A stretch of DNA of 64,000 nt. Origin: Octopus vulgaris (taxonomy: Eukaryota). How positions within the stretch are numbered: position 1 is the first letter of the stretch; each line of letters starts with the position of its first letter. The stretch covers positions 51,088,001 to 51,152,000 of the forward strand of contig OX597830.1 of assembly GCA_951406725.2 (NCBI GenBank). The letters run 5' to 3'. Below the pieces are notes generated by a model. It made no database searches, was not told the DNA's origin, and worked only from the letters and a program-made list of their open reading frames with translations. Made by a program: the position numbers and the translations under genes. Positions 1-64,000 of the stretch are shown here, one piece after another.

Positions 1-140
1 GCTTCAGTAACATTTAATACATATTGTACGTATGTAGTAACAATGTAAAAATAATGGGAAAAGCTCCACTATTTGGGATTGAAGAGAAACACAATTTTAT
101 GTCTTATAAGAGATTCTATACACGATGATATATATATAAA

Positions 141-707
141 TTGGGTTGTCCGGAAAGTTCGTGCCGATTTATAGCAGCTTTCCTTTCGACATATTTTAGA
201 ACATGGTTGAGTCCATAAAATAGGATTTTACTACACATCCATTTAGAGCACAGTTTAAGCTATCTTTTCGTGAAAGAAGGTTTATGTTCCTATAACCTGT
301 ATTAATTCTCTAACCCTTTAAAATGGATGATAAGAAAATCCATTTTCGGCACTTGGTGCTTTGGGAACAAGGCAAAAATTGCCGCAGCTCGGCTGGGATG
401 TGTTACCCCACTTTCCATATTCACCAGATATTGCTCCTTCGGATTTCCACTTATTCAGGTCTGTGCAGAATAGTCTTAATAGTAAATATTTCAATTCCTT
501 GGATTACGTAAAAAGATACCTTGATGAATTCTTTGCCATGAAACCACCTCAATTCTGGGAAGAGGGTATTTTCAAGTTAACGGAAATATGGAGACGCATT
601 GTGCAACAAAATGGTTCATATTTGGTTGATTAAAAAAATGTAATGGCAAGTATTTATTGACATTTTCTCTCCTTTAAAAACCGGTACGAACTTTCCGGAC
701 AACCCAA
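141..707 (+). mobile_element. Internally deleted mariner (DD34D-type) DNA transposon, 567 bp
   Basis: ~29-bp TIRs (TTGGGTTGTCCGGAAAGTTCGTGCCGATT at 141; reverse complement ending at 707, followed by TA). N-terminal transposase remnant MDDKKIHFRHLVLW (323-) is joined directly to the C-terminal part with PHFPYSPDIAPSDFHLF...[14 protein letters not shown] (to 633). Confidence 0.92.
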
Positions 708-749
708 TATATATACATATACCTACATACATACATACAAACATACATG

Positions 750-815
<66 letters not shown>

Positions 816-1449
816 TATATAAATATATATACATATATATATATATACATTTATATATATATATATAGAGAGAGAGAGAGGGGGAGAAAGACGGAGAGAG
901 GGGGAAAGAAAGAGGAGGAGAGAAAGAGAGATGGTTGTTGCTTTCTCGTTGGTTGAATGTGATATTTCTTTTGTGTAATGACTGTATTCTTGCAATTATG
1001 GAGGGGAGTATTAATTAGTTTATGGACTGTTGATTAGTTGGTGGTGGACAGTTTCATTTTAATATTTGTTCATTTTAATTTACATGTACTTTGGGGGATT
1101 TTTTCGTGTATTTTTCGTATGTGAGTGCAAGGTGTTTGTAATTGAATGCTTCTTTGAATGTGTTTATTGGAAAAAGTAATTAAGGGCGTGTTTATTAGTT
1201 GTATCTCTGATGAATGGTGCTTTTCACGGAGGAATGACTAGGGAAGATGGAGTTGTTTCGTAAGAACATCTGTTCTTTATGGAAGGGCTAATAAATGAGC
1301 GTGTATGTCCATGTATGAGCGTTTGTGTTTGCTTGTGTGTGCGCGGGCGCAAGTATGTGTGTGTGTGCGTGCTCGCACGTGTTTGTGTGTGTACGAATAT
1401 GAGATATGGAAAAATATGTGTGTATGTGAGTGCATAGGGGGAGTAGGGA

Positions 1450-1593
1450 TTTGTTTACCGATCATGCATCAAGAACCCTGTGGAGGACTGTTGTAGATCC
1501 AAGCAATGATGTTTTTTGTATGTGTTCTATCTTTACATTTGAACCAGTCTTTTGAGCCACGCTGTTTGTTGAGTGTTGATACTTCCAAGCGCA
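1450..1593 (-). mobile_element. R4/Dong-type non-LTR retrotransposon 3' fragment; near-identical inverted copy of ~4101-4246
   Basis: Minus strand encodes KTGSNVKIEHIQKTSLLGSTTVLHRVLDA*, and the DNA is the reverse complement of ~4101-4246 with few mismatches. Confidence 0.75.
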
Positions 1594-1970
1594 AAAACAA
1601 GGACAGACAAAAGGATTAAGTCGATTACATCGAGCCCAGTGCATAACTGGTACTTAATTTATCGACCCCCCAAAGGATGAAAGGCAAAATCGACCTCGGC
1701 AGAATTTGAACTCAGAACGTAGCGGCAGACGAAATACATATTTCTTTACTACCCACAAGGGACTAAACACATAGGAGACAAACAAGGACAGACAAACGAA
1801 TTAAGTCGATTATATCGACCCCAGTGCGTAACTGGTACTTATTTTATCGACCCGGAAAGGCTGAAAGGCAAAGTCGACCTCGACGGAATTTGAACTCAGA
1901 ACGTAACGGCAGACGAAATACCACTAAGGATTTCGCCCAGCATGTTAACGTTTCTGCCAGCTCGCCGCCT
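1594..1970 (-). mobile_element. tRNA-derived SINE family A, dimeric copy
   Basis: Minus strand begins GGCGGCGAGCTGGCAGAAACGTTA (A-box region), has B-box-like GAGTTCAAATTCC, core GCCTTTC..GTCGATAAAATAAGTACCAG and tail GTGGGTAGTAAAGAAA, then a second headless unit. Confidence 0.85.
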
Positions 1971-3102
1971 TTATATTTTATGACCAATATCATCAACATC
2001 ATATACCCAGCCTTGAAGAACAACTCTTCAATCTCTTATAGTTATTTTGAACTTGAACCATCTTTCCATACGGTCGCCTACCTTAACGAGCTTGATTGGT
2101 ATGAGGAACCAACGAAACTTCAAGCTGCACCGAACCGAATCAAAACTGTTGTTTGTGATGTGTGTGTGTCTGTGTGCCTGCGTGCCTGTGCATGCGTGTC
2201 GCGTGCGAGAGAGAGAAACGGTATATGCTATGCTTAGGAAGTCAATGTCAACGACTTGGTGATAAAGAAAAAAAGAATAAAATGGGAGAGTAAGAAAGAG
2301 AACGGGAATGGTAGAAAGTGATAGATTCATAAAGAACGCACGAGGGAGAGAGGAGAGAGAGAGAAGGAGAGGGAGGACTGTGGGAGAGAGAGAGAGAGCG
2401 GAGTGTGGGAGAGATAGAGAGGGAGAGAGAGAAAGAGAGCTGTGGAGAGGGGTAGAGAAATGCTTAACGCAAGATTTGTTTTAAGGTAAAATGTAAAGTT
2501 TATTTTAGTCTGAGAGTAGGAATGTTATTCTGGTATGTTGTATCGATTAGTTTTTGTGGAGCAAATTATGGATTGGATGTAATGGTGTGCGTATGGGTGT
2601 GTGTATTTGTGTGCGTGTAATTGTGAGTGTGTGTATTAATGTGTGTATGTGTGTATGTGTGCGCGTGTTTGCTGATCGAAGCTGTAAATGTTTCTAATTG
2701 TAAGTAGCTCCATGTCACCAGTTATTAGCAGTAATTGTTCTTAACTAAAACCGCTGCCGACGCGTCTTCGACAGAGTCTACATTAATAAACAGTCCAAGT
2801 CTGGATTAAAGCACTTCCTGGAATTACGATGTTTATTCTTCCATAGACTACATACACGCATACACACACACACATACATACGTAAGTACAAACACAGCAC
2901 CATGTCTTAGAAGATTACACGAGTTTATATTGCTGTCACGTGCATAGATTTCTGGAAAATTGTGATCAGTTTATTGTAAATCTATATTTCAGTTTCATAT
3001 ATATATATTGCAGAATGAAACGAGCGAATTTTACATAACAACATGTATACGGTTAAGATAGGTCTGTTGAAATAGTACTATAAATAATGCAGTTCATATA
3101 GG

Positions 3103-3670
3103 TTTAAAATTTTGGCACAGGTTCAGCAATTTTGGCGGAGGAGATAAGTGGATTACATTGACTCCAGGTGCTCAACTGATACTTATTTCATCGACCCCGA
3201 AAGAAAGTAAGGTAAAGTTGACACTGGCGGAATTTGAACTCAGAACGTAAATTCGGAAGAAATGCCGGTACGCATTGACTCGCTCAGAGTTACTTTCCTT
3301 GGCGTTCAAATACTCAAATATTCTTTTCTACTCTAGGCTCGAAATTTTGTGGGAGTGGATCAGTCGATTAAATCGACCTTAGTATGCAACTGGTACTTAA
3401 TTTATCGACCCCTAAAGGATGAAAGGCAAAGTCGATCTCGGCGGAATTTGAATCCAGAACGTAAAGACAGACGAAATACCTATTTCTTTACTCTCCACAA
3501 GGGGCTAAACACAGAGAGGACAAACAAGGACAGACAAATGGATTAAGTCGATTACATTGACCCCAGTGCGTGACTGGTACTTAATTTATCGACACCGATG
3601 GCAAAGTCAATCTCTGCGCGTAAAGATTAAAGACAGACGAAATACCACTAAGCATTTCACCCGGCTTGAT
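3103..3670 (-). mobile_element. Cluster of degenerate SINE family A copies
   Basis: Repeated GGCGGAATTTGAA(C/T)..CAGAACGTAA and AACTG(G/A)TACTTA..T..ATCGACCCC motifs on the plus strand. Confidence 0.75.
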
Positions 3671-3855
3671 ATTATTTTCAATCGGTATGCAGGCTGGTTT
3701 TGTCTTCCTCGATGAGATCGATCTGGAACACCTCCTGCCGTCTTTGATATTGCCTTTAGTGCTTTGGTCCTGTTCTTCCCAGACACCGAGAGTTGTTTCA
3801 TTACATTGTAAACAGATTTGATCACAAAACCCACAGGCTCTATGGCGAGAACTAT

Positions 3856-3894
3856 GATGATGATGACGATGATAACAACAACAACAACAACAAC

Positions 3895-3945
<51 letters not shown>
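3856..3945. repeat. (GAT)n/(AAC)n/(AAT)n compound microsatellite
   Basis: Direct reading. Confidence 0.95.
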
Positions 3946-3947
<2 letters not shown>

Positions 3948-4331
3948 CAAGAGGATCAAAGAGAAAGACAACATACTACGTTGTCCAGGTGGCAATAGGA
4001 TCAAAGGCAAAGAAGAAGAAAAACTGAACTGTGACTGCAGTGGGAAATACGCAGATGGTGGGCAATGAACGTGAGTGGATGTGATACCAGTAACAATTGG
4101 TGCGCTTGGAAGTATCAGCACTCAACAAACAGCGTGGCTCAAAAAGACTGGTTCAAATGTAAAGATAGAACACATACAAAAAACATCATTGCTTGGATCT
4201 GCAACAGTCCTCCGCAGGGTTCTTGATGCATGATCGGTAAAGAAATATCACCTACGTCTGTTGGCTGTGCACAGCTGACACTTTCCATTATACCCAGGAA
4301 AATAAGCGGTGAGTTTTTATCAAATAATAAT
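3946..4331 (+). mobile_element. R4/Dong-type retrotransposon 3' end (RLE-domain C-terminus plus 3' UTR), 5'-truncated
   Basis: Frameshifted CPGGNRIKGKEEEKL / LQWEIRRWWAM / DVIPVTIGALGSIST..WLKKTGSNVKIEHIQKTSLLGSATVLRRVLDA*. Starts right after (AAT)n and ends in AATAATAAT. Confidence 0.75.
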
Positions 4332-4515
4332 GAAAAGATCGAGAAGTGTGATCCACTAAAGAAGGAAGACGGAAATTTGTGAAGGATGAAGAAGGTTCTA
4401 GTTATTCCAGCGATGATCGGAGCGTTTGGATGCATATCGAATAGTTTCGAACAGTTTGTAAATAAAATCGGAATTGATGCAAGGTAACAGATTATGCAGA
4501 ATTACCTATGGTGGG
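4332..4515 (+). mobile_element. Second, different R4/Dong-type C-terminal fragment
   Basis: Translates EKIEKCDPLKKEDGNL*RMKKVLVIPAMIGAFGCISNSFEQFVNKIGIDAR*, matching the EKxEKY...W..V.P.VIGALG pattern. Confidence 0.65.
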
Positions 4516-5639
4516 ATCAGAAAGTAAAAGAGTCCCGAATGCTTCGAGCTTAAATTCCTCTTCCTAAAATTAATTAACTCGACAGAAAGAAACGTATCGT
4601 GGAAAAAAGGAAAATGAGAATAAGAAGGAAACGTGTGTTGTTCTATGTTAAGACATGAGGAAGATTGCGAAGTTCGAAAGAACGGATATGACAGAGAACC
4701 ATATGTATACGGCAGCAGTTACGATATAGATCTGTATACATACACGAACACACACACACATACACAAAATATGTATACATCTATAAACGTTTGTTACCAT
4801 AAGGCACACACATGCACATACATATATAGGTATATCGTAGAAGCCAACGCGTGACTGATTAAGACTTCTTTCTAAACTCAATTAATCCATGTAAATCTTC
4901 TGAGAGTCCGAAGAGTTCTTGTGCGTGAACTTGTCTTGAGTAGATAAAGTCTTGCCGCAGCACTTAACCCACTTTTCAGCGCAATCAGCTAATAGCACCA
5001 GTGGCACAACAGAATTTGGGGCAACCAGACACCGACTGCGCTTCAGCACATTTAATACGGGTTTACCTTATCCTAGGAATACGTTCTAACGATAAGTAAG
5101 GGTCCTTCACGCACAGTGGTTCATATACGAGTTAATCCATAACTGGTGCTACTAGTCTGGGTCAGAGAAGAACTGAGTACAACAGTGACTAAGTGCTAGC
5201 TCACACCCACCCCTTAAAACCCTGGAATTCCTGTACCTGGGTACCGCAGTCGGATACAGTTCAAGGCGTTATCCAGACCAATATACGTATAAATATGTGT
5301 GTGTGCTATGTTTCAGTGTGTATATGAGTGTATATGAGTGTGTATAAATATGCGTGTGTGTTATGTTTCAGTGTGTATATGAATGTATATGAGTGTGTAT
5401 GTTCCAACATGTATGTGCCTATGTGCGTGTATATATATCTAAATTGTAAACTCAAGATTGTTCAAAGAATATATTAATCTCTATATATTTTATTTCGATA
5501 TGGACAGAACGTAAAAAGAAAGATAGAAGCAAAAGTTATTGTATGTGCATTTGCCCGCGCGTGTGTGAGTAGGTGGTATATGTCCATATATGTGGATGTT
5601 TGTATGTATATGTATGTGTGTGTATGTACGTATGTATGC

Positions 5640-5678
<39 letters not shown>

Positions 5679-6789
5679 CACACATGCATACATATATACA
5701 CAAATACGCTCACATGCAAAGACACATGTGCACACAAACATATGCGTGTGCGTATGTATACAAATCTGCAAGTACAACATGCATAAACATACACAGCTAC
5801 TACGTATTCCAAGAATATATAGAATTATTTCAATGTTCGCATTCGTGATTGTATTGCAGGTATTCTTGTGTTTGTATGAGTTTTATCTCGCTTCATCTAT
5901 ATTTTCTTATTCCAAATTCATTGCCTCGTCTCTTTATTATCTGTAACCAATCCATGCAGCTGCAAAGGTTTGTTACAAGTACAAAGGTTTACTCTGTAAG
6001 CTGTAGCTACTGCTGCTGCTGCTGCTGCTGCTGCGCCACTACTGTCACTACTGTCGCAGCTGCTGCTGTTACATATGTGGTTACTATCGGTGCTATTGTG
6101 TTCAGACAGCCATTCTATGAATTATATGTGTAGAATCGCTGAACTTAACACCAGAATATTTTCGAAGATAAAATGAAGTCGGGAATTCGTTGGAGCTGGT
6201 TCTGTTATTGTCAGTTAGCGCAAAAGAAATCAAAGCGATTCATGTGATAATTTCTTCAGGATTTCGTCAGAGGTCTTCTTTCAACAAAGATCTTCATTCA
6301 ACCAGATTCTTTCAAGCATCTTCACCCAGCCATCTTTATTCAGCCATTCATATACCATGATAAACTCGGCATTCACTAAATAATATCTTATTACTTTATT
6401 GCGTATGAAATGCAACGTTGGTTGACAAAGGCGATAAAGAGGTCACGATAAAAATTAGTACAAGATTCAGCGGTTCGCTTCTCGTCAATACCATAAAATT
6501 GGTTCCGAGGTTAAGAAATGTAAAATGTAGTTGTCCTTGTAATTGCTGCTGCTAATACTGTATAGCCTAAAACCAGCCTTGATCATCCTTCGATCTAAAT
6601 AGATCTCTATCACGATGGCCCATTCGTATATCATTATCTAGTGGAGTGTTTCTAGGGTTGCATCATCTCAAGTCAAATGCATTTCTCTTTTGAAGAGAAT
6701 ATCGTTTGAAGGAGTGTTGTCAGTTTTTGCTGTATGTTGTGTGACCACGCAGATGTTTCTACTTTGGGTCCTGGTATAAATAAGTACAG

Positions 6790-7023
6790 TTATTTCTTTA
6801 CTACCCACAAGGGGCTAAACACAGAGAGGACAAAAAAAGGATAGACAAATGGATTAAGTCGATTACATCGACCCCAGTGCGTAACTGGTACTTAATTTAT
6901 CGACCCCGCGAGGATGAAAAGTAAAGTCAACCTCGGTGGAATTTGAACTCAGAACGTAATGCCAGACGAAATACGGCCACGCATTTCGCCCGGCGCGCTA
7001 ACGTTTCTGCCAGCTCACCGCCT
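6790..7023 (-). mobile_element. SINE family A, full-length monomer
   Basis: Complete head-to-tail match to the other copies; ATAAATAAGTA on both flanks is TSD-like. Confidence 0.88.
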
Positions 7024-8959
7024 TAATAAATAAGTATAAATAAGGTATAAATAAGTAGTGTTGAAATAACTGAGTACCTGATGCGAATTCGTAGCTGAGT
7101 TCAAATCCTGTCAGAAAAGTTCACATCTATCTTTTACTACCGCTACTAGTATAGATTCTGCTCCTTAGCGCTTCTTGGTGTCCGGTTACCTCTCCTTAGG
7201 TCATACACCTCATTTTTCTGCTCTAGTCACCCGTATTGTTCATCCCCTCTTCGTAACTGGAACTAACCACTACGTCCATTTTTCGTCAGACCTCCATAAT
7301 TCACCCAACTCAACACATTTTTACCGCCAGCCATCAACTTCTAGCTGATGTTCCAGAAAATCTACACCTACGTCAATCACATCTATCTCTGACGAACTGT
7401 TTAGTCATCGGAGCAGTCCATACTCCACCTGATCAACAAAAGAAGTATTTATACCTTGTTGGACTAAGCGAACACACACAGCAAGCGCATGAAAATCTTT
7501 AACAGCGACACTATGACTCAAAAGGTTATGAAGCTCTCATCATCACACCAGAGTTGCCCGCATGCACACATACATGCATACATACATACATACATACATA
7601 CATACATACATACATACATACATACATACATACACATATGTATATAAAGACACATGTATATATATATATATACAAATGTGTGTGTGTGTATATATATATA
7701 TATATAAGTGCGTGTGTGCGTGTATGTTTATACCTACATGCATGCATACATACGTACGTACGTACGTACATACATACATACATACATACATACATACATA
7801 CATACATACATACATACATACATACATACATACAAACATAGTATGGTATGGGCAATCTTTTTCGAGAAGCAGAGTGCATGACATATGGTTCAACATCAGG
7901 TGGGCCGCCCTAATGAAAATATTCCAGATAATTTTTTATTTTGTGTGCCATGCACAAAGTCCCCAACATGCAGGTTGCCAATGGCTGCATTGTACTATGA
8001 TAATTGAATTTATTTGCTTGCTATCATTTACGCCGATGCTCGAAGTTTCCCCGTCCTCTTTATTTCGTCAGGTGACAATGTATCTGATTTGAAGAAAAAC
8101 GATTTACTAAAGCACAAGATAGCAATTGAAATGTCTACGGAACATTATAATTACTGAAGATCTTGACATACATTTACATCTGCCCCACAGTCTCTCCTCA
8201 ACCTGAGATATTTGATCTGTGTCTTCATTCACCTGGCGCCCTCTGTGTACTACTACTGAAATTAACGTAATCGATAGAGATCAATACAGTTTACCTGGTT
8301 TTGTTCATTCGGGAGAATGTAGGTGAGTGGATTGTGAAGAAAGTCAAATCAATCTTGTTGATTTACGAACAGTTGTCGATTGTGCATCCACCAATGCCTT
8401 CCAAGCACATCCTCAGCACCTAAACCGTCACGCTACCACTACCTCACCTGCAGCATTACCTACAGCATAACTCCACCATTACCTCCAACATTATCATTAC
8501 CCCCACCACCATCATCCACCACCTACAAATCTAGTTCTAATTTTTTTTTTTTAGATCTGGCAGTTCTACCTTATAAATCAAAAAGACACATTGGATAAAG
8601 TAATTCAAGGTAGAAGTATACGGACTGTTTGTAAGAACGAGTGTATGGGGTTATTTGAAATTACTATGATCGTATGTTTGCAATGACAGGTGTGAACTGA
8701 GGTTAAACAAAAATAGTATTTAAAATGTGTGGTGAGGAGTTTGCTTCGTAATCACAAAGTTCCAGTTTCGATCCCACTGCGAGACGCCTTTTGCAAGCGC
8801 ATTTTACTGTGACCCCCGGGTCATCCAAAGCATACCATGTGGGTGGGTCTGTTATAACACAGTCCTGAGTTCCAGACATGACTGGAGTCTCGGCTGGAAA
8901 GCTTGTGATCAGAGATGCGCTCAATGGGAGTTGACCTGGGGCTAAACAACAACGGTTAT

Positions 8960-10210
8960 TACAACAAACAACAACAGTAACAACAACTACAATACCAAAA
9001 TCATTTTAACACCATACTTAAAACACCATCTCTACCACTAACTATTACCATCACCACTTTCATCCCTAACACCATCACATCCTCCACTACCACCACCGCT
9101 ACCATCTTCACTACCACCATCACTACCTTCAATAACAACAGGATCAAACTACTGCCTTAACTATCATCACCACAACCAAATTCACTATTATTATGACCCG
9201 CCCACCATCATCGCCCGCACCACCAGCACCACCACTATCATCATCATCACCACTTTCAATAACAAGATCGTACATTACCACTACGACACCAGCACTACCA
9301 CCATCTATAGCATCACCACCACCACCACTACCACCACCACTACTACTGCTGCTGCTGCTGCCACTACTACTATTACTACTACCACTACTACTACTACCAC
9401 TACTACTACCACATCATCACCACTACCACAGTTACAAACTGCAGAATCATACTACCACTATCATCACCACCACCATCACCACCACCACCACCACCACCAC
9501 CACAACCACCACCACCACCACTACCACTACTACCACTACTACTACTACTACCACCACTACTACTACTACTATTATTATTACTACTACTACTACTACCGCC
9601 ATTATGAAAAACAACATCGTGCATATAACCACCGCCACCACCACTACGACTACCACCACTAAAAGTTGTAAGGTCACAACCAAAATATTACTAGTACTAC
9701 AAACCACCAGCAATACCATCACCTCCACCAACACCAACACAGTCAACAACATCACCATCCTAACTACCAGCTCAACCACTTCCAATAACATCACCGTCAT
9801 CACTGCCACGACAAGCGCTCCCTCTAGCAACATCATCAGCATCACTGTCTCTACCATCAATACTACCATCCCTACTATTATATCTATCCCCACCTCTGCA
9901 ACCCTCTCTACAAATCTTCCACCCCCCTCTCTTTCTCTCTCTCTCTCTCGCTCTGTCTCTCTCCCTCTCTTTCTCTTTTACTTCTGATGACTCGTTGCCA
10001 ATGTGCTCAGCATCACACCAGTTCCATGATGTCATGTTAATTACACATGCCATGACACATCGATTGATGCAGTGGTGCATATAACAGCGCAACCTCCACC
10101 ACCACACACAACACCATCACCATCACTACTACCACCACCGATACCTCCAACTCCACCACCATCAGTCGGCCCCGCCATAATTGCCATCATCATCATCATC
10201 ATCATCGCCT
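8960..10210. repeat. Degenerate (CAC)/(TAC)/(CAT) trinucleotide low-complexity region
   Basis: Direct reading; source of the poly-T/P/L ORFs. Confidence 0.9.
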
Positions 10211-11760
10211 ACATCAAGTCTACTTTGTATACTGTCAGCGCTATCGTTTATTCAACGCTGTCTCTTTTATCATCAAATCTTCACCAATCGCCTTAGTTGT
10301 ACACGAAGAAGACTCAATGTGGTCGTTGTTCTTGCCAGGAATAGCAGCTGAATCTCCTTGAAATCGTATACTAGCATCTTAGGAAAGGAACATCTTGGAT
10401 TGTGGAATCCTGGATTTCTGCAACACAAAGTAAATACTGAATGGCCTTCTGAGGAATGTGTTTGGTCATAATTCTCCCCGATCAAACCCGGCCTTGGGCT
10501 AAGCAGCAACAACAGCAACCTACTGATGTTAGGAACTGAAGAACGCTCTTATTAGTAACAGCAGCCAAATTTCATTTAAGTTACATCTTGGTGTCATAAA
10601 ATAAGATTGGTACACGGGACAGCAAGTGCAGTTTAGTCTAAGGTGTACTGCATTCAAAATTTAAATGCGATGGTCAAAGGTAGATTGTCTTCGAATTCAG
10701 AACTTATTTAGAACCAAATAATGACGACCGCAGCAATAGCAACAATTAGAACTATTGCTTCTATTGTCTCCGACTTTTTGATACGTTCTAAGCTCTTGGA
10801 AGAGAGTTGGTATTGTTTTCCCTAAGCATTTATCATTTCGAAGTTGGATTAATTTGTCTCTTACATTCCCTTCTCTTCCACTAACACAATATTTTTCTTG
10901 TCCCCCAGATTCATTAGTGGGTTCATTTTTGCCTGCTTTTTATTTTGGGCTACAGTGATACTTGTAATGGACTTAGAGCAGCTTACTTTAATCTGGATTC
11001 ATTTGGGAAGCGGTCGTGCGTTCAAGAATCCCCTTCTTTTTCTCCTGCCTATCATCGCAAGTCGATGGTAGCTAAATCCTACATCTAATCTGTAGTCTGC
11101 TTCGTGTTTATGAAAGAGAGCCATTGTATACTCGATTTCCTCCTCAGTAAAATTGCGGATGAGAAAATTCTCTCTACTTCCGTTTCGTGTTCTCATATTT
11201 TCGCACGTTGACGATTAATGTCTGCTGCTGTCTATCACCAATGTCCTCTATTTTTCTCTCCTCGATTCGTGAGCAACGAGTTCAAATATGGTTTGGGACC
11301 CAACAAGTGCTGGAATACGGTTTTAAGACTTCAGACAATAGTCTAACTTCATGTTTTACTCCTTCTTTGTCGTGCACAGTAGGTATAGTTTTGCGTTGTG
11401 TGGTGTTTATGGACACCTGGATGACAGCATGTTGTTGAGTGAGGCTTGTGCATTAGGGGCAGTGAATCCATGTTGTCACTAATGTTCCTAGCCATCATCC
11501 TTCACGCATTATTACGCACGTAATGCAGCACCATCCTGTGACTGGTCGTACGTTGAAACCTTTGTATCTTTCCTACCAAATTCAGTGCAGCACTCTTTCT
11601 GTGGAGAGTTATGCAAATAAAGTGTTCCTGTCGAAAAAGCATTCATCCTGCAGCACGCCGGCCATAGTAGATATAGGAAAATGTACGATAAACACAGGAT
11701 GCAGTTTATGTCATTTACTCCCTACGTACGTTTCAGCGTTGTGGCTAGTTGCTTCCTCGA

Positions 11761-12050
11761 GTGAAGGCGCGTGGCTTGGAGGTTGAGAGTGTGATTCCCG
11801 ACAGTGTGTCTTGTTCTTGAGCAAGATAATTTCTTTAACGTTGCACCAGTCCACTCAGCTAGCGAAAACGAATTGTACCAATATTTCATAGGGTTACCCT
11901 TGTCACATTCTGTATCACGTTGAATCTTCCTGGGAGCTACGTTAAAGATACATGTGTCTGTGGAGTGCTCAGCCACTTGTATGTTGATTTCGGGGATAGA
12001 CTGTTCCATTGATCGGATCAACTGGAACCCTCGTCGTCATAACCGATGGT
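11761..12050 (+). mobile_element. SINE family C copy
   Basis: GAAGGCGCGTGGCTT..TTCTTGAGCAAG..ACGTTGCACCAGTCCACTCAGCT is shared with copies at ~29063, ~30395 and ~34175. Confidence 0.7.
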
Positions 12051-12473
12051 CTATTTCTGTTTATTTGCCTCCACTTCGGTGAGAGTTCCAAGTGTAATTG
12101 TATGCTGAAACACAATAGTCCATCAGGGGAATAATGTATTATAATATGAAGCATTTGAATAGTAAAAACATTATGCAATAAGACGTTCTCTGAAGAAGTG
12201 TTGTGGTTTGGTACCCAATCGCACCTGGTATACCCACTGGGGAGAATGCAAATAAACAAAATAGCAAAACGTACGTAGAGAACAAGCACTGTCGTAAGTC
12301 TCACGATGGCAAAAAACAAATGAAGCTTTGAAATCGCAGTCAACATTTCTGTTGCAAAAAAAAGCAAATATGTATCGTACTTTGTTCAAACGAATTCGGT
12401 CAGACTTCATTTAAATGTTCAACATATATATATATATAAAGATATATATATATACATATATATATATATACAC

Positions 12474-12522
<49 letters not shown>

Positions 12523-12552
12523 CACATATATACATACATATATGTATCTATA

Positions 12553-12617
<65 letters not shown>

Positions 12618-12980
12618 ATGCATGTATATAAGAGACACTACAGCAACTGTGTGTCACTGGTTTTATATGAAACTTTGCATAAAGCAAAATATATGTGTGC
12701 GTGAGTGTCTGTGCGCGTGCGCATGTGTGTATGTGTGTGCCTGGGGCCGCAGATGTATGTATGTGTCTGCATGGATTATTTATTGCATCAGCTTATAATT
12801 TTTTTCTTTCCGTCTTCCTCATCACTTGGATAAGTTTAAATGTGACGCAAAAACACTGATTATCCTTCAGAAGCAATGAGCTAGTCGCACATTCGACTGT
12901 CTGAGTTGCTGATTTTTAACCAGGGGTAATGTTTTCATAGTAGCCATACAAACATACATACATTATGTGTGTGTGCGTGT

Positions 12981-13067
<87 letters not shown>

Positions 13068-13068
13068 T

Positions 13069-13402
13069 GTTTCTTTATTAGCCACACAGGGCTGCACACA
13101 GACTTGACAAATTACAAAATAGAGCTTTTCTTTTCGGGGAGAGAAAAAAAAGGTGGGGTAGGTTTTCGATCAAAAGGGATCGTAAAAAGGAAAGAAAAAG
13201 GAAGGAGAAAGAGGAAAGGAAAAAGAAAAGAAAGGTGGGGAGAAAAATAATCGATCAATAGGGATCGTGTATCACAGAAATGTCATGATATAAAGTGTAA
13301 AGGGGAAAACAGGTGATGTTTATCCGTGGAAAGTAAAGCCTACGGAAAATACTACGGTAACCTCGGTGAATACATTTATTTGCAAGTAAGTAACTCTCTG
13401 AT
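13069..13402 (-). mobile_element. Probable non-LTR retrotransposon 3' UTR fragment embedded in (GATA)n
   Basis: Flanked on both sides by (GATA)n (12983-13067 and 13404-13455). Minus-strand end GCCCTGTGTGGCTAATAAAGAAAC resembles the SINE A tail. Confidence 0.55.
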
Positions 13403-13403
13403 T

Positions 13404-13456
<53 letters not shown>

Positions 13457-13739
13457 TTGGACAGGCAGCCAAACAGACAGACACACCCCACGTTCATGTA
13501 CCTATGTGTGTTGATATTACCGCTGTTGTTTTCCTTTCCTAATATGCGTGTCGAGTAATGAAACCTATCGCGTGTACAGCCTGGGCTGATTGATTACAGG
13601 TATTCGCTCATCGAAGACGTAAGCCTGCCTTGCATACACGCGCGCGAGCACACACGCACACACATACACGCTCTCGCTCTCAGACACAGATACACATACA
13701 TATACTTTAGATGCAGTCCCTCTCTGTCTGCCTGTCCAC

Positions 13740-13829
<90 letters not shown>

Positions 13830-13894
13830 GTTTGTCTGTGTGTCTATCTATCTATCAATCAATCTATCTATCTATCTATCTATCTATCTGTCTG

Positions 13895-13945
<51 letters not shown>

Positions 13946-13966
13946 GTCTGTCAATCTATCTATCTG

Positions 13967-14021
<55 letters not shown>

Positions 14022-14038
14022 GTCTATCTATCTACCTA

Positions 14039-14096
<58 letters not shown>

Positions 14097-14198
14097 AGCT
14101 TCATGTATGTTTGTATGGTTACTATGTTGGTATATATGTGTATGAGTATGTATATACGTATACGTATATATGTATACATCCATCAATCAATCTATCAA

Positions 14199-14254
<56 letters not shown>

Positions 14255-14380
14255 CATGTATGTATGTATGTATGTATATATATATGTGCGTGTATGCGTG
14301 TGTATGTTGCATGTCCATACTATACGTAGAGTCACACACATAAATGAATCAAAACACGTTTCAACTCTCTCTCTCTCTCT

Positions 14381-14486
14381 CACTCATTCGATCTTCATCT
14401 CACCTTCCCCACTCTTTGACTTTCTGTATTTCCACTCTCCTTCTTCTCTCCCATCCTCACCTCTCTCTGCCTTCCCTCCCCCATCT

Positions 14487-14525
<39 letters not shown>

Positions 14526-14617
14526 ATTCGATCTTCATCTCACCTTCCCCTCTCTTTGAGTTTCTGTATTTCCACTCTCCTTCTTCTCTCCCATCCTCAC
14601 CTCTCTCTCTGCCTTCC
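14381..14617. repeat. Tandem duplication with 140-bp period in a pyrimidine-rich tract
   Basis: CACTCATTCGATCTTCATCTCACCTTCCCC... occurs at 14381 and 14521, each preceded by (CT)n. Confidence 0.9.
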
Positions 14618-14977
14618 CCCCATCTCCCTCTCTCTGTCTGTCTGTCTCTCTCTTTCCCCTCCTCTTCTCTTCTCTCCTCTTCTCTTCTCTCCTCTTCTCT
14701 TCTCTACTTACAATCATCTCGACTTCAGATGCTAGGTGAGGCTGTTGTCATTCGTTGCTAGTGGAAGTAGAAATACGATTCTTCACCAGTTCTGATGCCA
14801 GCCACCGACATTGAGTAACTCTTCTCTTTCGTTTGATTCTCCTCTTCTCTCAACCTCTCTTTCTCCATCTCCTTTCCTCTCCTTCCCCTCCCTGTTCCAC
14901 CACTCCTTCCATTCTTCTGCTACATGCATATACACACGCAGACATACGCACACACGAACACTCACATATATACATAC

Positions 14978-15074
<97 letters not shown>

Positions 15075-15085
15075 CATATATACAC

Positions 15086-15118
<33 letters not shown>

Positions 15119-15182
15119 TATATATATATATACACATACATACATACATATATATATAGACACATATACATATATACATATA

Positions 15183-15227
<45 letters not shown>

Positions 15228-15394
15228 GTATATATATACATATTCACACACATTCACACACACACACACACACACATACACGCCAGTAATGCTACCACAT
15301 ACTAAAGCACTTTTTCACCAACCCTACGTTAGGTGGCGCAGTTTACAGCTCAGCAACTTCAGGTAGGATCCGAGCTTGACACACACTCAGTGTC

Positions 15395-15446
<52 letters not shown>

Positions 15447-15961
15447 AAACACACAAGTACTATTATACAAGCGCCCGTACTCACAGTGTCTCTCCCTCTG
15501 CATTTGTACCTGTTCCTTTCTCTCCCTCTTCCTCTATCCCTCTCCCCCTCTCTCTCCCTCTCTCTCTCTTCCTCTGTCTCTCTCTCTCTCTCTCTCACAA
15601 ACACACACAAACATGCACGCACACGCACACACACACTCACACACACACACATAGATACACACACGTACTGGCCTTGTCTTTCACACACATACACATGAGT
15701 GCGTACGCTTTATGCACAGCGGACGGAAAAAAAGTCACAGGGAGTGGGGGGAGGAGGAAAGAATCGCAGAGAAAGACAAAGGTAAAGAAAGAGAGAAAGA
15801 GGGAGTGTGAGTGATGGTGTGAGTGAGAAAACGAGAGGGAGTAAATGAGGAGGGAGAATTTGCTATATCAAAGGAGTAGAAGAAAATGTTTGGTAATGTC
15901 TTTGACTGATGGAACCAATATTATATTCCTCAGATTGTAATTGTAGACAGTATTGACTGGT

Positions 15962-16400
15962 AATGGTGGCAGTGGTGGTGGTGGTGGTCGTCGTCGTCGT
16001 CGTCGTGGTTGTGGTCATGGTGCTGGTGGTGGTGATAATAGTGGCGGGAGGAGGTAGTAGTGGTTTTGTGAGTGATGGTGGTGGCGGCGGCTGTGGTGGT
16101 GGTTGTGTGGTGGTGGTGGTGGTGGTGGTGGTTGTGGTGGCGGCGGTGGTGGTGGTTGTGGTGATGGTGGTGGTGGTGGATGTACTACGCTGGTGGTGTT
16201 GGCAAATGCGGGGCTGGTTGCTGTGGTGAATGTGGTTTGGTGGTAGTGGTTGTGATGTGGGCGACGGTGGGGATGGTGGGGGTGTGGTGGTATACAATCG
16301 ATTCTGGTGGTAGTGGTATTGGTGGTAGTGGTATTGGTGGTAGTGGTGGAAGTGGTGGATGGAGTTTCCTGATAGTGATGATGATGATGATGATGATGCT
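15962..16400. repeat. (GGT)n-rich low-complexity region
   Basis: Direct reading. Confidence 0.9.
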
Positions 16401-16679
16401 GGTGTCAGCAGCATTGATACAATATACATGTCAGAGTGTGCATGCGTGTGTGTGTTAGTGTGTGTGTATATGTGTACGTGCGTGTGTGTGTTCATGTGGT
16501 AACGTATAGTAATTCTCCAGTATTACAAACACACACGTAGACATACTCACCCGCATACATACATACATACATACACGCACACTCATACACACACATTCCT
16601 ATATCTACATATATATTTATAATTACATATGTATAATATATACATACATGTATGTTTATATATACATATAATATAGTAT

Positions 16680-16768
<89 letters not shown>

Positions 16769-17290
16769 ACATATATACATATATATGTATATATATATAT
16801 ATACACCCACACGCACAAACACCTAGCGGCAATTGCGACCGACTTCGAATCAGAAGTATACATATTCTCAAATAATGAGAATTTTTCTGGAATATAAATG
16901 TCATTCACAAGACTAACAGTTGTTAATTCACGTTTACTACTTTTCCTTTTCTTTTCTTTTTTTTTTTTCTTCTAGAGGGAAGAAAACGGTTATGAACACA
17001 GTTTTCTGCCTCGATAAGCGGCATCAGCACAGCAATCGCTTTATCTTCAGACCCGCAGGTATAAAACATAGACATATAAAGTCGGATTACAGAAGATTTC
17101 TGAGAGAAATATATACTCACACCTACGAATATACATACATTCACACACACACACACACACACACATGCATATGTATACACATATATGTAAGCATGTATAT
17201 ATACACCTACACATGAATATAAAAATGCATATATATTTATGTGTGTGTATAATATATGTGTGTAATATATACGTTTATATATATATACAG

Positions 17291-17325
<35 letters not shown>

Positions 17326-17402
17326 CATGAATGTATGCGTTTATATGCAAATATATATACAAAGAGAGAGAGAGAGAGAGATAGACAGACAGGTAGACAG
17401 AT

Positions 17403-17468
<66 letters not shown>

Positions 17469-17989
17469 GCATACATAGATACATACATACATACATACAT
17501 ACATACATACATACATACATACATACATACCCACATACGTTCATACATACATATAGCGAGACGTAGATAAGATGTATACATAAAGACAGAATCGGGAATG
17601 GAGTGAGTGATGTATTTTAGTGATCGTAGGAGGTTGAAATGTAAAAATTGTAAACTAGTCTCTGGAGGGATATAAATTCAGAACATAAATATACAAAATG
17701 GTAGTTGTTGAAATGGGATTTCTATTGCCGTTCTTGTTGTGGCCATGTTCTGCCGTTGGTGCTGCTCCTATTTCCCTGGTGATAGTACTGCTGTCATATG
17801 ATTTTGGCAGAAGTGGTGGTCTTGACTTTTCTATCTTGTTTTGGGCATGAAGCCTTAAAATCATTTGTGCCACCACATAAGTGGACAGGATGGCTGTCTG
17901 CCTTCAACAACCACATATAGTTGTAAGTCGTCTAGCAGATTAATCAGGCATGATTACACTGTGTAACAAAATTGTAATTTATTTATCAT

Positions 17990-18272
17990 CTTTCGTCAGC
18001 AAGTGTTATTTCCTACTTGCTTCTTTCCAGAAATGAAACGAAATAACTATTATTTCCTTCAAACTTTGCGTTTCTGATGTGGACATCAATATTTTGAAAC
18101 TGACCTATTTTCCATTACATTTCAGACAGATTCAGATCCTAGTTGCTGAAGCAGAAATATCATCATAGAAAATATTCTGCTCAATATTACAGATTTGCGA
18201 GTCGGTTACTTGACCATAACCACTTGAGAATATTAAGCCATATGTGAGAGGGATCCTTTGGGGTTTGAATAA

Positions 18273-18332
<60 letters not shown>

Positions 18333-18595
18333 TGACCTATTTTCCATTACATTTCAGACAGATTCAGATCCTAGTTGCTGAAGCAGAAATATCATCATAG
18401 AAAATATTCTGCTCAATACTACAGATTTGCGAGTCGGTTACTTGACCATAACCACTTGAGAATATTAAGCCATATGTGAGAGGGATCCTTTGGGGTTTGA
18501 ATAAATGTAGCGAAAACAAAGTTTGAAGGACACATTAGCCAGTTTTCGTACTTTCTAGGAGTAAGCAAATATGAAATAACAGTTGCTACCCAAGG
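17990..18595. mobile_element. Old MITE-like element with degenerate inverted termini and an internal 179-bp duplication
   Basis: Left AGCAAGTGTTATTTCCTACTTGCTT...CCTTCAAACTTTG versus right CAAAGTTTGAAGG...AAGCAAATATGAAATAACAGTTGCT (inverted). 18099-18277 is repeated at 18331-18509. Confidence 0.6.
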
Positions 18596-19626
18596 ACAAA
18601 AATCATGTTACGCATCATGTGTCATCGGTCTGAATGAGTAATTCTATGCTTTGACCAATTCTGTACGTGCAGCCTCTGCCACCAACCAGAACATGTTGAT
18701 TTCTGGAGGAATATCAACTATTTTAATTTCGAAAATCTTCGGCCAAACTAGAGTGCCAGTCTCTCACACTACAGTGTTGTTGTCGACTGTTCTCTTGTCT
18801 CTTCTTCTGTTGGAAACTTTACCTCAACCGCGCCATACCTTTTCCCCTTGGCAATGTAAATTTTAATACCCCAGATTGGTTTCGGACATTTTTCTATAGC
18901 TTGCTGTGCGTTCTTTTCTTTTCTTTGTTTTCTTTTTCTTTTTCTTTTTCTTTTTCTTTTGCATTTTCATGCCTACTGTTCTGTATATAATTAAAACTTT
19001 GTGAGAACGAGATAATTAAATTAATGTCTTCCGTGTTTCGTCAACATGTACCTTGCCTGTCTCAATTCGTCCGCTCGGATAGTAATTTCCTCTTGCACTC
19101 GGCAAGCTATATTAGTGTAGACAGCGACGAAGGAATTTAATGTTTATTCCTTGCGGTGGGGGGCGGCGAAAGTGAAAATTGTTCGTGCGGTGGTCGGACA
19201 ATTTAAATTTTTGTTGATGTGTTCGATCATGTATTTGTTATTGTTTTCGTAGACGTTCTTGTTCTGTTCTTTTCGTTTGTCTTATTGTTGTTATTGTGCT
19301 TTTGTTTCGGCTGTGGTGGTGGTGGTGGGGGTGGGGTGGGGGTGGGGGTGGTACTGTTGCTGCTGCTGCTGCAACTGGTATGAGACGAAAGCAGGAAAGC
19401 TGTATCGAAATTTTCCTTTTCCTTCACCGTGGTATTTGTCGAAAAATTCGACGCCATCTTTTGTTTGTTTGTGGTAGTTCTCGATAATGAAATACAGTTT
19501 CAGACTCTGAAATTAAATGAAGCTAACAGCGCAACAGTGTGCTGGTTAGCGTATAAAAATATGGTAGAACAAAAATATGACTTGAAACAAACAAAGTGTA
19601 CCAAGTACTTTCTCAAGTACAAATGA

Positions 19627-19627
19627 C

Positions 19628-19683
<56 letters not shown>

Positions 19684-19787
19684 CAATAATAATAATAATA
19701 ATAATAAAAGTAATAATAATAATAATAATAATAGTAATAATAATAATAATGATAATAATAATAATGATAATAATAATAATAATAATA

Positions 19788-19848
<61 letters not shown>

Positions 19849-19862
19849 TAATAATAATAATG

Positions 19863-19895
<33 letters not shown>

Positions 19896-19955
19896 GTAAT
19901 AATAATAATAATAATAATAATGATAATAATAATAATGATAATAATAATAATAATA
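19627..19955. repeat. ~330-bp (AAT)n microsatellite
   Basis: Direct reading. Confidence 0.97.
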
Positions 19956-20329
19956 AGATGTGAGAACTGTTGCTGCTCATGCATTTTAATTTAACTTTAA
20001 AAAAAAAAAAAAAAAAAAATGAAAGAACGAACTACTGAGTTTGGATTAATGGCCTACCAATATACACTATGAGTTTCTTTGCCCTAGGAGTCGGGAAGAC
20101 ACTCGGCAAGAAATGGAAGAAAATTTGAAAGAAGAAAAAAAAAAGTAATAACAATTATAATAATAATAATAATTGCGCAAAATACTTTCTATGTAATTTC
20201 AAGTTTTAAAACAAACAATTTTCGTATGGTTTTTTAGACATTCACTAGTACAACACTTAGTACAAAACCAAATATATGGCACCCTAGGCATAACACCAGC
20301 ACGAACTTCCAACTTGTTGTCTCAACATA

Positions 20330-20382
<53 letters not shown>

Positions 20383-20406
20383 GCAACATCAACAGCAACA
20401 ATAATA

Positions 20407-20920
20407 CTGGGAGAAACCTCAATGTAGAAAGCTATGATTTGAACATACTGATAAATGGTATGAAAGCAAATTTGGTAAAGTACTAGAAAGTAAGAAATAT
20501 ATGATGTGGGACTTTAGCATTCAGACTGACAGTGTAATAGAAGCTAGAAGGACAGAGTTAGCAGTAGTAGATAAAGAAAACAGACAGGGACAGATAATTG
20601 ACATTACAGTCCCATATGATGAAAAATCAATGAGAGGTATAGAAAATACCGAAGTGTCACGACTTAGACATTAAATTGCAGAGACTAAAGGAAGTTAGGC
20701 TAAAATGTATCCCAGTAGTTATAGGTGCAGTGGCAACAGCCCTTAAAGATTTGAACAGTTGGATAGAGGAAATAGACATGAAACCCAGCTTAGTACAATA
20801 GCAGAAAACAGTGTTATTAAGGAAAGCTAGGATACTTAGGTGGGTTCTTGGCATCTAAGTTTTTTTGTTGCAGCCCGATGTTAGGATTTTTTCTTTCATG
20901 ACAGTCTAATCTGTTGTATA
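20407..20920 (+). mobile_element. R4/Dong-type retrotransposon 3' fragment between (AAT)n tracts
   Basis: Degenerate translation DKWYESK..WDFSIQTDSVIEARRTELAVVDKENRQGQIIDITVPYD..CIPVVIGAVAT..QKTVLLRKARILRWVLGI* (RLE domain), then a short 3' UTR and (ATG)n(ATA)n. Confidence 0.85.
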
Positions 20921-20959
20921 TAATGATGATGATGATGATGATAATAATAATAATAATAA

Positions 20960-20990
<31 letters not shown>

Positions 20991-21130
20991 AAGAAAGAAA
21001 AGGAAGAAGAAGAAAGAAGAAGAAGAAGAAGAAAAGGAAGAAGGAGGAGGAGGAGGAGAAGAAGAAGAAGAAGAAGAAGAAGAAGAAGAAGAAGAAGAAG
21101 AAGAAGAAGAAGAAGAAGAAGAAGAAGAAG
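20960..21130. repeat. (AAG)n/(GAG)n microsatellite
   Basis: Direct reading. Confidence 0.95.
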
Positions 21131-21132
21131 GG

Positions 21133-21300
21133 ATTAAAATTTTGGCACAAGGCCAGCAAGATCTATGGAGGGGGAAACCCGATGAGATCAACCCCAGAAC
21201 TCATCTGATACTTATTTTGTCGTTCTCGAAAGGATGAAAGGCAAAGCCAACCTTGGTGGTATTAAAAGTCAGAACGTAAAGACGGACGAAATGCCGCTAA
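21133..21300 (-). mobile_element. Degenerate SINE family A fragment
   Basis: GAAAGGATGAAAGGCAAAG..CAGAACGTAAAGACGGACGAAATGCCGCTAA on the plus strand. Confidence 0.7.
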
Positions 21301-21634
21301 ACTACACCTTGCTGCGTTCAGAGAAAAGTTGCACAGTCACGTGACACCGAGCGAAAATAGGAATTAAGAAACATCAATACGTAGGGTATAGCCAGAGAAG
21401 ATAACAGGGTCAAATACAGGGTAGGAATCGGTAACAAATCATTGAGGAATGTTTACAAAGATCTGTGTTGCATTATATTTTGTCTTTAGACTTCTGTAGA
21501 TTTATTGCCAAAGTTTATGCTTTCGCTTTTGTTGTTCTTTGTTGGTTGTGGTGTTGTTTCTTTACTGTAATTCTCTTCCATCTTTGGGATCGTTCATACT
21601 GAGACAGAATCTCAGATATTCACATAAAGAGCTT

Positions 21635-21671
<37 letters not shown>

Positions 21672-21984
21672 CACACATACTCATGCACATACATACATAC
21701 GTACGCACATATAGACGACTCACAACATCAACTGATTTTGCGACATTCATTTAATTCTCACACCGATATAACTATAAGGTGATACTCCGACAATACTGAA
21801 TCGCTTAAGCTTGTAGGTGTATGTGTCTGTGTTTCTACTTTTGCGATTGTATATATTGTGTGCAGGTGTGTATCTGTGGATCTATCTATCTAACCCGTCC
21901 TAGCATGGCCATAATCTAATGACTGAACCAAGGGAAAGATAAAGATAAATGTTATACATACCTACGTACGTGTGTATACATATG

Positions 21985-22080
<96 letters not shown>

Positions 22081-22449
22081 CATATATACTCATACACATA
22101 CACACACACATACACGCATATATATATATATGAATATATATATATATGGTTGGTAATCTGCAATAATGATTGTATGCAAGTTCGTGTGTATGTTTGTGTG
22201 TGTCAGATAACGTATGTGTGTGTACGAAGAATTGTCACCATTCTCTCTTTCTTTCACTCTCTCTCTCTCTCTCCCTCTTTCTCCATACCAATATGTCAGC
22301 CATTGATCAAATAAATTAATCCTAACTGGGATATATTGAAATACATTACAAACTATTCAATTACCTTTCAAATATTCTCTTTTCTTCTCCCCGACCCCAT
22401 TTCCCTCCCACCATCTCTTTTCCGTCAATCCCTGTCTCCCCATCTCTCT

Positions 22450-22524
<75 letters not shown>

Positions 22525-22756
22525 GTCTTATTTTCCCTGCTGTCTCTTTCTCTCTTCTCTTCTGCCAATCACTCACATAGTTTCCCAATCTGTCTCGTTC
22601 TCTACCACGAGCTTCCATCTTAGTTTTACATACCTGCAGCAAGATAAAACTGTTCGGACGTGATTTAATGTCGAAAACGGATCGTTTTCAATTTTTTATA
22701 CTATAGGTGGGTGTGTGTCTTTGCATTATATACATATTTATATATATTTGTGTGTG

Positions 22757-22802
<46 letters not shown>

Positions 22803-23395
22803 CTAGAGATATTCTAGTGGAATATAATACATTCCTATTAGTTCGCTACTAAGGTAATATCTCAGGCAAGAGAACCGAATAAATATATGAAGAAATAATA
22901 ATAATCTGAGTAGCAAAAAAATAAGTCTAAATGATAAATATATGCCAATGTTAAACATATGAAAAATATCACAGGAGACAACTATACGTATAAAAAATTC
23001 TTAGTTAATGTATAAAGGTGACGTTTCTGAATGCCTATGGAGCGCATCCTTCTTCAGTAGGCTTCGAGGAAATGATTTCAGTGAAAACTGAGTTATTGCT
23101 CTTTGCATTTTATTTTGTCACCAACAACGAGCGGACATATGTAGTCATTGGAACAATTCGATTTAGCTGAAAGGGATTTGTTTTTGGACACGGCAAGTCC
23201 ATATCTTTGGTTAGATAACCCTACAAAACTGAAATGTGGCAAAAGAAATATAAGTTCAGCAATGTTTATATCCGAACGCTGAGGTAATAACTATCAAAAC
23301 CCTACACATAAAATACATAAACACACATATTCATATGTGTATATATACATTATATACATATGTATATAATATGTATATATATATATCTACAAATG

Positions 23396-23434
<39 letters not shown>

Positions 23435-23926
23435 GGGGGTGTGTATCTAAATTTATATAAATAAGGATAAGATGGTTAATTTAAAACAAAATAACGATTT
23501 TATCAAGTGGTCAGCATGGATAAATAACCTTCAAAAGTAATAATTATTAAATTATAAATTAGGGTATCTAAGAGATACCACCACACCATGCTGAAAATAG
23601 CAGCCATGACCTGACTCTATGCATATAAATACACATACATATATGTAAGTATATATCATGGGCCTATCAGAATTTCTCTGCAAGTATACACACCGGACGC
23701 GATTCTGATGTATGACTGTCGGCCACCAGATTCCTGTATTAAATTCCTTATTTGCTTCTCCTGTGTTTTATATTTCCAAAACTCTATGAATTCCTGTTTT
23801 TAAATGCTAATGTTCACTGGGACATTGATTTATATCCTGAAAATGACATTTAGAATCGTTCGATGTTTGTCTTCTATTGCCTAACGTGACATATGTAGAT
23901 GGTAGTACCTCGGTAAGCTTGATGTG

Positions 23927-23993
<67 letters not shown>

Positions 23994-24174
23994 TACCACT
24001 AAGAAAAGATTGTTCTCAAGAAAATTCAGCAAACGCTGAATTTTGCTGAATTTTCTTCAGAATAATCTATATATATTGTGAACAATCTTATATATATAAG
24101 ACAAGGTATAGATAATGGTCACTATTTAGTAGGTATTAACCATTATTATAAATTTTCTTATATATATATATATA

Positions 24175-25332
24175 TAGAATCCCGGCGTTGCCCGGGATTA
24201 AAATGGCATAGTTTGTATACATAGTACAGTTGCGTTGAAACATGTGATACGGGGAAGTGAAACATTGGCGACACAACATCGGTGGAGAAAATGATGGGAT
24301 AACCGGACTAAGCGACATGTCATGCTCCCGTTTGGAGTATTCCAGACCCTAACATTGAAGGTTGGGTGGGGTAGGGGATTTTTGAATGCACCAAAAAGCT
24401 CTGTGTTGATATATTCTCATTTGCGACTGTCGGCGCTGCCACTACCACGCTGAACAATCAGCAGACATAGAATTTACATCTTTGTGATAAATTAAGCCCA
24501 TGGACGCACTCAACAGCACCACATGAGAAAAATCTACACGAAAGAAATGGCATGGTAAAGGGGTGAAATAGGTAAGGTAGCGTTTCAAATCACTGACGCG
24601 CCCTCTAACAAACGTGGTTGGGTCATATGACGTTGCATTGCTGACATGGTTGGAATTCAATAGTCGTGGATCAACCGTGCACTCCTTCGCGTAAACAGTG
24701 TGCTACCATTGTGAGGACAACTCTGCTTCCAAATGAAAACAATTCTGCATGCAACGTCTGAGCACGCAAGATAACATTAATGACACGATTTGTAATTAAC
24801 GTGGTTGGATCTTAGACAACACAAATTAGTAGGTTAATGTACATGCGATATGTACATCGATAGCTGAAGAATGTTTGTATGGGCTTCGTCTATGCTTAGG
24901 AAAACTTTGATACTGAACTAAAAGGAAATAGTTGCTCAGGATTTAACATATTTTAGCATATTTTTCATATTTTTCAAACGGTTTTTATTCCAACAAATTG
25001 CTAATTATAGTACTACGAAAACGGGCTATTATTGCTACCACTTAGACAACACAGTTTGAAGTCTATATGAGTTCATCCATTTAATACAACCTCCTTATAT
25101 CATTTCAGTAGCTGTTTTCCAGTTCGAACAGAAACAATGCGTGGACCATGCGAACAGTTGTATGTATCCCAGGAAAGTGGGTTTTCTGCTCCTATGGATC
25201 TCATTACTCATTATGTAAAAAATTTTAAGTGTTTACACCTATCTCTGGAACATAAGTAATCTATCTTCCCAGTTTGGAGAAAATCAGTTGCGGGTTTACA
25301 CATACACACACACACGCACGCACGTAACGTCA

Positions 25333-25350
<18 letters not shown>
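24175..25350 (-). mobile_element. Probable non-autonomous Helitron
   Basis: Minus-strand 5' end ..TATATAAAACTG and 3' hairpin CCCGGGCAACGCCGGG near 24181-24196 parallel the termini of the 45213-45724 element. The terminal CTAG is not intact. Confidence 0.6.
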
Positions 25351-25377
<27 letters not shown>

Positions 25378-25384
25378 CAAAACA

Positions 25385-25635
25385 GCGACGTACGCAGGGA
25401 GACAGCACGGACATAGGAGAGCGGGTAAATGAGCATCGGAGGAAACTTAAGGAAGAGAAGAGCTAATCGGTTCTATACCAGCACGCTGAGCGGGAACATG
25501 GGGGTTCACTTAACTACATAGAACTTAAAATCTTGCCCACACATAGAACAGTCGCAACACTTAGACAAAATACGGAAGCCACACACATAATGGAAGATAA
25601 GCCTAGCCTGAATAGAAAACTAGAAAGGAACACTA
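25385..25635 (+). mobile_element. Penelope-like element GIY-YIG endonuclease C-terminal fragment (pseudogenic)
   Basis: With frameshifts: TYAG/ETART/IGERVNEHRRKLKEEKS*SVLYQHAEREHGG..LKIL..ATLRQNTEATHIMEDKPSLNRK, matching the GET.R.L..R..EH..H..R...EA..I....P.LN pattern. Starts at a (TA)n tract. Confidence 0.72.
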
Positions 25636-26235
25636 GCACACACACCCCACCACAACCTAAGACGGAATAAGATCTCCATAAACTGATAATATGAAAATAA
25701 TACAATACACAGATAAATAAATGGAATGAAATAACTATATACATAAACAAAATAAATTATATTACATTAAAGTTTTTAAAAAAGAAATAAATGAAAAAGT
25801 AGATATAAACAAATGCATAAATAAATAAAAGTAAATTAAACGAATGAGTATAAACATTGGATACTGATAATGCAGGCACCATACATATTCCCACAGACCT
25901 ACTAAACATAGACGTACACAGGTATATGCGCATGTGCAAATAAAGACACACACGACAGGAATACAAAATGGCAGATCATTAGTAAGGAGAGACACACAGA
26001 AAAGAAAGAAGAAAGCAAAGGAGTGCTGATGAGGTCACAGAAATGTGACGAAAGAACTCTGGCCGAAATACAATCGACATAAAATAAAGCTGAAGTAAGT
26101 GAACACCAAATATATAGTGCGTATGTTTTCATTGGCTAAACTGGCAACATGACCATCTCCAAATAAACAAGAGTAAAGAAGAGAGACAGAGACAGGCAGA
26201 AACAAGGAAAATGCCACTTATATTTGAACACTATA

Positions 26236-26638
26236 CTCTCTTTTACTCTTTTACTTGTTGCAGTCATTTGACTGCGGCCATGCTGGAGCACCGCCTTTAA
26301 TCGAGCAACTCGACCCCGGGACTTATATTTTGTAAGCCTAGTACTTATTCTATCGGTCTCTTTTGTCGAACCGCTAAGTAACGGGGACATAAACACACCA
26401 GCATCGGTTGTCAAGCAATGCTAGGGGCACACACACAAATACACACACGCATATATATATATATACATATATACGACTGGATTCTTTCAGTTTCCGTCTA
26501 CCAAATCCACTCACAAGGCTTTGGTCGGCCCGAGGCTATAGTAGAAGGCACTTGCCCAAGGTGCCACGCAGTGGGACTGAGCCCAGAACCATGTGGTTGG
26601 TAAACAAGCTACTTACCACATAGCCACTCCTGCGCCTA
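26236..26638 (-). mobile_element. SINE family B (tRNA head, CORE-like segment, internal microsatellite), full length
   Basis: Minus strand TAGGCGCAGGAGTGGCTATGTGGTAAG..GGCTCAGTCCCACTGCGTGGCACCTTGGGCAAGTG..(TA/TG)n..GCGGTGCTCCAGCATGGCCGCAGTC..(GTAAAAGA)n tail. Confidence 0.88.
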
Positions 26639-28116
26639 TATATATTCTTTTAAAAACAATTTTCCAAATTTAAATGTTTTCCATACTTACAGTTGAAAAA
26701 GTCTCAATGACTGAAACCGGTACTGAATTTTTTTTTTATTAAATCATTTTAGCATTTTCTATCTTGACTTTTTCCACATATATATATATTGCACTCCTCC
26801 TTGATATTTTAAGTTCTGGGAGTCTACAGAATAGCTTTACGTTTCAATATGACAGGGATGAAGAAACGCCCATCAGAATTCATATACTATATTTCTTTGC
26901 AGTATCGGAGTTGTTTGCGAGGGGCAAAATTCTGCTAGACATAGACAAGCATCACTCACTCATTGAAAGCTTTGGTGAAGGTGCACTGGGAATATGTCGC
27001 AACGGATTGCGATATATCGTGTGTGTGTTTGAATGTACGTGTATGTGTGTTAGGAAGCTTGCTTTGCAAGCAAATGATTCGGGTTCAATCCAACAGCGCG
27101 GAATTTTGAGCAAGTGCCTTCTAGCATAGTTCTGTGACGACCAGTGTATTGTGAGTGAAATTAATAGGTAGGAAGCGTGTGAAAGCTTGTAGAATATGTG
27201 TATGTGCATGTTTGTATGTATGTATGTATGTATTTATATATGCAGATATGTATGCATGTCATCATTCAATTTTATTTCAAGATTTCTTGTCAGTAGAGAA
27301 AGAGTCGTTTTATAACCTAGATCCAAGTTTCTTCATTGGAATTTCATCTTCAACTACAGGCTGTTTTGTATGTATGTATCTATGTATGCATGTGTGCATA
27401 TGTATGTGTGTATATGTATGTGCATGCATGTGCGTGTGCACCCGTGTCCGACTCTATGTACAAGAATATTTGTCCATATGAAAGAAGGCGAACAGCTTTG
27501 TGGTCTACTTCATAAATATTCATTATGCGGAATGTGTATACGTCTGTCAATGTGTGTGAGTGCAAGATAGTTTGCGTGTGCCTGTGCACGTGTGTAAGAG
27601 TGACTGTGTGTGTGTGTATTTGACACTAGTTTAAGTTGCAGTAATATTTGTAGTAGCTTCAAGATTCATCGAAGAATATCGCCATGTATTTTGTGATATT
27701 TCATATATTTTTTATTTGCTAATATATTATCTATCTGTTTATTTTTATTTATGCTTTACTTATTTTATGTTAACTTATTTCTTTGTAAGATTTATCTCCT
27801 TCTTCGTCACTTCAATTTCTTTTCCTTTCTATTTTCAATTTTAACGGTTGTTTATCTTTGTTTATCTATTTCATGTTATTTTTCTGGTTGAAAATTATGG
27901 CGATCTATTCACTACATTGATAAATGTTGGTTAGCCTCATACTGGATTACAAACAATACAGAAATAATTATATACATCCATATGTTTGGGCGTGTGCAGT
28001 ACATACGCACATATATTTACTCGTACATGCATATATATATATATATATATAAACGGTTATTTATATACGTATCCATACACATGTATTTGTGTATGTATAT
28101 ATATGTACGTATGTAT

Positions 28117-28196
<80 letters not shown>

Positions 28197-28205
28197 TATA
28201 TATAT

Positions 28206-28275
<70 letters not shown>

Positions 28276-29062
28276 GCCTATGTATGTGTAAATTTATGTA
28301 AACAGCTCCTCACTCCCATACACACATATTTACAAATTTGTAAATACATATAATTAGTAGATATATCTCAACATTATACATAACACGTGTAAGTGCGTGT
28401 ACTGAAATCTGTTTATTTCTGTGTCTCCTGTTCTAGCCATGCCACACACTCCGATCAAATCAAATATAATGCAGTTACTTTGAACATCATTAAACTAAAA
28501 CATAGCTTTTCATAAAAACATGCAGAACGGCGCCATGTTTTTTTGTATCAGCTATTCGATCTGACAATATTTTTACACACTCTCACACACACCCCATACA
28601 TATACACACATACAGACATCCTCTCACTTTCTCTCTCTCTCACTTTCTCTCTCTCTCTCTCTCTCTCTCCATCTATCTATCCATTTATCTATCTATTTTA
28701 TTCTGTCTATCTCTCTTACTACAAGTTTATCAAATACAGAACATCATGTCAGCTACAATATTTCTAAGAATTCCTGACGCAAAGCTTAGCAATTATATGT
28801 CGGAAGAAACGGAGGAATTTTCTTGAGGAAATTTGAGAAATGACTTTCTATAGAATTTGGACATGTCGGAATTGTTTTCTTTCGATTTCGTCGTTTAACA
28901 TTCTCTGAAGCTGTATGTCGTTGGTGTATCGAACTCTTCGAACACATCGATTAACATCCTTTAATTAAATCACGGCAAAAGAACAACCAAATGATAAATG
29001 ATTCATTGGAAAGAAGTGGTGGGTTTCATATATCTATACATGTATGTGTGTGTCAGATGCTG

Positions 29063-29220
29063 TGAAGTTGCGTGGCCTAGTCGTTAGAATGCTGCACCCA
29101 CTATCGCAAGACGGTGGTTTCGATTTGCCGACCGGTTGGTGCGCTGTCTTCTTGGGTAAAAGCGTCATTTCATATTGCTCCAGTGATGAGTAACCTTGTG
29201 TCGGACTGTCATCCCGTTAA
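29063..29220 (+). mobile_element. SINE family C, degenerate
   Basis: GCGTGGCCTAGTCGTTAG..GGTTTCGATT..TTTCATATTGCTCCAGT matches the other family C copies. Confidence 0.6.
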
Positions 29221-29394
29221 CGATGTCGAATAGCCAGGAGAGTCACGTATTTTAAAAACTACAAAAATGGGAGAAAGCGCATCGTAATAAGTGGTGTATA
29301 ACGACATCCGATAGTCTGGTTATTTGGTTGATACAGTAATAGTGATGTGTACATCCCACCCCCACCCCCACACACACACACATGCACGCTCACA

Positions 29395-29765
29395 TGTAGC
29401 TGTGTGGTAAGAAGCTTGCTTCCCATTCACATGGTTTAGGGTTCAGTCACATTATGTGACACCTTGGGCAAGTGTCTTCTACAATAGCCTCGGGCCGACC
29501 AAAGCCCTGTGAGTGGATTTGGTTGACGGAAACTGAAAGAAGCGTGTGGTATATAAATGTGTGTGTGTGTCTTTGTGTTTGTACCCGACCAACCTTTAGC
29601 AAATGGTTTGATGGTTTGTTTACATTTCCTAACTTATCGGTTCGGCAAAAGATACCGACAGAATAAGCACTAGACTCAAAAATAACAAGTACTGGGATCG
29701 TCTCGTCCGAATAAATCTCTCATGGGGATGCTCCAGCGTGGCTGCAATCTGAAACAAATAAAAGG
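29395..29765 (+). mobile_element. SINE family B copy
   Basis: GCTGTGTGGTAAGAAGCTTGCTTCCC..CACCTTGGGCAAGTGTCTTCTAC..GGTTCGGCAAAAGATACCGA. Confidence 0.8.
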
Positions 29766-29781
29766 GAAAAAAAGAAATATA

Positions 29782-29911
29782 CAGGCTGTCCACAAAAAAT
29801 GTATACACACCTTAAATAATTGTAAATTTGTTATTCTTTGTAAGTCTAGTACTTATTATATCGTTCTCTTTTTCCGAACTACTATGTCTATACATTTTTT
29901 GGGACACCCTG
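29782..29911. mobile_element. 130-bp Tc1/mariner-type MITE with TA TSD
   Basis: TA|CAGGCTGTCCACAAAAAATGTATACACA ... TGTCTATACATTTTTTGGGACACCCTG|TA. Confidence 0.8.
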
Positions 29912-30119
29912 TATATATGTAGTATAATAGAATAGATGTGTAAACGGTCGAACACTTACTTTCAGATCCGATTGTGAGATTTATGTATTCAAACATTGAT
30001 ACAATATGAGGTAAGACTTGAATATCATTGGGATATCGATCACAAGATGTCGATAAAATATTTGGATTCTACCTAGGATGACCAGATTTGGCTACAACCT
30101 AATATCAAGAATTTGAAAT

Positions 30120-30530
30120 CACTGCATAAATAAAAACAAAATCTGTGCAGCAAGTTGGGAGTTCGGAATTTCAAACTCAAGTGTTCATTTAATTTTCGTG
30201 CGATGTCAGTGGAAGAATTACATTCTAAGAATAGTCCATGTTCCTGATGAAAATGATCCGGATCAAAGAATGGAGTTTTGCGGATAATTTGCACGATATG
30301 CGGACGATGTACATCTTCCAAAGTTTGCTTCGATTGACGAGGCTACGTTTAATTTAAATGACTTAATTCACCGCTTCAAGTGCATCTACAGGAGTGTGGA
30401 TGTGCGTGACTTAGTAGTTAGAGTGTTGGACTTGTGATCGTAAAATTGTAGTCTTTAAGCAAATCCCTTCATTTCGCGTTGCTCCTGTCCATTCAGCTGG
30501 CAAAAATGAGTGATCCTGCGGCGGATTAGG
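30120..30530 (+). mobile_element. Tc1/mariner transposase fragment (DUF4817-type) followed by SINE C
   Basis: GISNSSVHL..RIVHVPDENDPDQRMEFCG*..DEATFNLND.IHR.KCIY, then the SINE C head. Homologous to 33900-34330. Confidence 0.75.
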
Positions 30531-31132
30531 CGGTAGGTTGACCTGGGCACCAATTGCATACACCTATTTTACATCATTAGGCGCGAGAATGCCTGAATTT
30601 TATGTGCATGTATATACACACATTATATATCGTGTATATACATACATATAATTAGAAATATAAAGTCTATGATATAGTATTATATATTTTAAAAAATAAT
30701 AATTGAAATGGCTTTTCTCATAACTTATTCATTCGAATAAGTTGTTTATAAGTTATTAGGTATTTAATTTATAAACACTTCTATTAAGGAGGAGAGATTA
30801 TTAGAGAAGTCACTTCTATTCATTTTTTCACAAATACATACATACATACATACATACAGACAGACAGACACATATACAAACATACATACATACAAACAAA
30901 ATCTGTGAAACTTTCCAGACGTTTATCACTTAAGAATATATGAGCATATAATAGATATACAACTTTATGCCTTAGAATACATACACAAAGCAAAACATAC
31001 AAATCTGCACGCATTGAAAAATACCCCGTTGGAATTGCAATGAAGGAACCTTGAATATGAATTAGAAACCAATTCTTTCTCAATTGGCAAGAAATTTCGA
31101 AATAAAACAGAATAATGTCATACATATGTACA

Positions 31133-31225
<93 letters not shown>

Positions 31226-31379
31226 TAATTAACAAGGTAAAAGTTTTTATTTTTCATTCCTTTTCAAGATTGTTCTTAAATGTGGTTTTGGTCGTTTTGA
31301 CTACTTCTTCTAGCGTTTAAAACTACCTGTTGAAGGCAGTTTTCTCTTGTGCTTTAAATGTACACTATTTTATATTGAG

Positions 31380-31433
<54 letters not shown>

Positions 31434-31458
31434 TAAGTTTAAAATTAAAGTTTAGATT

Positions 31459-31750
31459 TAAGTTTAAAATTTATACTGTGTTTTTCGGTATGTCCCTAGT
31501 AACATGCCGACAAAGCACCTATGGGTAACTGGCCTCATCCATGGTAATTGTGCAATCGTGTCGCTGGATCTACGCTAGGAATTCCTCGGTGCACATTAAA
31601 TATAGCAGAAACAATGGCTACGGAAGATAGAGTGTAAGTTTAAAATTTATACTGTGTTTTTCGGTATGACAAAGCACCTATGGGTAACTGGCCTCATCCA
31701 TGGTAATTGTGCAATCGTGTCGCTGGATCTACGCTAGGAATTCCTCGGTG
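31459..31750. repeat. Direct duplication with 176-bp period next to (TA)n
   Basis: 31459-31591 is repeated at 31635-31750; the second copy lacks 17 bp. Confidence 0.9.
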
Positions 31751-33594
31751 TGTGCGTCTCTTCTTGCGACAATGTAAATTTTCATTTAATCAAGTTTTCC
31801 TTGGCCTGGAGAGCAGCCTGCGTTATACACCTCGCTTGGATATTTAACACTTCTGAGGTTCCGCTCGCTATGAAACATATGTAGCCAGGATCCTTTCTAC
31901 TCTATTCCTTCAGTCTTGTATTCCTATTCGCATATCCGGCAACACTGGTTGCCTACCGCGAAATATAAAAAGAACTTTTATCAATTTATCATACTTCGAT
32001 GGGGAAAAAATCCACAACTTCCCGTCTCAATAAACCTGAATGTTGTTTAGATATATATATATATTTACTATGGTTTATCTGAAGACAACAACTTTCTTCC
32101 TGTGCTGATAAAGCGGGACTAGAAAAATTATTTAATATAATTATTAAACTTAACGACATTGTTAAAGCGATCTCCACTTAAACGTACTTTTTCTGCCTTT
32201 TCTGCCTTTCTCAGACTTATTCTATGTAGAGGTAAACAGAGATATATAATTTTCTTCCAATATCGGTTTGTTTACAAACAATTACAACGAAATATTTTTT
32301 TTAAATTACTCAAATAATTTAAGTACACAAATTCAGACACGAATACACATTTATACTTAGACACACATGGATATAGACACATAAGCCGAGTAACCGACGA
32401 TCACCAGCGTTTAAATATATCAAACAACGCTATGTTTGTATGGAAATTAAACAATGTTACACAAGGAGTCATGTGACGGCTGTATTTGAAGTTGTATTAT
32501 GGGTATTTAATATCCAACTTTAAATGAAAATATATAATACAATACAAATAATGCTATGCGTACATACACACACACATACATACATATAACGTGTGTGCGC
32601 CTGTCTGTCTATCTAGATGCATATTTAAAATAATTACATATATATTCTATAATAATTATTTAGTCTCCCATGTTCCTGGTTGGACACGAACCACTTCAGC
32701 ATTTTATCTAGATAATATATAAATACAGACAGAACAGACAAATATATATCTCTGTATGCCTGGATACATATGTGCGTGTGTTTTATGTATGTATGTATGT
32801 ATGTATGTATGTATGTATGTATGTATGTATGTATGTATGTATGTATGTATGTATGTATGACTGCCAGTTTGTATGTGTGTGTGTGTGTTGTTTTTCGTCC
32901 TGCAGGATGTCCAACAATCACCCTCCTCACCAAGCAAGCTTCATGAGAATGCCAGTCTAGTCGCCGATAACCCAACCATGGAACAAGTTGTACTGGGCTA
33001 CATGTTACCAGTAGCGCCCAAGAGGGGACATGGAAACTCCTGAATTGGAGTCCAGGTGCACGGTCGACCCACTGGGGATGGGAGGCTACTCTGTTGTTGT
33101 CACAACATCTCTCTAGGAGAAGCAGACTCTGAGAGAAAACCTCTGACACTGACAATTTTCGATGATGTTGAGTTCACGATGTCTATCTTCAGAGAGTGGG
33201 CTTGGATTTGTGCAAATCTCTTCCCCTCATTAAAGAAGGACCATCATGCACAGCCATCACTTGAAGAAAAAATAAGACCTATCACAAGATAGGCTGGTTG
33301 TAATTTCGCATGTGTGGGACCTTCGATCAGGCGATGTCAATACTCGAACACGAGTTTGAAGCCATCATGTATGTATGTATGTATGTATGTATGTATGTAT
33401 GTATGTATGTACGTATGTTAGTATATATGTATATCCATATTAGGCATAATATAATTATAAATTCTTAATCCGAAAAATAGCTTTCAGGAATATTAGAATA
33501 CAAACATTTTACTTTATTTATTTGTTTGCTTGTGTCATTTTTAAGACACATCTGAGAACTATCTGTCGACCAATGAATCTATCAAACTATATAT

Positions 33595-34630
33595 ATAGTG
33601 TTCTAAAAAGTGTATACACACTTTAACAGCTGATGACTCAATTTGTAGTTCTCTTTAGAATTAGTCTATTAGGTATAATGAACGGACCCAGATTAAGATT
33701 TAACCTAAAAGTCGACTGAAAGTTTGAAAATGCAATCCAAGTTATCAGGAAGGAATTTTAAATAGGTTCATCAATGCGAATTACCCACACTCGCTTTAGA
33801 GACGTTTAAAGTGAACGGAACGGTTCAGATGTCCACAAAGGACGTTCTAGAAGACCACGGGCAGTGACGAGCCCCATAAAGCCAGAAAGTATTAGAAAAG
33901 TACTGCTGGAGTTCAAGAAAATCTGTGCGGCAAGCTAGTCGGGAGACTGGAATTTCAAACTCAAGTGTTCCTCATGCGATGTCAGAGGAAAAATTACATT
34001 GTAAGAATAGTCCATGTTCCCAATGAAAATGATTCAGACCGAAGAATGGAGTTTTGCGGGTAATTTGCAAGATATGTAGAGGATATACATTATCCAACAA
34101 AGTTTGCTTGGTCTGAGGAGGCTATATTTAATTTAAATAATTCAATATACCCCCACAAGTGCATCTGCAGGGGTGTGGAGGCGCGTGGTTTAATGATTAG
34201 GGTGTTTACCTTATGATCGTAAAATTGTGGTTTCGATTCCTGGATCGGACGACATGTTGTATTCTTGAGCACATCACTTCATTTCACGTTGCTCCAGTCC
34301 TCTCAGCTTGTGAAAATGAGTAATCCTGCGACTGACTGGCGTTCCGTCCAGGTGGGGAATATGAACGCCAAGGACTAACCGGCCCTTATGAGTCGATGTG
34401 AGTCGAGAAGGAAACCTCCACTTTTTAACTTAACCTACAGGTATCCTGAGAATCCTGGATTACAGAGGAACGTCACGTTGATTTAGCAAGAGTTATAGTA
34501 TTATGCAATTTATCGCCAAAACAATTAATTGAACCATTCTTATTTGATGGTACTCTGATTGGTCCCATTTACTTGGACTTGCTACGATGACCTATTATTC
34601 CAAGTATTCAAGAGGACTTTGAAGGCGACT
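33595..34630 (+). mobile_element. Decayed Tc1/mariner element (DUF4817-type transposase) interrupted by SINE C (~34172-34434)
   Basis: Left end ..AAAAAGTGTATACACAC resembles the 29782 MITE TIR. Pseudo-ORF pieces FKVNGTVQ/VHKGRSRRPR/SSRKSVRQASRETGISNSSV/ENDSDRRMEFC/WSEEAIFNLN, and after the SINE LIEPFLFDGTL.GP.YLDLL. CT(G/A)CAGG is duplicated around the SINE. Confidence 0.82.
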
Positions 34631-34649
34631 AAGACATTTAATCCTCATG

Positions 34650-34872
34650 GACATAACCCCACAAGGAGAATTACCTCTGATGACAGCCGATGATGGTTTA
34701 AAACTTCTTATTAAATTTGTGAGGGGGTAATTAACCAAGATGAGGTAATTGTCCTAGGGAGTAGTTGTCATCGGGGGGAATTGTCCTATGGAGGGTAATT
34801 GTCCTAGTGGGTAGTTGTCGTCGGGGAAATTGTCCTGGGTGGGGGAATAATTGTCCTAGAGAGTAATTGACC
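34650..34872. repeat. Array of GG(T/G)AATTGTCC-type motifs, possibly transposon subterminal repeats
   Basis: About 8 (A/T)A(A/G)TTGTC units at 34744-34872 spaced ~14-22 bp; related inverted motifs (GGACATAACCCC, GAATTACC) at 34650-34677. Confidence 0.6.
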
Positions 34873-35345
34873 TCATATGCTTTTTCCAGTAAGAGAGGCT
34901 CCCCGACTACAACGATAATTGATGATATTTGGCCAAACAGTTGGAACAGACAAAGAGATTCAGTAGAATACCCTCTGCATAGGCCAGACTCATACTACTG
35001 AACCGTTTATGGAAGTACTTCGAAGCTAAGGTTTTACGGTACAAACGGTCGACAGTCGACATAATGAGGGCAACCTCTGATCGAGACTGCGCACAGATAC
35101 TAAACGAAATGATTTTTGACGTTTGTAACTTCATTACTTCTCGCTATCAACAGTACCAGGAGAGGAACGAACTTTTGTCTGAAGCCAGAAATTCATAAAA
35201 GTATTAAATTCTGTTTGTAGATTCTATAAAATTTTGCAAATGAACTGGATTAAGAAATACTCACTTCGTAATCATTCAAAACCGTGTAAAGTGTATAAAC
35301 ACGTTTGGAAAAAACTGTACAAACACAGACACACACAGACACACA

Positions 35346-35487
<142 letters not shown>

Positions 35488-36340
35488 CTATTTTCATAAT
35501 TATCATCATTATGCTACATGTTCGAAGCTGTTGTTAAAGTAGAATATAGCTAAGTACATAAGCAATTTTATGTATGGCTTGTAACTTCCTGTGAAGCTTC
35601 GCTAAACACCTACGCTGTTTTATGTAATCTGTAGTTAAGCCATAAATCGTAGCTGCGAATTTGTGACATATACTTGAGAAATGAGTCTTAAAAGTATGGG
35701 TTATGGTTTCATGTAATATTTTCGCTATGAAGTTGAAATATGCTTGTACATATTTCTATGGTCGAATAAATGAAAAATTCTGTGGTGTTTATATGGCTTC
35801 AGTTTTGTATACGCGAAACGGAAGTATTTGTCATGAATAATGTGGGGACTACTGAAATAGCTACAAACTACACTGGAATGGCTCACCCGGGAGGAAAGTG
35901 ATCGTAACTCGCTATAATAAACAGCAAACCTCGAAAACTACAGACCCATAATCTGTATATCTTCAGCAGAGAAATACCTTAACTGCAACGTTATTGCAAG
36001 GGGTAATTACCTTTAAAAAAAAACCCTAATTTCTAGAAGAGAACATGCGATGTTGCAAGTGTTCCTATCATTATGAAGATCAATTACTGATCAATAAAGC
36101 TATTATAGATGATCGGAGAAGGTGAGAAAAGTGCGCGGAGCTAAACAATGTTTGCGTATTGTGGGAACATTAGCCATGAGTAAGGTAGCATGAACAATAA
36201 GAGGATACATCAAACATGCCATGAATAAATGACTGACAAACGGACTGCTACAAAGAAAACAGTGTTATAAAAACTAACCTCTTCCCCGTTAGAAGCCGAA
36301 TGTTCCAAGGAACTTTCCTCTCACTCTCCCTTTCTCTCTT

Positions 36341-36372
<32 letters not shown>

Positions 36373-36888
36373 ATTCTCTCTCTCTCCTTGCTTGATGTTA
36401 ACACACCCTTGACTAACATGTACGAGCAGATTGGATTTGCATACAAATGCTGTGGCGGAGTGGGCGGCAATCAGCCAGCTTTTGTAAATGGATTACGTCA
36501 GGGCATATGCTGCGGATCACAAAGAATTGGAAGCGATGTTAAACAGGGATCCGAGAGAAGAGTTTATGTGATATCGTTGATATCGTGTCAAAGATAATGA
36601 AATATACGTATAAGAAGATTACCCAAACATAGAATTCTAAAAACAATAGAATTTAATGAAAAACATTCGCAAATAAAACTTAAGTTAAATAATGCATTAA
36701 ACTATTGTTTGGAACAGAGCTAGATACCCAAATAAGGTAATGGTTATCAAAAATATATCTGTCCTAGAAAGAAGTTTAGGATAACGTAAAAGGAATTGAT
36801 AAGTCCAAGTATATGTTGCTCCAGCTGGAAGAATTTCTTCCTCGACAATTTCCAATACCGTCTCTATTTGGTGTTGGTATTGCATTAA

Positions 36889-37294
36889 GGCGGCGAGCTG
36901 GCAGAAACGTCAGCACACCGGGCGAAATGCTTTGCGGTATTTCGTCTGCCGCTACGGTCTGAGTTCAAATTCCGCCGAGGTCGACTTTGCCTTTCATCCT
37001 TTCAAGGTCGATTAAATAAGTACCAGTTACGCACTGGGATCGATATAATCAACTTAATATGTTTGTCTGTCCTTGTTCGTCCCCTCTGTGTTTAACCCCT
37101 TGTGAGTAGTAAAGAAATAGGTATTTCGTGTGCCGCTACGTTCTGACTTCAAATTCCGCCGAGGTCGACTTTGCCCTTCATCTTTTCAGAGTCTATTAAA
37201 TAAGTACCAGTTACGCACTGGGGTCGACTTAATCTGTTTTTCTCTCCTTGTTCGTCCCCTCTGTGTTCATCCCCTTGTGGGTAGTAAAGAAATA
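36889..37294 (+). mobile_element. SINE family A dimer with TSD
   Basis: Full monomer plus headless second unit. GGTATTG(C/T)ATTAA is duplicated at 36876-36888 and 37295-37307. Confidence 0.9.
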
Positions 37295-37802
37295 GGTATT
37301 GTATTAAGGACTTCAGTTATTTGCTACGATCGGACTGAGGCTATGAAGTTAGAGATGTTTTCAGGGTCCTAGGTGGAATTTGAACATTTAGAAAGGAAAG
37401 TGTCGGAAAGAGATACCGAAACACATTATCTGCAGAATTAACCGTACACGGACACATATGAAGGAGGCGAAATGGCAGAGTAAGTAGAGTGTCGTATCGA
37501 ATACCTTGCACTATTCGCTCAAGTTTTCTATGCTCTGAGTTCAAATCATCCGAACGTCAATTCTGTTCTAGCGGGACAGTTAGCACACCAGACAAAATGC
37601 TGCAATGCATTGCAGAATTTTGTGTGTCTTCTGAGATCAAATTCCGCCGAACTCACAGTTGAATTTCATCCTTTTGTGTCGATGAAATAAGTACCAGCTG
37701 AGCATGTGAGGGCCGATGAAATCGACTGGTCCTTCCGTCCTCAAAATTTCAGGCCTTGTGCCTGTACTAGAAAGGATTGTTGTTATTGTTATTATTATTA
37801 TT

Positions 37803-38270
37803 GAGTGAAAGATCAGTGCATGCTATCAAAGTGACACTGGAGTAAAATATACGAAGCCCAGTATACCCACCATTACTACCCTTCGGATAAGGGTACACCA
37901 GGCACAGGCATCACAATCATATATGCGTGACATGGTGGGCCCATTTAAAATTTTCTTCAGGTAGAGTAGCCCATCCTGCTCAAAAGGTTCCTGAATAAGG
38001 GTTGTTTAAGGATGTTGAACGAAACACCCATGTTTCCAGAGGTGAATTATTCAAACCCCAAAGAATCCCTCTTAACACATAACTATGAGACTCCTCCACT
38101 ACTTCTGCTCGTGATCAGGAATGCAAATATCGTCAGCCACTAAGGTCAAACAACTGACAAGCAAATCTGTGGTATTGAGCAGAATATTTACTGTAGCCTA
38201 CCTTTTATACCAAGTCAAAACAATGTACATGACAACAATTCCAATCAGTTAAGATCAGAAGCCACGTGAG
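37803..38270. mobile_element. Non-coding ~470-bp segment between (TTA)n tracts, probable interspersed repeat
   Basis: Sharp boundaries against (TTA)n on both sides and no ORF. Repeat status is inferred; only one copy is in the window. Confidence 0.45.
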
Positions 38271-38272
38271 CC

Positions 38273-38348
<76 letters not shown>

Positions 38349-38381
38349 ATTATTATCATTATTATTATTATTATCATTATC

Positions 38382-38440
<59 letters not shown>

Positions 38441-38860
38441 CATTATTATTATCATTATACCTTCGTGACACAGTGTAGGTAAAAATGCACCGGAGTGTTT
38501 AATCACCTGTCAAGTCACAAGGACCTCAGACAATTGATAGGTTTCTTAAGATGTGCAAAATCACCATCGCAAAACATCTACGCGTTCAAAGCAGTTTGCC
38601 AAAGGTCGTTCAGCAGCAACACAACTTGATAAACTCAATAACTACTACTAAATTCAGGCCACGACAGACGGAGAGGATGTTTTTGACGCCGAGAATTTGA
38701 ACTTATTGAAACAATATTTACATATCATTTCAGGTAACACAACTAGATCTCATAATGCAAGGAAACAGTTGCATAATCAAGTAATGCAGGCCTGGAGAAC
38801 TACAATTGTGTGAAACAATTGTAGTGATAGAAAAAAATATCCAACAGTACTCTTTGTTGA

Positions 38861-39082
38861 AAAGGCGGCGAGCTGGCAGAAAAGTTAGAACGCCGGGCGA
38901 AATGCGTAGCCGTATTTCGTCTGCCGTTACGTTCTGAGATCAAATTCCACCGAGGTCGACTTTGCCTTTCATCCCTTCGGGGTCGATAAATTAAGTACCA
39001 GTTACGCACTGGGGTCGATGTAATCGAATTAATCCGTTTGTCCCCTCTGTGTGTTTAGCCCCTTGTGGGTAGTAAAGAAATA
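38861..39082 (+). mobile_element. SINE family A monomer with perfect 15-bp TSD
   Basis: AGTACTCTTTGTTGA at 38846-38860 and 39083-39097; complete head, B-box-like segment, core and tail. Confidence 0.93.
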
Positions 39083-39577
39083 AGTACTCTTTGTTGACTC
39101 CAATTTTTTTCAGTTATCAATTCACACACGACAGATGCCCAAACTCAAACTTGAAAGTATGTACAATGTTACTACTGGATAGCACCGGGTGAAATCTGAA
39201 GGTGGACGAGTTTTATACTGTACTCTACTAAGTTCTTAACGGAATATAGCATAATTATATGTATGTGTGTGTGTGTGTGTGTGTGAATGCATAAAAATCA
39301 ACGTACATGCATGCACACATTCAGGTATACGCTTACATATGCGTATATACAGACTTTCATACATTTATAACCCTTGCTTCTAGGCTAGAAACGTGTTCTT
39401 CATCCATTGGTAAGTAATTTGAAAAAGAAAAATAAGGCTAAACTACGCATACTTAGATACGTATATATTTATATATATATAGATACATATAGATATAAGT
39501 GAGTGTATGTGAGTATGTGTGTGTGAGTGCACAAGCGCGTTTTTGTGTGTATGCATATGTGAAAGTATATATATATA

Positions 39578-39638
<61 letters not shown>

Positions 39639-40628
39639 GTACATATGTGTGTGTGTGTGTGTCTGTGTATGTGTGTATGTGTTTGTGTATGTATGCACAT
39701 AGTCACAATCTTTGATTCACTTCCAGACACCGCTGCGAGATACGCTGAGTGCAAGAAATGGAAAATTAGGGAATAAAATGCTAGGGATAATTAATATTAC
39801 AAGGAAGAATCTAGAGTAAATACATAAGCTACAGGGGCTGAATTTTCATAGCGGCCGTCCTAACGATACAACACACGGGAACCTCATTAAAATATTTCAC
39901 GTACGAAACATTTCTATATCATTATATCATCCATCAAAGTCGATAAAGAAATCGTTAAGATTGTAGATGTTACTGTAGGTGGTAGACAGGCGTGAAGCGA
40001 GAGTAGAATAACATTTGGAAACGGATTTCTTTTATACGACCAACTTTTGACATTAACGGTGTAATTGTCACTGTTGCTTTCTTCCGTCAGCCATTAATTT
40101 TCGGTGAAATGTAAGAGACACCTAAGGGCGCGAGGCAGTGTTCAAGTTATATTCCTAATGTCTTCCCTTTCACCTTCGCTATTTTCATATCTGACATCTA
40201 TGGGAATTAAATGATACGCACACAGTTATGCGTACACATAAAAAAAAAAACATGTTTATGCACGTATATATATACGTTCAAGCATCACTACTCATATACA
40301 TGCATATATAGATATATAAGTATTGTTGTATAGATATATAAATATTTATATATCATTTACTTATAAAAACACGCGCACAATCTATATCTATATCTTTCTT
40401 TCGATATATATATATATATATATTAATAGTAATGGTAAGACAACAAAAGAATGAAAGAGACCTCGATATTATGTAAATAGAGAATTTATCTGTAATATAA
40501 TATGCATTTTTTGATTGCCTCGACAACTGACGAGATGGCGGAGCAATTTTCCGCCCCGACATTCGAAACTCGGAGTGTTATTATGGCAACCGAATAATTG
40601 CCACATAGTATATTACATACACACACGC

Positions 40629-40733
<105 letters not shown>

Positions 40734-40739
40734 TATAGG

Positions 40740-40789
<50 letters not shown>

Positions 40790-40895
40790 TATATACACAC
40801 ACATACACACATATACATATATATGCATGTATACATATATGTGTGTGTGTATATGTATGTGTGTGTCTATATATGTATATGTATATATAAATATA

Positions 40896-40940
<45 letters not shown>

Positions 40941-41278
40941 TCTCGATGGATGGTATCCATTATAGAGTGCCTCTATAATGGTGCTCTAGTATCACATTAT
41001 AGAGTGCCTCCTTTTTAAAATCATAAGGTGAAATTTGCCAAGAGTGTTGCAGTTATTTCTAGGAAATCGTGACTCCATGTAGAGGCCCAGTCGTAGTATT
41101 TGTATGCGTGAGTGATCAAGGATGGTGTTGATTGCAGCGTTTGCGTGGTATTAAACATTAGTGTGTATATACTGAATCCGTTTGAAGGAACAGTATGCGT
41201 ATGTTCTTGGCATTTGTATGTATGTATTCAACATACGTATATATAAACAAGATTTCTGAGAGTAAGAATATGTGTGTG

Positions 41279-41311
<33 letters not shown>

Positions 41312-41399
41312 TTGTGTACGTGTGTATGTGATCCATATTCTGTGGGTGTTGAACACATGTTTATAAATTAGAAATAATTATAAAACGTCTCATTAACTA

Positions 41400-41640
41400 T
41401 GTGTGTGTGTATGTGTGTGTGTGTCTGTGTTTGTCCCCCTAGCATTGCTTGATAACCGATGCTGGTGTGTTTACGTCCCCGTTACTTAGCGGTTCGGCAA
41501 AGGAGACCGATAGAATAAGTACTGGGCTTACAAAAAATAAGTCCCGGGGTCGATTTGCTCGACTAAAGGCGGTGCTCCAGCATGGCCGCAGTCAAATGAC
41601 TGAAACAAGTAAAAGAGTAAAAGAGTAAAGAGTAAGAGTA
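41400..41640 (+). mobile_element. SINE family B 3' half
   Basis: GATGCTGGTGTGTTTACGTCCCCG..GGCGGTGCTCCAGCATGGCCGCAGTC..(GTAAAAGA)n. Confidence 0.85.
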
Positions 41641-41819
41641 TGTATGTATTTATACAATTTCCAGTCAAAAATTACTCGCACTTTCGCCAAAACTTCCTCT
41701 ATGGTGACTACGCTGCTTTCAACTTTCGCCTGCTAAAACGTGGTATTCTTGTGGTTTCGCCCCAGTTTTCTTTCTTGTGTTACAGAGTGTGTACCAAGAA
41801 TGGAAAGTGATAACTTATC

Positions 41820-42316
41820 CTGTATTTTTGGAAATCTGCCGGCCCAATGGTTTACCTTCATGGCAGAATTAATAGTCAAGGCTCTTTAAGAATTTTATTT
41901 GATCAAATTCATCCTATGGTTGCAGAACTGTTTCCAGAGAGAAACGCAATCTTTCAGGATGATAATGTACCAATTCACATAGATAAAGTTGTTACTGAAC
42001 AGCACTAGGAACATTCTAGTGACGTTGAACATCTTATCTGGCCACCACAGTCCCCAGATCTGAATATTATAGAACATTTATGGTGCATTTTAGAAAAACA
42101 ACTAAGGAGTCGATATCCTCCATCATCATCACTATAAGAACTGGACGCTGTTTTATCTGAAGAATGGGCAAAAATTCCTTTGGAAACAATTGAAACTCTG
42201 TACGAATAGCTCGTAGAATTCAAGATACAATTACTGCGAAAAGCCGTTCCTACGCCATATTAAAATAAATTTGTTTGAAATTTTAATGTGTTTTCTTTAT
42301 TTTGTCCAACTCCTAT
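41820..42316 (+). mobile_element. Tc1 (DD34E) transposase C-terminal remnant with probable right TIR
   Basis: IFQDDNVPIH..IWPPQSPDLNIIEHLWCILEKQLR..EEWAKIP..TPY* with in-frame stops; ends TATTTTGTCCAACTCCTA-TA. Confidence 0.88.
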
Positions 42317-43059
42317 ATACATATTGATGGATGGATGGGAAAGTTTTGTGTACAAAATAGGACTATCCTAACGAGGGAGAGAGAGGGAGAGAAGAGAGAG
42401 AAAGAGAGAGAAGGTGTGGGTGAACGTAATACCTTTATAGGGTAAGAATTTTATTTTGTGTAGTGGAAAAGTCCACAGATCACAATGAACGATAGTTTTA
42501 AACCGTCAATTTCCACCCGGATTGAAAATAGAATATACTTAAAGTATATTAAGCTATATAAAATATATTAAACTTTTCACTGTCCAAGATATATATACTC
42601 ATATATATGTATTCATATATATATTATATAACAAGAATGTTGAGAAGACAGCCAGTATGATGTTGGAAAGTCTTTTAGTCGGTCATTAATAGAATACAAT
42701 GGATTTCGCGCGACAATTACAATTGTCAGTCTCAATATTCCTGCTTAAAGGAAGCAATTTTCTCCTACATTCTTGAACAAAACAGGAATTAGCAATTTCC
42801 GGTGACGTCATTTCGTTCTTGGCGACTAGCAGAGAAATTCTGTATGCAAAATGAATGGTTGGCATAATTGGTTGCTTCAGAGAGTTAAATGTATATCAGC
42901 TGTGTGGAATGGTGCATTGTGCAGAAAATTGTTTATTCAAATAGGGAGTAGAGAAAACTTTTATAGAACACATATTCCTACTCTATCTTCACCTTTCTTC
43001 CATTTTCTTTTTATTGTCTATTTTACCAAGTCATGTATTATAATTATACTTCTGGAAAG

Positions 43060-43169
<110 letters not shown>

Positions 43170-44508
43170 TAATATTATATATATATATATATTTATACAT
43201 ATGTATATATGTACATATATAAACATATATATGTATTCCATATATATACACATATATATGTATGTATATGTACACTTATAAGGATGGATGTATGCATGTG
43301 CATGTATATATATATATATATATATATCCATGCATAGATATATAAATATATATATATACATACACACATATATTTATGTATAAATATATATATATGTAGA
43401 TGTGTGTGTGTGCGTATGTATGTATATATACATATGCATATATATATGTATATATAAACAAATATATATATATATACTATGGCAAACACACACGCGTGCA
43501 AAAACACATATATGTATATACGTGTGTGAGGAGGGAGAGAGAGAAAGAGAGAGTATGTGTGAAAGAGAGTAAGAGAGGTTTTTATACGTATATTCATAGG
43601 TAAATAGAAAGATATAGGTATACAGATACTTATACAGAATCGCGCACGCGCACACACACATATTATATGTAAGGGCATTTACGTCTGTATTTATTTAAGC
43701 AGGTATATATGTATAGACATTACGGCTTAAATACCGATCGCTATGTGTTTTGATGGCCAATTTTGTATTCAGTTCATTTGAATGCGTTTCAAATCTGCGT
43801 GACTGAGAAACGAAAACACATGCACACAGACACACACAGACACACACACACTCATACACACACACACACACACGCACTCACACACACGCACTCACACACA
43901 ACACAGACATAGTATACCTGAACGAACTCTACTGATTTAGAAGGAATAAATTTCAACTGCCCGCCATTCTTGCGTTTAACTGCAGGAAATAATATGGCAA
44001 ATTACATATATTCTTGTGTGTGTGCTTCTCTGTGTGTGTGTGTGTGTGTGTGTATGTGAGTGCGTGTGTTAAGCATTTATAGAGATTCAGTGTTAGACAA
44101 CTAAATAGCTGGCGTAGGGTTTAGATTTATATAGCCATGGCAACTTAAGATGGCGGAGTGTTGAGTATTACGACATTCCATAAAGTGTTAGCAACAACTG
44201 CTGATGGAAGACGGTCATATATTGGTAACGATTCCCTTTTCCTTCTAATCATGCAAGAGACATGTATGTGTGTATGGAGTTACTTATGTATGTATAGCAT
44301 ATATATATACACACATACTCAAATACACACTCACACACACACACACATTCACATATATATATATATATATATAATGTGCGTATGTTTATACGTATATATG
44401 TATCGCTCGCTCGATCGATCGATCGATCTACCTATTTATCTATCTATCTATCTACCTCTATGTTCTATTGGATCAACAAGGATGTGTATGTTTGTGTGTG
44501 CGCGCGCC

Positions 44509-44570
<62 letters not shown>

Positions 44571-44745
44571 TGTGTAAGTTTGTTGTGCATTAATCAATAA
44601 TCAGTATCCTGGCAAAATATATTTTGTCGATTATAGATTAAATGTTTATTCACTTTCAGACTTACCTTTAAGTTCTTTATTCTAAATGCCCTGACACACC
44701 TTCTTTGAACATGTCCACTCTGTAATATATATAAGTATGTATATA

Positions 44746-44803
<58 letters not shown>

Positions 44804-44825
44804 ATATATACATATATATATATAT

Positions 44826-44896
<71 letters not shown>

Positions 44897-45212
44897 CTAT
44901 GTATCTATATATATATGCATACACATATAAGTGAATTTAAAATGTAAGATCTTACTAGAAACAACATTAACTATATGGATCAAGCGAACTTTTTTCTTTT
45001 TATACGTTTTATCTTTTATCTTTTATATATATATATATATATACACACACATAGACACACGCGTGAGTGTGTGTGTGTGTGTGTGTGTACGTATAAGAAT
45101 GTGTGTGTCCAAAAGGAGAGAGACTACAATAGGACTGGAGAGAAATAAGTCGGGTGACGGTTCTGTATGTATAATACCCATATATTACAGTTTTGTCTCA
45201 CTTTATGTAATA

Positions 45213-45724
45213 CTAGCAGTATCGCCCGGCGTTGCTCGGGTTTGTAAGGGAAATAACTATATAAGCATTTTTAGAGAGTTACTTCCCTTATAGATGCCAA
45301 TTCGGGCTTTCTTAGCCATTTCTGTTTTGGTGTCTTCAAGCCATGAAGTCGTTGTTCTAAAAGAACGCTGGTCTCCTTGACAACGCTTTACGACGTTGAT
45401 TTCCTTACACTCCCTTCCCCACAGCTTCACGAGGGAGGGAAGAAGGGGAGAAGCAAACAGGTGCAGGTGTGACCATGGACGCCAACTTCGCCGCCATCGA
45501 CACACGAAAAAATATGCATTAAAATGGAATAAAAAATGATGTTAAATTATTTTTAAAATCGTAGACTCATCATAGACGCAAGCTAATAGCCAGACGGGCT
45601 CGATATGAATCACGACTATAAGATACCCGAATTTGGTTAAACTGCACCGCAAAATGTGGGAGTAGTTAGGAATCTAAATCGAAGGGGACAGACACTCACA
45701 CAACTACAGTTTTATATATATAGA
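45213..45724 (-). mobile_element. Non-autonomous Helitron, 512 bp
   Basis: Minus strand A|TCTATATATATAAAACTG ... CCCGAGCAACGCCGGGCGATACTGCTAG|T: 5'-TC, 3' GC hairpin, CTAG end, and insertion between A and T. Confidence 0.88.
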
Positions 45725-45869
45725 TCACGTGTTGAAAAACGTAGAGTGACTGAGAATATCCAAGCAATTAAAAGTCAAAACATCCCTTCAGGTGTGTTTA
45801 AAAAGTAAAAATAATTACTAGAAACAGCATTATTTTATGAATCAAGCGAATATATTTTTGATTTTGTTT

Positions 45870-46102
45870 TTACTCATGTTTAACCTTGTACTTGTTTCAA
45901 TTATTGGATGGTAGCCATGCGGAGGCTCCACCTTGAATGGTTTTAGTCGAACAAATTGACCCCAGCACTTATTTGATAAAGCTTAGTACTTATTCTATCA
46001 GTCAGTTCTACCGAGCCATAAAGTTGAGCACACAAATCAACACAGGTTATCAAGGTGTGGTGGTGGATGCAGCCACAAAATAATAACACACACACACATA
46101 CA

Positions 46103-46133
<31 letters not shown>

Positions 46134-46542
46134 TTCTTTATTGCCCAGAAGGGACTAAACATAGAGGGGACAAACAAAGAGATTAAGTCGATTACATCGA
46201 CCCCAGTGCGTAACTGGTACTTTATTTATCGACCCCGTACGGATAAAAGGCAAAGTCGACCTCGGCGGAATTTGAACTCAAAACTTAACGGCAGTCGAAA
46301 TACCGCTAAGCATTTCGCCCGGCGCACTAACGTTTCTGCCAGCTCGACGCCTTATATATATGTACATATAAGTATGCGACGTGCCTCTTTCAGTTTCCGT
46401 CCACCACATCTATTCATAAGGCTTTGATCGACCCGGGCCTATAGTAGAAGACACTTGCCCAAAGTGCCGCTGAGTGGGACTGAACTCAAACCCATGTGAC
46501 TGGGAAGCAATCTTGTTACACAGACAACCATACCTGCGCCTA
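45870..46542 (-). mobile_element. SINE B copy interrupted by a SINE A insertion (46131-46352)
   Basis: SINE B 3' half at 45870-46090 and 5' half at 46375-46542 flank a complete SINE A sitting in the internal microsatellite. Confidence 0.8.
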
Positions 46543-47427
46543 TTTATTTATCTACTTTTTATATATATTTATTTATTTCGAAAATAAAATTGATGAGAGT
46601 TTATGCGTCGCATTGTATATAGAGATCAATGTTGAATCTGTTAGTTGATAAAGCATTTTACAGTCATTGTATAAATATAAGCTTTACAGGTGTTAAACTC
46701 GCTGCTGTATATTGTGTATCTGCATCTCGCAGGAATCATTTTCACAGGATTTTTTTTTTTTTTGCTGATTCCTATTATTTTTACAAGGTCTAAACATAAT
46801 TTTACTTTAAGTACCCTCAGCTCAAATTATATTTATATTACTGCTAGCGTTGTTGATATATCATGAAGCTTTCTCCATACATTAATATGGCTGTTTGCCA
46901 TTACTTATTCCGGTTTTCAACGGCAATTAAATTTGGTCGTAAATTTGTTCATAAAGCTATAGAAAAGACATTTCCTCAAGGTAATACGCAGTGGTATCGA
47001 AATTAAAAACACGTAGATAAGAAGCAAACATAATCTTAACTAGATAACCATACTTTTGCCTACTCACAATATATATACAGTTGGCTTTCACATACTGGGT
47101 TGAAATGCGTTACTTTCATCAGTTGACTTTAAAGACAAGATTCGCTTCAATCTGTATTGTCAATATCGCCTAAAATATTTCAATCGACTGATCTGAAAGG
47201 TGTTATCTCCCATAGTTCATGCTTCCAGATTTAAATTACCCTTACACAGAGTTGTTTTATCTCCTTGGATAGTTTCACTTCATTGAAGTTATTCAACGTA
47301 TTACTTTATTTATGTTTGACCTTGTGGTATTCGTATTTCGGAAGCAGAACACTCTCCTGGGGTATTTTACTTCAACTATATGATTGGGATTCATAAGTCT
47401 CACAATGTGTGTGTGTTGTGTGTTTGT

Positions 47428-47505
<78 letters not shown>

Positions 47506-48299
47506 AATGCACATGAATTAAACATACTTTTAAATAATGCTTCGCTTGGGCGGTCTAATAAAATCGTGACAATCCATTCCTTTTTTCTCTTTCTTTACTT
47601 TTGAGATCAAATCTATTTTAATCATTATGTCCCCTATGTATGTTATATATTATGCTTCTCTGTGGTATTTTCTCCTTGCCATATTGTTGATAAACAATAT
47701 AGAATATAACTATATGCATATAAATACAAACACACACAAACGCACACACATATGTTCCAAACGACTAGAATCAAAGCTATTCAATTAGAATATATTTCTT
47801 CTTTCCAACTGTATGACTATTCATGTTGAACATCATAATTATTTCTTGCACTAGAATGTTAACCCTAACTGAACTATGTACTGTTCTTGTACTTGCTAAA
47901 TGCCACAAACCCTCTGATCTACTCTCTTTCTTCTTGATGCACCAGGATTAAGAAAAGCGTGACTCTAGGAGACTATATCACCGAAGATATTCTTCCCTTT
48001 ATTAGAGTGAAGAGAGTGATTCAAGAGAAATTTAGATTTTGCTTCTTGCAGATCAGCTATCACGTACAGGAGCTCTCATTGGCTTCAGGGAATCAATGGG
48101 TTTTAAACGAAGATGCTGCGGTGTTTGTACCTTTTCCAATATTGTTGATGTGGTGAGTGGAGAGATAGATTTCTGGTACTAACCGTAACACAATATATAC
48201 GCTTTGAAAAAAAATTATGATGGGATAAATATTTCTTTAATTTACCTATAAGTCGATTTCATCAAGTGTATGACTAATTTTCTTTCATGGTGGGAAAAA

Positions 48300-49030
48300 A
48301 CAGTGAGATAGCAGAAATACTTTCGTGTCGGAAAACATGCTCTGCAACATTTTTTCAAGCATTGCGTTTTGAGTTCAAATACCGCTGAGCCGACTTTACC
48401 ATTCGTCTTTTTGGGGTAGATAAAATACGTATCAACTGAGCACGTATTGACTTGTACATTCCACACAAAAATTTCAGGCTTCCTTCCTAGAGCAAGAAGA
48501 ATTATTTCTTTGAGAGACAATTTGTAAAGGAGATTGCTTTAATATTGGTTTTAAAGTCAGGCGGCGAGCTGACAGAATCGTTAGCAAGCCGGGCGAAATG
48601 ATTAGCTGTATTTCGTCTGCCGCTACGTTCTGAGTTCAAATTCTGCCGAGGTCGACTTTGCCTTTCATCCCTTTCATCCCACTGGGGTCGATATAATGGA
48701 CTTAATCCGTTTGTCTGTCCTTGTTTGTCCCCTCTGTGTGTAGCCCCTTGTGGGCAGTAAAGAAATAGGTATTTCGTCTGTCTTTTCGTTCTGAGTTCAA
48801 ATTCCGCCGAAGTCAACTTTGTCTTTCATCCTTTCGGAATCGATAAATTAAGTACCGGTTGCGTACTGGAGTCGATCTAATCGACTGGCCCTCTCCAACC
48901 AAATTTCGAGCTTTATGCCTAGAGTAGAAAAGAAAAGAACATTGGTTTCAAAGTTTGGTACAACGTCAGCAATGTCAGGGGAGGTGTTAAGTCGATTACA
49001 TTACCCTATTGTTCAACTTGTACTTATTGT
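48300..49030 (+). mobile_element. SINE family A cluster: degenerate copy, dimer at 48559-48935, short inverted fragment
   Basis: AGGCGGCGAGCTGACAGAATCGTTAGC head at 48559 and AAAGAAATAGGTATTTCGTCTG dimer junction at ~48760. Confidence 0.82.
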
Positions 49031-49217
49031 AACCAGAAGCGAAGGCTGTGTCCATACTCCCTTTTATAAGACCTCTGAGACAAGTAGAAGAGAGGGCAAG
49101 GAGGAGATATCCTCAGACCTGGCCTCAAATGTTTGCAACAGAGTAGAATCTAAAAAAGGTTCCCGAGGTGCTACATGGTTGTGTTTAACTGGGTGATGGA
49201 TTAAGTCTGGTAACTCA

Positions 49218-49277
<60 letters not shown>

Positions 49278-49344
49278 AAGAAGAAGAAGAAGAAGAAGAA
49301 GAAGAAGAAGAAGAAGAAGAAGAAGAAGAACAAGAAGAAGAATA

Positions 49345-49535
49345 CTGGTTTCAAGGTCAAAAATTTCAAGTGAGGGGATAAGTCAATTGCATCGATCCAA
49401 GTACGTATTTTAGTGACCCCAAAAGGATGAAAGTCAAAGTTGATCCCAGTGAAATTTGAACTCAGAAAGTGTAAGGGGGCGAAATGCCACTGAGCCTGTC
49501 ACCCGGCGTGCTAACGATTCTGTCAGCTCGCTGTC
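49345..49535 (-). mobile_element. Degenerate SINE family A
   Basis: AAAGGATGAAAGTCAAAGT..TTTGAACTCAGAA..CCCGGCGTGCTAACGATTCTGTCAGCTCG on the plus strand. Confidence 0.75.
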
Positions 49536-50464
49536 CTGAAGGTCCTGTTAATATTTCAACTTAAAACATAAAGTGAATCTTGTAAGCTGTGTGTAGCCGT
49601 GCTGCGTTACCATATCTGACAATACATGGCATTAAATATTGGTGAAATAATGGCAGTGTCGTAAAATAAGTTTGTAATTATGCAAATATAGACTTTAGTT
49701 AAGATTTAGGCACTTCCAGTCGCTAACAGAGGGATTTATATATTCAAGAGTACATAGCCATTAATGACAAACAAGCCATTTGCCAACCCGTCATAAAATA
49801 CCTTAATCTTGTGTGGTGCAAACAATATGGAAGTAATATATGTCCAAATTCTACGCATTCTCAATATTATTTATGCCTACACTAGAATAATGAAGTAAAT
49901 AAATAAATAACAGATAGGAAAAAGAAATCTAGGAAACAGAATGCAAACGGTGTCAGTGCTCCTTAGAACCGAAGCAGTTCTATAAAGAATATAACATACT
50001 TTTCTTCCATGGCAACATATTAAATGGAAAGAAGAAATTTGGCAATAAACCTCCGAGTTCTCATGAAAAATTGTTCTGTCAATAAAGCGGTTAAATAGTT
50101 CACGGCATCATTGAAGTATAGTTCCACATAAATTGCTGCTGCTGCTCTTGTTGTTGTTGTTTCTGTTGTTGTTGTTGTTGTTGTTGTTGCTGCTGCTGCA
50201 GTTTTTTTTTTTTTTTGCATGAGGCCAGCCCTGATGAAACAACAAGAAGACTTTTATTCAAAGGTTTAAAAATTGTAACTTCCTTCCCTTTTAGTTTTTT
50301 TTTTTCAGGTGTAATTATACATCTAGGATTATGTTACATAATCTTTTACCTTTAATTTTGTACTAGTTTCAGTCACTAGACTACGACCATGCTGGGTTAT
50401 GGCCTTGAAATTTTAGTCGAATGATCCCAGTACTTACACTTTTATAAGTCTGGCATTTGCTGCA

Positions 50465-50950
50465 AAACCAACATTTTCTGGTTAATTTTTGCCCCTGTCA
50501 CCGTTTCGTACTCCCTTAGGGTAGGGACTAGCACCTCAATTTCTGAGATGTCCGACACTGTGACGGTGAGGGCGTCAGCATAAACCGACACGAACCCTCT
50601 GCGTCGTAGTTAACGACGGATGCCCCCCCCCCCGAAAAACCCAGCTTCACTAGCAATGGCTTGAGGCCGAGCACGTAAATAAGGGGTGGGTGTGGCCATC
50701 CTTGACGGACTTAACAAGTGATGCTAAAGCGATTCCGATAGGTGGCCGTTTATGTTGACTATTGAACAGATGTCTCTGCACATTGAAACGATCTAGTCTC
50801 TGCAAGCGGGACCGAAACCGATCACCGCGTGGACAGCCTTCAAGTATTGGTGGTCGACCCTATCGAAAGCTTTTGGTTGGGCGATATTCATCAGCTCCCC
50901 GCCTAAGCAAGGATCCTTATTTTACGCGTTGGTCAATATCTAGTAATCTA
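50465..50950 (-). mobile_element. L1/Tx1-clade reverse transcriptase fragment (pseudogenic)
   Basis: Minus-strand pieces QPKAFDRVDHQYL..GFGP..VNINGHLS / VRQGWPHPPLIYVL.LKPLL / SVYADALTVTVSD..YETVTGAKIN correspond to RT motifs KAFDRV, QGCPLSP and YADD. Confidence 0.85.
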
Positions 50951-50958
50951 TGTTCAGC

Positions 50959-51019
<61 letters not shown>

Positions 51020-51833
51020 GCTTCTCTCAGTTTCCGTTTTCCGTCAACGAAATTCCCTCACAAGGCTTTTGTAGGCCTGAGTTTGAAGAAGAACCCGGAA
51101 TCTTGTGGTTGGAAAGGAAGCTTCTTACCAGATATCCATCCATGTACCCTTGTGAATATAAATATTTATATGCATATATGTATTTCTCTGTGTGTATTTG
51201 TGAGTGTGTGTGTATGTATGTGTATGTGTGTGTACAGGCGTATGTATGCATGTATGTATGTATGTATGTATGTATGTATGTATGTATGTTTAGCAGAAAC
51301 TATGCTCCACTGTTTTTCTCACGTATTGTAAGGTGGTTTTGACTACCAACCCATGACAATAATCAGTGTCAGCAAACCAAAAAAAGAAAATGAGAACTAT
51401 TTAGATTTCTATAACAAAACGTTAGTCTATTGTTGTATTGTTGTGACTTGTATTTTAACAACTTCGCAATGAATTGGTACAAATATAAAACCTTGCACTA
51501 CACCTCTCTAATACTGAGTTCAATTTCACACACTAGAGTGATAACAATACAATATATTGTATTTTCGTTGTAATATTGTCTTTGTTACTGCTCAGGCTGA
51601 TAGAGATGGCGATAGTGTTACTAATGTTGTTGTAGTTCTTAGTATTGTTGGGGCTGATGTTGTTGTCGTTGAAGTCGTTGGTTTTTGTGTATTTTTTTTC
51701 TTCACTATATTAGAGAAATAATGACAACTAATGCAGCCGGACAATATTGTGGCTTGCACATTCACTGAACACACAAAGGCTATTCTTCTCAATGGCAATA
51801 TGATTTAGCCTTAGAAATATCTTGTCACTATTT

Positions 51834-51851
51834 TTATTATCATTATTATTA

Positions 51852-51919
<68 letters not shown>

Positions 51920-51923
51920 GTTG

Positions 51924-51972
<49 letters not shown>

Positions 51973-52034
51973 CATCATCATCAGCATCATTGTTGTTGAT
52001 ATTATTATTATCATTATCATTATTATCATTATCA

Positions 52035-52069
<35 letters not shown>

Positions 52070-52203
52070 ATTATTATCATCATCAGCAGCAGCAGCATCA
52101 TCATCATTGTTGTTGTTGTTGATATTATTATTATTATTATTATTATTATCATCATCATCAGCAGCAGCAGCATCATCATCATCATCATCATTGTTGTTGT
52201 TGA

Positions 52204-52267
<64 letters not shown>

Positions 52268-52307
52268 ATTATTATTATCATTATCATCATTATTATTATT
52301 ATTATTA

Positions 52308-52345
<38 letters not shown>
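51834..52345. repeat. ~510-bp (TTA)n/(TCA)n/(GCA)n compound microsatellite
   Basis: Direct reading. Confidence 0.97.
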
Positions 52346-52439
52346 GGTGTTGTTATATAAAATATTTGGGGAAAGGAAGTATATAATACCAACGTGAGAG
52401 TTTTGATTATCATCATCATCAATACCATTATTAATATTA

Positions 52440-53350
52440 TTATTCTTACAAATCAGTCGTAGTTTTATTGCGTGTTTTCACTGCACTGTCGAAGATAGCT
52501 ATGTTTGCCTTGGGCATGCGCAAGGTTTTATTTTCGGTTTCGTTATCTTTACTGTATCGAAAATATTCTCAATAATCTTTTGAAATGCTTTTTTTTTTAT
52601 GTTATGCTACGCTAGTTTATAAATTCTTGGATGGTGGTTATACATATATGTATCTGCAAAATTTTTCGAGGGAGGTCGGCTTCTTTTACCATCTCCAAGG
52701 CATCTATCATTGAAGCAAATGTATTTTGTTTTCGGCCCGACATCGGAGTTATATCTATTTCTAGATGTTTATATTTTCTCTTTTATTATTTCACTTGCTT
52801 CTGTCGAAACAGTCCTCCATTTTCTTAGGCATATGCTATTATCTTTTAGAAGAATTACGTCCAGCACATTAGGAGGTATTTACTTTTATGGTAGTCCTAG
52901 ACAACAATATCTGCTCGATTAATCTTGATCTCTCTTGTATCCTTGTATTGGTATATCTTAAAATGTGGTCGGTTTCTTATATTCAAATACTAGTGACACG
53001 TATGCCTATACCATCTATTTTCTCTTTAGTATTTCATAAAACTCGCACAATATCAAGTGTAATTCTGAACTCATAAATATCTGTGGATATATTATTTGTT
53101 AGTTAAGATAATGCGCTCAAAGACAATTTGATTAATTGTTTCTTCCCAATTTCCACAACTTCGGCAGTTATCATATTATACATTAGTATAGGTATTTGAT
53201 GGCTCCTGGAGAAGAACCTTTGGACCTGTGTCGCAGTCAAGAACTTTTCAGCTCAATACTTTGCAGCCACTGTCATGACTTGTCCTAATTCTACATTTTT
53301 CCAAGTATCCACATACTGGACATGTTGGGTCTTTCCTTACCATCGTCTTA
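52440..53350 (-). mobile_element. R4/Dong-type retrotransposon 3' fragment (zinc knuckle plus RLE), heavily decayed
   Basis: Minus-strand translation CRSCGNWEETINQIV..K*YIHRY..RWYRH..REIKINRADIVV*D..KYKHLEIDIT..MIDALEMVK. The 3' end points into the (TAA)n tract. Confidence 0.78.
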
Positions 53351-54829
53351 TTATGGCAGTTTGCAGTCCCAAATTTACTTTACAATTTAACTACTTCTCA
53401 CTTTGTATTGTTGTTCCACCTTTCGTTTTTCATATCTGTCCGTTATTGTTATCAGTTTTGTAGTTGTCTTTCTCCTTTCCAGGAAGAAATTATCGTCTTG
53501 CTCCGCTCGTATTTTGTTGGCTTCTGCATTTATTTTCTACGATTTTTGCAGAATACTTTTGAAAACTTACAGTGGTTATTTCATAATAGCTTTCTAGTCG
53601 CCCAAACTTTTTCTATTCATCGTAAACATAGTAATTTCATATTAAGTTTAATGTGATGTCTTGGAAATGAAGTCGCCTATTTTCAATGTTTTCTCCCATA
53701 CCTTGTTACTTCGCTTAGCACCCAGTTGACAATATTATAACCACAGACTTATTAAAGGGGCGACTAAAGAATTACTGCCGATCGTCTAAGTTCTATGACA
53801 TTCTATTAATTGATAAGTAATGATTCCATTCCTTACTAACGTTTTCTTTTATCTGTGTGTATGTTGTATATACGCTAGATTTTTCATTATTATGTGTCTG
53901 TACATCTGCGTTTGTTATAACTGTTTGAACTCTATGGTTCTTTTTCTTTTCTTTTTTAAGCATGTTGCGCTGGCTGGCAGAATCATTACAGTATCGGACA
54001 AAATATTTTGCTATCTTACTTTCGAAATGGAAGGAGTTGAAATGTCTACAAGAGAAACAGTCAGATTATTGCTGCTTGACTTGTCCTTAAATCTACAGCT
54101 CGGTAGGGACAGCTGGTCCCTACAACAATATTTACACAACCGGGATCTACAAATACTCTAAGTCGTATTGACCGCTGACGCCTACGATGTTATCGGCTGA
54201 GGGAGCGGGAAAGAATGTCAATCAGTTTGGTTAGGCAGAATAGAAGGTTAATTGCTTTCAGCGAGGTAAAATACAGGTCGCTTGAAGGTCTTTTACCCAG
54301 AAGAAATTCAGAAGGAAAAAAAGGCATCTACAAGTGGTACAATAATAACAACAGGAGATCCCACAGGTGAGGACGCAAGTAGTTGCAGAACGCACCTTAT
54401 TGCAACATTTATAGGGGATAGAGGTGAGGGAAACCAAATTCCACCCGTCCTTAGAACCACCAATATTTGATGTGATTTTGTAAGTGTCGGTAAGTGAAAA
54501 CTTGTCTATAATGGCTTAAATTATGGTGCAAATCACTATCGGAGTAGCTATTCAGTATCAACTTGATTATGTCCCAGTGTATCTAAATGTGTGTGCGTAT
54601 GAGTATGTGTATATGAGTGTGTCTACATCTGTGTGTTTCTGTGTGTGTGTGTGTGCGCGCGCGTTATAAGGGTTCTTGGAACAGCAATTTTAAATTCCAA
54701 ATAGCCCTATATTTATAGACACAATGGAAATTCATAGAAACACCTTAATGAGATCTCGTACATCTTAACACACACACACACACATACATTCACATGAACA
54801 CACTCATAGTTATGTTTATGTGTATATAC

Positions 54830-54962
<133 letters not shown>

Positions 54963-55300
54963 TGTGTGCTTGTATTCAGAGAACATGGTCATAGTGAACC
55001 TGAAGCAATCAGTGACAATGCTAAAAATTCCTTTCTCTGTGTGTGCGTTTGTGCGTATGTGTGTGTGTGAGAGAGAGAGAGAGAGACACAGAGAGAGAGA
55101 GAGCGGCATCTATGCGTGTGTATATATGTTTAAAATACAGACATACAACCCAGAAGTGCAATTCGGTAAACAAGCAAATTATATATTTTCATATAAAATT
55201 ATACATAAACACTCACCATATTTAAATAATGGTAATTTGTATACACACATATGTACATACATATTCACCCACACAGGTGCACATATTAATACGTGTGTGC

Positions 55301-55347
<47 letters not shown>

Positions 55348-55433
55348 TGGAAATATGTACTTGTGTGAATGTATGTATGTATGTATTTTTCATATATTTT
55401 ACTAGTCGATACTGTTATATATACGCATATATT

Positions 55434-55468
<35 letters not shown>

Positions 55469-55791
55469 ATATATATACACAACGAATAATACGCACACTC
55501 TCACCACATTATTCCATGAGACAGTAAGCAGTAAACAGTAGTCATATACACGCACACACATACACACCATCACTCACTCACTCACTCATTACACACACAT
55601 TCACTCACTCAATCGCTCCCTCACATACACACACACCATATTCACAAACTCCCACACAGTAACACTCTGTCGTCGCAGACTTTTACACAATTGCAAATAA
55701 AATCATTTAGGCACGTAAACAATAGACATAGGTTCGTTCATACAAAATTAAACCTATTGTGTGTGTGTATACATGTATGCGAGCCTATGAA

Positions 55792-55880
<89 letters not shown>

Positions 55881-56005
55881 GTATATATATGCATATGTAT
55901 ATATATATGTATATATATATATATATATATACATATATACATATACATATACATGTATATATATATATATATATATTTATATGTATATATTTATATGTAT
56001 ATATG

Positions 56006-56098
<93 letters not shown>

Positions 56099-57099
56099 AT
56101 ATATGCATATTATTAATGATACAAATCTCGCACAACTTGGTACACAAAATTACATTTTTTCCATTTGTTGTTATAAACTTCTGTATTAATTTAAACAGAC
56201 AAAAATTATACACATACATAACTTATGAACTATAAATTTCATATAACTTTAAACTTGATACATAAATTAAAAGAACATATGTGTGTATGTATTTGAGCAT
56301 GTTTCCTTCCTGTGTGTAAGCATGCTTGTGTAATTTTAATACTTCATATACCACAAGTTAAACATTATACATCAGAGAGATATATTTCGATATATAATAT
56401 CATATACAGGGTAACATTCATAATAACGTTATGAGATTAGTTTCTTCACATAAATACGAAAGTCCGGCATTTTAAAGTAATACAATTGTGTATACATTGG
56501 TAGCAAAGCAAATGATAAACAAATGAACATATTCCTTTCAGTATTACACGATTAGGTTGAAACATGCCACATGATGTCATCGATGAAAAGCACATAGGCT
56601 TTGTAATGCAATTTTATTGGAAGGCTACAAAATTGGGTCCCTGATGCCTTTCGTCAATTACTGTTTCACAAGACACCATATTGTCAGGCATATTATAGAC
56701 ACCATATTGTCAGGAATATTTAAGCAGTTTCTTCCCGTCTACCTGGAAACTCAGAACGTTAAAAGATGTAGGATTTAGATAAATTATACTAGGTATATCC
56801 TTGATACTCTAAGGGTTTTCTTATTTTACTACCCTTTGGTAGTTACGTAAATGAGAAACATAGTGGAAACTGTGCAGAATTTGAACTCGTAACCTGCTGA
56901 TAAAATGGCTTGCAGTGTTTATTCATTTGCTGATTATCGAAAAAAAAAAAGTGATCCTCTGGCCCTGGTATGTCCTCAGAGATTGGTGCGTTAGGTGCCA
57001 TTAATGTTCCGTTTAAGCTGTTGCATATTAACATCTGTAGGAAAGAAATGAACAGAGAGAAGTTACCAGAGGGCTGGTGGTCAAGACAGGTTTCTTTTT

Positions 57100-57577
57100 A
57101 AGGCGGCAAGCTGGCAGAAACGTTAGCACGCCGAGCGAAATGCTTAGCGGTGTTTCGTCTGCCGTTACGTTCTGAGTTCAAATTCCACCGAGGTTCGACT
57201 TTGGCTTTCATCATTTTGGGGTCGATTAAATAAGTACCAGTTACGCACTGGCGTCGATATAATCTACTTAATCCGTTTGTCTGTCTTTGTCCTCTCTGTG
57301 TTTAGCCCCTTGTGGGTAGTAAAGAAATAAGTATTTCGTCTGCTATTACGGTCTGAGTTCAAATTCCGCCGAGGTCGACTTTGTCATTCATCCTTTCGGG
57401 ATCGATAAATTAAGTACCGGTTGCGTACTGGAGTCGATCTAATCGACTGGCCCTCTCCTTTTGGGATCGATAAATTAAGCACCAGTTGGGCACTGGGGTC
57501 GATGTAATCGACTTAATCCGTTTGTCTGTCCTTGTTTGTCCCCTCTATGTTTAGCCCCTTGTGGGCAATAAAGAAAT
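57100..57577 (+). mobile_element. SINE family A multimer (three core units) within a single TSD
   Basis: AAGA(C/T)AGGTTTCTTTTT at 57083-57099 and 57578-57594. Confidence 0.88.
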
Positions 57578-57674
57578 AAGATAGGTTTCTTTTTTGCGTA
57601 GGACCGGGCGGGTGATCGCATCAAGCGTAACAGTAGGTACAGATACAGAGGTTCGGAGTGCCTGAACGGTGGCA

Positions 57675-57860
57675 TTACGAGATCGGGAAGGTAGGAAGTC
57701 GATTATATCGACCTCAGAATTCAGCTAATATCGACCCCGAATGGTTTGAAATACATAGAGGGATGACCTCAACAGAATTTGAACTCAGAACATGAAGACA
57801 GACGAAATGCCGCAAAGCATTTTGTCCGGTGTTCTGGCAACTCTGCCAGCTCACCGTTTT
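57675..57860 (-). mobile_element. Degenerate SINE family A, inverted relative to the 57100 copy
   Basis: GAATTTGAACTCAGAAC..GACGAAATGCCGCAAAGCATTTTGTCCGG..CTGCCAGCTCACCG on the plus strand. Confidence 0.75.
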
Positions 57861-58476
57861 AAGGGAGACCAAGATATTAGTTTTGTACTTTTCAACAAAT
57901 GTAATTAATCTCTTTTTCAGTTCTGGCGTGTTACGATAGAAAAGATAAGTATATTTTCCCTTCCAAGTATGTCTTTCCTTGACAGGTTGACATTGTTCAC
58001 TGTTTCTGCTTATAGTCACAACTCTTAATTCACCAACAAGAGATTTCATCTTGCTACAAACAGTAATTATATACAAATACATGTGCAGAAAAAAGATATA
58101 AACACCAACCATATCATTATCCTGAATACGAGCTCAGCATGTTTATACTGTGCCTCTATGTTACTGTGCCACTGTGACACTTAGGAAACTCTTTATAGCT
58201 AACGAGGTAGCTTCTTCCTGAGCGACTGACTTAGAAGGAAAGCAGCTAAATCTTCACCAAACCACACTCTACTGCCTTAAATAAAAAGAGATTCCTTGGA
58301 CAATGATATTCCTAGTGTGAAGAAAGACGGATTTTTTACGGCAGGAACCGCTTTTGTTATAGATCTGAACGAGTTTTGGTTACCAGGAATTAAGCAACAA
58401 CAAAAAACAAATGCAACATCATCTCATTGGTGCCGAACACTCTGAAACTGCATGAGTGATGCCCGTTCTCGTTATA

Positions 58477-58711
58477 TTGGGTTGGTGCATAATTATTGCG
58501 GCTTTTTGTTTTTACAAATTTTATTCAAAGAAAACAATAACAGCATGTAACAAAAGCATCTTTAAAGGATTATTCCGGAGCATATTCACCATCTACTTCA
58601 ATTACTGCTTCCCATTTGGCAGACAGTCAGACCGTCGATTAAAGATGTTTGTATTAAATATTGTTATTGTTTTTGTTGAATAAAATTTGTTGGTAAAAAG
58701 CACCAACACAA
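58477..58711 (-). mobile_element. Mariner-derived MITE with long inverted arms
   Basis: TA|TTGGGTTGGTGC..ACAAATTTTATTCAAAGAAAACAATAACA versus inverted TGTTATTGTTTTTGTTGAATAAAATTTGT..GCACCAACACAA|TA. Internal minus-strand LSAKWEAVIEVDGEYAPE* is a mariner C-terminus. Confidence 0.78.
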
Positions 58712-59301
58712 TACTAAAATTTTATGCAAAGATTGCATATCTAATGAGAATACACTATCTTGGTCTAAAGCTTCAGTTGCAATCGGTGAAAATTTTTGAA
58801 ACAATTTAGAGCATTTAGTTGCATTTACAATCGCATTTACAACCTGAAAACAAACGGAAGTTTCCTTTTTTGAGAATAGGTTTAGATTTTATCAATAGTT
58901 AAGACACTTAAGTTTGCTTTTTGAATCAAGCTATTTGTAAATGTGTACTGAAGATGCGCAAGACCCAGTATTTAAGTAGTGGGAGCAGTATATTATTTAC
59001 GAATGTTTTATTCAATTGCAAATTAAAGACATTTCCTACTGTAAGTCTGTACCATTGCAGAAGATTCCCTCTGCAGGTAATGCGGGAGTTTGACGTTGTG
59101 CACTATTATACAATGACACTGTGGGTCACTCTTCCTATGGCACCGTGACACTGTGACATATGACATTGAGACAGTCAGGGAGTATAATGCAGTTGCGCAG
59201 TGACACTTTCACAATAAGCTATACATTATGTCGAACACGATCCAAGAAGGTCTCTCCCGATCCCTCATCCTGCTACGAATACCAGTCACATTTACTTGAC
59301 A

Positions 59302-59683
59302 TCACAAAGCTGAAGTTGTCTGTGTATGGCAGGTTTGGTAGCCTTCAACTAACAATATTTCCTCCGAGACCCTGCGGCGCAAGTTGACCAAAATTGAGAG
59401 TATGATAGAAGAGGGCTTGCTCTTCCTGCCGTAGAAGAAAAAATTCAAATCGGATCATGTTAACACCAAAAATTATTTACATCAAAAGGGTGCTTCTTTT
59501 CTATGAAGATCCCTATTTTTTACGAATTTTTTACTGCTGTGTCGCCATTTTTCGGTGTATTTCAACCAGAGAAATGTTCACTTAAAGAGAATAACAAGCT
59601 ACATAATGCAAATGTTTTCTTTTCAAAAATTTCAATTCTTAAGGGTCGAAACAAACTCGAGCAACGCTGGGCTATACCGGTAG
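59302..59683 (+). mobile_element. Non-autonomous Helitron with termini related to 45213-45724
   Basis: 3' end AAACTCGAGCAACGCTGGGCTATACCGGTAG|T versus AAACCCGAGCAACGCCGGGCGATACTGCTAG|T; 5' AAAGCTGAAGTTGTCTGTG resembles AAAACTGTAGTTGTGTGAG. Confidence 0.68.
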
Positions 59684-60496
59684 TTCTTTATAATGAAGAA
59701 AGGGCAGATTGAATAATGTGCTTCTGAGTAAATTTAGCTTGATAACCAACAGGATTGTTAGGACTGAAACGCATTTGACCACATCTCTGCTTGAAACAGG
59801 GTTGACCTACAGGCTAAACAGCGCCAACCTAGCAACAACTGTCCCGTCACCAGTAATGAGATTAAACTGTTGAATTTAATAGACACGTCTTAATTTCCTC
59901 TTTTTCAAAATATAGACACTATTTACCATATAGGAATGGTTTAATTGTTTTATAAACATTTATCATTGAAAAACTTCAACCACAGAACTTGCTTCCTTAT
60001 AACAACCGTTCACAAACCCAGCAAGCCTTAATATGTCTCAGTTAATGGTTAGAATTCAGCGCTGCCTTTATTGTGTGCGAAGAACTGATATTTCATGCCC
60101 CATTACATTAATACACTCCCCCAGACATTAATTTAAGCGTGAATCATAAATGCTTTGTGAGTAATACAATCAAATTTTATAAATCAATCTATGGCCTGAT
60201 ATATATCGATTTATTTGTTCAATAAATCAATCAAGATCGGACTTACTTTTCGCCTGTCAAGCCCATCAAGCGTAGTCATTATTCATATTGTCAGTTTTTT
60301 CTCCATTAAGTCAGGCGAATGCCAATTTCCAAGTTAATCATATATTTATCAAATGTCTTGCTTAGTTAAACACATTCTACAGATTGGCCAGAAATCTTGC
60401 CTTACCAAAATAGGTCAGATACAATAATACCATTTATAAACGGTTTTGTTGGCTTTCAGTTTTCACTTTCCACTCTGTTGCTGAGCTTAGGATAAA

Positions 60497-60570
<74 letters not shown>

Positions 60571-60689
60571 CTTCATCATTACTATTTAAGGCGGCGAAAC
60601 TGAAAGCAGAATGTCTTTTAAATAAACAGGTTGCGATGGGTAAATTAGTTCAGCTGTGCTGCTTGGAAGCTCCAATAAGGACACATGGT

Positions 60690-61135
60690 GAATCCACCGA
60701 ACAACTGCTGTCTTGACGTGTTCCCAAAAATGTACCGAGAATGATAAAAATTAAGCATCCAGTGTTTGGAGTGATCACTAGTGATGGCGACGTTATGCCT
60801 CCAGTCATCTTCCCACACAGCCTCAGACCCAATACGGAAGGTTACATCAAGTGCCTGGAGGAGGTAGTGCTGACCTGGGTCAAAAAGGTGGCTGCTAGAA
60901 GACCCTCCGTCTAGCAACAAGACTCTGCACCATGCCACACGAGCAGGAGAACCCAGCCATGGTTGTCAGACAATTTCTGCGACCACATCACCACCTAACT
61001 CCCCAGACTGCAACCCTCTCGGTTATTATTTGTAGAGCAAAGTTGAGCGAGAGACCAACAAAACGCCTTGTAATGGCTGCATTCACCAAGTTAAACAAGT
61101 AGACCGCCCAGATGAGTTGCAGGAGATTCCAAAAT
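60690..61135 (+). mobile_element. Tc1/mariner (maT/DD37D-like) transposase fragment
   Basis: KHPVFGVITSDGDVMPPVIF..YIKCLEEVVLTWVKKV..*QQDSAPCHTSRRTQPWLSDNF / PNSPDCNPLGYYL*SKVE, with stops and a frameshift. Confidence 0.85.
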
Positions 61136-61197
61136 ATGTTCAGCGCCACTTTTATTAGTCTGTCCACTCACTCGTATAAATATACACGCATACATAC

Positions 61198-61231
<34 letters not shown>

Positions 61232-62400
61232 CTGTGTGTCTTTGTCTGTGTACCTGTTTTATTTGTGTGTGAGTGTATGAATGGGTGTTAGAAACATACC
61301 TGAACTTATTCAAAAGTTTATTTACCTCACAATATATTATGCATAACATATATTTTATTCAAGCCTGGAGGCCGATCGCACACATCAGTAAATAGTTTTT
61401 GCTGACTTTCTTAAAACGAAGCTATAGCTTCCGATGTAATTTTGAGTTGAATGCATTCATCTCCCAGAAGATCCCCAATACGACAAGGCTTTCTTTACAC
61501 CTATTGCCTAAAGCTAGCACTTTCTCCATCGCAAAATGCAACGACAGGTGAAATATACTTTACAGGTGAAATATACCAAAAAAAGAAATTTAAGACTATA
61601 AAAATTTGTTTGGTTTAATACTCAGCTTAACGTGCATGATATATCACACACACGTACGTATGCATATATTCATTCACATGTATTTTTATATATACATATA
61701 TACATGCTTGTATATAAACACACATATTTGTTTGTCTGTATGTATGAGTATAGTACTATAAAGTCTCAGTAGAATAGGTATAGGGAAAAAGATATAAAAA
61801 ATATACAATAATTTTTAGAATATTAACTTAGATTTACTGTTATCGTGACTTTAATCCTGACGACATCACTAACGTAAAATATTTGCCCCGAAGTAAAGTC
61901 GTGTGACTTGAAACTTCGGTATCATTTTAACAGAAAAAAGATTTTTCTGTATTTTCTTTGCATATGCCTTGCATATATACTGCAAAAAAAAATGGTTGGT
62001 TCCTACGAAGGAAGTAAACTATCATTACATTAGCTTAGGTAGTAACGCTTTCAATCGTTACATGCTGAAATTATCATAATCGTTTTTTGGGGTTTTATTT
62101 TTAATTTTATACTTGTATTTTCAAGGTGCAGAATACTTAGAAGACATCTTCTTCTGCACCTGAAGAGAATTCAGTGCCTGAATATTTAACACCGTTTAAA
62201 CATATTTTAAAGAAACGACAACATCATTACCGATTTCTGGTTGCTAATGTGAACGTCTTTGCGCATTTCTATAGATGTATGATGAATTACTACATGTGTC
62301 TATGTGCGCTTGCATATATATGTGTGTGTGTGCGTCTGTATATGTATATACATGTTTATACACACACATACATATATATAAATGCATGCATGTATGCATG

Positions 62401-62530
<130 letters not shown>

Positions 62531-62726
62531 AACACATAAATGCAATAATAATGGGCTTTAGACATTCATTTATTTACTTATTTACTTAATAAAAATTTAG
62601 CAATTAAGGACAACTTCTTAATAAGGAAAACTTAACAAGAAATTATCGGGTAGATAGCGTCGTTGATGTTGATCAGTTGGTTGCCCGGCTTTGACGATGT
62701 AGGGTCGTTTATTTATGATACGTCCA

Positions 62727-62773
62727 GACTTGCTGATGAATACATAGGTATGAAATCACAGGTGATACAAGTC
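62727..62773 (+). ncRNA. Type I hammerhead ribozyme, copy 1
   Basis: GACTTG-CTGATGA-ATAC-atag-GTAT-GAAA-TCAC-ag-GTGA-TA-CAAGTC: stem I 6 bp, stem II 4 bp, stem III 4 bp plus A-U, intact core. Predicted cleavage after AUA at 62767. Confidence 0.85.
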
Positions 62774-63185
62774 CATATTTTAAATGTCTTACTTTGAAAA
62801 ATTGCATTCGGTGGGATTAGTAAAATTTTTGGTAGAAATGACTAATTTTGTCCCTCTTAGCGTGTGGCATGTATGTATAATAATGCCCTCTATATATAAA
62901 TTTAATATGTTCAATGAGAAAGAATTATTTTCGAAATTTTTTCTCTTATGAGGTTTTTCACGCTATCTACCCGATAATTTCTTGTTAAGTTTTCCTTATT
63001 AAGAAGTTGTCCTTAATTGCTAAATTTTTATTCCGAAAAAACTTTTCCTTTCCCGAAATGCAATTCGTAAAAGTCTGACATTTACCGGATGTAATATATG
63101 TAAACTAACCCATGTGCGTCGTTGATGTTGATCAGTTGGCTGCCCGGCTTTGACGATGTAGGGTCGTTTATTTATGATACGTCCA

Positions 63186-63232
63186 GACTTGCTGATGAAT
63201 ACAGAGGTATGAAATCATAGGTGATACAAGTC
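63186..63232 (+). ncRNA. Type I hammerhead ribozyme, copy 2
   Basis: GACTTG-CTGATGA-ATAC-agag-GTAT-GAAA-TCAT-ag-GTGA-TA-CAAGTC. Predicted cleavage after 63226. Confidence 0.85.
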
Positions 63233-63478
63233 CATATTTTAAATGTCTTACTTTGAAAAATTGCATTCGGTGGGATTAGTAAAATGTTTGGTAGAAATGA
63301 CTAATTTTGTCCCTCTTAGCGTGTGGCATGTATGTATAATAATGCCCTCTATATATAAATTTAATATGTTCAATGAGAAAGAATTATTTTCGAAATTTTT
63401 TCTCTTATGAGGTTTTTCACGCTATCTACCCGATAATTTCTTGTTAAGTTTTCCTTATTAAGAAGTTGTCCTTAATTG

Positions 63479-63532
<54 letters not shown>

Positions 63533-64000
63533 ATCAGCAGTTTTGTTCAGTACGCGCATTGGATATAATTGCATTGCATTGATTGAACTTTAGATACCCC
63601 AATACAGATCCACTTCAATTGTTTTTATTACATGTTATTCTGTGTTCTGAATGCTTTATTTTAATAGATGTTGCTCACTACAAGTTATGAATGATTCTTT
63701 TATGACTTCATTGCTTTCAGGCTTATCTTAAGGCATTTTCGCGCCCGACATCATAAAATACGTCTGAATAAACGTTGCCGGACAGCTAATAAAAACTCGG
63801 ACATTCCTTTGAAAATACTTTTCATTTTTAACCTTCTGTATATTACGCACTAGTGATTTTGGTCTTTAAATTTTGGGAAAAAATGCGGATAATACTCGAT
63901 GATTTACGGTATATATATATATATATATATATACAAACATTTATATGTTCATTTTTCAAGATTCTTGATGCCAATTCATGTGTTGAAACAGATATTGTAT

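Follow-up and report, generated by a model that had tools for sequence, protein, structure and literature searches.

Metazoan non-LTR retrozymes were described in 2020 by Cervera and de la Pena (PMC7229834), the nearest mollusc case in that paper being a mussel family of 350-390 bp, and animal retrozymes have been tied to Penelope-like elements (PLEs), as non-autonomous elements, in a 2026 preprint by Li, Clavereau and Pollet (10.64898/2026.07.22.740005). Further features by which non-LTR retrozymes are recognised are the lack of a primer-binding site or polypurine tract and, when present, a target-site duplication of more than 4 bp. In vitro, only one of nine Xenopus retrozyme dimers was cleaved (10.64898/2026.07.22.740005), and the bias of EN+ PLEs for (TA)n targets has been linked to the CX2-5CxxC linker (PMC8557442). 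For cephalopods, the giant squid genome paper counts 235 'hammerhead 1' loci, given without analysis in the part of that paper drawn on here (PMC6962438). Literature searches, whose scope stopped short of Dfam, Repbase and the supplements of PMC7229834 and of the 2026 preprint, yielded no octopus or cephalopod retrozyme. The retrozyme class is already known, and the element itself is no surprise.

The window analysed here is the whole stretch of 64,000 nucleotides at positions 51,088,001 to 51,152,000 of contig OX597830.1 from Octopus vulgaris. The copy that it contains is built of 1.8 units arranged head to tail and an inverted arm of 73 bp, and it terminates in (TA)n. Its features, in window coordinates, are the following.

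62400..62526, no strand: left (TA)n tract, from the sequence
62588..62660, minus strand: inverted arm, truncated at its 5' end, that covers unit positions 304-376 and is 100% identical over 73 nt to 62960-63032
62657..63115, plus strand: first complete 459-bp unit, from self-comparison of the window
62714..62777, plus strand: hammerhead 1 together with the stem I extension UAUG/CAUA beyond a 9-nt bulge, from the sequence
62727..62773, plus strand: hammerhead 1 (type I), with a private G>U in loop II and the cut predicted after 62767
62768..63226, plus strand: predicted cut-to-cut monomer, 459 nt, 33% GC, longest ATG frame 55 codons
63116..63481, plus strand: second, partial unit (positions 1-366), 4 mismatches to 62657-63022, stopping at the 3' terminus T2
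63186..63232, plus strand: hammerhead 2 (type I), with a private C>U next to stem III and the cut predicted after 63226
63352..63367 (also about 62893-62908), plus strand: AU-rich 3' terminus T1, at about unit position 246, no end of the window copy
63362..63481, plus strand: 'tail' of about 120 nt from T1 to T2, from the comparison of ends across the family
63480..63529, no strand: (TA)n target tract adjoining the 3' end

The direct repeat (62657-63022 against 63116-63481) extends over 366 nt with 4 mismatches at a period of 459, and the inverted arm meets the main arm head-to-head with an overlap of 4 nt (-4, from the coordinates). A preliminary description of this DNA had reported two tandem hammerheads 459 nt apart; their positions are exact, but the repeat is far longer than was stated, and the inverted arm had been overlooked. 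The unit start at 62657 is the window copy's own 5' truncation point and no family boundary, because the 5' ends of the 130 arms compared across the family are scattered over the unit. About 60 nt of non-TA sequence part the left (TA)n tract from the inverted arm, which is unusual within the family. That the 459-nt monomer lacks an ORF, as had been proposed, agrees with its longest ATG frame of 55 codons and with the 7-13 stops per round in each frame of the circularised molecule; the latter also rule out an endless ORF around the circle, to be considered because 459 is divisible by 3.

The traits of a non-LTR retrozyme found here are a hammerhead in each unit, no coding capacity, a GC content of 33% (below 50%) and a monomer that is self-paired by computation; the unit size of 457-495 nt lies just over the 2020 range (150-450) and within the 2026 range (51-972 bp). 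At the DNA level the assignment to this class, as a non-LTR retrozyme and ORF-less Penelope-like element, can be regarded as firm.

Elsewhere in the window, a Pfam scan of 30 of the 86 long frames gave no matches. Two pyrimidine-rich stretches of the plus strand that end in AG, 62095-62125 and 63700-63722, resemble splice acceptors, and if these are real the element would sit in sense orientation in an intron. Several near-copies of a short interspersed repeat (D6, D8, D11) occupy 57150-57600, with related sequence at other loci; we take this repeat to resemble cephalopod SINEs. At 60640-61120, about 480 bp of higher GC follow an (ATT)n run and hold a 106-codon minus-strand frame with no Pfam match, and this region may be a decayed DNA-transposon fragment.

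All core elements of the hammerhead that had been listed are indeed present, i.e. stem I GACUUG/CAAGUC, CUGAUGA, stem II AUAC/GUAU with its 4-nt loop, GAAA and AUA, as is the extension of stem I past the 9-nt bulge, in which 62714-62717 pair with 62774-62777. Stem III is short, as described, but its size has to be corrected: it has 4 bp (AUCA/UGAU), and its loop has 4 nt. The supposed change of a C-G to a U-G pair in stem III does not hold, since this pair would close a 2-nt loop and is possible only in a dimer duplex, which is predicted at -11.2 kcal/mol for the family form and is weaker, at -8.4 kcal/mol, for the window pair. Nor can the two differences between the ribozymes, described as fold-preserving, be taken as a sign of selection: both are private mutations, for among 100 listed core matches 98 show AGAG in loop II and CAC in stem III, the other two being the window copies. 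The two differences are drift, without covariation, and no evidence of selection, and the window copy, mutated beside stem III, is slightly atypical. An Rfam search of the window returned no hammerhead match, whether at the gathering score or with E relaxed to 10.

The predicted energies speak against easy cleavage: the active hammerhead fold, at -5.0 kcal/mol, is outdone by an alternative fold (-11.3 and -9.4 kcal/mol) that pairs stem III with the core and with the 5' strand of stem I, and the predicted probability of stem III itself is 0.00-0.03. The alternative fold may be an off state of the circle, and such pairing with the core may explain the invariance of stem III, dimerisation not being required. 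Folded as a circle, the window monomer reaches a computed -123.9 kcal/mol (z -7.7 against 60 dinucleotide shuffles; minus strand z -4.6), with 68% of the monomer paired.

When the unit was searched against the genome (2.8 Gb, 227 contigs), 1855 candidates came up, and 40 of them were scored. The 35-nt ribozyme core has 116 exact matches, and a pattern in which stem II is freed has 660 matches genome-wide, representing a wider family; the reversed-pattern control gave 0 in both cases. This wider family comprises at least 8 subfamilies with distinct stems I and II, its complete monomers measure 457-495 nt, and its subfamilies are 66-95% identical to the window monomer. In each of the 12 listed monomers of the subfamily A type, the ribozymes are spaced 456-460 nt apart. 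When 22 motifs from the subfamilies are aligned, 97.4% of the cells are paired, compared with 22-44% in slid controls, and two-sided changes occur at 12 of the 19 pairs (5 of 6 in stem I, 3 of 4 in stem II and 4 of 5 in an extra hairpin, helix 3, which covaries and extends stem II in the long-stem-II subfamilies). The weight of this covariation lies in the slid control and in the number of distinct pair types, because related sequences can beat a shuffle control. Stem-loop III is without covariation, its invariance in the 22-motif alignment being built into the search pattern. A search that leaves stem III free has 539 matches; of the 100 listed, 81 keep it exactly and the others show scattered changes (counted by eye), while stem I occurs in about ten forms. 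The long helices of the monomer covary as well, with two-sided changes at 30 of 122 consensus pairs in 11 monomers that are 66-100% identical to that of the window, the structure having been predicted from the same alignment. The checks on copy number and covariation that had been proposed thus turned out in favour of the family, with hundreds of copies and with core and stem pairing conserved across subfamilies. The covariation of stems I and II across subfamilies shows that the ribozyme fold is kept, and the hammerhead is under selection.

Contigs from 4 of 24 listed sequencing runs (three guessed to be RNA, one of uncertain kind) match the family, mostly its sister subfamilies, with strand, ends and circularity unreadable; one 333-nt contig of run X2, the kind of which is uncertain, spans the ribozyme region, again with unreadable strand and circularity. 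These contigs carry no weight in the argument. Runs of four other organisms (X17-X20) contain 0.24-0.28 of the sampled unit words, a mere hint that relatives may carry the family.

A second, older hammerhead family (L103:3260-3880, minus strand; L232-L243) is unrelated in sequence to the first and has a long stem II, a palindromic loop III and a partial tandem near TA. It has 206 candidates of 74-86% identity; the core was seen in 5 of 12 loci, and 11 of the 12 hold no PLE frame, the frame at the twelfth belonging to a neighbour. Possibly this is another retrozyme family.

The insertions of the first family share a characteristic anatomy; the loci were selected for an intact core or best similarity, so that young copies are over-represented. 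Altogether 79 distinct insertions provide 130 arms of 25-1082 nt, the longest corresponding to 2.4 units. Arm ends fall at T1 (about unit position 246) or T2 (about 366) in 120 of the 130 arms, and TA-rich sequence adjoins 105 of these 120 ends. Two ribozymes occur in 10 of the 130 arms, and the window copy has two; among the 100 listed of the 116 exact matches there is no triple of same-strand ribozymes, and no long master array was seen. Over all subfamilies, 64 head-to-head pairs were found, of which 50 are classifiable, i.e. have both ends at T1 or T2. Mixed T1/T2 ends are present in 45 of these 50 (subfamilies A, A2 and B; binomial p 2e-9), and the window copy (T2/T2) is among the five that violate the rule. 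Five of the 14 unclassified pairs, from subfamilies C and D, for which the script leaves T2 undefined, look mixed; by a narrower count, 35 of 36 simple subfamily A pairs are mixed. Overlaps or gaps at the junction are no larger than 8 nt in 30 of 37 mixed pairs, and the tail measures about 120 nt in subfamily A and 105 nt in B. Different subfamilies have inserted independently into one (TA)n tract (L014:1501-2918, L060, L200).

Candidate helpers are provided by two PLE families of the same genome, drawn from a GIY-YIG search with 6136 candidates, 150 of them scored. Neptune-1 (L091-L100, e.g. L094:746-5455) has a 4.7-kb unit whose 781-aa frame combines RT and GIY-YIG with a CxxxxCxxC linker. 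Upstream of it lies a frame of 300-480 codons that falls into no clear Pfam family; the element further has a pseudo-LTR carrying a variant minimal hammerhead (U3-A8 core variant), and (TA)n flanks. Neptune-2 (L161-L190) is very abundant and has many 775-aa frames with 99% identity over the 168 aa searched, a 4271-bp period with three tandem copies at G000:C1:27841626-27850671, and a hammerhead core, CCGAAGA, which departs from the usual one. Both families target (TA)n. Each has two 3' ends, separated by about 37 nt in Neptune-1 and by 26-30 nt in Neptune-2, and the inverted pairs carry the tail on one side alone (2 of 2 and 7 of 7, respectively, paired by eye). Both are young, intact and recently active and obey the end rule of the retrozyme; they may be labelled Neptune-type by the linker motif (PMC8557442) and the C-terminal EN rather than by a tree.

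A blastn comparison of the unit with the PLE ends in 50 GIY-YIG loci (of the 6136 candidates; two Neptune-2 members, L101 and L108, were included, and L161-L190 lay outside the sample) gave no similar 3' end, also for the two Neptune families, its matches being neighbouring retrozyme copies and one 35-nt match. Neither a 9-10-nt word common to the unit and the PLE end at L088 nor a small hairpin within the tail of Neptune-1 was rated above chance level. Because no sampled autonomous PLE end resembles the unit, it is solely the insertion pattern that points to a PLE partner, and the tail of 105-120 nt, against 26-38 nt in both Neptune families, speaks against a full match to PLE anatomy.

The lack of a sequence match to the sampled PLE ends would also be expected if the units were moved by a machine other than that of a PLE, be it a LINE reverse transcriptase, LINEs being abundant in cephalopods (PMC8967140), or DNA-level amplification in microsatellites. 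We consider this very improbable, since the one-sided tail, the inversion with outward 3' ends, the partial tandems and the (TA)n target together make up the signature of PLEs (PMC8557442), which recurs in the PLEs of the same genome. No more credit can be given to the view that the units are mere pseudo-LTR (pLTR) ends of a 5'-truncated, unsampled autonomous PLE. They have the anatomy of PLE ends, matches to pLTRs occur among Xenopus retrozymes, with 24 of 57 families matching Repbase TEs (10.64898/2026.07.22.740005), and an ancient origin of the unit from a pLTR is likely. However, the units are preceded by a further unit, by an inverted arm or by target DNA; when 110 family loci, a set without L191-L230, were searched with a PLE protein, two matched (L014, L150), both beyond the 3' end and none upstream; and the whole unit is kept in subfamilies that are only 66% alike, so that this view is largely refuted.

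Polymorphism within the family bears on the nature of the template. At 21 polymorphic sites, mismatches amount to 7/276 between tandem copies and 9/456 between arms, compared with 40546/104059 between insertions, and both arms belong to one subfamily in 63 of 64 pairs, a 75-nt arm being the exception. Arms and tandem copies of an insertion are thus of one haplotype. There is no pile-up of 5' ends at the predicted cut site (2 of 122 encounters, against a background of 3.3%), and the ends of a linear monomer were accordingly rejected as 5' boundaries; a single copy genome-wide (L023) starts at the cut site from a TA tract. Template jumping by target-primed reverse transcriptases is known and would favour a linear cleaved monomer as the template: on reaching its 5' end, the RT would jump to the 3' end of that molecule or of a sister molecule and thereby make tandems. 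The copy that begins at the cut site would suit this model, as would stem I, which can hold both ends together without ligation, but with 2 of 122 5' ends at the cut site the jump would need an efficiency of about 100%, and the spacings in the 12 subfamily A-type monomers listed are uniform. We therefore regard a linear monomer as improbable.

Two simpler routes to the inverted arms were also tried and rejected: fold-back synthesis on the first cDNA, as a general source of these arms, fits only 19 of 37 mixed pairs, and 34 of the 37 lie beyond the limits of twin priming on a single monomer circle if no strand is displaced (3 fit). With both routes set aside, what is required is either two primings that involve strand displacement or two RNAs of a common source. 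The insertions fit a template that is continuous and regenerates its length, the simplest being a circle.

One haplotype and the lack of a cut-site stop would likewise be expected from a near-identical uncleaved dimer transcript, and on this basis the same element with the same PLE helper may be thought to use, as template, an uncleaved linear read-through of a tandem copy, the hammerhead cutting rarely or trimming the 5' end. That the active fold is not the predicted minimum favours such a template, and the hammerheads of PLEs cleave poorly in vitro (PMC4209133). On the other hand, 5' truncation would shorten the element in each generation, and its length must be regenerated, because only 10 of 130 arms have two ribozymes and the longest arm has 2.4 units; moreover, the 100 listed exact matches contain no long array, and the covariation demonstrates that the fold is kept. 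On balance, uncleaved read-through seems unlikely.

The reading that we prefer, with a probability of roughly 0.6 for the full mechanism, is that of a non-autonomous hammerhead retroelement whose ribozymes would make a circle and which a Neptune-type PLE would mobilise in trans. Copies having two ribozymes on one strand would be transcribed, the hammerheads would excise a 457-495-nt monomer, and stem I would keep its ends together for ligation into a compact circle, within which the ribozyme would refold to an off state. The RT/GIY-YIG protein of the PLE would cut a (TA)n tract, reverse transcription would be primed at one of the two fixed AU-rich sites, T1 or T2, and the RT would continue across the ligated junction over a length that varies (25-1082 nt), which would produce partial tandems. 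Often both target ends would prime, one at T1 and the other at T2, on RNA with a single haplotype, and the resulting cDNAs would join head-to-head. At the level of DNA, the basis of this reading consists of the family, the covariation, the termini, the target, one haplotype per insertion, no cut-site stop, and intact young PLEs with the same end rule; from it we infer transcription, cleavage, the circle, the identity of the enzyme and the two-primer chemistry. Mobilisation in trans by a Penelope-like RT, put forward in the preliminary description, is supported by the ORF-less dispersed family, the covariation, the compact fold and the PLE insertion pattern.

More tentatively, and as a possibility that we would rather doubt than assert, one circle held by a PLE RT-endonuclease dimer might be primed twice, from both cut (TA)n ends, at the two fixed AU-rich sites; both arms would then be templated by one RNA, or by a pair joined via the invariant, self-complementary stem-loop III. 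If true, double priming would explain the pseudo-LTRs, the inversions and the one-sided tail of all PLEs, the tail would be a priming offset and not a resolution scar, and the 459-nt element would be a minimal substrate for proof, with no detectable sequence in common with its helper. The role of hammerheads in PLEs and the origin of partial tandems, inversions and tails are left open in PMC8557442, as far as the part drawn on here extends. As a test case the octopus element offers a short, young, ORF-less RNA with at least 8 covarying subfamilies, beside two intact PLE proteins; because the young retrozyme coexists with these proteins and they obey the same end rule, cleavage, circularisation and two-site priming are amenable to in vitro tests using small parts.

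With the retrozymes of PMC7229834, the element has in common a canonical type I hammerhead per repeat, the lack of an ORF, low GC, a self-paired predicted RNA and co-occurrence with PLEs. It differs from them in the size of the unit, 457-495 nt here against circles of 170-400 nt there, and in its dispersed partial tandems of at most 2.4 units, in contrast to arrays of up to 62 units; the head-to-head inversions, the pair of fixed 3' ends and the (TA)n targets of the octopus family have no counterpart in the part of PMC7229834 drawn on here, whereas cleavage and circles were demonstrated in that work and the present family is known from its DNA sequence. The 2026 preprint (10.64898/2026.07.22.740005) came to the same conclusion on the helper, and its definition, 'two consecutive units with a hammerhead', covers the window element. 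Its 35 species include no mollusc, and the text, in the part drawn on here, is without the terms octopus, cephalopod and mollus. It relies on co-occurrence and pLTR similarity, whereas the argument here relies on insertion anatomy, no pLTR similarity having been found.

The Neptune-clade EN+ PLEs described by Craig et al. in 2021 (PMC8557442) share with the octopus family the 5' truncation, the partial tandems, the inverted 5'-truncated copy, the one-sided tail, the hammerhead in the repeat and the bias for (TA)n, but the element described here has no ORF, a tail of 105-120 nt instead of 30-40 nt, and a canonical hammerhead with a 4-bp stem III. Along these lines, the minimal hammerheads of PLEs, in which helix III is absent and helix I has 4-5 bp, are not matched by the window element, with a helix III of 4 bp and a helix I of 6-7 bp; what is common to them is the type I topology and a self-complementary loop III that permits a dimer (PMC4209133). 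The canonical form thus sets the window element apart from the minimal hammerheads carried by the PLEs of the very same genome.

Follow-up and report, generated by a model that had tools for sequence, protein, structure and literature searches.

Layout of the insertion and its distribution in the genome

The window, by which we mean the whole 64,000-nt stretch of Octopus vulgaris DNA that was analysed, carries near its right-hand end a compact repetitive insertion with a simple order: inverted arm – microhomology – direct units – (TA)n (Table 1). Its direct arm amounts to 1.8 units, whose overlapping parts differ at 4 of 366 nt. The tandem period is 459 nt, and the segment between the two predicted hammerhead cleavage sites, which we call the monomer, is exactly one period. 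The inverted arm is 100% identical over 73 nt to 62960-63032; its outer end coincides with one of two internal start sites described below, and the flank beyond it is AT-rich and non-(TA)n. The sequence from the start of this arm to 63032 is predicted to fold into a single continuous duplex. No ORF of at least 150 aa overlaps the element, which we therefore class as non-coding, and its layout is not that of an LTR retroelement. Neither does the element carry the ORF with RT and GIY-YIG endonuclease by which an autonomous Penelope-like element (PLE) is recognized. The original prediction, made from the letters of the window, had likened the monomer to the circular RNAs of retrozymes, and this reading is borne out by the tandem period, the type I hammerhead in each unit, the non-coding character, the dispersed multicopy distribution and the high predicted self-pairing; it had missed the perfect 73-bp DNA inversion that adjoins the monomer, as well as the Penelope-type architecture. 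We consider it very probable that the element is an animal non-LTR retrozyme that inserted recently, a non-coding repeat with hammerheads whose predicted fold has been kept by compensatory change and which was likely copied into AT-rich DNA by a PLE enzyme.

Table 1. Features of the retrozyme insertion (positions in the window).
Feature	Position	Strand	Remarks
Whole insertion	62588-63481		inverted arm, microhomology, direct units, (TA)n
Inverted 5' arm	62588..62660	-	monomer 193-265 reversed
Microhomology, inverted/direct arm junction	62657..62660		4 nt; BLAST segment overlap and sequence
Direct arm	62657..63481	+	monomer 349-459, 1-459, 1-255
Hammerhead 1	62727..62773	+	type I, minimal; predicted cleavage after 62767
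Monomer, cleavage to cleavage	62768..63226	+	459 nt
Helix H1, 5' arm	62781..62811	+	
Helix H2	62858..62965	+	62858-62864 with 62959-62965; closes junction holding H3, start site 1 and H4
Hairpin H3	62866..62887	+	just 5' of start site 1
Internal start site 1	62892..62908	+	monomer ~125-141; AT-rich; genomic copies have fixed 3' ends here or at site 2
Hairpin H5	62973..63011	+	12-bp stack; just 5' of start site 2
Internal start site 2	63022..63032	+	monomer ~255-265; first part predicted unpaired
Helix H1, 3' arm	63053..63084	+	
Arm H6/H7	63087..63184	+	just 5' of hammerhead 2
Hammerhead 2	63186..63232	+	predicted cleavage after 63226
(TA)n target microsatellite	63480..63529		right end (site 2)

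The element belongs to a superfamily of repeats with units of 455-500 nt that are 60-99% identical. A search of the 2.8-Gb genome with the monomer gave 1703 candidates, 40 of which were scored and yielded 141 matches. Of two hammerhead patterns, the first occurs 1245 times (4 for its reversed control) and the second 2219 times (23 for its control), the second including families with no demonstrable link to the retrozyme of the window. Within the superfamily, family A has the 459-nt unit, family B units of 476-481 nt (~91% identical), family C a 480-nt unit (76%) and families D, E and F units of 495-502 nt (~65%). Family B monomers carry a ~20-nt tandem duplication over H3, just upstream of start site 1 (alignment A1, columns 105-147). 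One family E insertion is carried inside a larger repeat, so that it turns up on C1 four times with the same flanks (L160, L161, L164 and L165).

Long arrays also occur, some with 30 or more units. The largest (G000:C1:64639640-64655252; L053-L060, L075, L249 and L250) consists of ~31 family B units of 481 nt with a short inverted arm, and variants are common to non-adjacent units in it (6, 3 and 2 units), which suggests either duplication at the DNA level after insertion or assembly effects; an 11-unit array is uniform save for one homopolymer change. Shared variants of this kind are what one would expect if the repeat were a satellite DNA spreading by unequal crossover or extrachromosomal circles, with the ribozyme as a mere passenger. 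We find this hard to credit, however, for the superfamily in general, given that most copies are dispersed and only 0.2-2 units long, that their 3' ends are fixed while their 5' ends vary, that inverted arms occur among them, and that the ribozyme stems covary.

The predicted hammerhead ribozymes

The hammerhead of each unit has an intact core, a 6-bp stem I, a 4-bp stem II with a tetraloop and a 4-bp stem III; the CUGANGA and GAAA core, the NUH site, the three stems and the open stem I are those of a type I hammerhead. Rfam detected no hammerhead and nothing reached its gathering score across the window, while at E<=10 the matches around the element were TA-repeat artefacts and two chance matches only. 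Across families, 7 of the 8 core pairs in stems I and II show covariation, and stem III is invariant. Since stems I and II are longer in the close relatives L205 and L217 and in families C, D and E, the ribozyme of the window is probably a shortened derivative. Judging from this sequence, tandem transcripts would self-cleave to unit length; when retrozyme dimers were tested in the Xenopus study, 8 of the 9 failed to cleave (10.64898/2026.07.22.740005). The active ribozyme fold is a minor predicted state, with 0.5% and 0.06% of the circular ensemble, and lies 2.0 and 3.9 kcal/mol above the MFE, the catalytic fold competing in the circle with a pairing between core and stem III, according to a model without tertiary contacts. 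In the predicted fold of the linear monomer, the first six bases pair with 63186-63191 (stem I), which brings both ends together.

A monomer with strong predicted self-pairing

The original prediction described the monomer as extensively self-complementary, and in both linear and circular mode it indeed folds far better than its dinucleotide shuffles. The linear MFE is -130.7 kcal/mol, compared with -90.2 +/- 5 for 100 shuffles (z -8.11; 0 of 100 shuffles), and the circular MFE is -123.9 (z -7.72, 40 shuffles), with 68% of the circle paired and 20 G-U pairs. The minus strand of the monomer gives z -3.95 (40 shuffles) and 7 G-U pairs, and the background in the same 64 kb, taken from the 22 of 50 complexity-filtered 459-nt windows that were folded, runs from z +1.9 to -3.5. 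The long helix that had been proposed (H1) lies at the coordinates given, without a differing letter; its interruptions are a 2x2 and a 4x4 internal loop and a single bulged A. The proposed 7-bp helix (H2) is exact. Some of the local hairpins are not conserved, and ATTAGT/ACTAAT is absent from the MFE structure and broken in subfamilies L029 and L030 and in family C. The window copy is slightly better paired than the family norm, because two of its pairing letters are minority states: where it has the U-A pair 62787/63078, 18 of 22 monomers have a U.C mismatch, and only 4 of 22 share its G at 62916, which extends the GAGAAAGAATT hairpin.

The predicted fold is branched rather than rod-like, with 12 bp as its longest uninterrupted stack. 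Such a stack is short for Dicer. Among copy-private changes on the sense strand there are 52 A>G and 64 T>C, on ~781 A and ~1044 T sites, hence no A>G excess, and the earlier suggestion that the monomer is an ADAR or Dicer substrate is not supported. Read-through of the inverted arm would, according to the folding model, give a perfect duplex of at least 73 bp and a better dsRNA substrate than the monomer. Contigs of three presumed-RNA runs cover the monomer, mostly with the letters of sister families, and one of them joins across the ribozyme, where a tandem and a circle are indistinguishable. The size, the U-rich self-paired fold and the hammerhead do resemble those of viroid-like circles, and for the mussel circles both RNA-RNA replication and editing are left open (PMC7229834), so that one might imagine an endogenised autonomous viroid-like RNA, its rod serving RNA-to-RNA replication or as an ADAR/Dicer substrate. 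This seems most improbable to us: in addition to the branched fold, the short stack and the lack of an A>G excess among private changes, no hammerhead was found on the minus strand of the unit, and the retroposition footprint (see below) accounts for the copies.

Covariation outside the ribozyme

For the covariation analysis (alignment A3) 14 representatives were taken from 256 near-full matches, the helices being those predicted from the window copy alone; alignment A2 was taken without row L062, which runs into flank. With the ribozyme included, both partners have changed in 25 of 88 pairs, compared with 15.2 after shuffling (0 of 500 shuffles). With the ribozyme and H7 removed, the count is 17 of 65 against 8.4 (again 0 of 500), slid controls giving 1-5; these are counts of sequences and not of independent events, in copies that are best-scoring matches and not a random draw, some of the both-side changes rest on one decayed copy or on the alignment, and the shuffle ignores relatedness. 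Because the non-ribozyme pairs change on both sides more often than expected, we take the fold to be under selection and, as far as aligned copies can tell, the body of the RNA outside the ribozyme to be structurally constrained.

Pairwise comparisons point in the same direction. Between the window copy and five diverged families, the broken pairs number 4 vs 11.4, 10 vs 18.6, 9 vs 16.5, 5 vs 10.7 and 11 vs 20.3 under a position-permuting null (p 0.0003-0.008 for the deficit; p up to 0.011 for the excess of compensation), the five comparisons not being independent of each other. For the close subfamily L029 the pairwise permutation test was not significant. An earlier and more conservative permutation null gave mostly non-significant results (p 0.04-0.24 for the non-ribozyme helices and 0.54-0.85 for H1); we prefer the position-permuting one because the earlier null fixes which sides have changed and is consequently blind to compensation. 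In the same five families, stem positions change at 13-26% compared with 24-38% elsewhere. The sense strand folds better than the antisense in all 6 of the families tested, the five other than that of the window giving z -2.2 to -5.7 for sense and +0.5 to -2.7 for antisense (15 shuffles each). Finally, 30 pairs have G-U variants, compared with 15 that have A-C variants (p 0.036, uncorrected for relatedness). The original prediction had favoured selection on RNA structure, proposing covariation among genomic copies as the check; the both-side pair counts, the strand asymmetry of folding and the surplus of G-U over A-C all speak for it.

The helices differ considerably in how they are conserved. 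H6 is the best covarying of those outside the ribozyme (7 of 17 pairs with both-side changes), H3 has 2 such pairs of 5, H5 is shortened yet retained in families D and E, and H7 has been remodelled between families. H2 is paired in 97.6% of cells, 4 of its 7 pairs never vary and its sequence is nearly invariant, and we infer that it is a candidate protein-binding element. In H1, as in H2, both the letters and the pairing are conserved; most of H1 is conserved in sequence and compensations are few. As evidence for selection, this main helix is therefore weaker than the original prediction implied: it shows 1-2 compensatory pairs per family comparison, significant in one of the six, that with family C (p 0.012; the remaining five give 0.06-0.28), and its G-U and A-C variants stand at 11 vs 9.

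Sequence conservation with so little compensation in H1 and its balance of G-U and A-C variants, together with the inversions that PLE insertions constantly make (about half of those scored here have an inverted arm), might be taken to mean that the self-complementarity is simply a decayed, neutral DNA inversion captured in the monomer. There is little to recommend such a view, which the pair-change counts and pairwise permutation tests already largely refute. The arms of H1 are kept across families that are 60-65% identical and change at a rate below that of other positions; its outer extension has different letters in families D and E, yet the pairing persists; compensatory pairs are present in H1, H3, H5 and H6; and the sense strand folds better in every family. 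An inversion may well have been the origin of H1, but it is not the reason for its retention.

Insertion footprint and Penelope-type ends

The genomic copies have variable 5' ends, while their 3' ends lie at start site 1 or start site 2, nearly always in (TA)n, in five of five scored families. Among 124 insertion clusters, 8 were left out (3 share flanks with another and 5 run off the locus edge), leaving 116 to be scored. One-armed insertions end at site 1 or 2 in 53 of 57 cases. The 59 two-armed insertions comprise 45 with site 1 at one end and site 2 at the other, 2 with the same site twice and 12 with an end elsewhere; when both ends are at sites, it is thus one of each in 45 of 47 (p 1.6e-11). 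The two exceptions are the window copy itself, with site 2 at both ends and its left end outside (TA)n, and a copy that resembles an inverted duplication with flank. At L026 (G000:C15:77312355-77313204) each of the two arms stops at site 1 and has the same flank, as a larger inverted duplication or an assembly effect would produce. In 41 of 47 comparisons, the arms of the same insertion resemble each other more than they resemble the family mean; in 2 the distances are equal, and in 4 the arms are further apart. An apparent clustering of 5' truncations at helices did not survive scrutiny, the peak at position 1 being mostly a BLAST edge effect.

A partial tandem, an inverted 5'-truncated arm, two internal 3' ends and an AT-rich target are all found here, and this is the layout of a non-autonomous PLE. 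In PLEs, two adjacent internal RT start sites are described as giving the 'tail' (PMC11167929), which is reported at one of the inverted pLTRs (PMC3846280, PMC8557442). By analogy with these accounts, we read the two-end pattern as the PLE signature of two internal RT start sites spaced by the tail. Each start site lies directly 3' of a conserved hairpin (H3 and H5 respectively), and together they flank the 3' strand of H2.

Search for an autonomous partner

The genome contains young, intact PLE ORFs in many copies, one of 781 aa (Pfam RT and GIY-YIG) and one of 775 aa, and two of the three PLE families examined end in (TA)n. No match of the retrozyme to these families, P1 (781 aa), P2 and P3 (775 aa), was detected, nor did 48 GIY-YIG loci and 29 loci of the third family give a pLTR or tail match, the best 150 of 6136 GIY-YIG candidates having been scored. 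The PLE-retrozyme matches in L118, L154 and, weakly, L247 turned out to be either copies of the retrozyme or short, unexplained matches close to PLE fragments, and the ORFs beside hammerhead loci look by eye like ordinary LINE RTs.

Two of the PLE families deserve a brief description. The first (L141-L148, e.g. L144:268-3968, G000:C6:133343500-133350000) is young, with many intact copies and two ORFs, one of ~479 aa without a convincing Pfam match and the other the 781-aa RT and GIY-YIG frame; its terminal repeat contains CCAAT/TGACGTC repeats and a hammerhead-like motif whose core is a U3-A8 variant, and it ends in (TA)n. The second (L219-L248, e.g. G000:C3:43179963-43183961) is very young, with a 775-aa open frame and many copies of identical score; its 3' region is built of simple repeats, in which no canonical hammerhead pattern was found.

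A possible mechanism of insertion

The footprint and the fold could be linked by the following scheme. Tandem transcripts would cleave themselves to unit length, and stem I together with H1 would hold the two ends in proximity so that a host ligase could close the circle; circularisation by host ligase is described for mussel and axolotl (PMC7229834). The H2/H3/H5 domain might then be the handle for a PLE protein, which would nick both strands of the (TA)n target; reverse transcription would be primed at site 1 from one strand and at site 2 from the other, and joining of the two cDNAs at microhomology would leave the arms back to back. Going one step further, the conserved fold might be a structured origin for twin-primed reverse transcription, with H2 and H3/H5 presenting two single-stranded sites ~120 nt apart on one circle, so that a PLE dimer could prime each from one cut strand and run round the circle, generating the strict pairing of a site 1 arm with a site 2 arm. 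We offer this last reading tentatively and would not be surprised if it proved wrong. If it is true, families that are 60-99% identical constitute a ready covariation map of recognition by a Penelope enzyme.

Alternatively, the template could be a linear multimeric transcript and no circle at all, the fold serving protein binding and ribozyme folding only. This has to be taken seriously, even if we would not ourselves bet on it. The anole PLE is reported to use mainly uncleaved RNA, with cleavage dispensable in vitro (PMC11167929), and the long arrays could supply multimers. Furthermore, 7 of 175 inner arm ends, one of them in a 7.5-unit array, fall within -4..+3 of the cleavage site against ~3 expected, an excess confounded by TA microhomology that gives at most a weak hint of cleaved linear templates. 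Against a linear template one can set the 6 of 59 two-armed insertions in which both arms exceed one unit, which fits a circle without requiring one, and the near-identical arms and uniform 11-unit array, which are compatible with a single circular template but do not demand it.

Comparison with known retrozymes and PLEs

Earlier work describes animal retrozymes as circRNAs with a high degree of self-pairing that are likely mobilised by PLEs (PMC7229834), and non-LTR retrozymes have been treated as non-autonomous PLE derivatives (Li, Clavereau and Pollet 2026, 10.64898/2026.07.22.740005). Self-pairing being an expected property of animal retrozymes, its finding here is in itself ordinary. The octopus element resembles the animal non-LTR retrozymes of Cervera and de la Pena (2020, PMC7229834) in being a short, non-coding, low-GC tandem with high predicted self-pairing and a type I hammerhead in each unit, and its ribozyme, like those of the mussel in that account, has no contacts between loop 1 and loop 2. 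The unit is longer, however (455-500 nt in the octopus, ~170-400 nt there). The text of PMC7229834 gives neither covariation outside the ribozyme nor a two-site end rule, both of which are analysed here. With the Xenopus retrozymes (10.64898/2026.07.22.740005) it shares the co-occurrence of PLEs, the presence of monomers, dimers and multimers and a variable unit length (51-972 bp in Xenopus); the PLE link is drawn there from similarity to pLTRs, whereas here it is drawn from the insertion footprint, no pLTR match having been found among the PLE loci compared.

The likeness to PLEs, as described for PAc of Anolis (PMC11167929), the Adineta Penelopes (PMC3846280) and Naiad/Neptune (PMC8557442), extends to several traits: the tandems are partial and truncated at the 5' end, one arm is inverted and likewise 5'-truncated, the joints show microhomology, and the targets are AT-rich or (TA)n; there are also a hammerhead in the repeat, two internal RT starts and a tail at one end only. 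Unlike PLEs, the octopus element has no ORF, and the tail between its two sites measures ~105-125 nt instead of 30-40 nt. Site 1, moreover, has TA-like microhomology to the target, whereas PAc is reported to initiate without homology (PMC11167929).

What the octopus families add is comparative evidence for structural selection on the non-ribozyme body, and a map that ties conserved helices to two RT start points. The assembly of tandem and inverted PLE insertions and the use of a circle as template are treated as open questions in the papers cited above, and a 459-nt RNA whose start sites are mapped, and of which compensatory variants occur naturally, makes a practical substrate for tests. Our literature search, which covered mainly the main texts of openly accessible papers, found no paper on cephalopod retrozymes; likewise, in the main text of the retrozyme papers cited we found no covariation analysis of the retrozyme body, and supplements such as figures S4-S9 of PMC7229834 may hold related folds.

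Other hammerhead-bearing sequences

The window contains a second, isolated hammerhead-like motif at 26020-26080, with a CTGATGA core at 26026, a 5-bp stem II and GAAA; its stems I and III are ill-defined, and by profile search it is unrelated to the retrozyme. Elsewhere in the genome there are many further non-coding hammerhead families (L051, L052, L064-L070, L200, L202, L203, L206, L208-L214 and L218), in which stem III begins in the same way and the tails, a few hundred nt long, often end in (TA)n. In some of them stem III is perfectly palindromic and could form only in a dimer.
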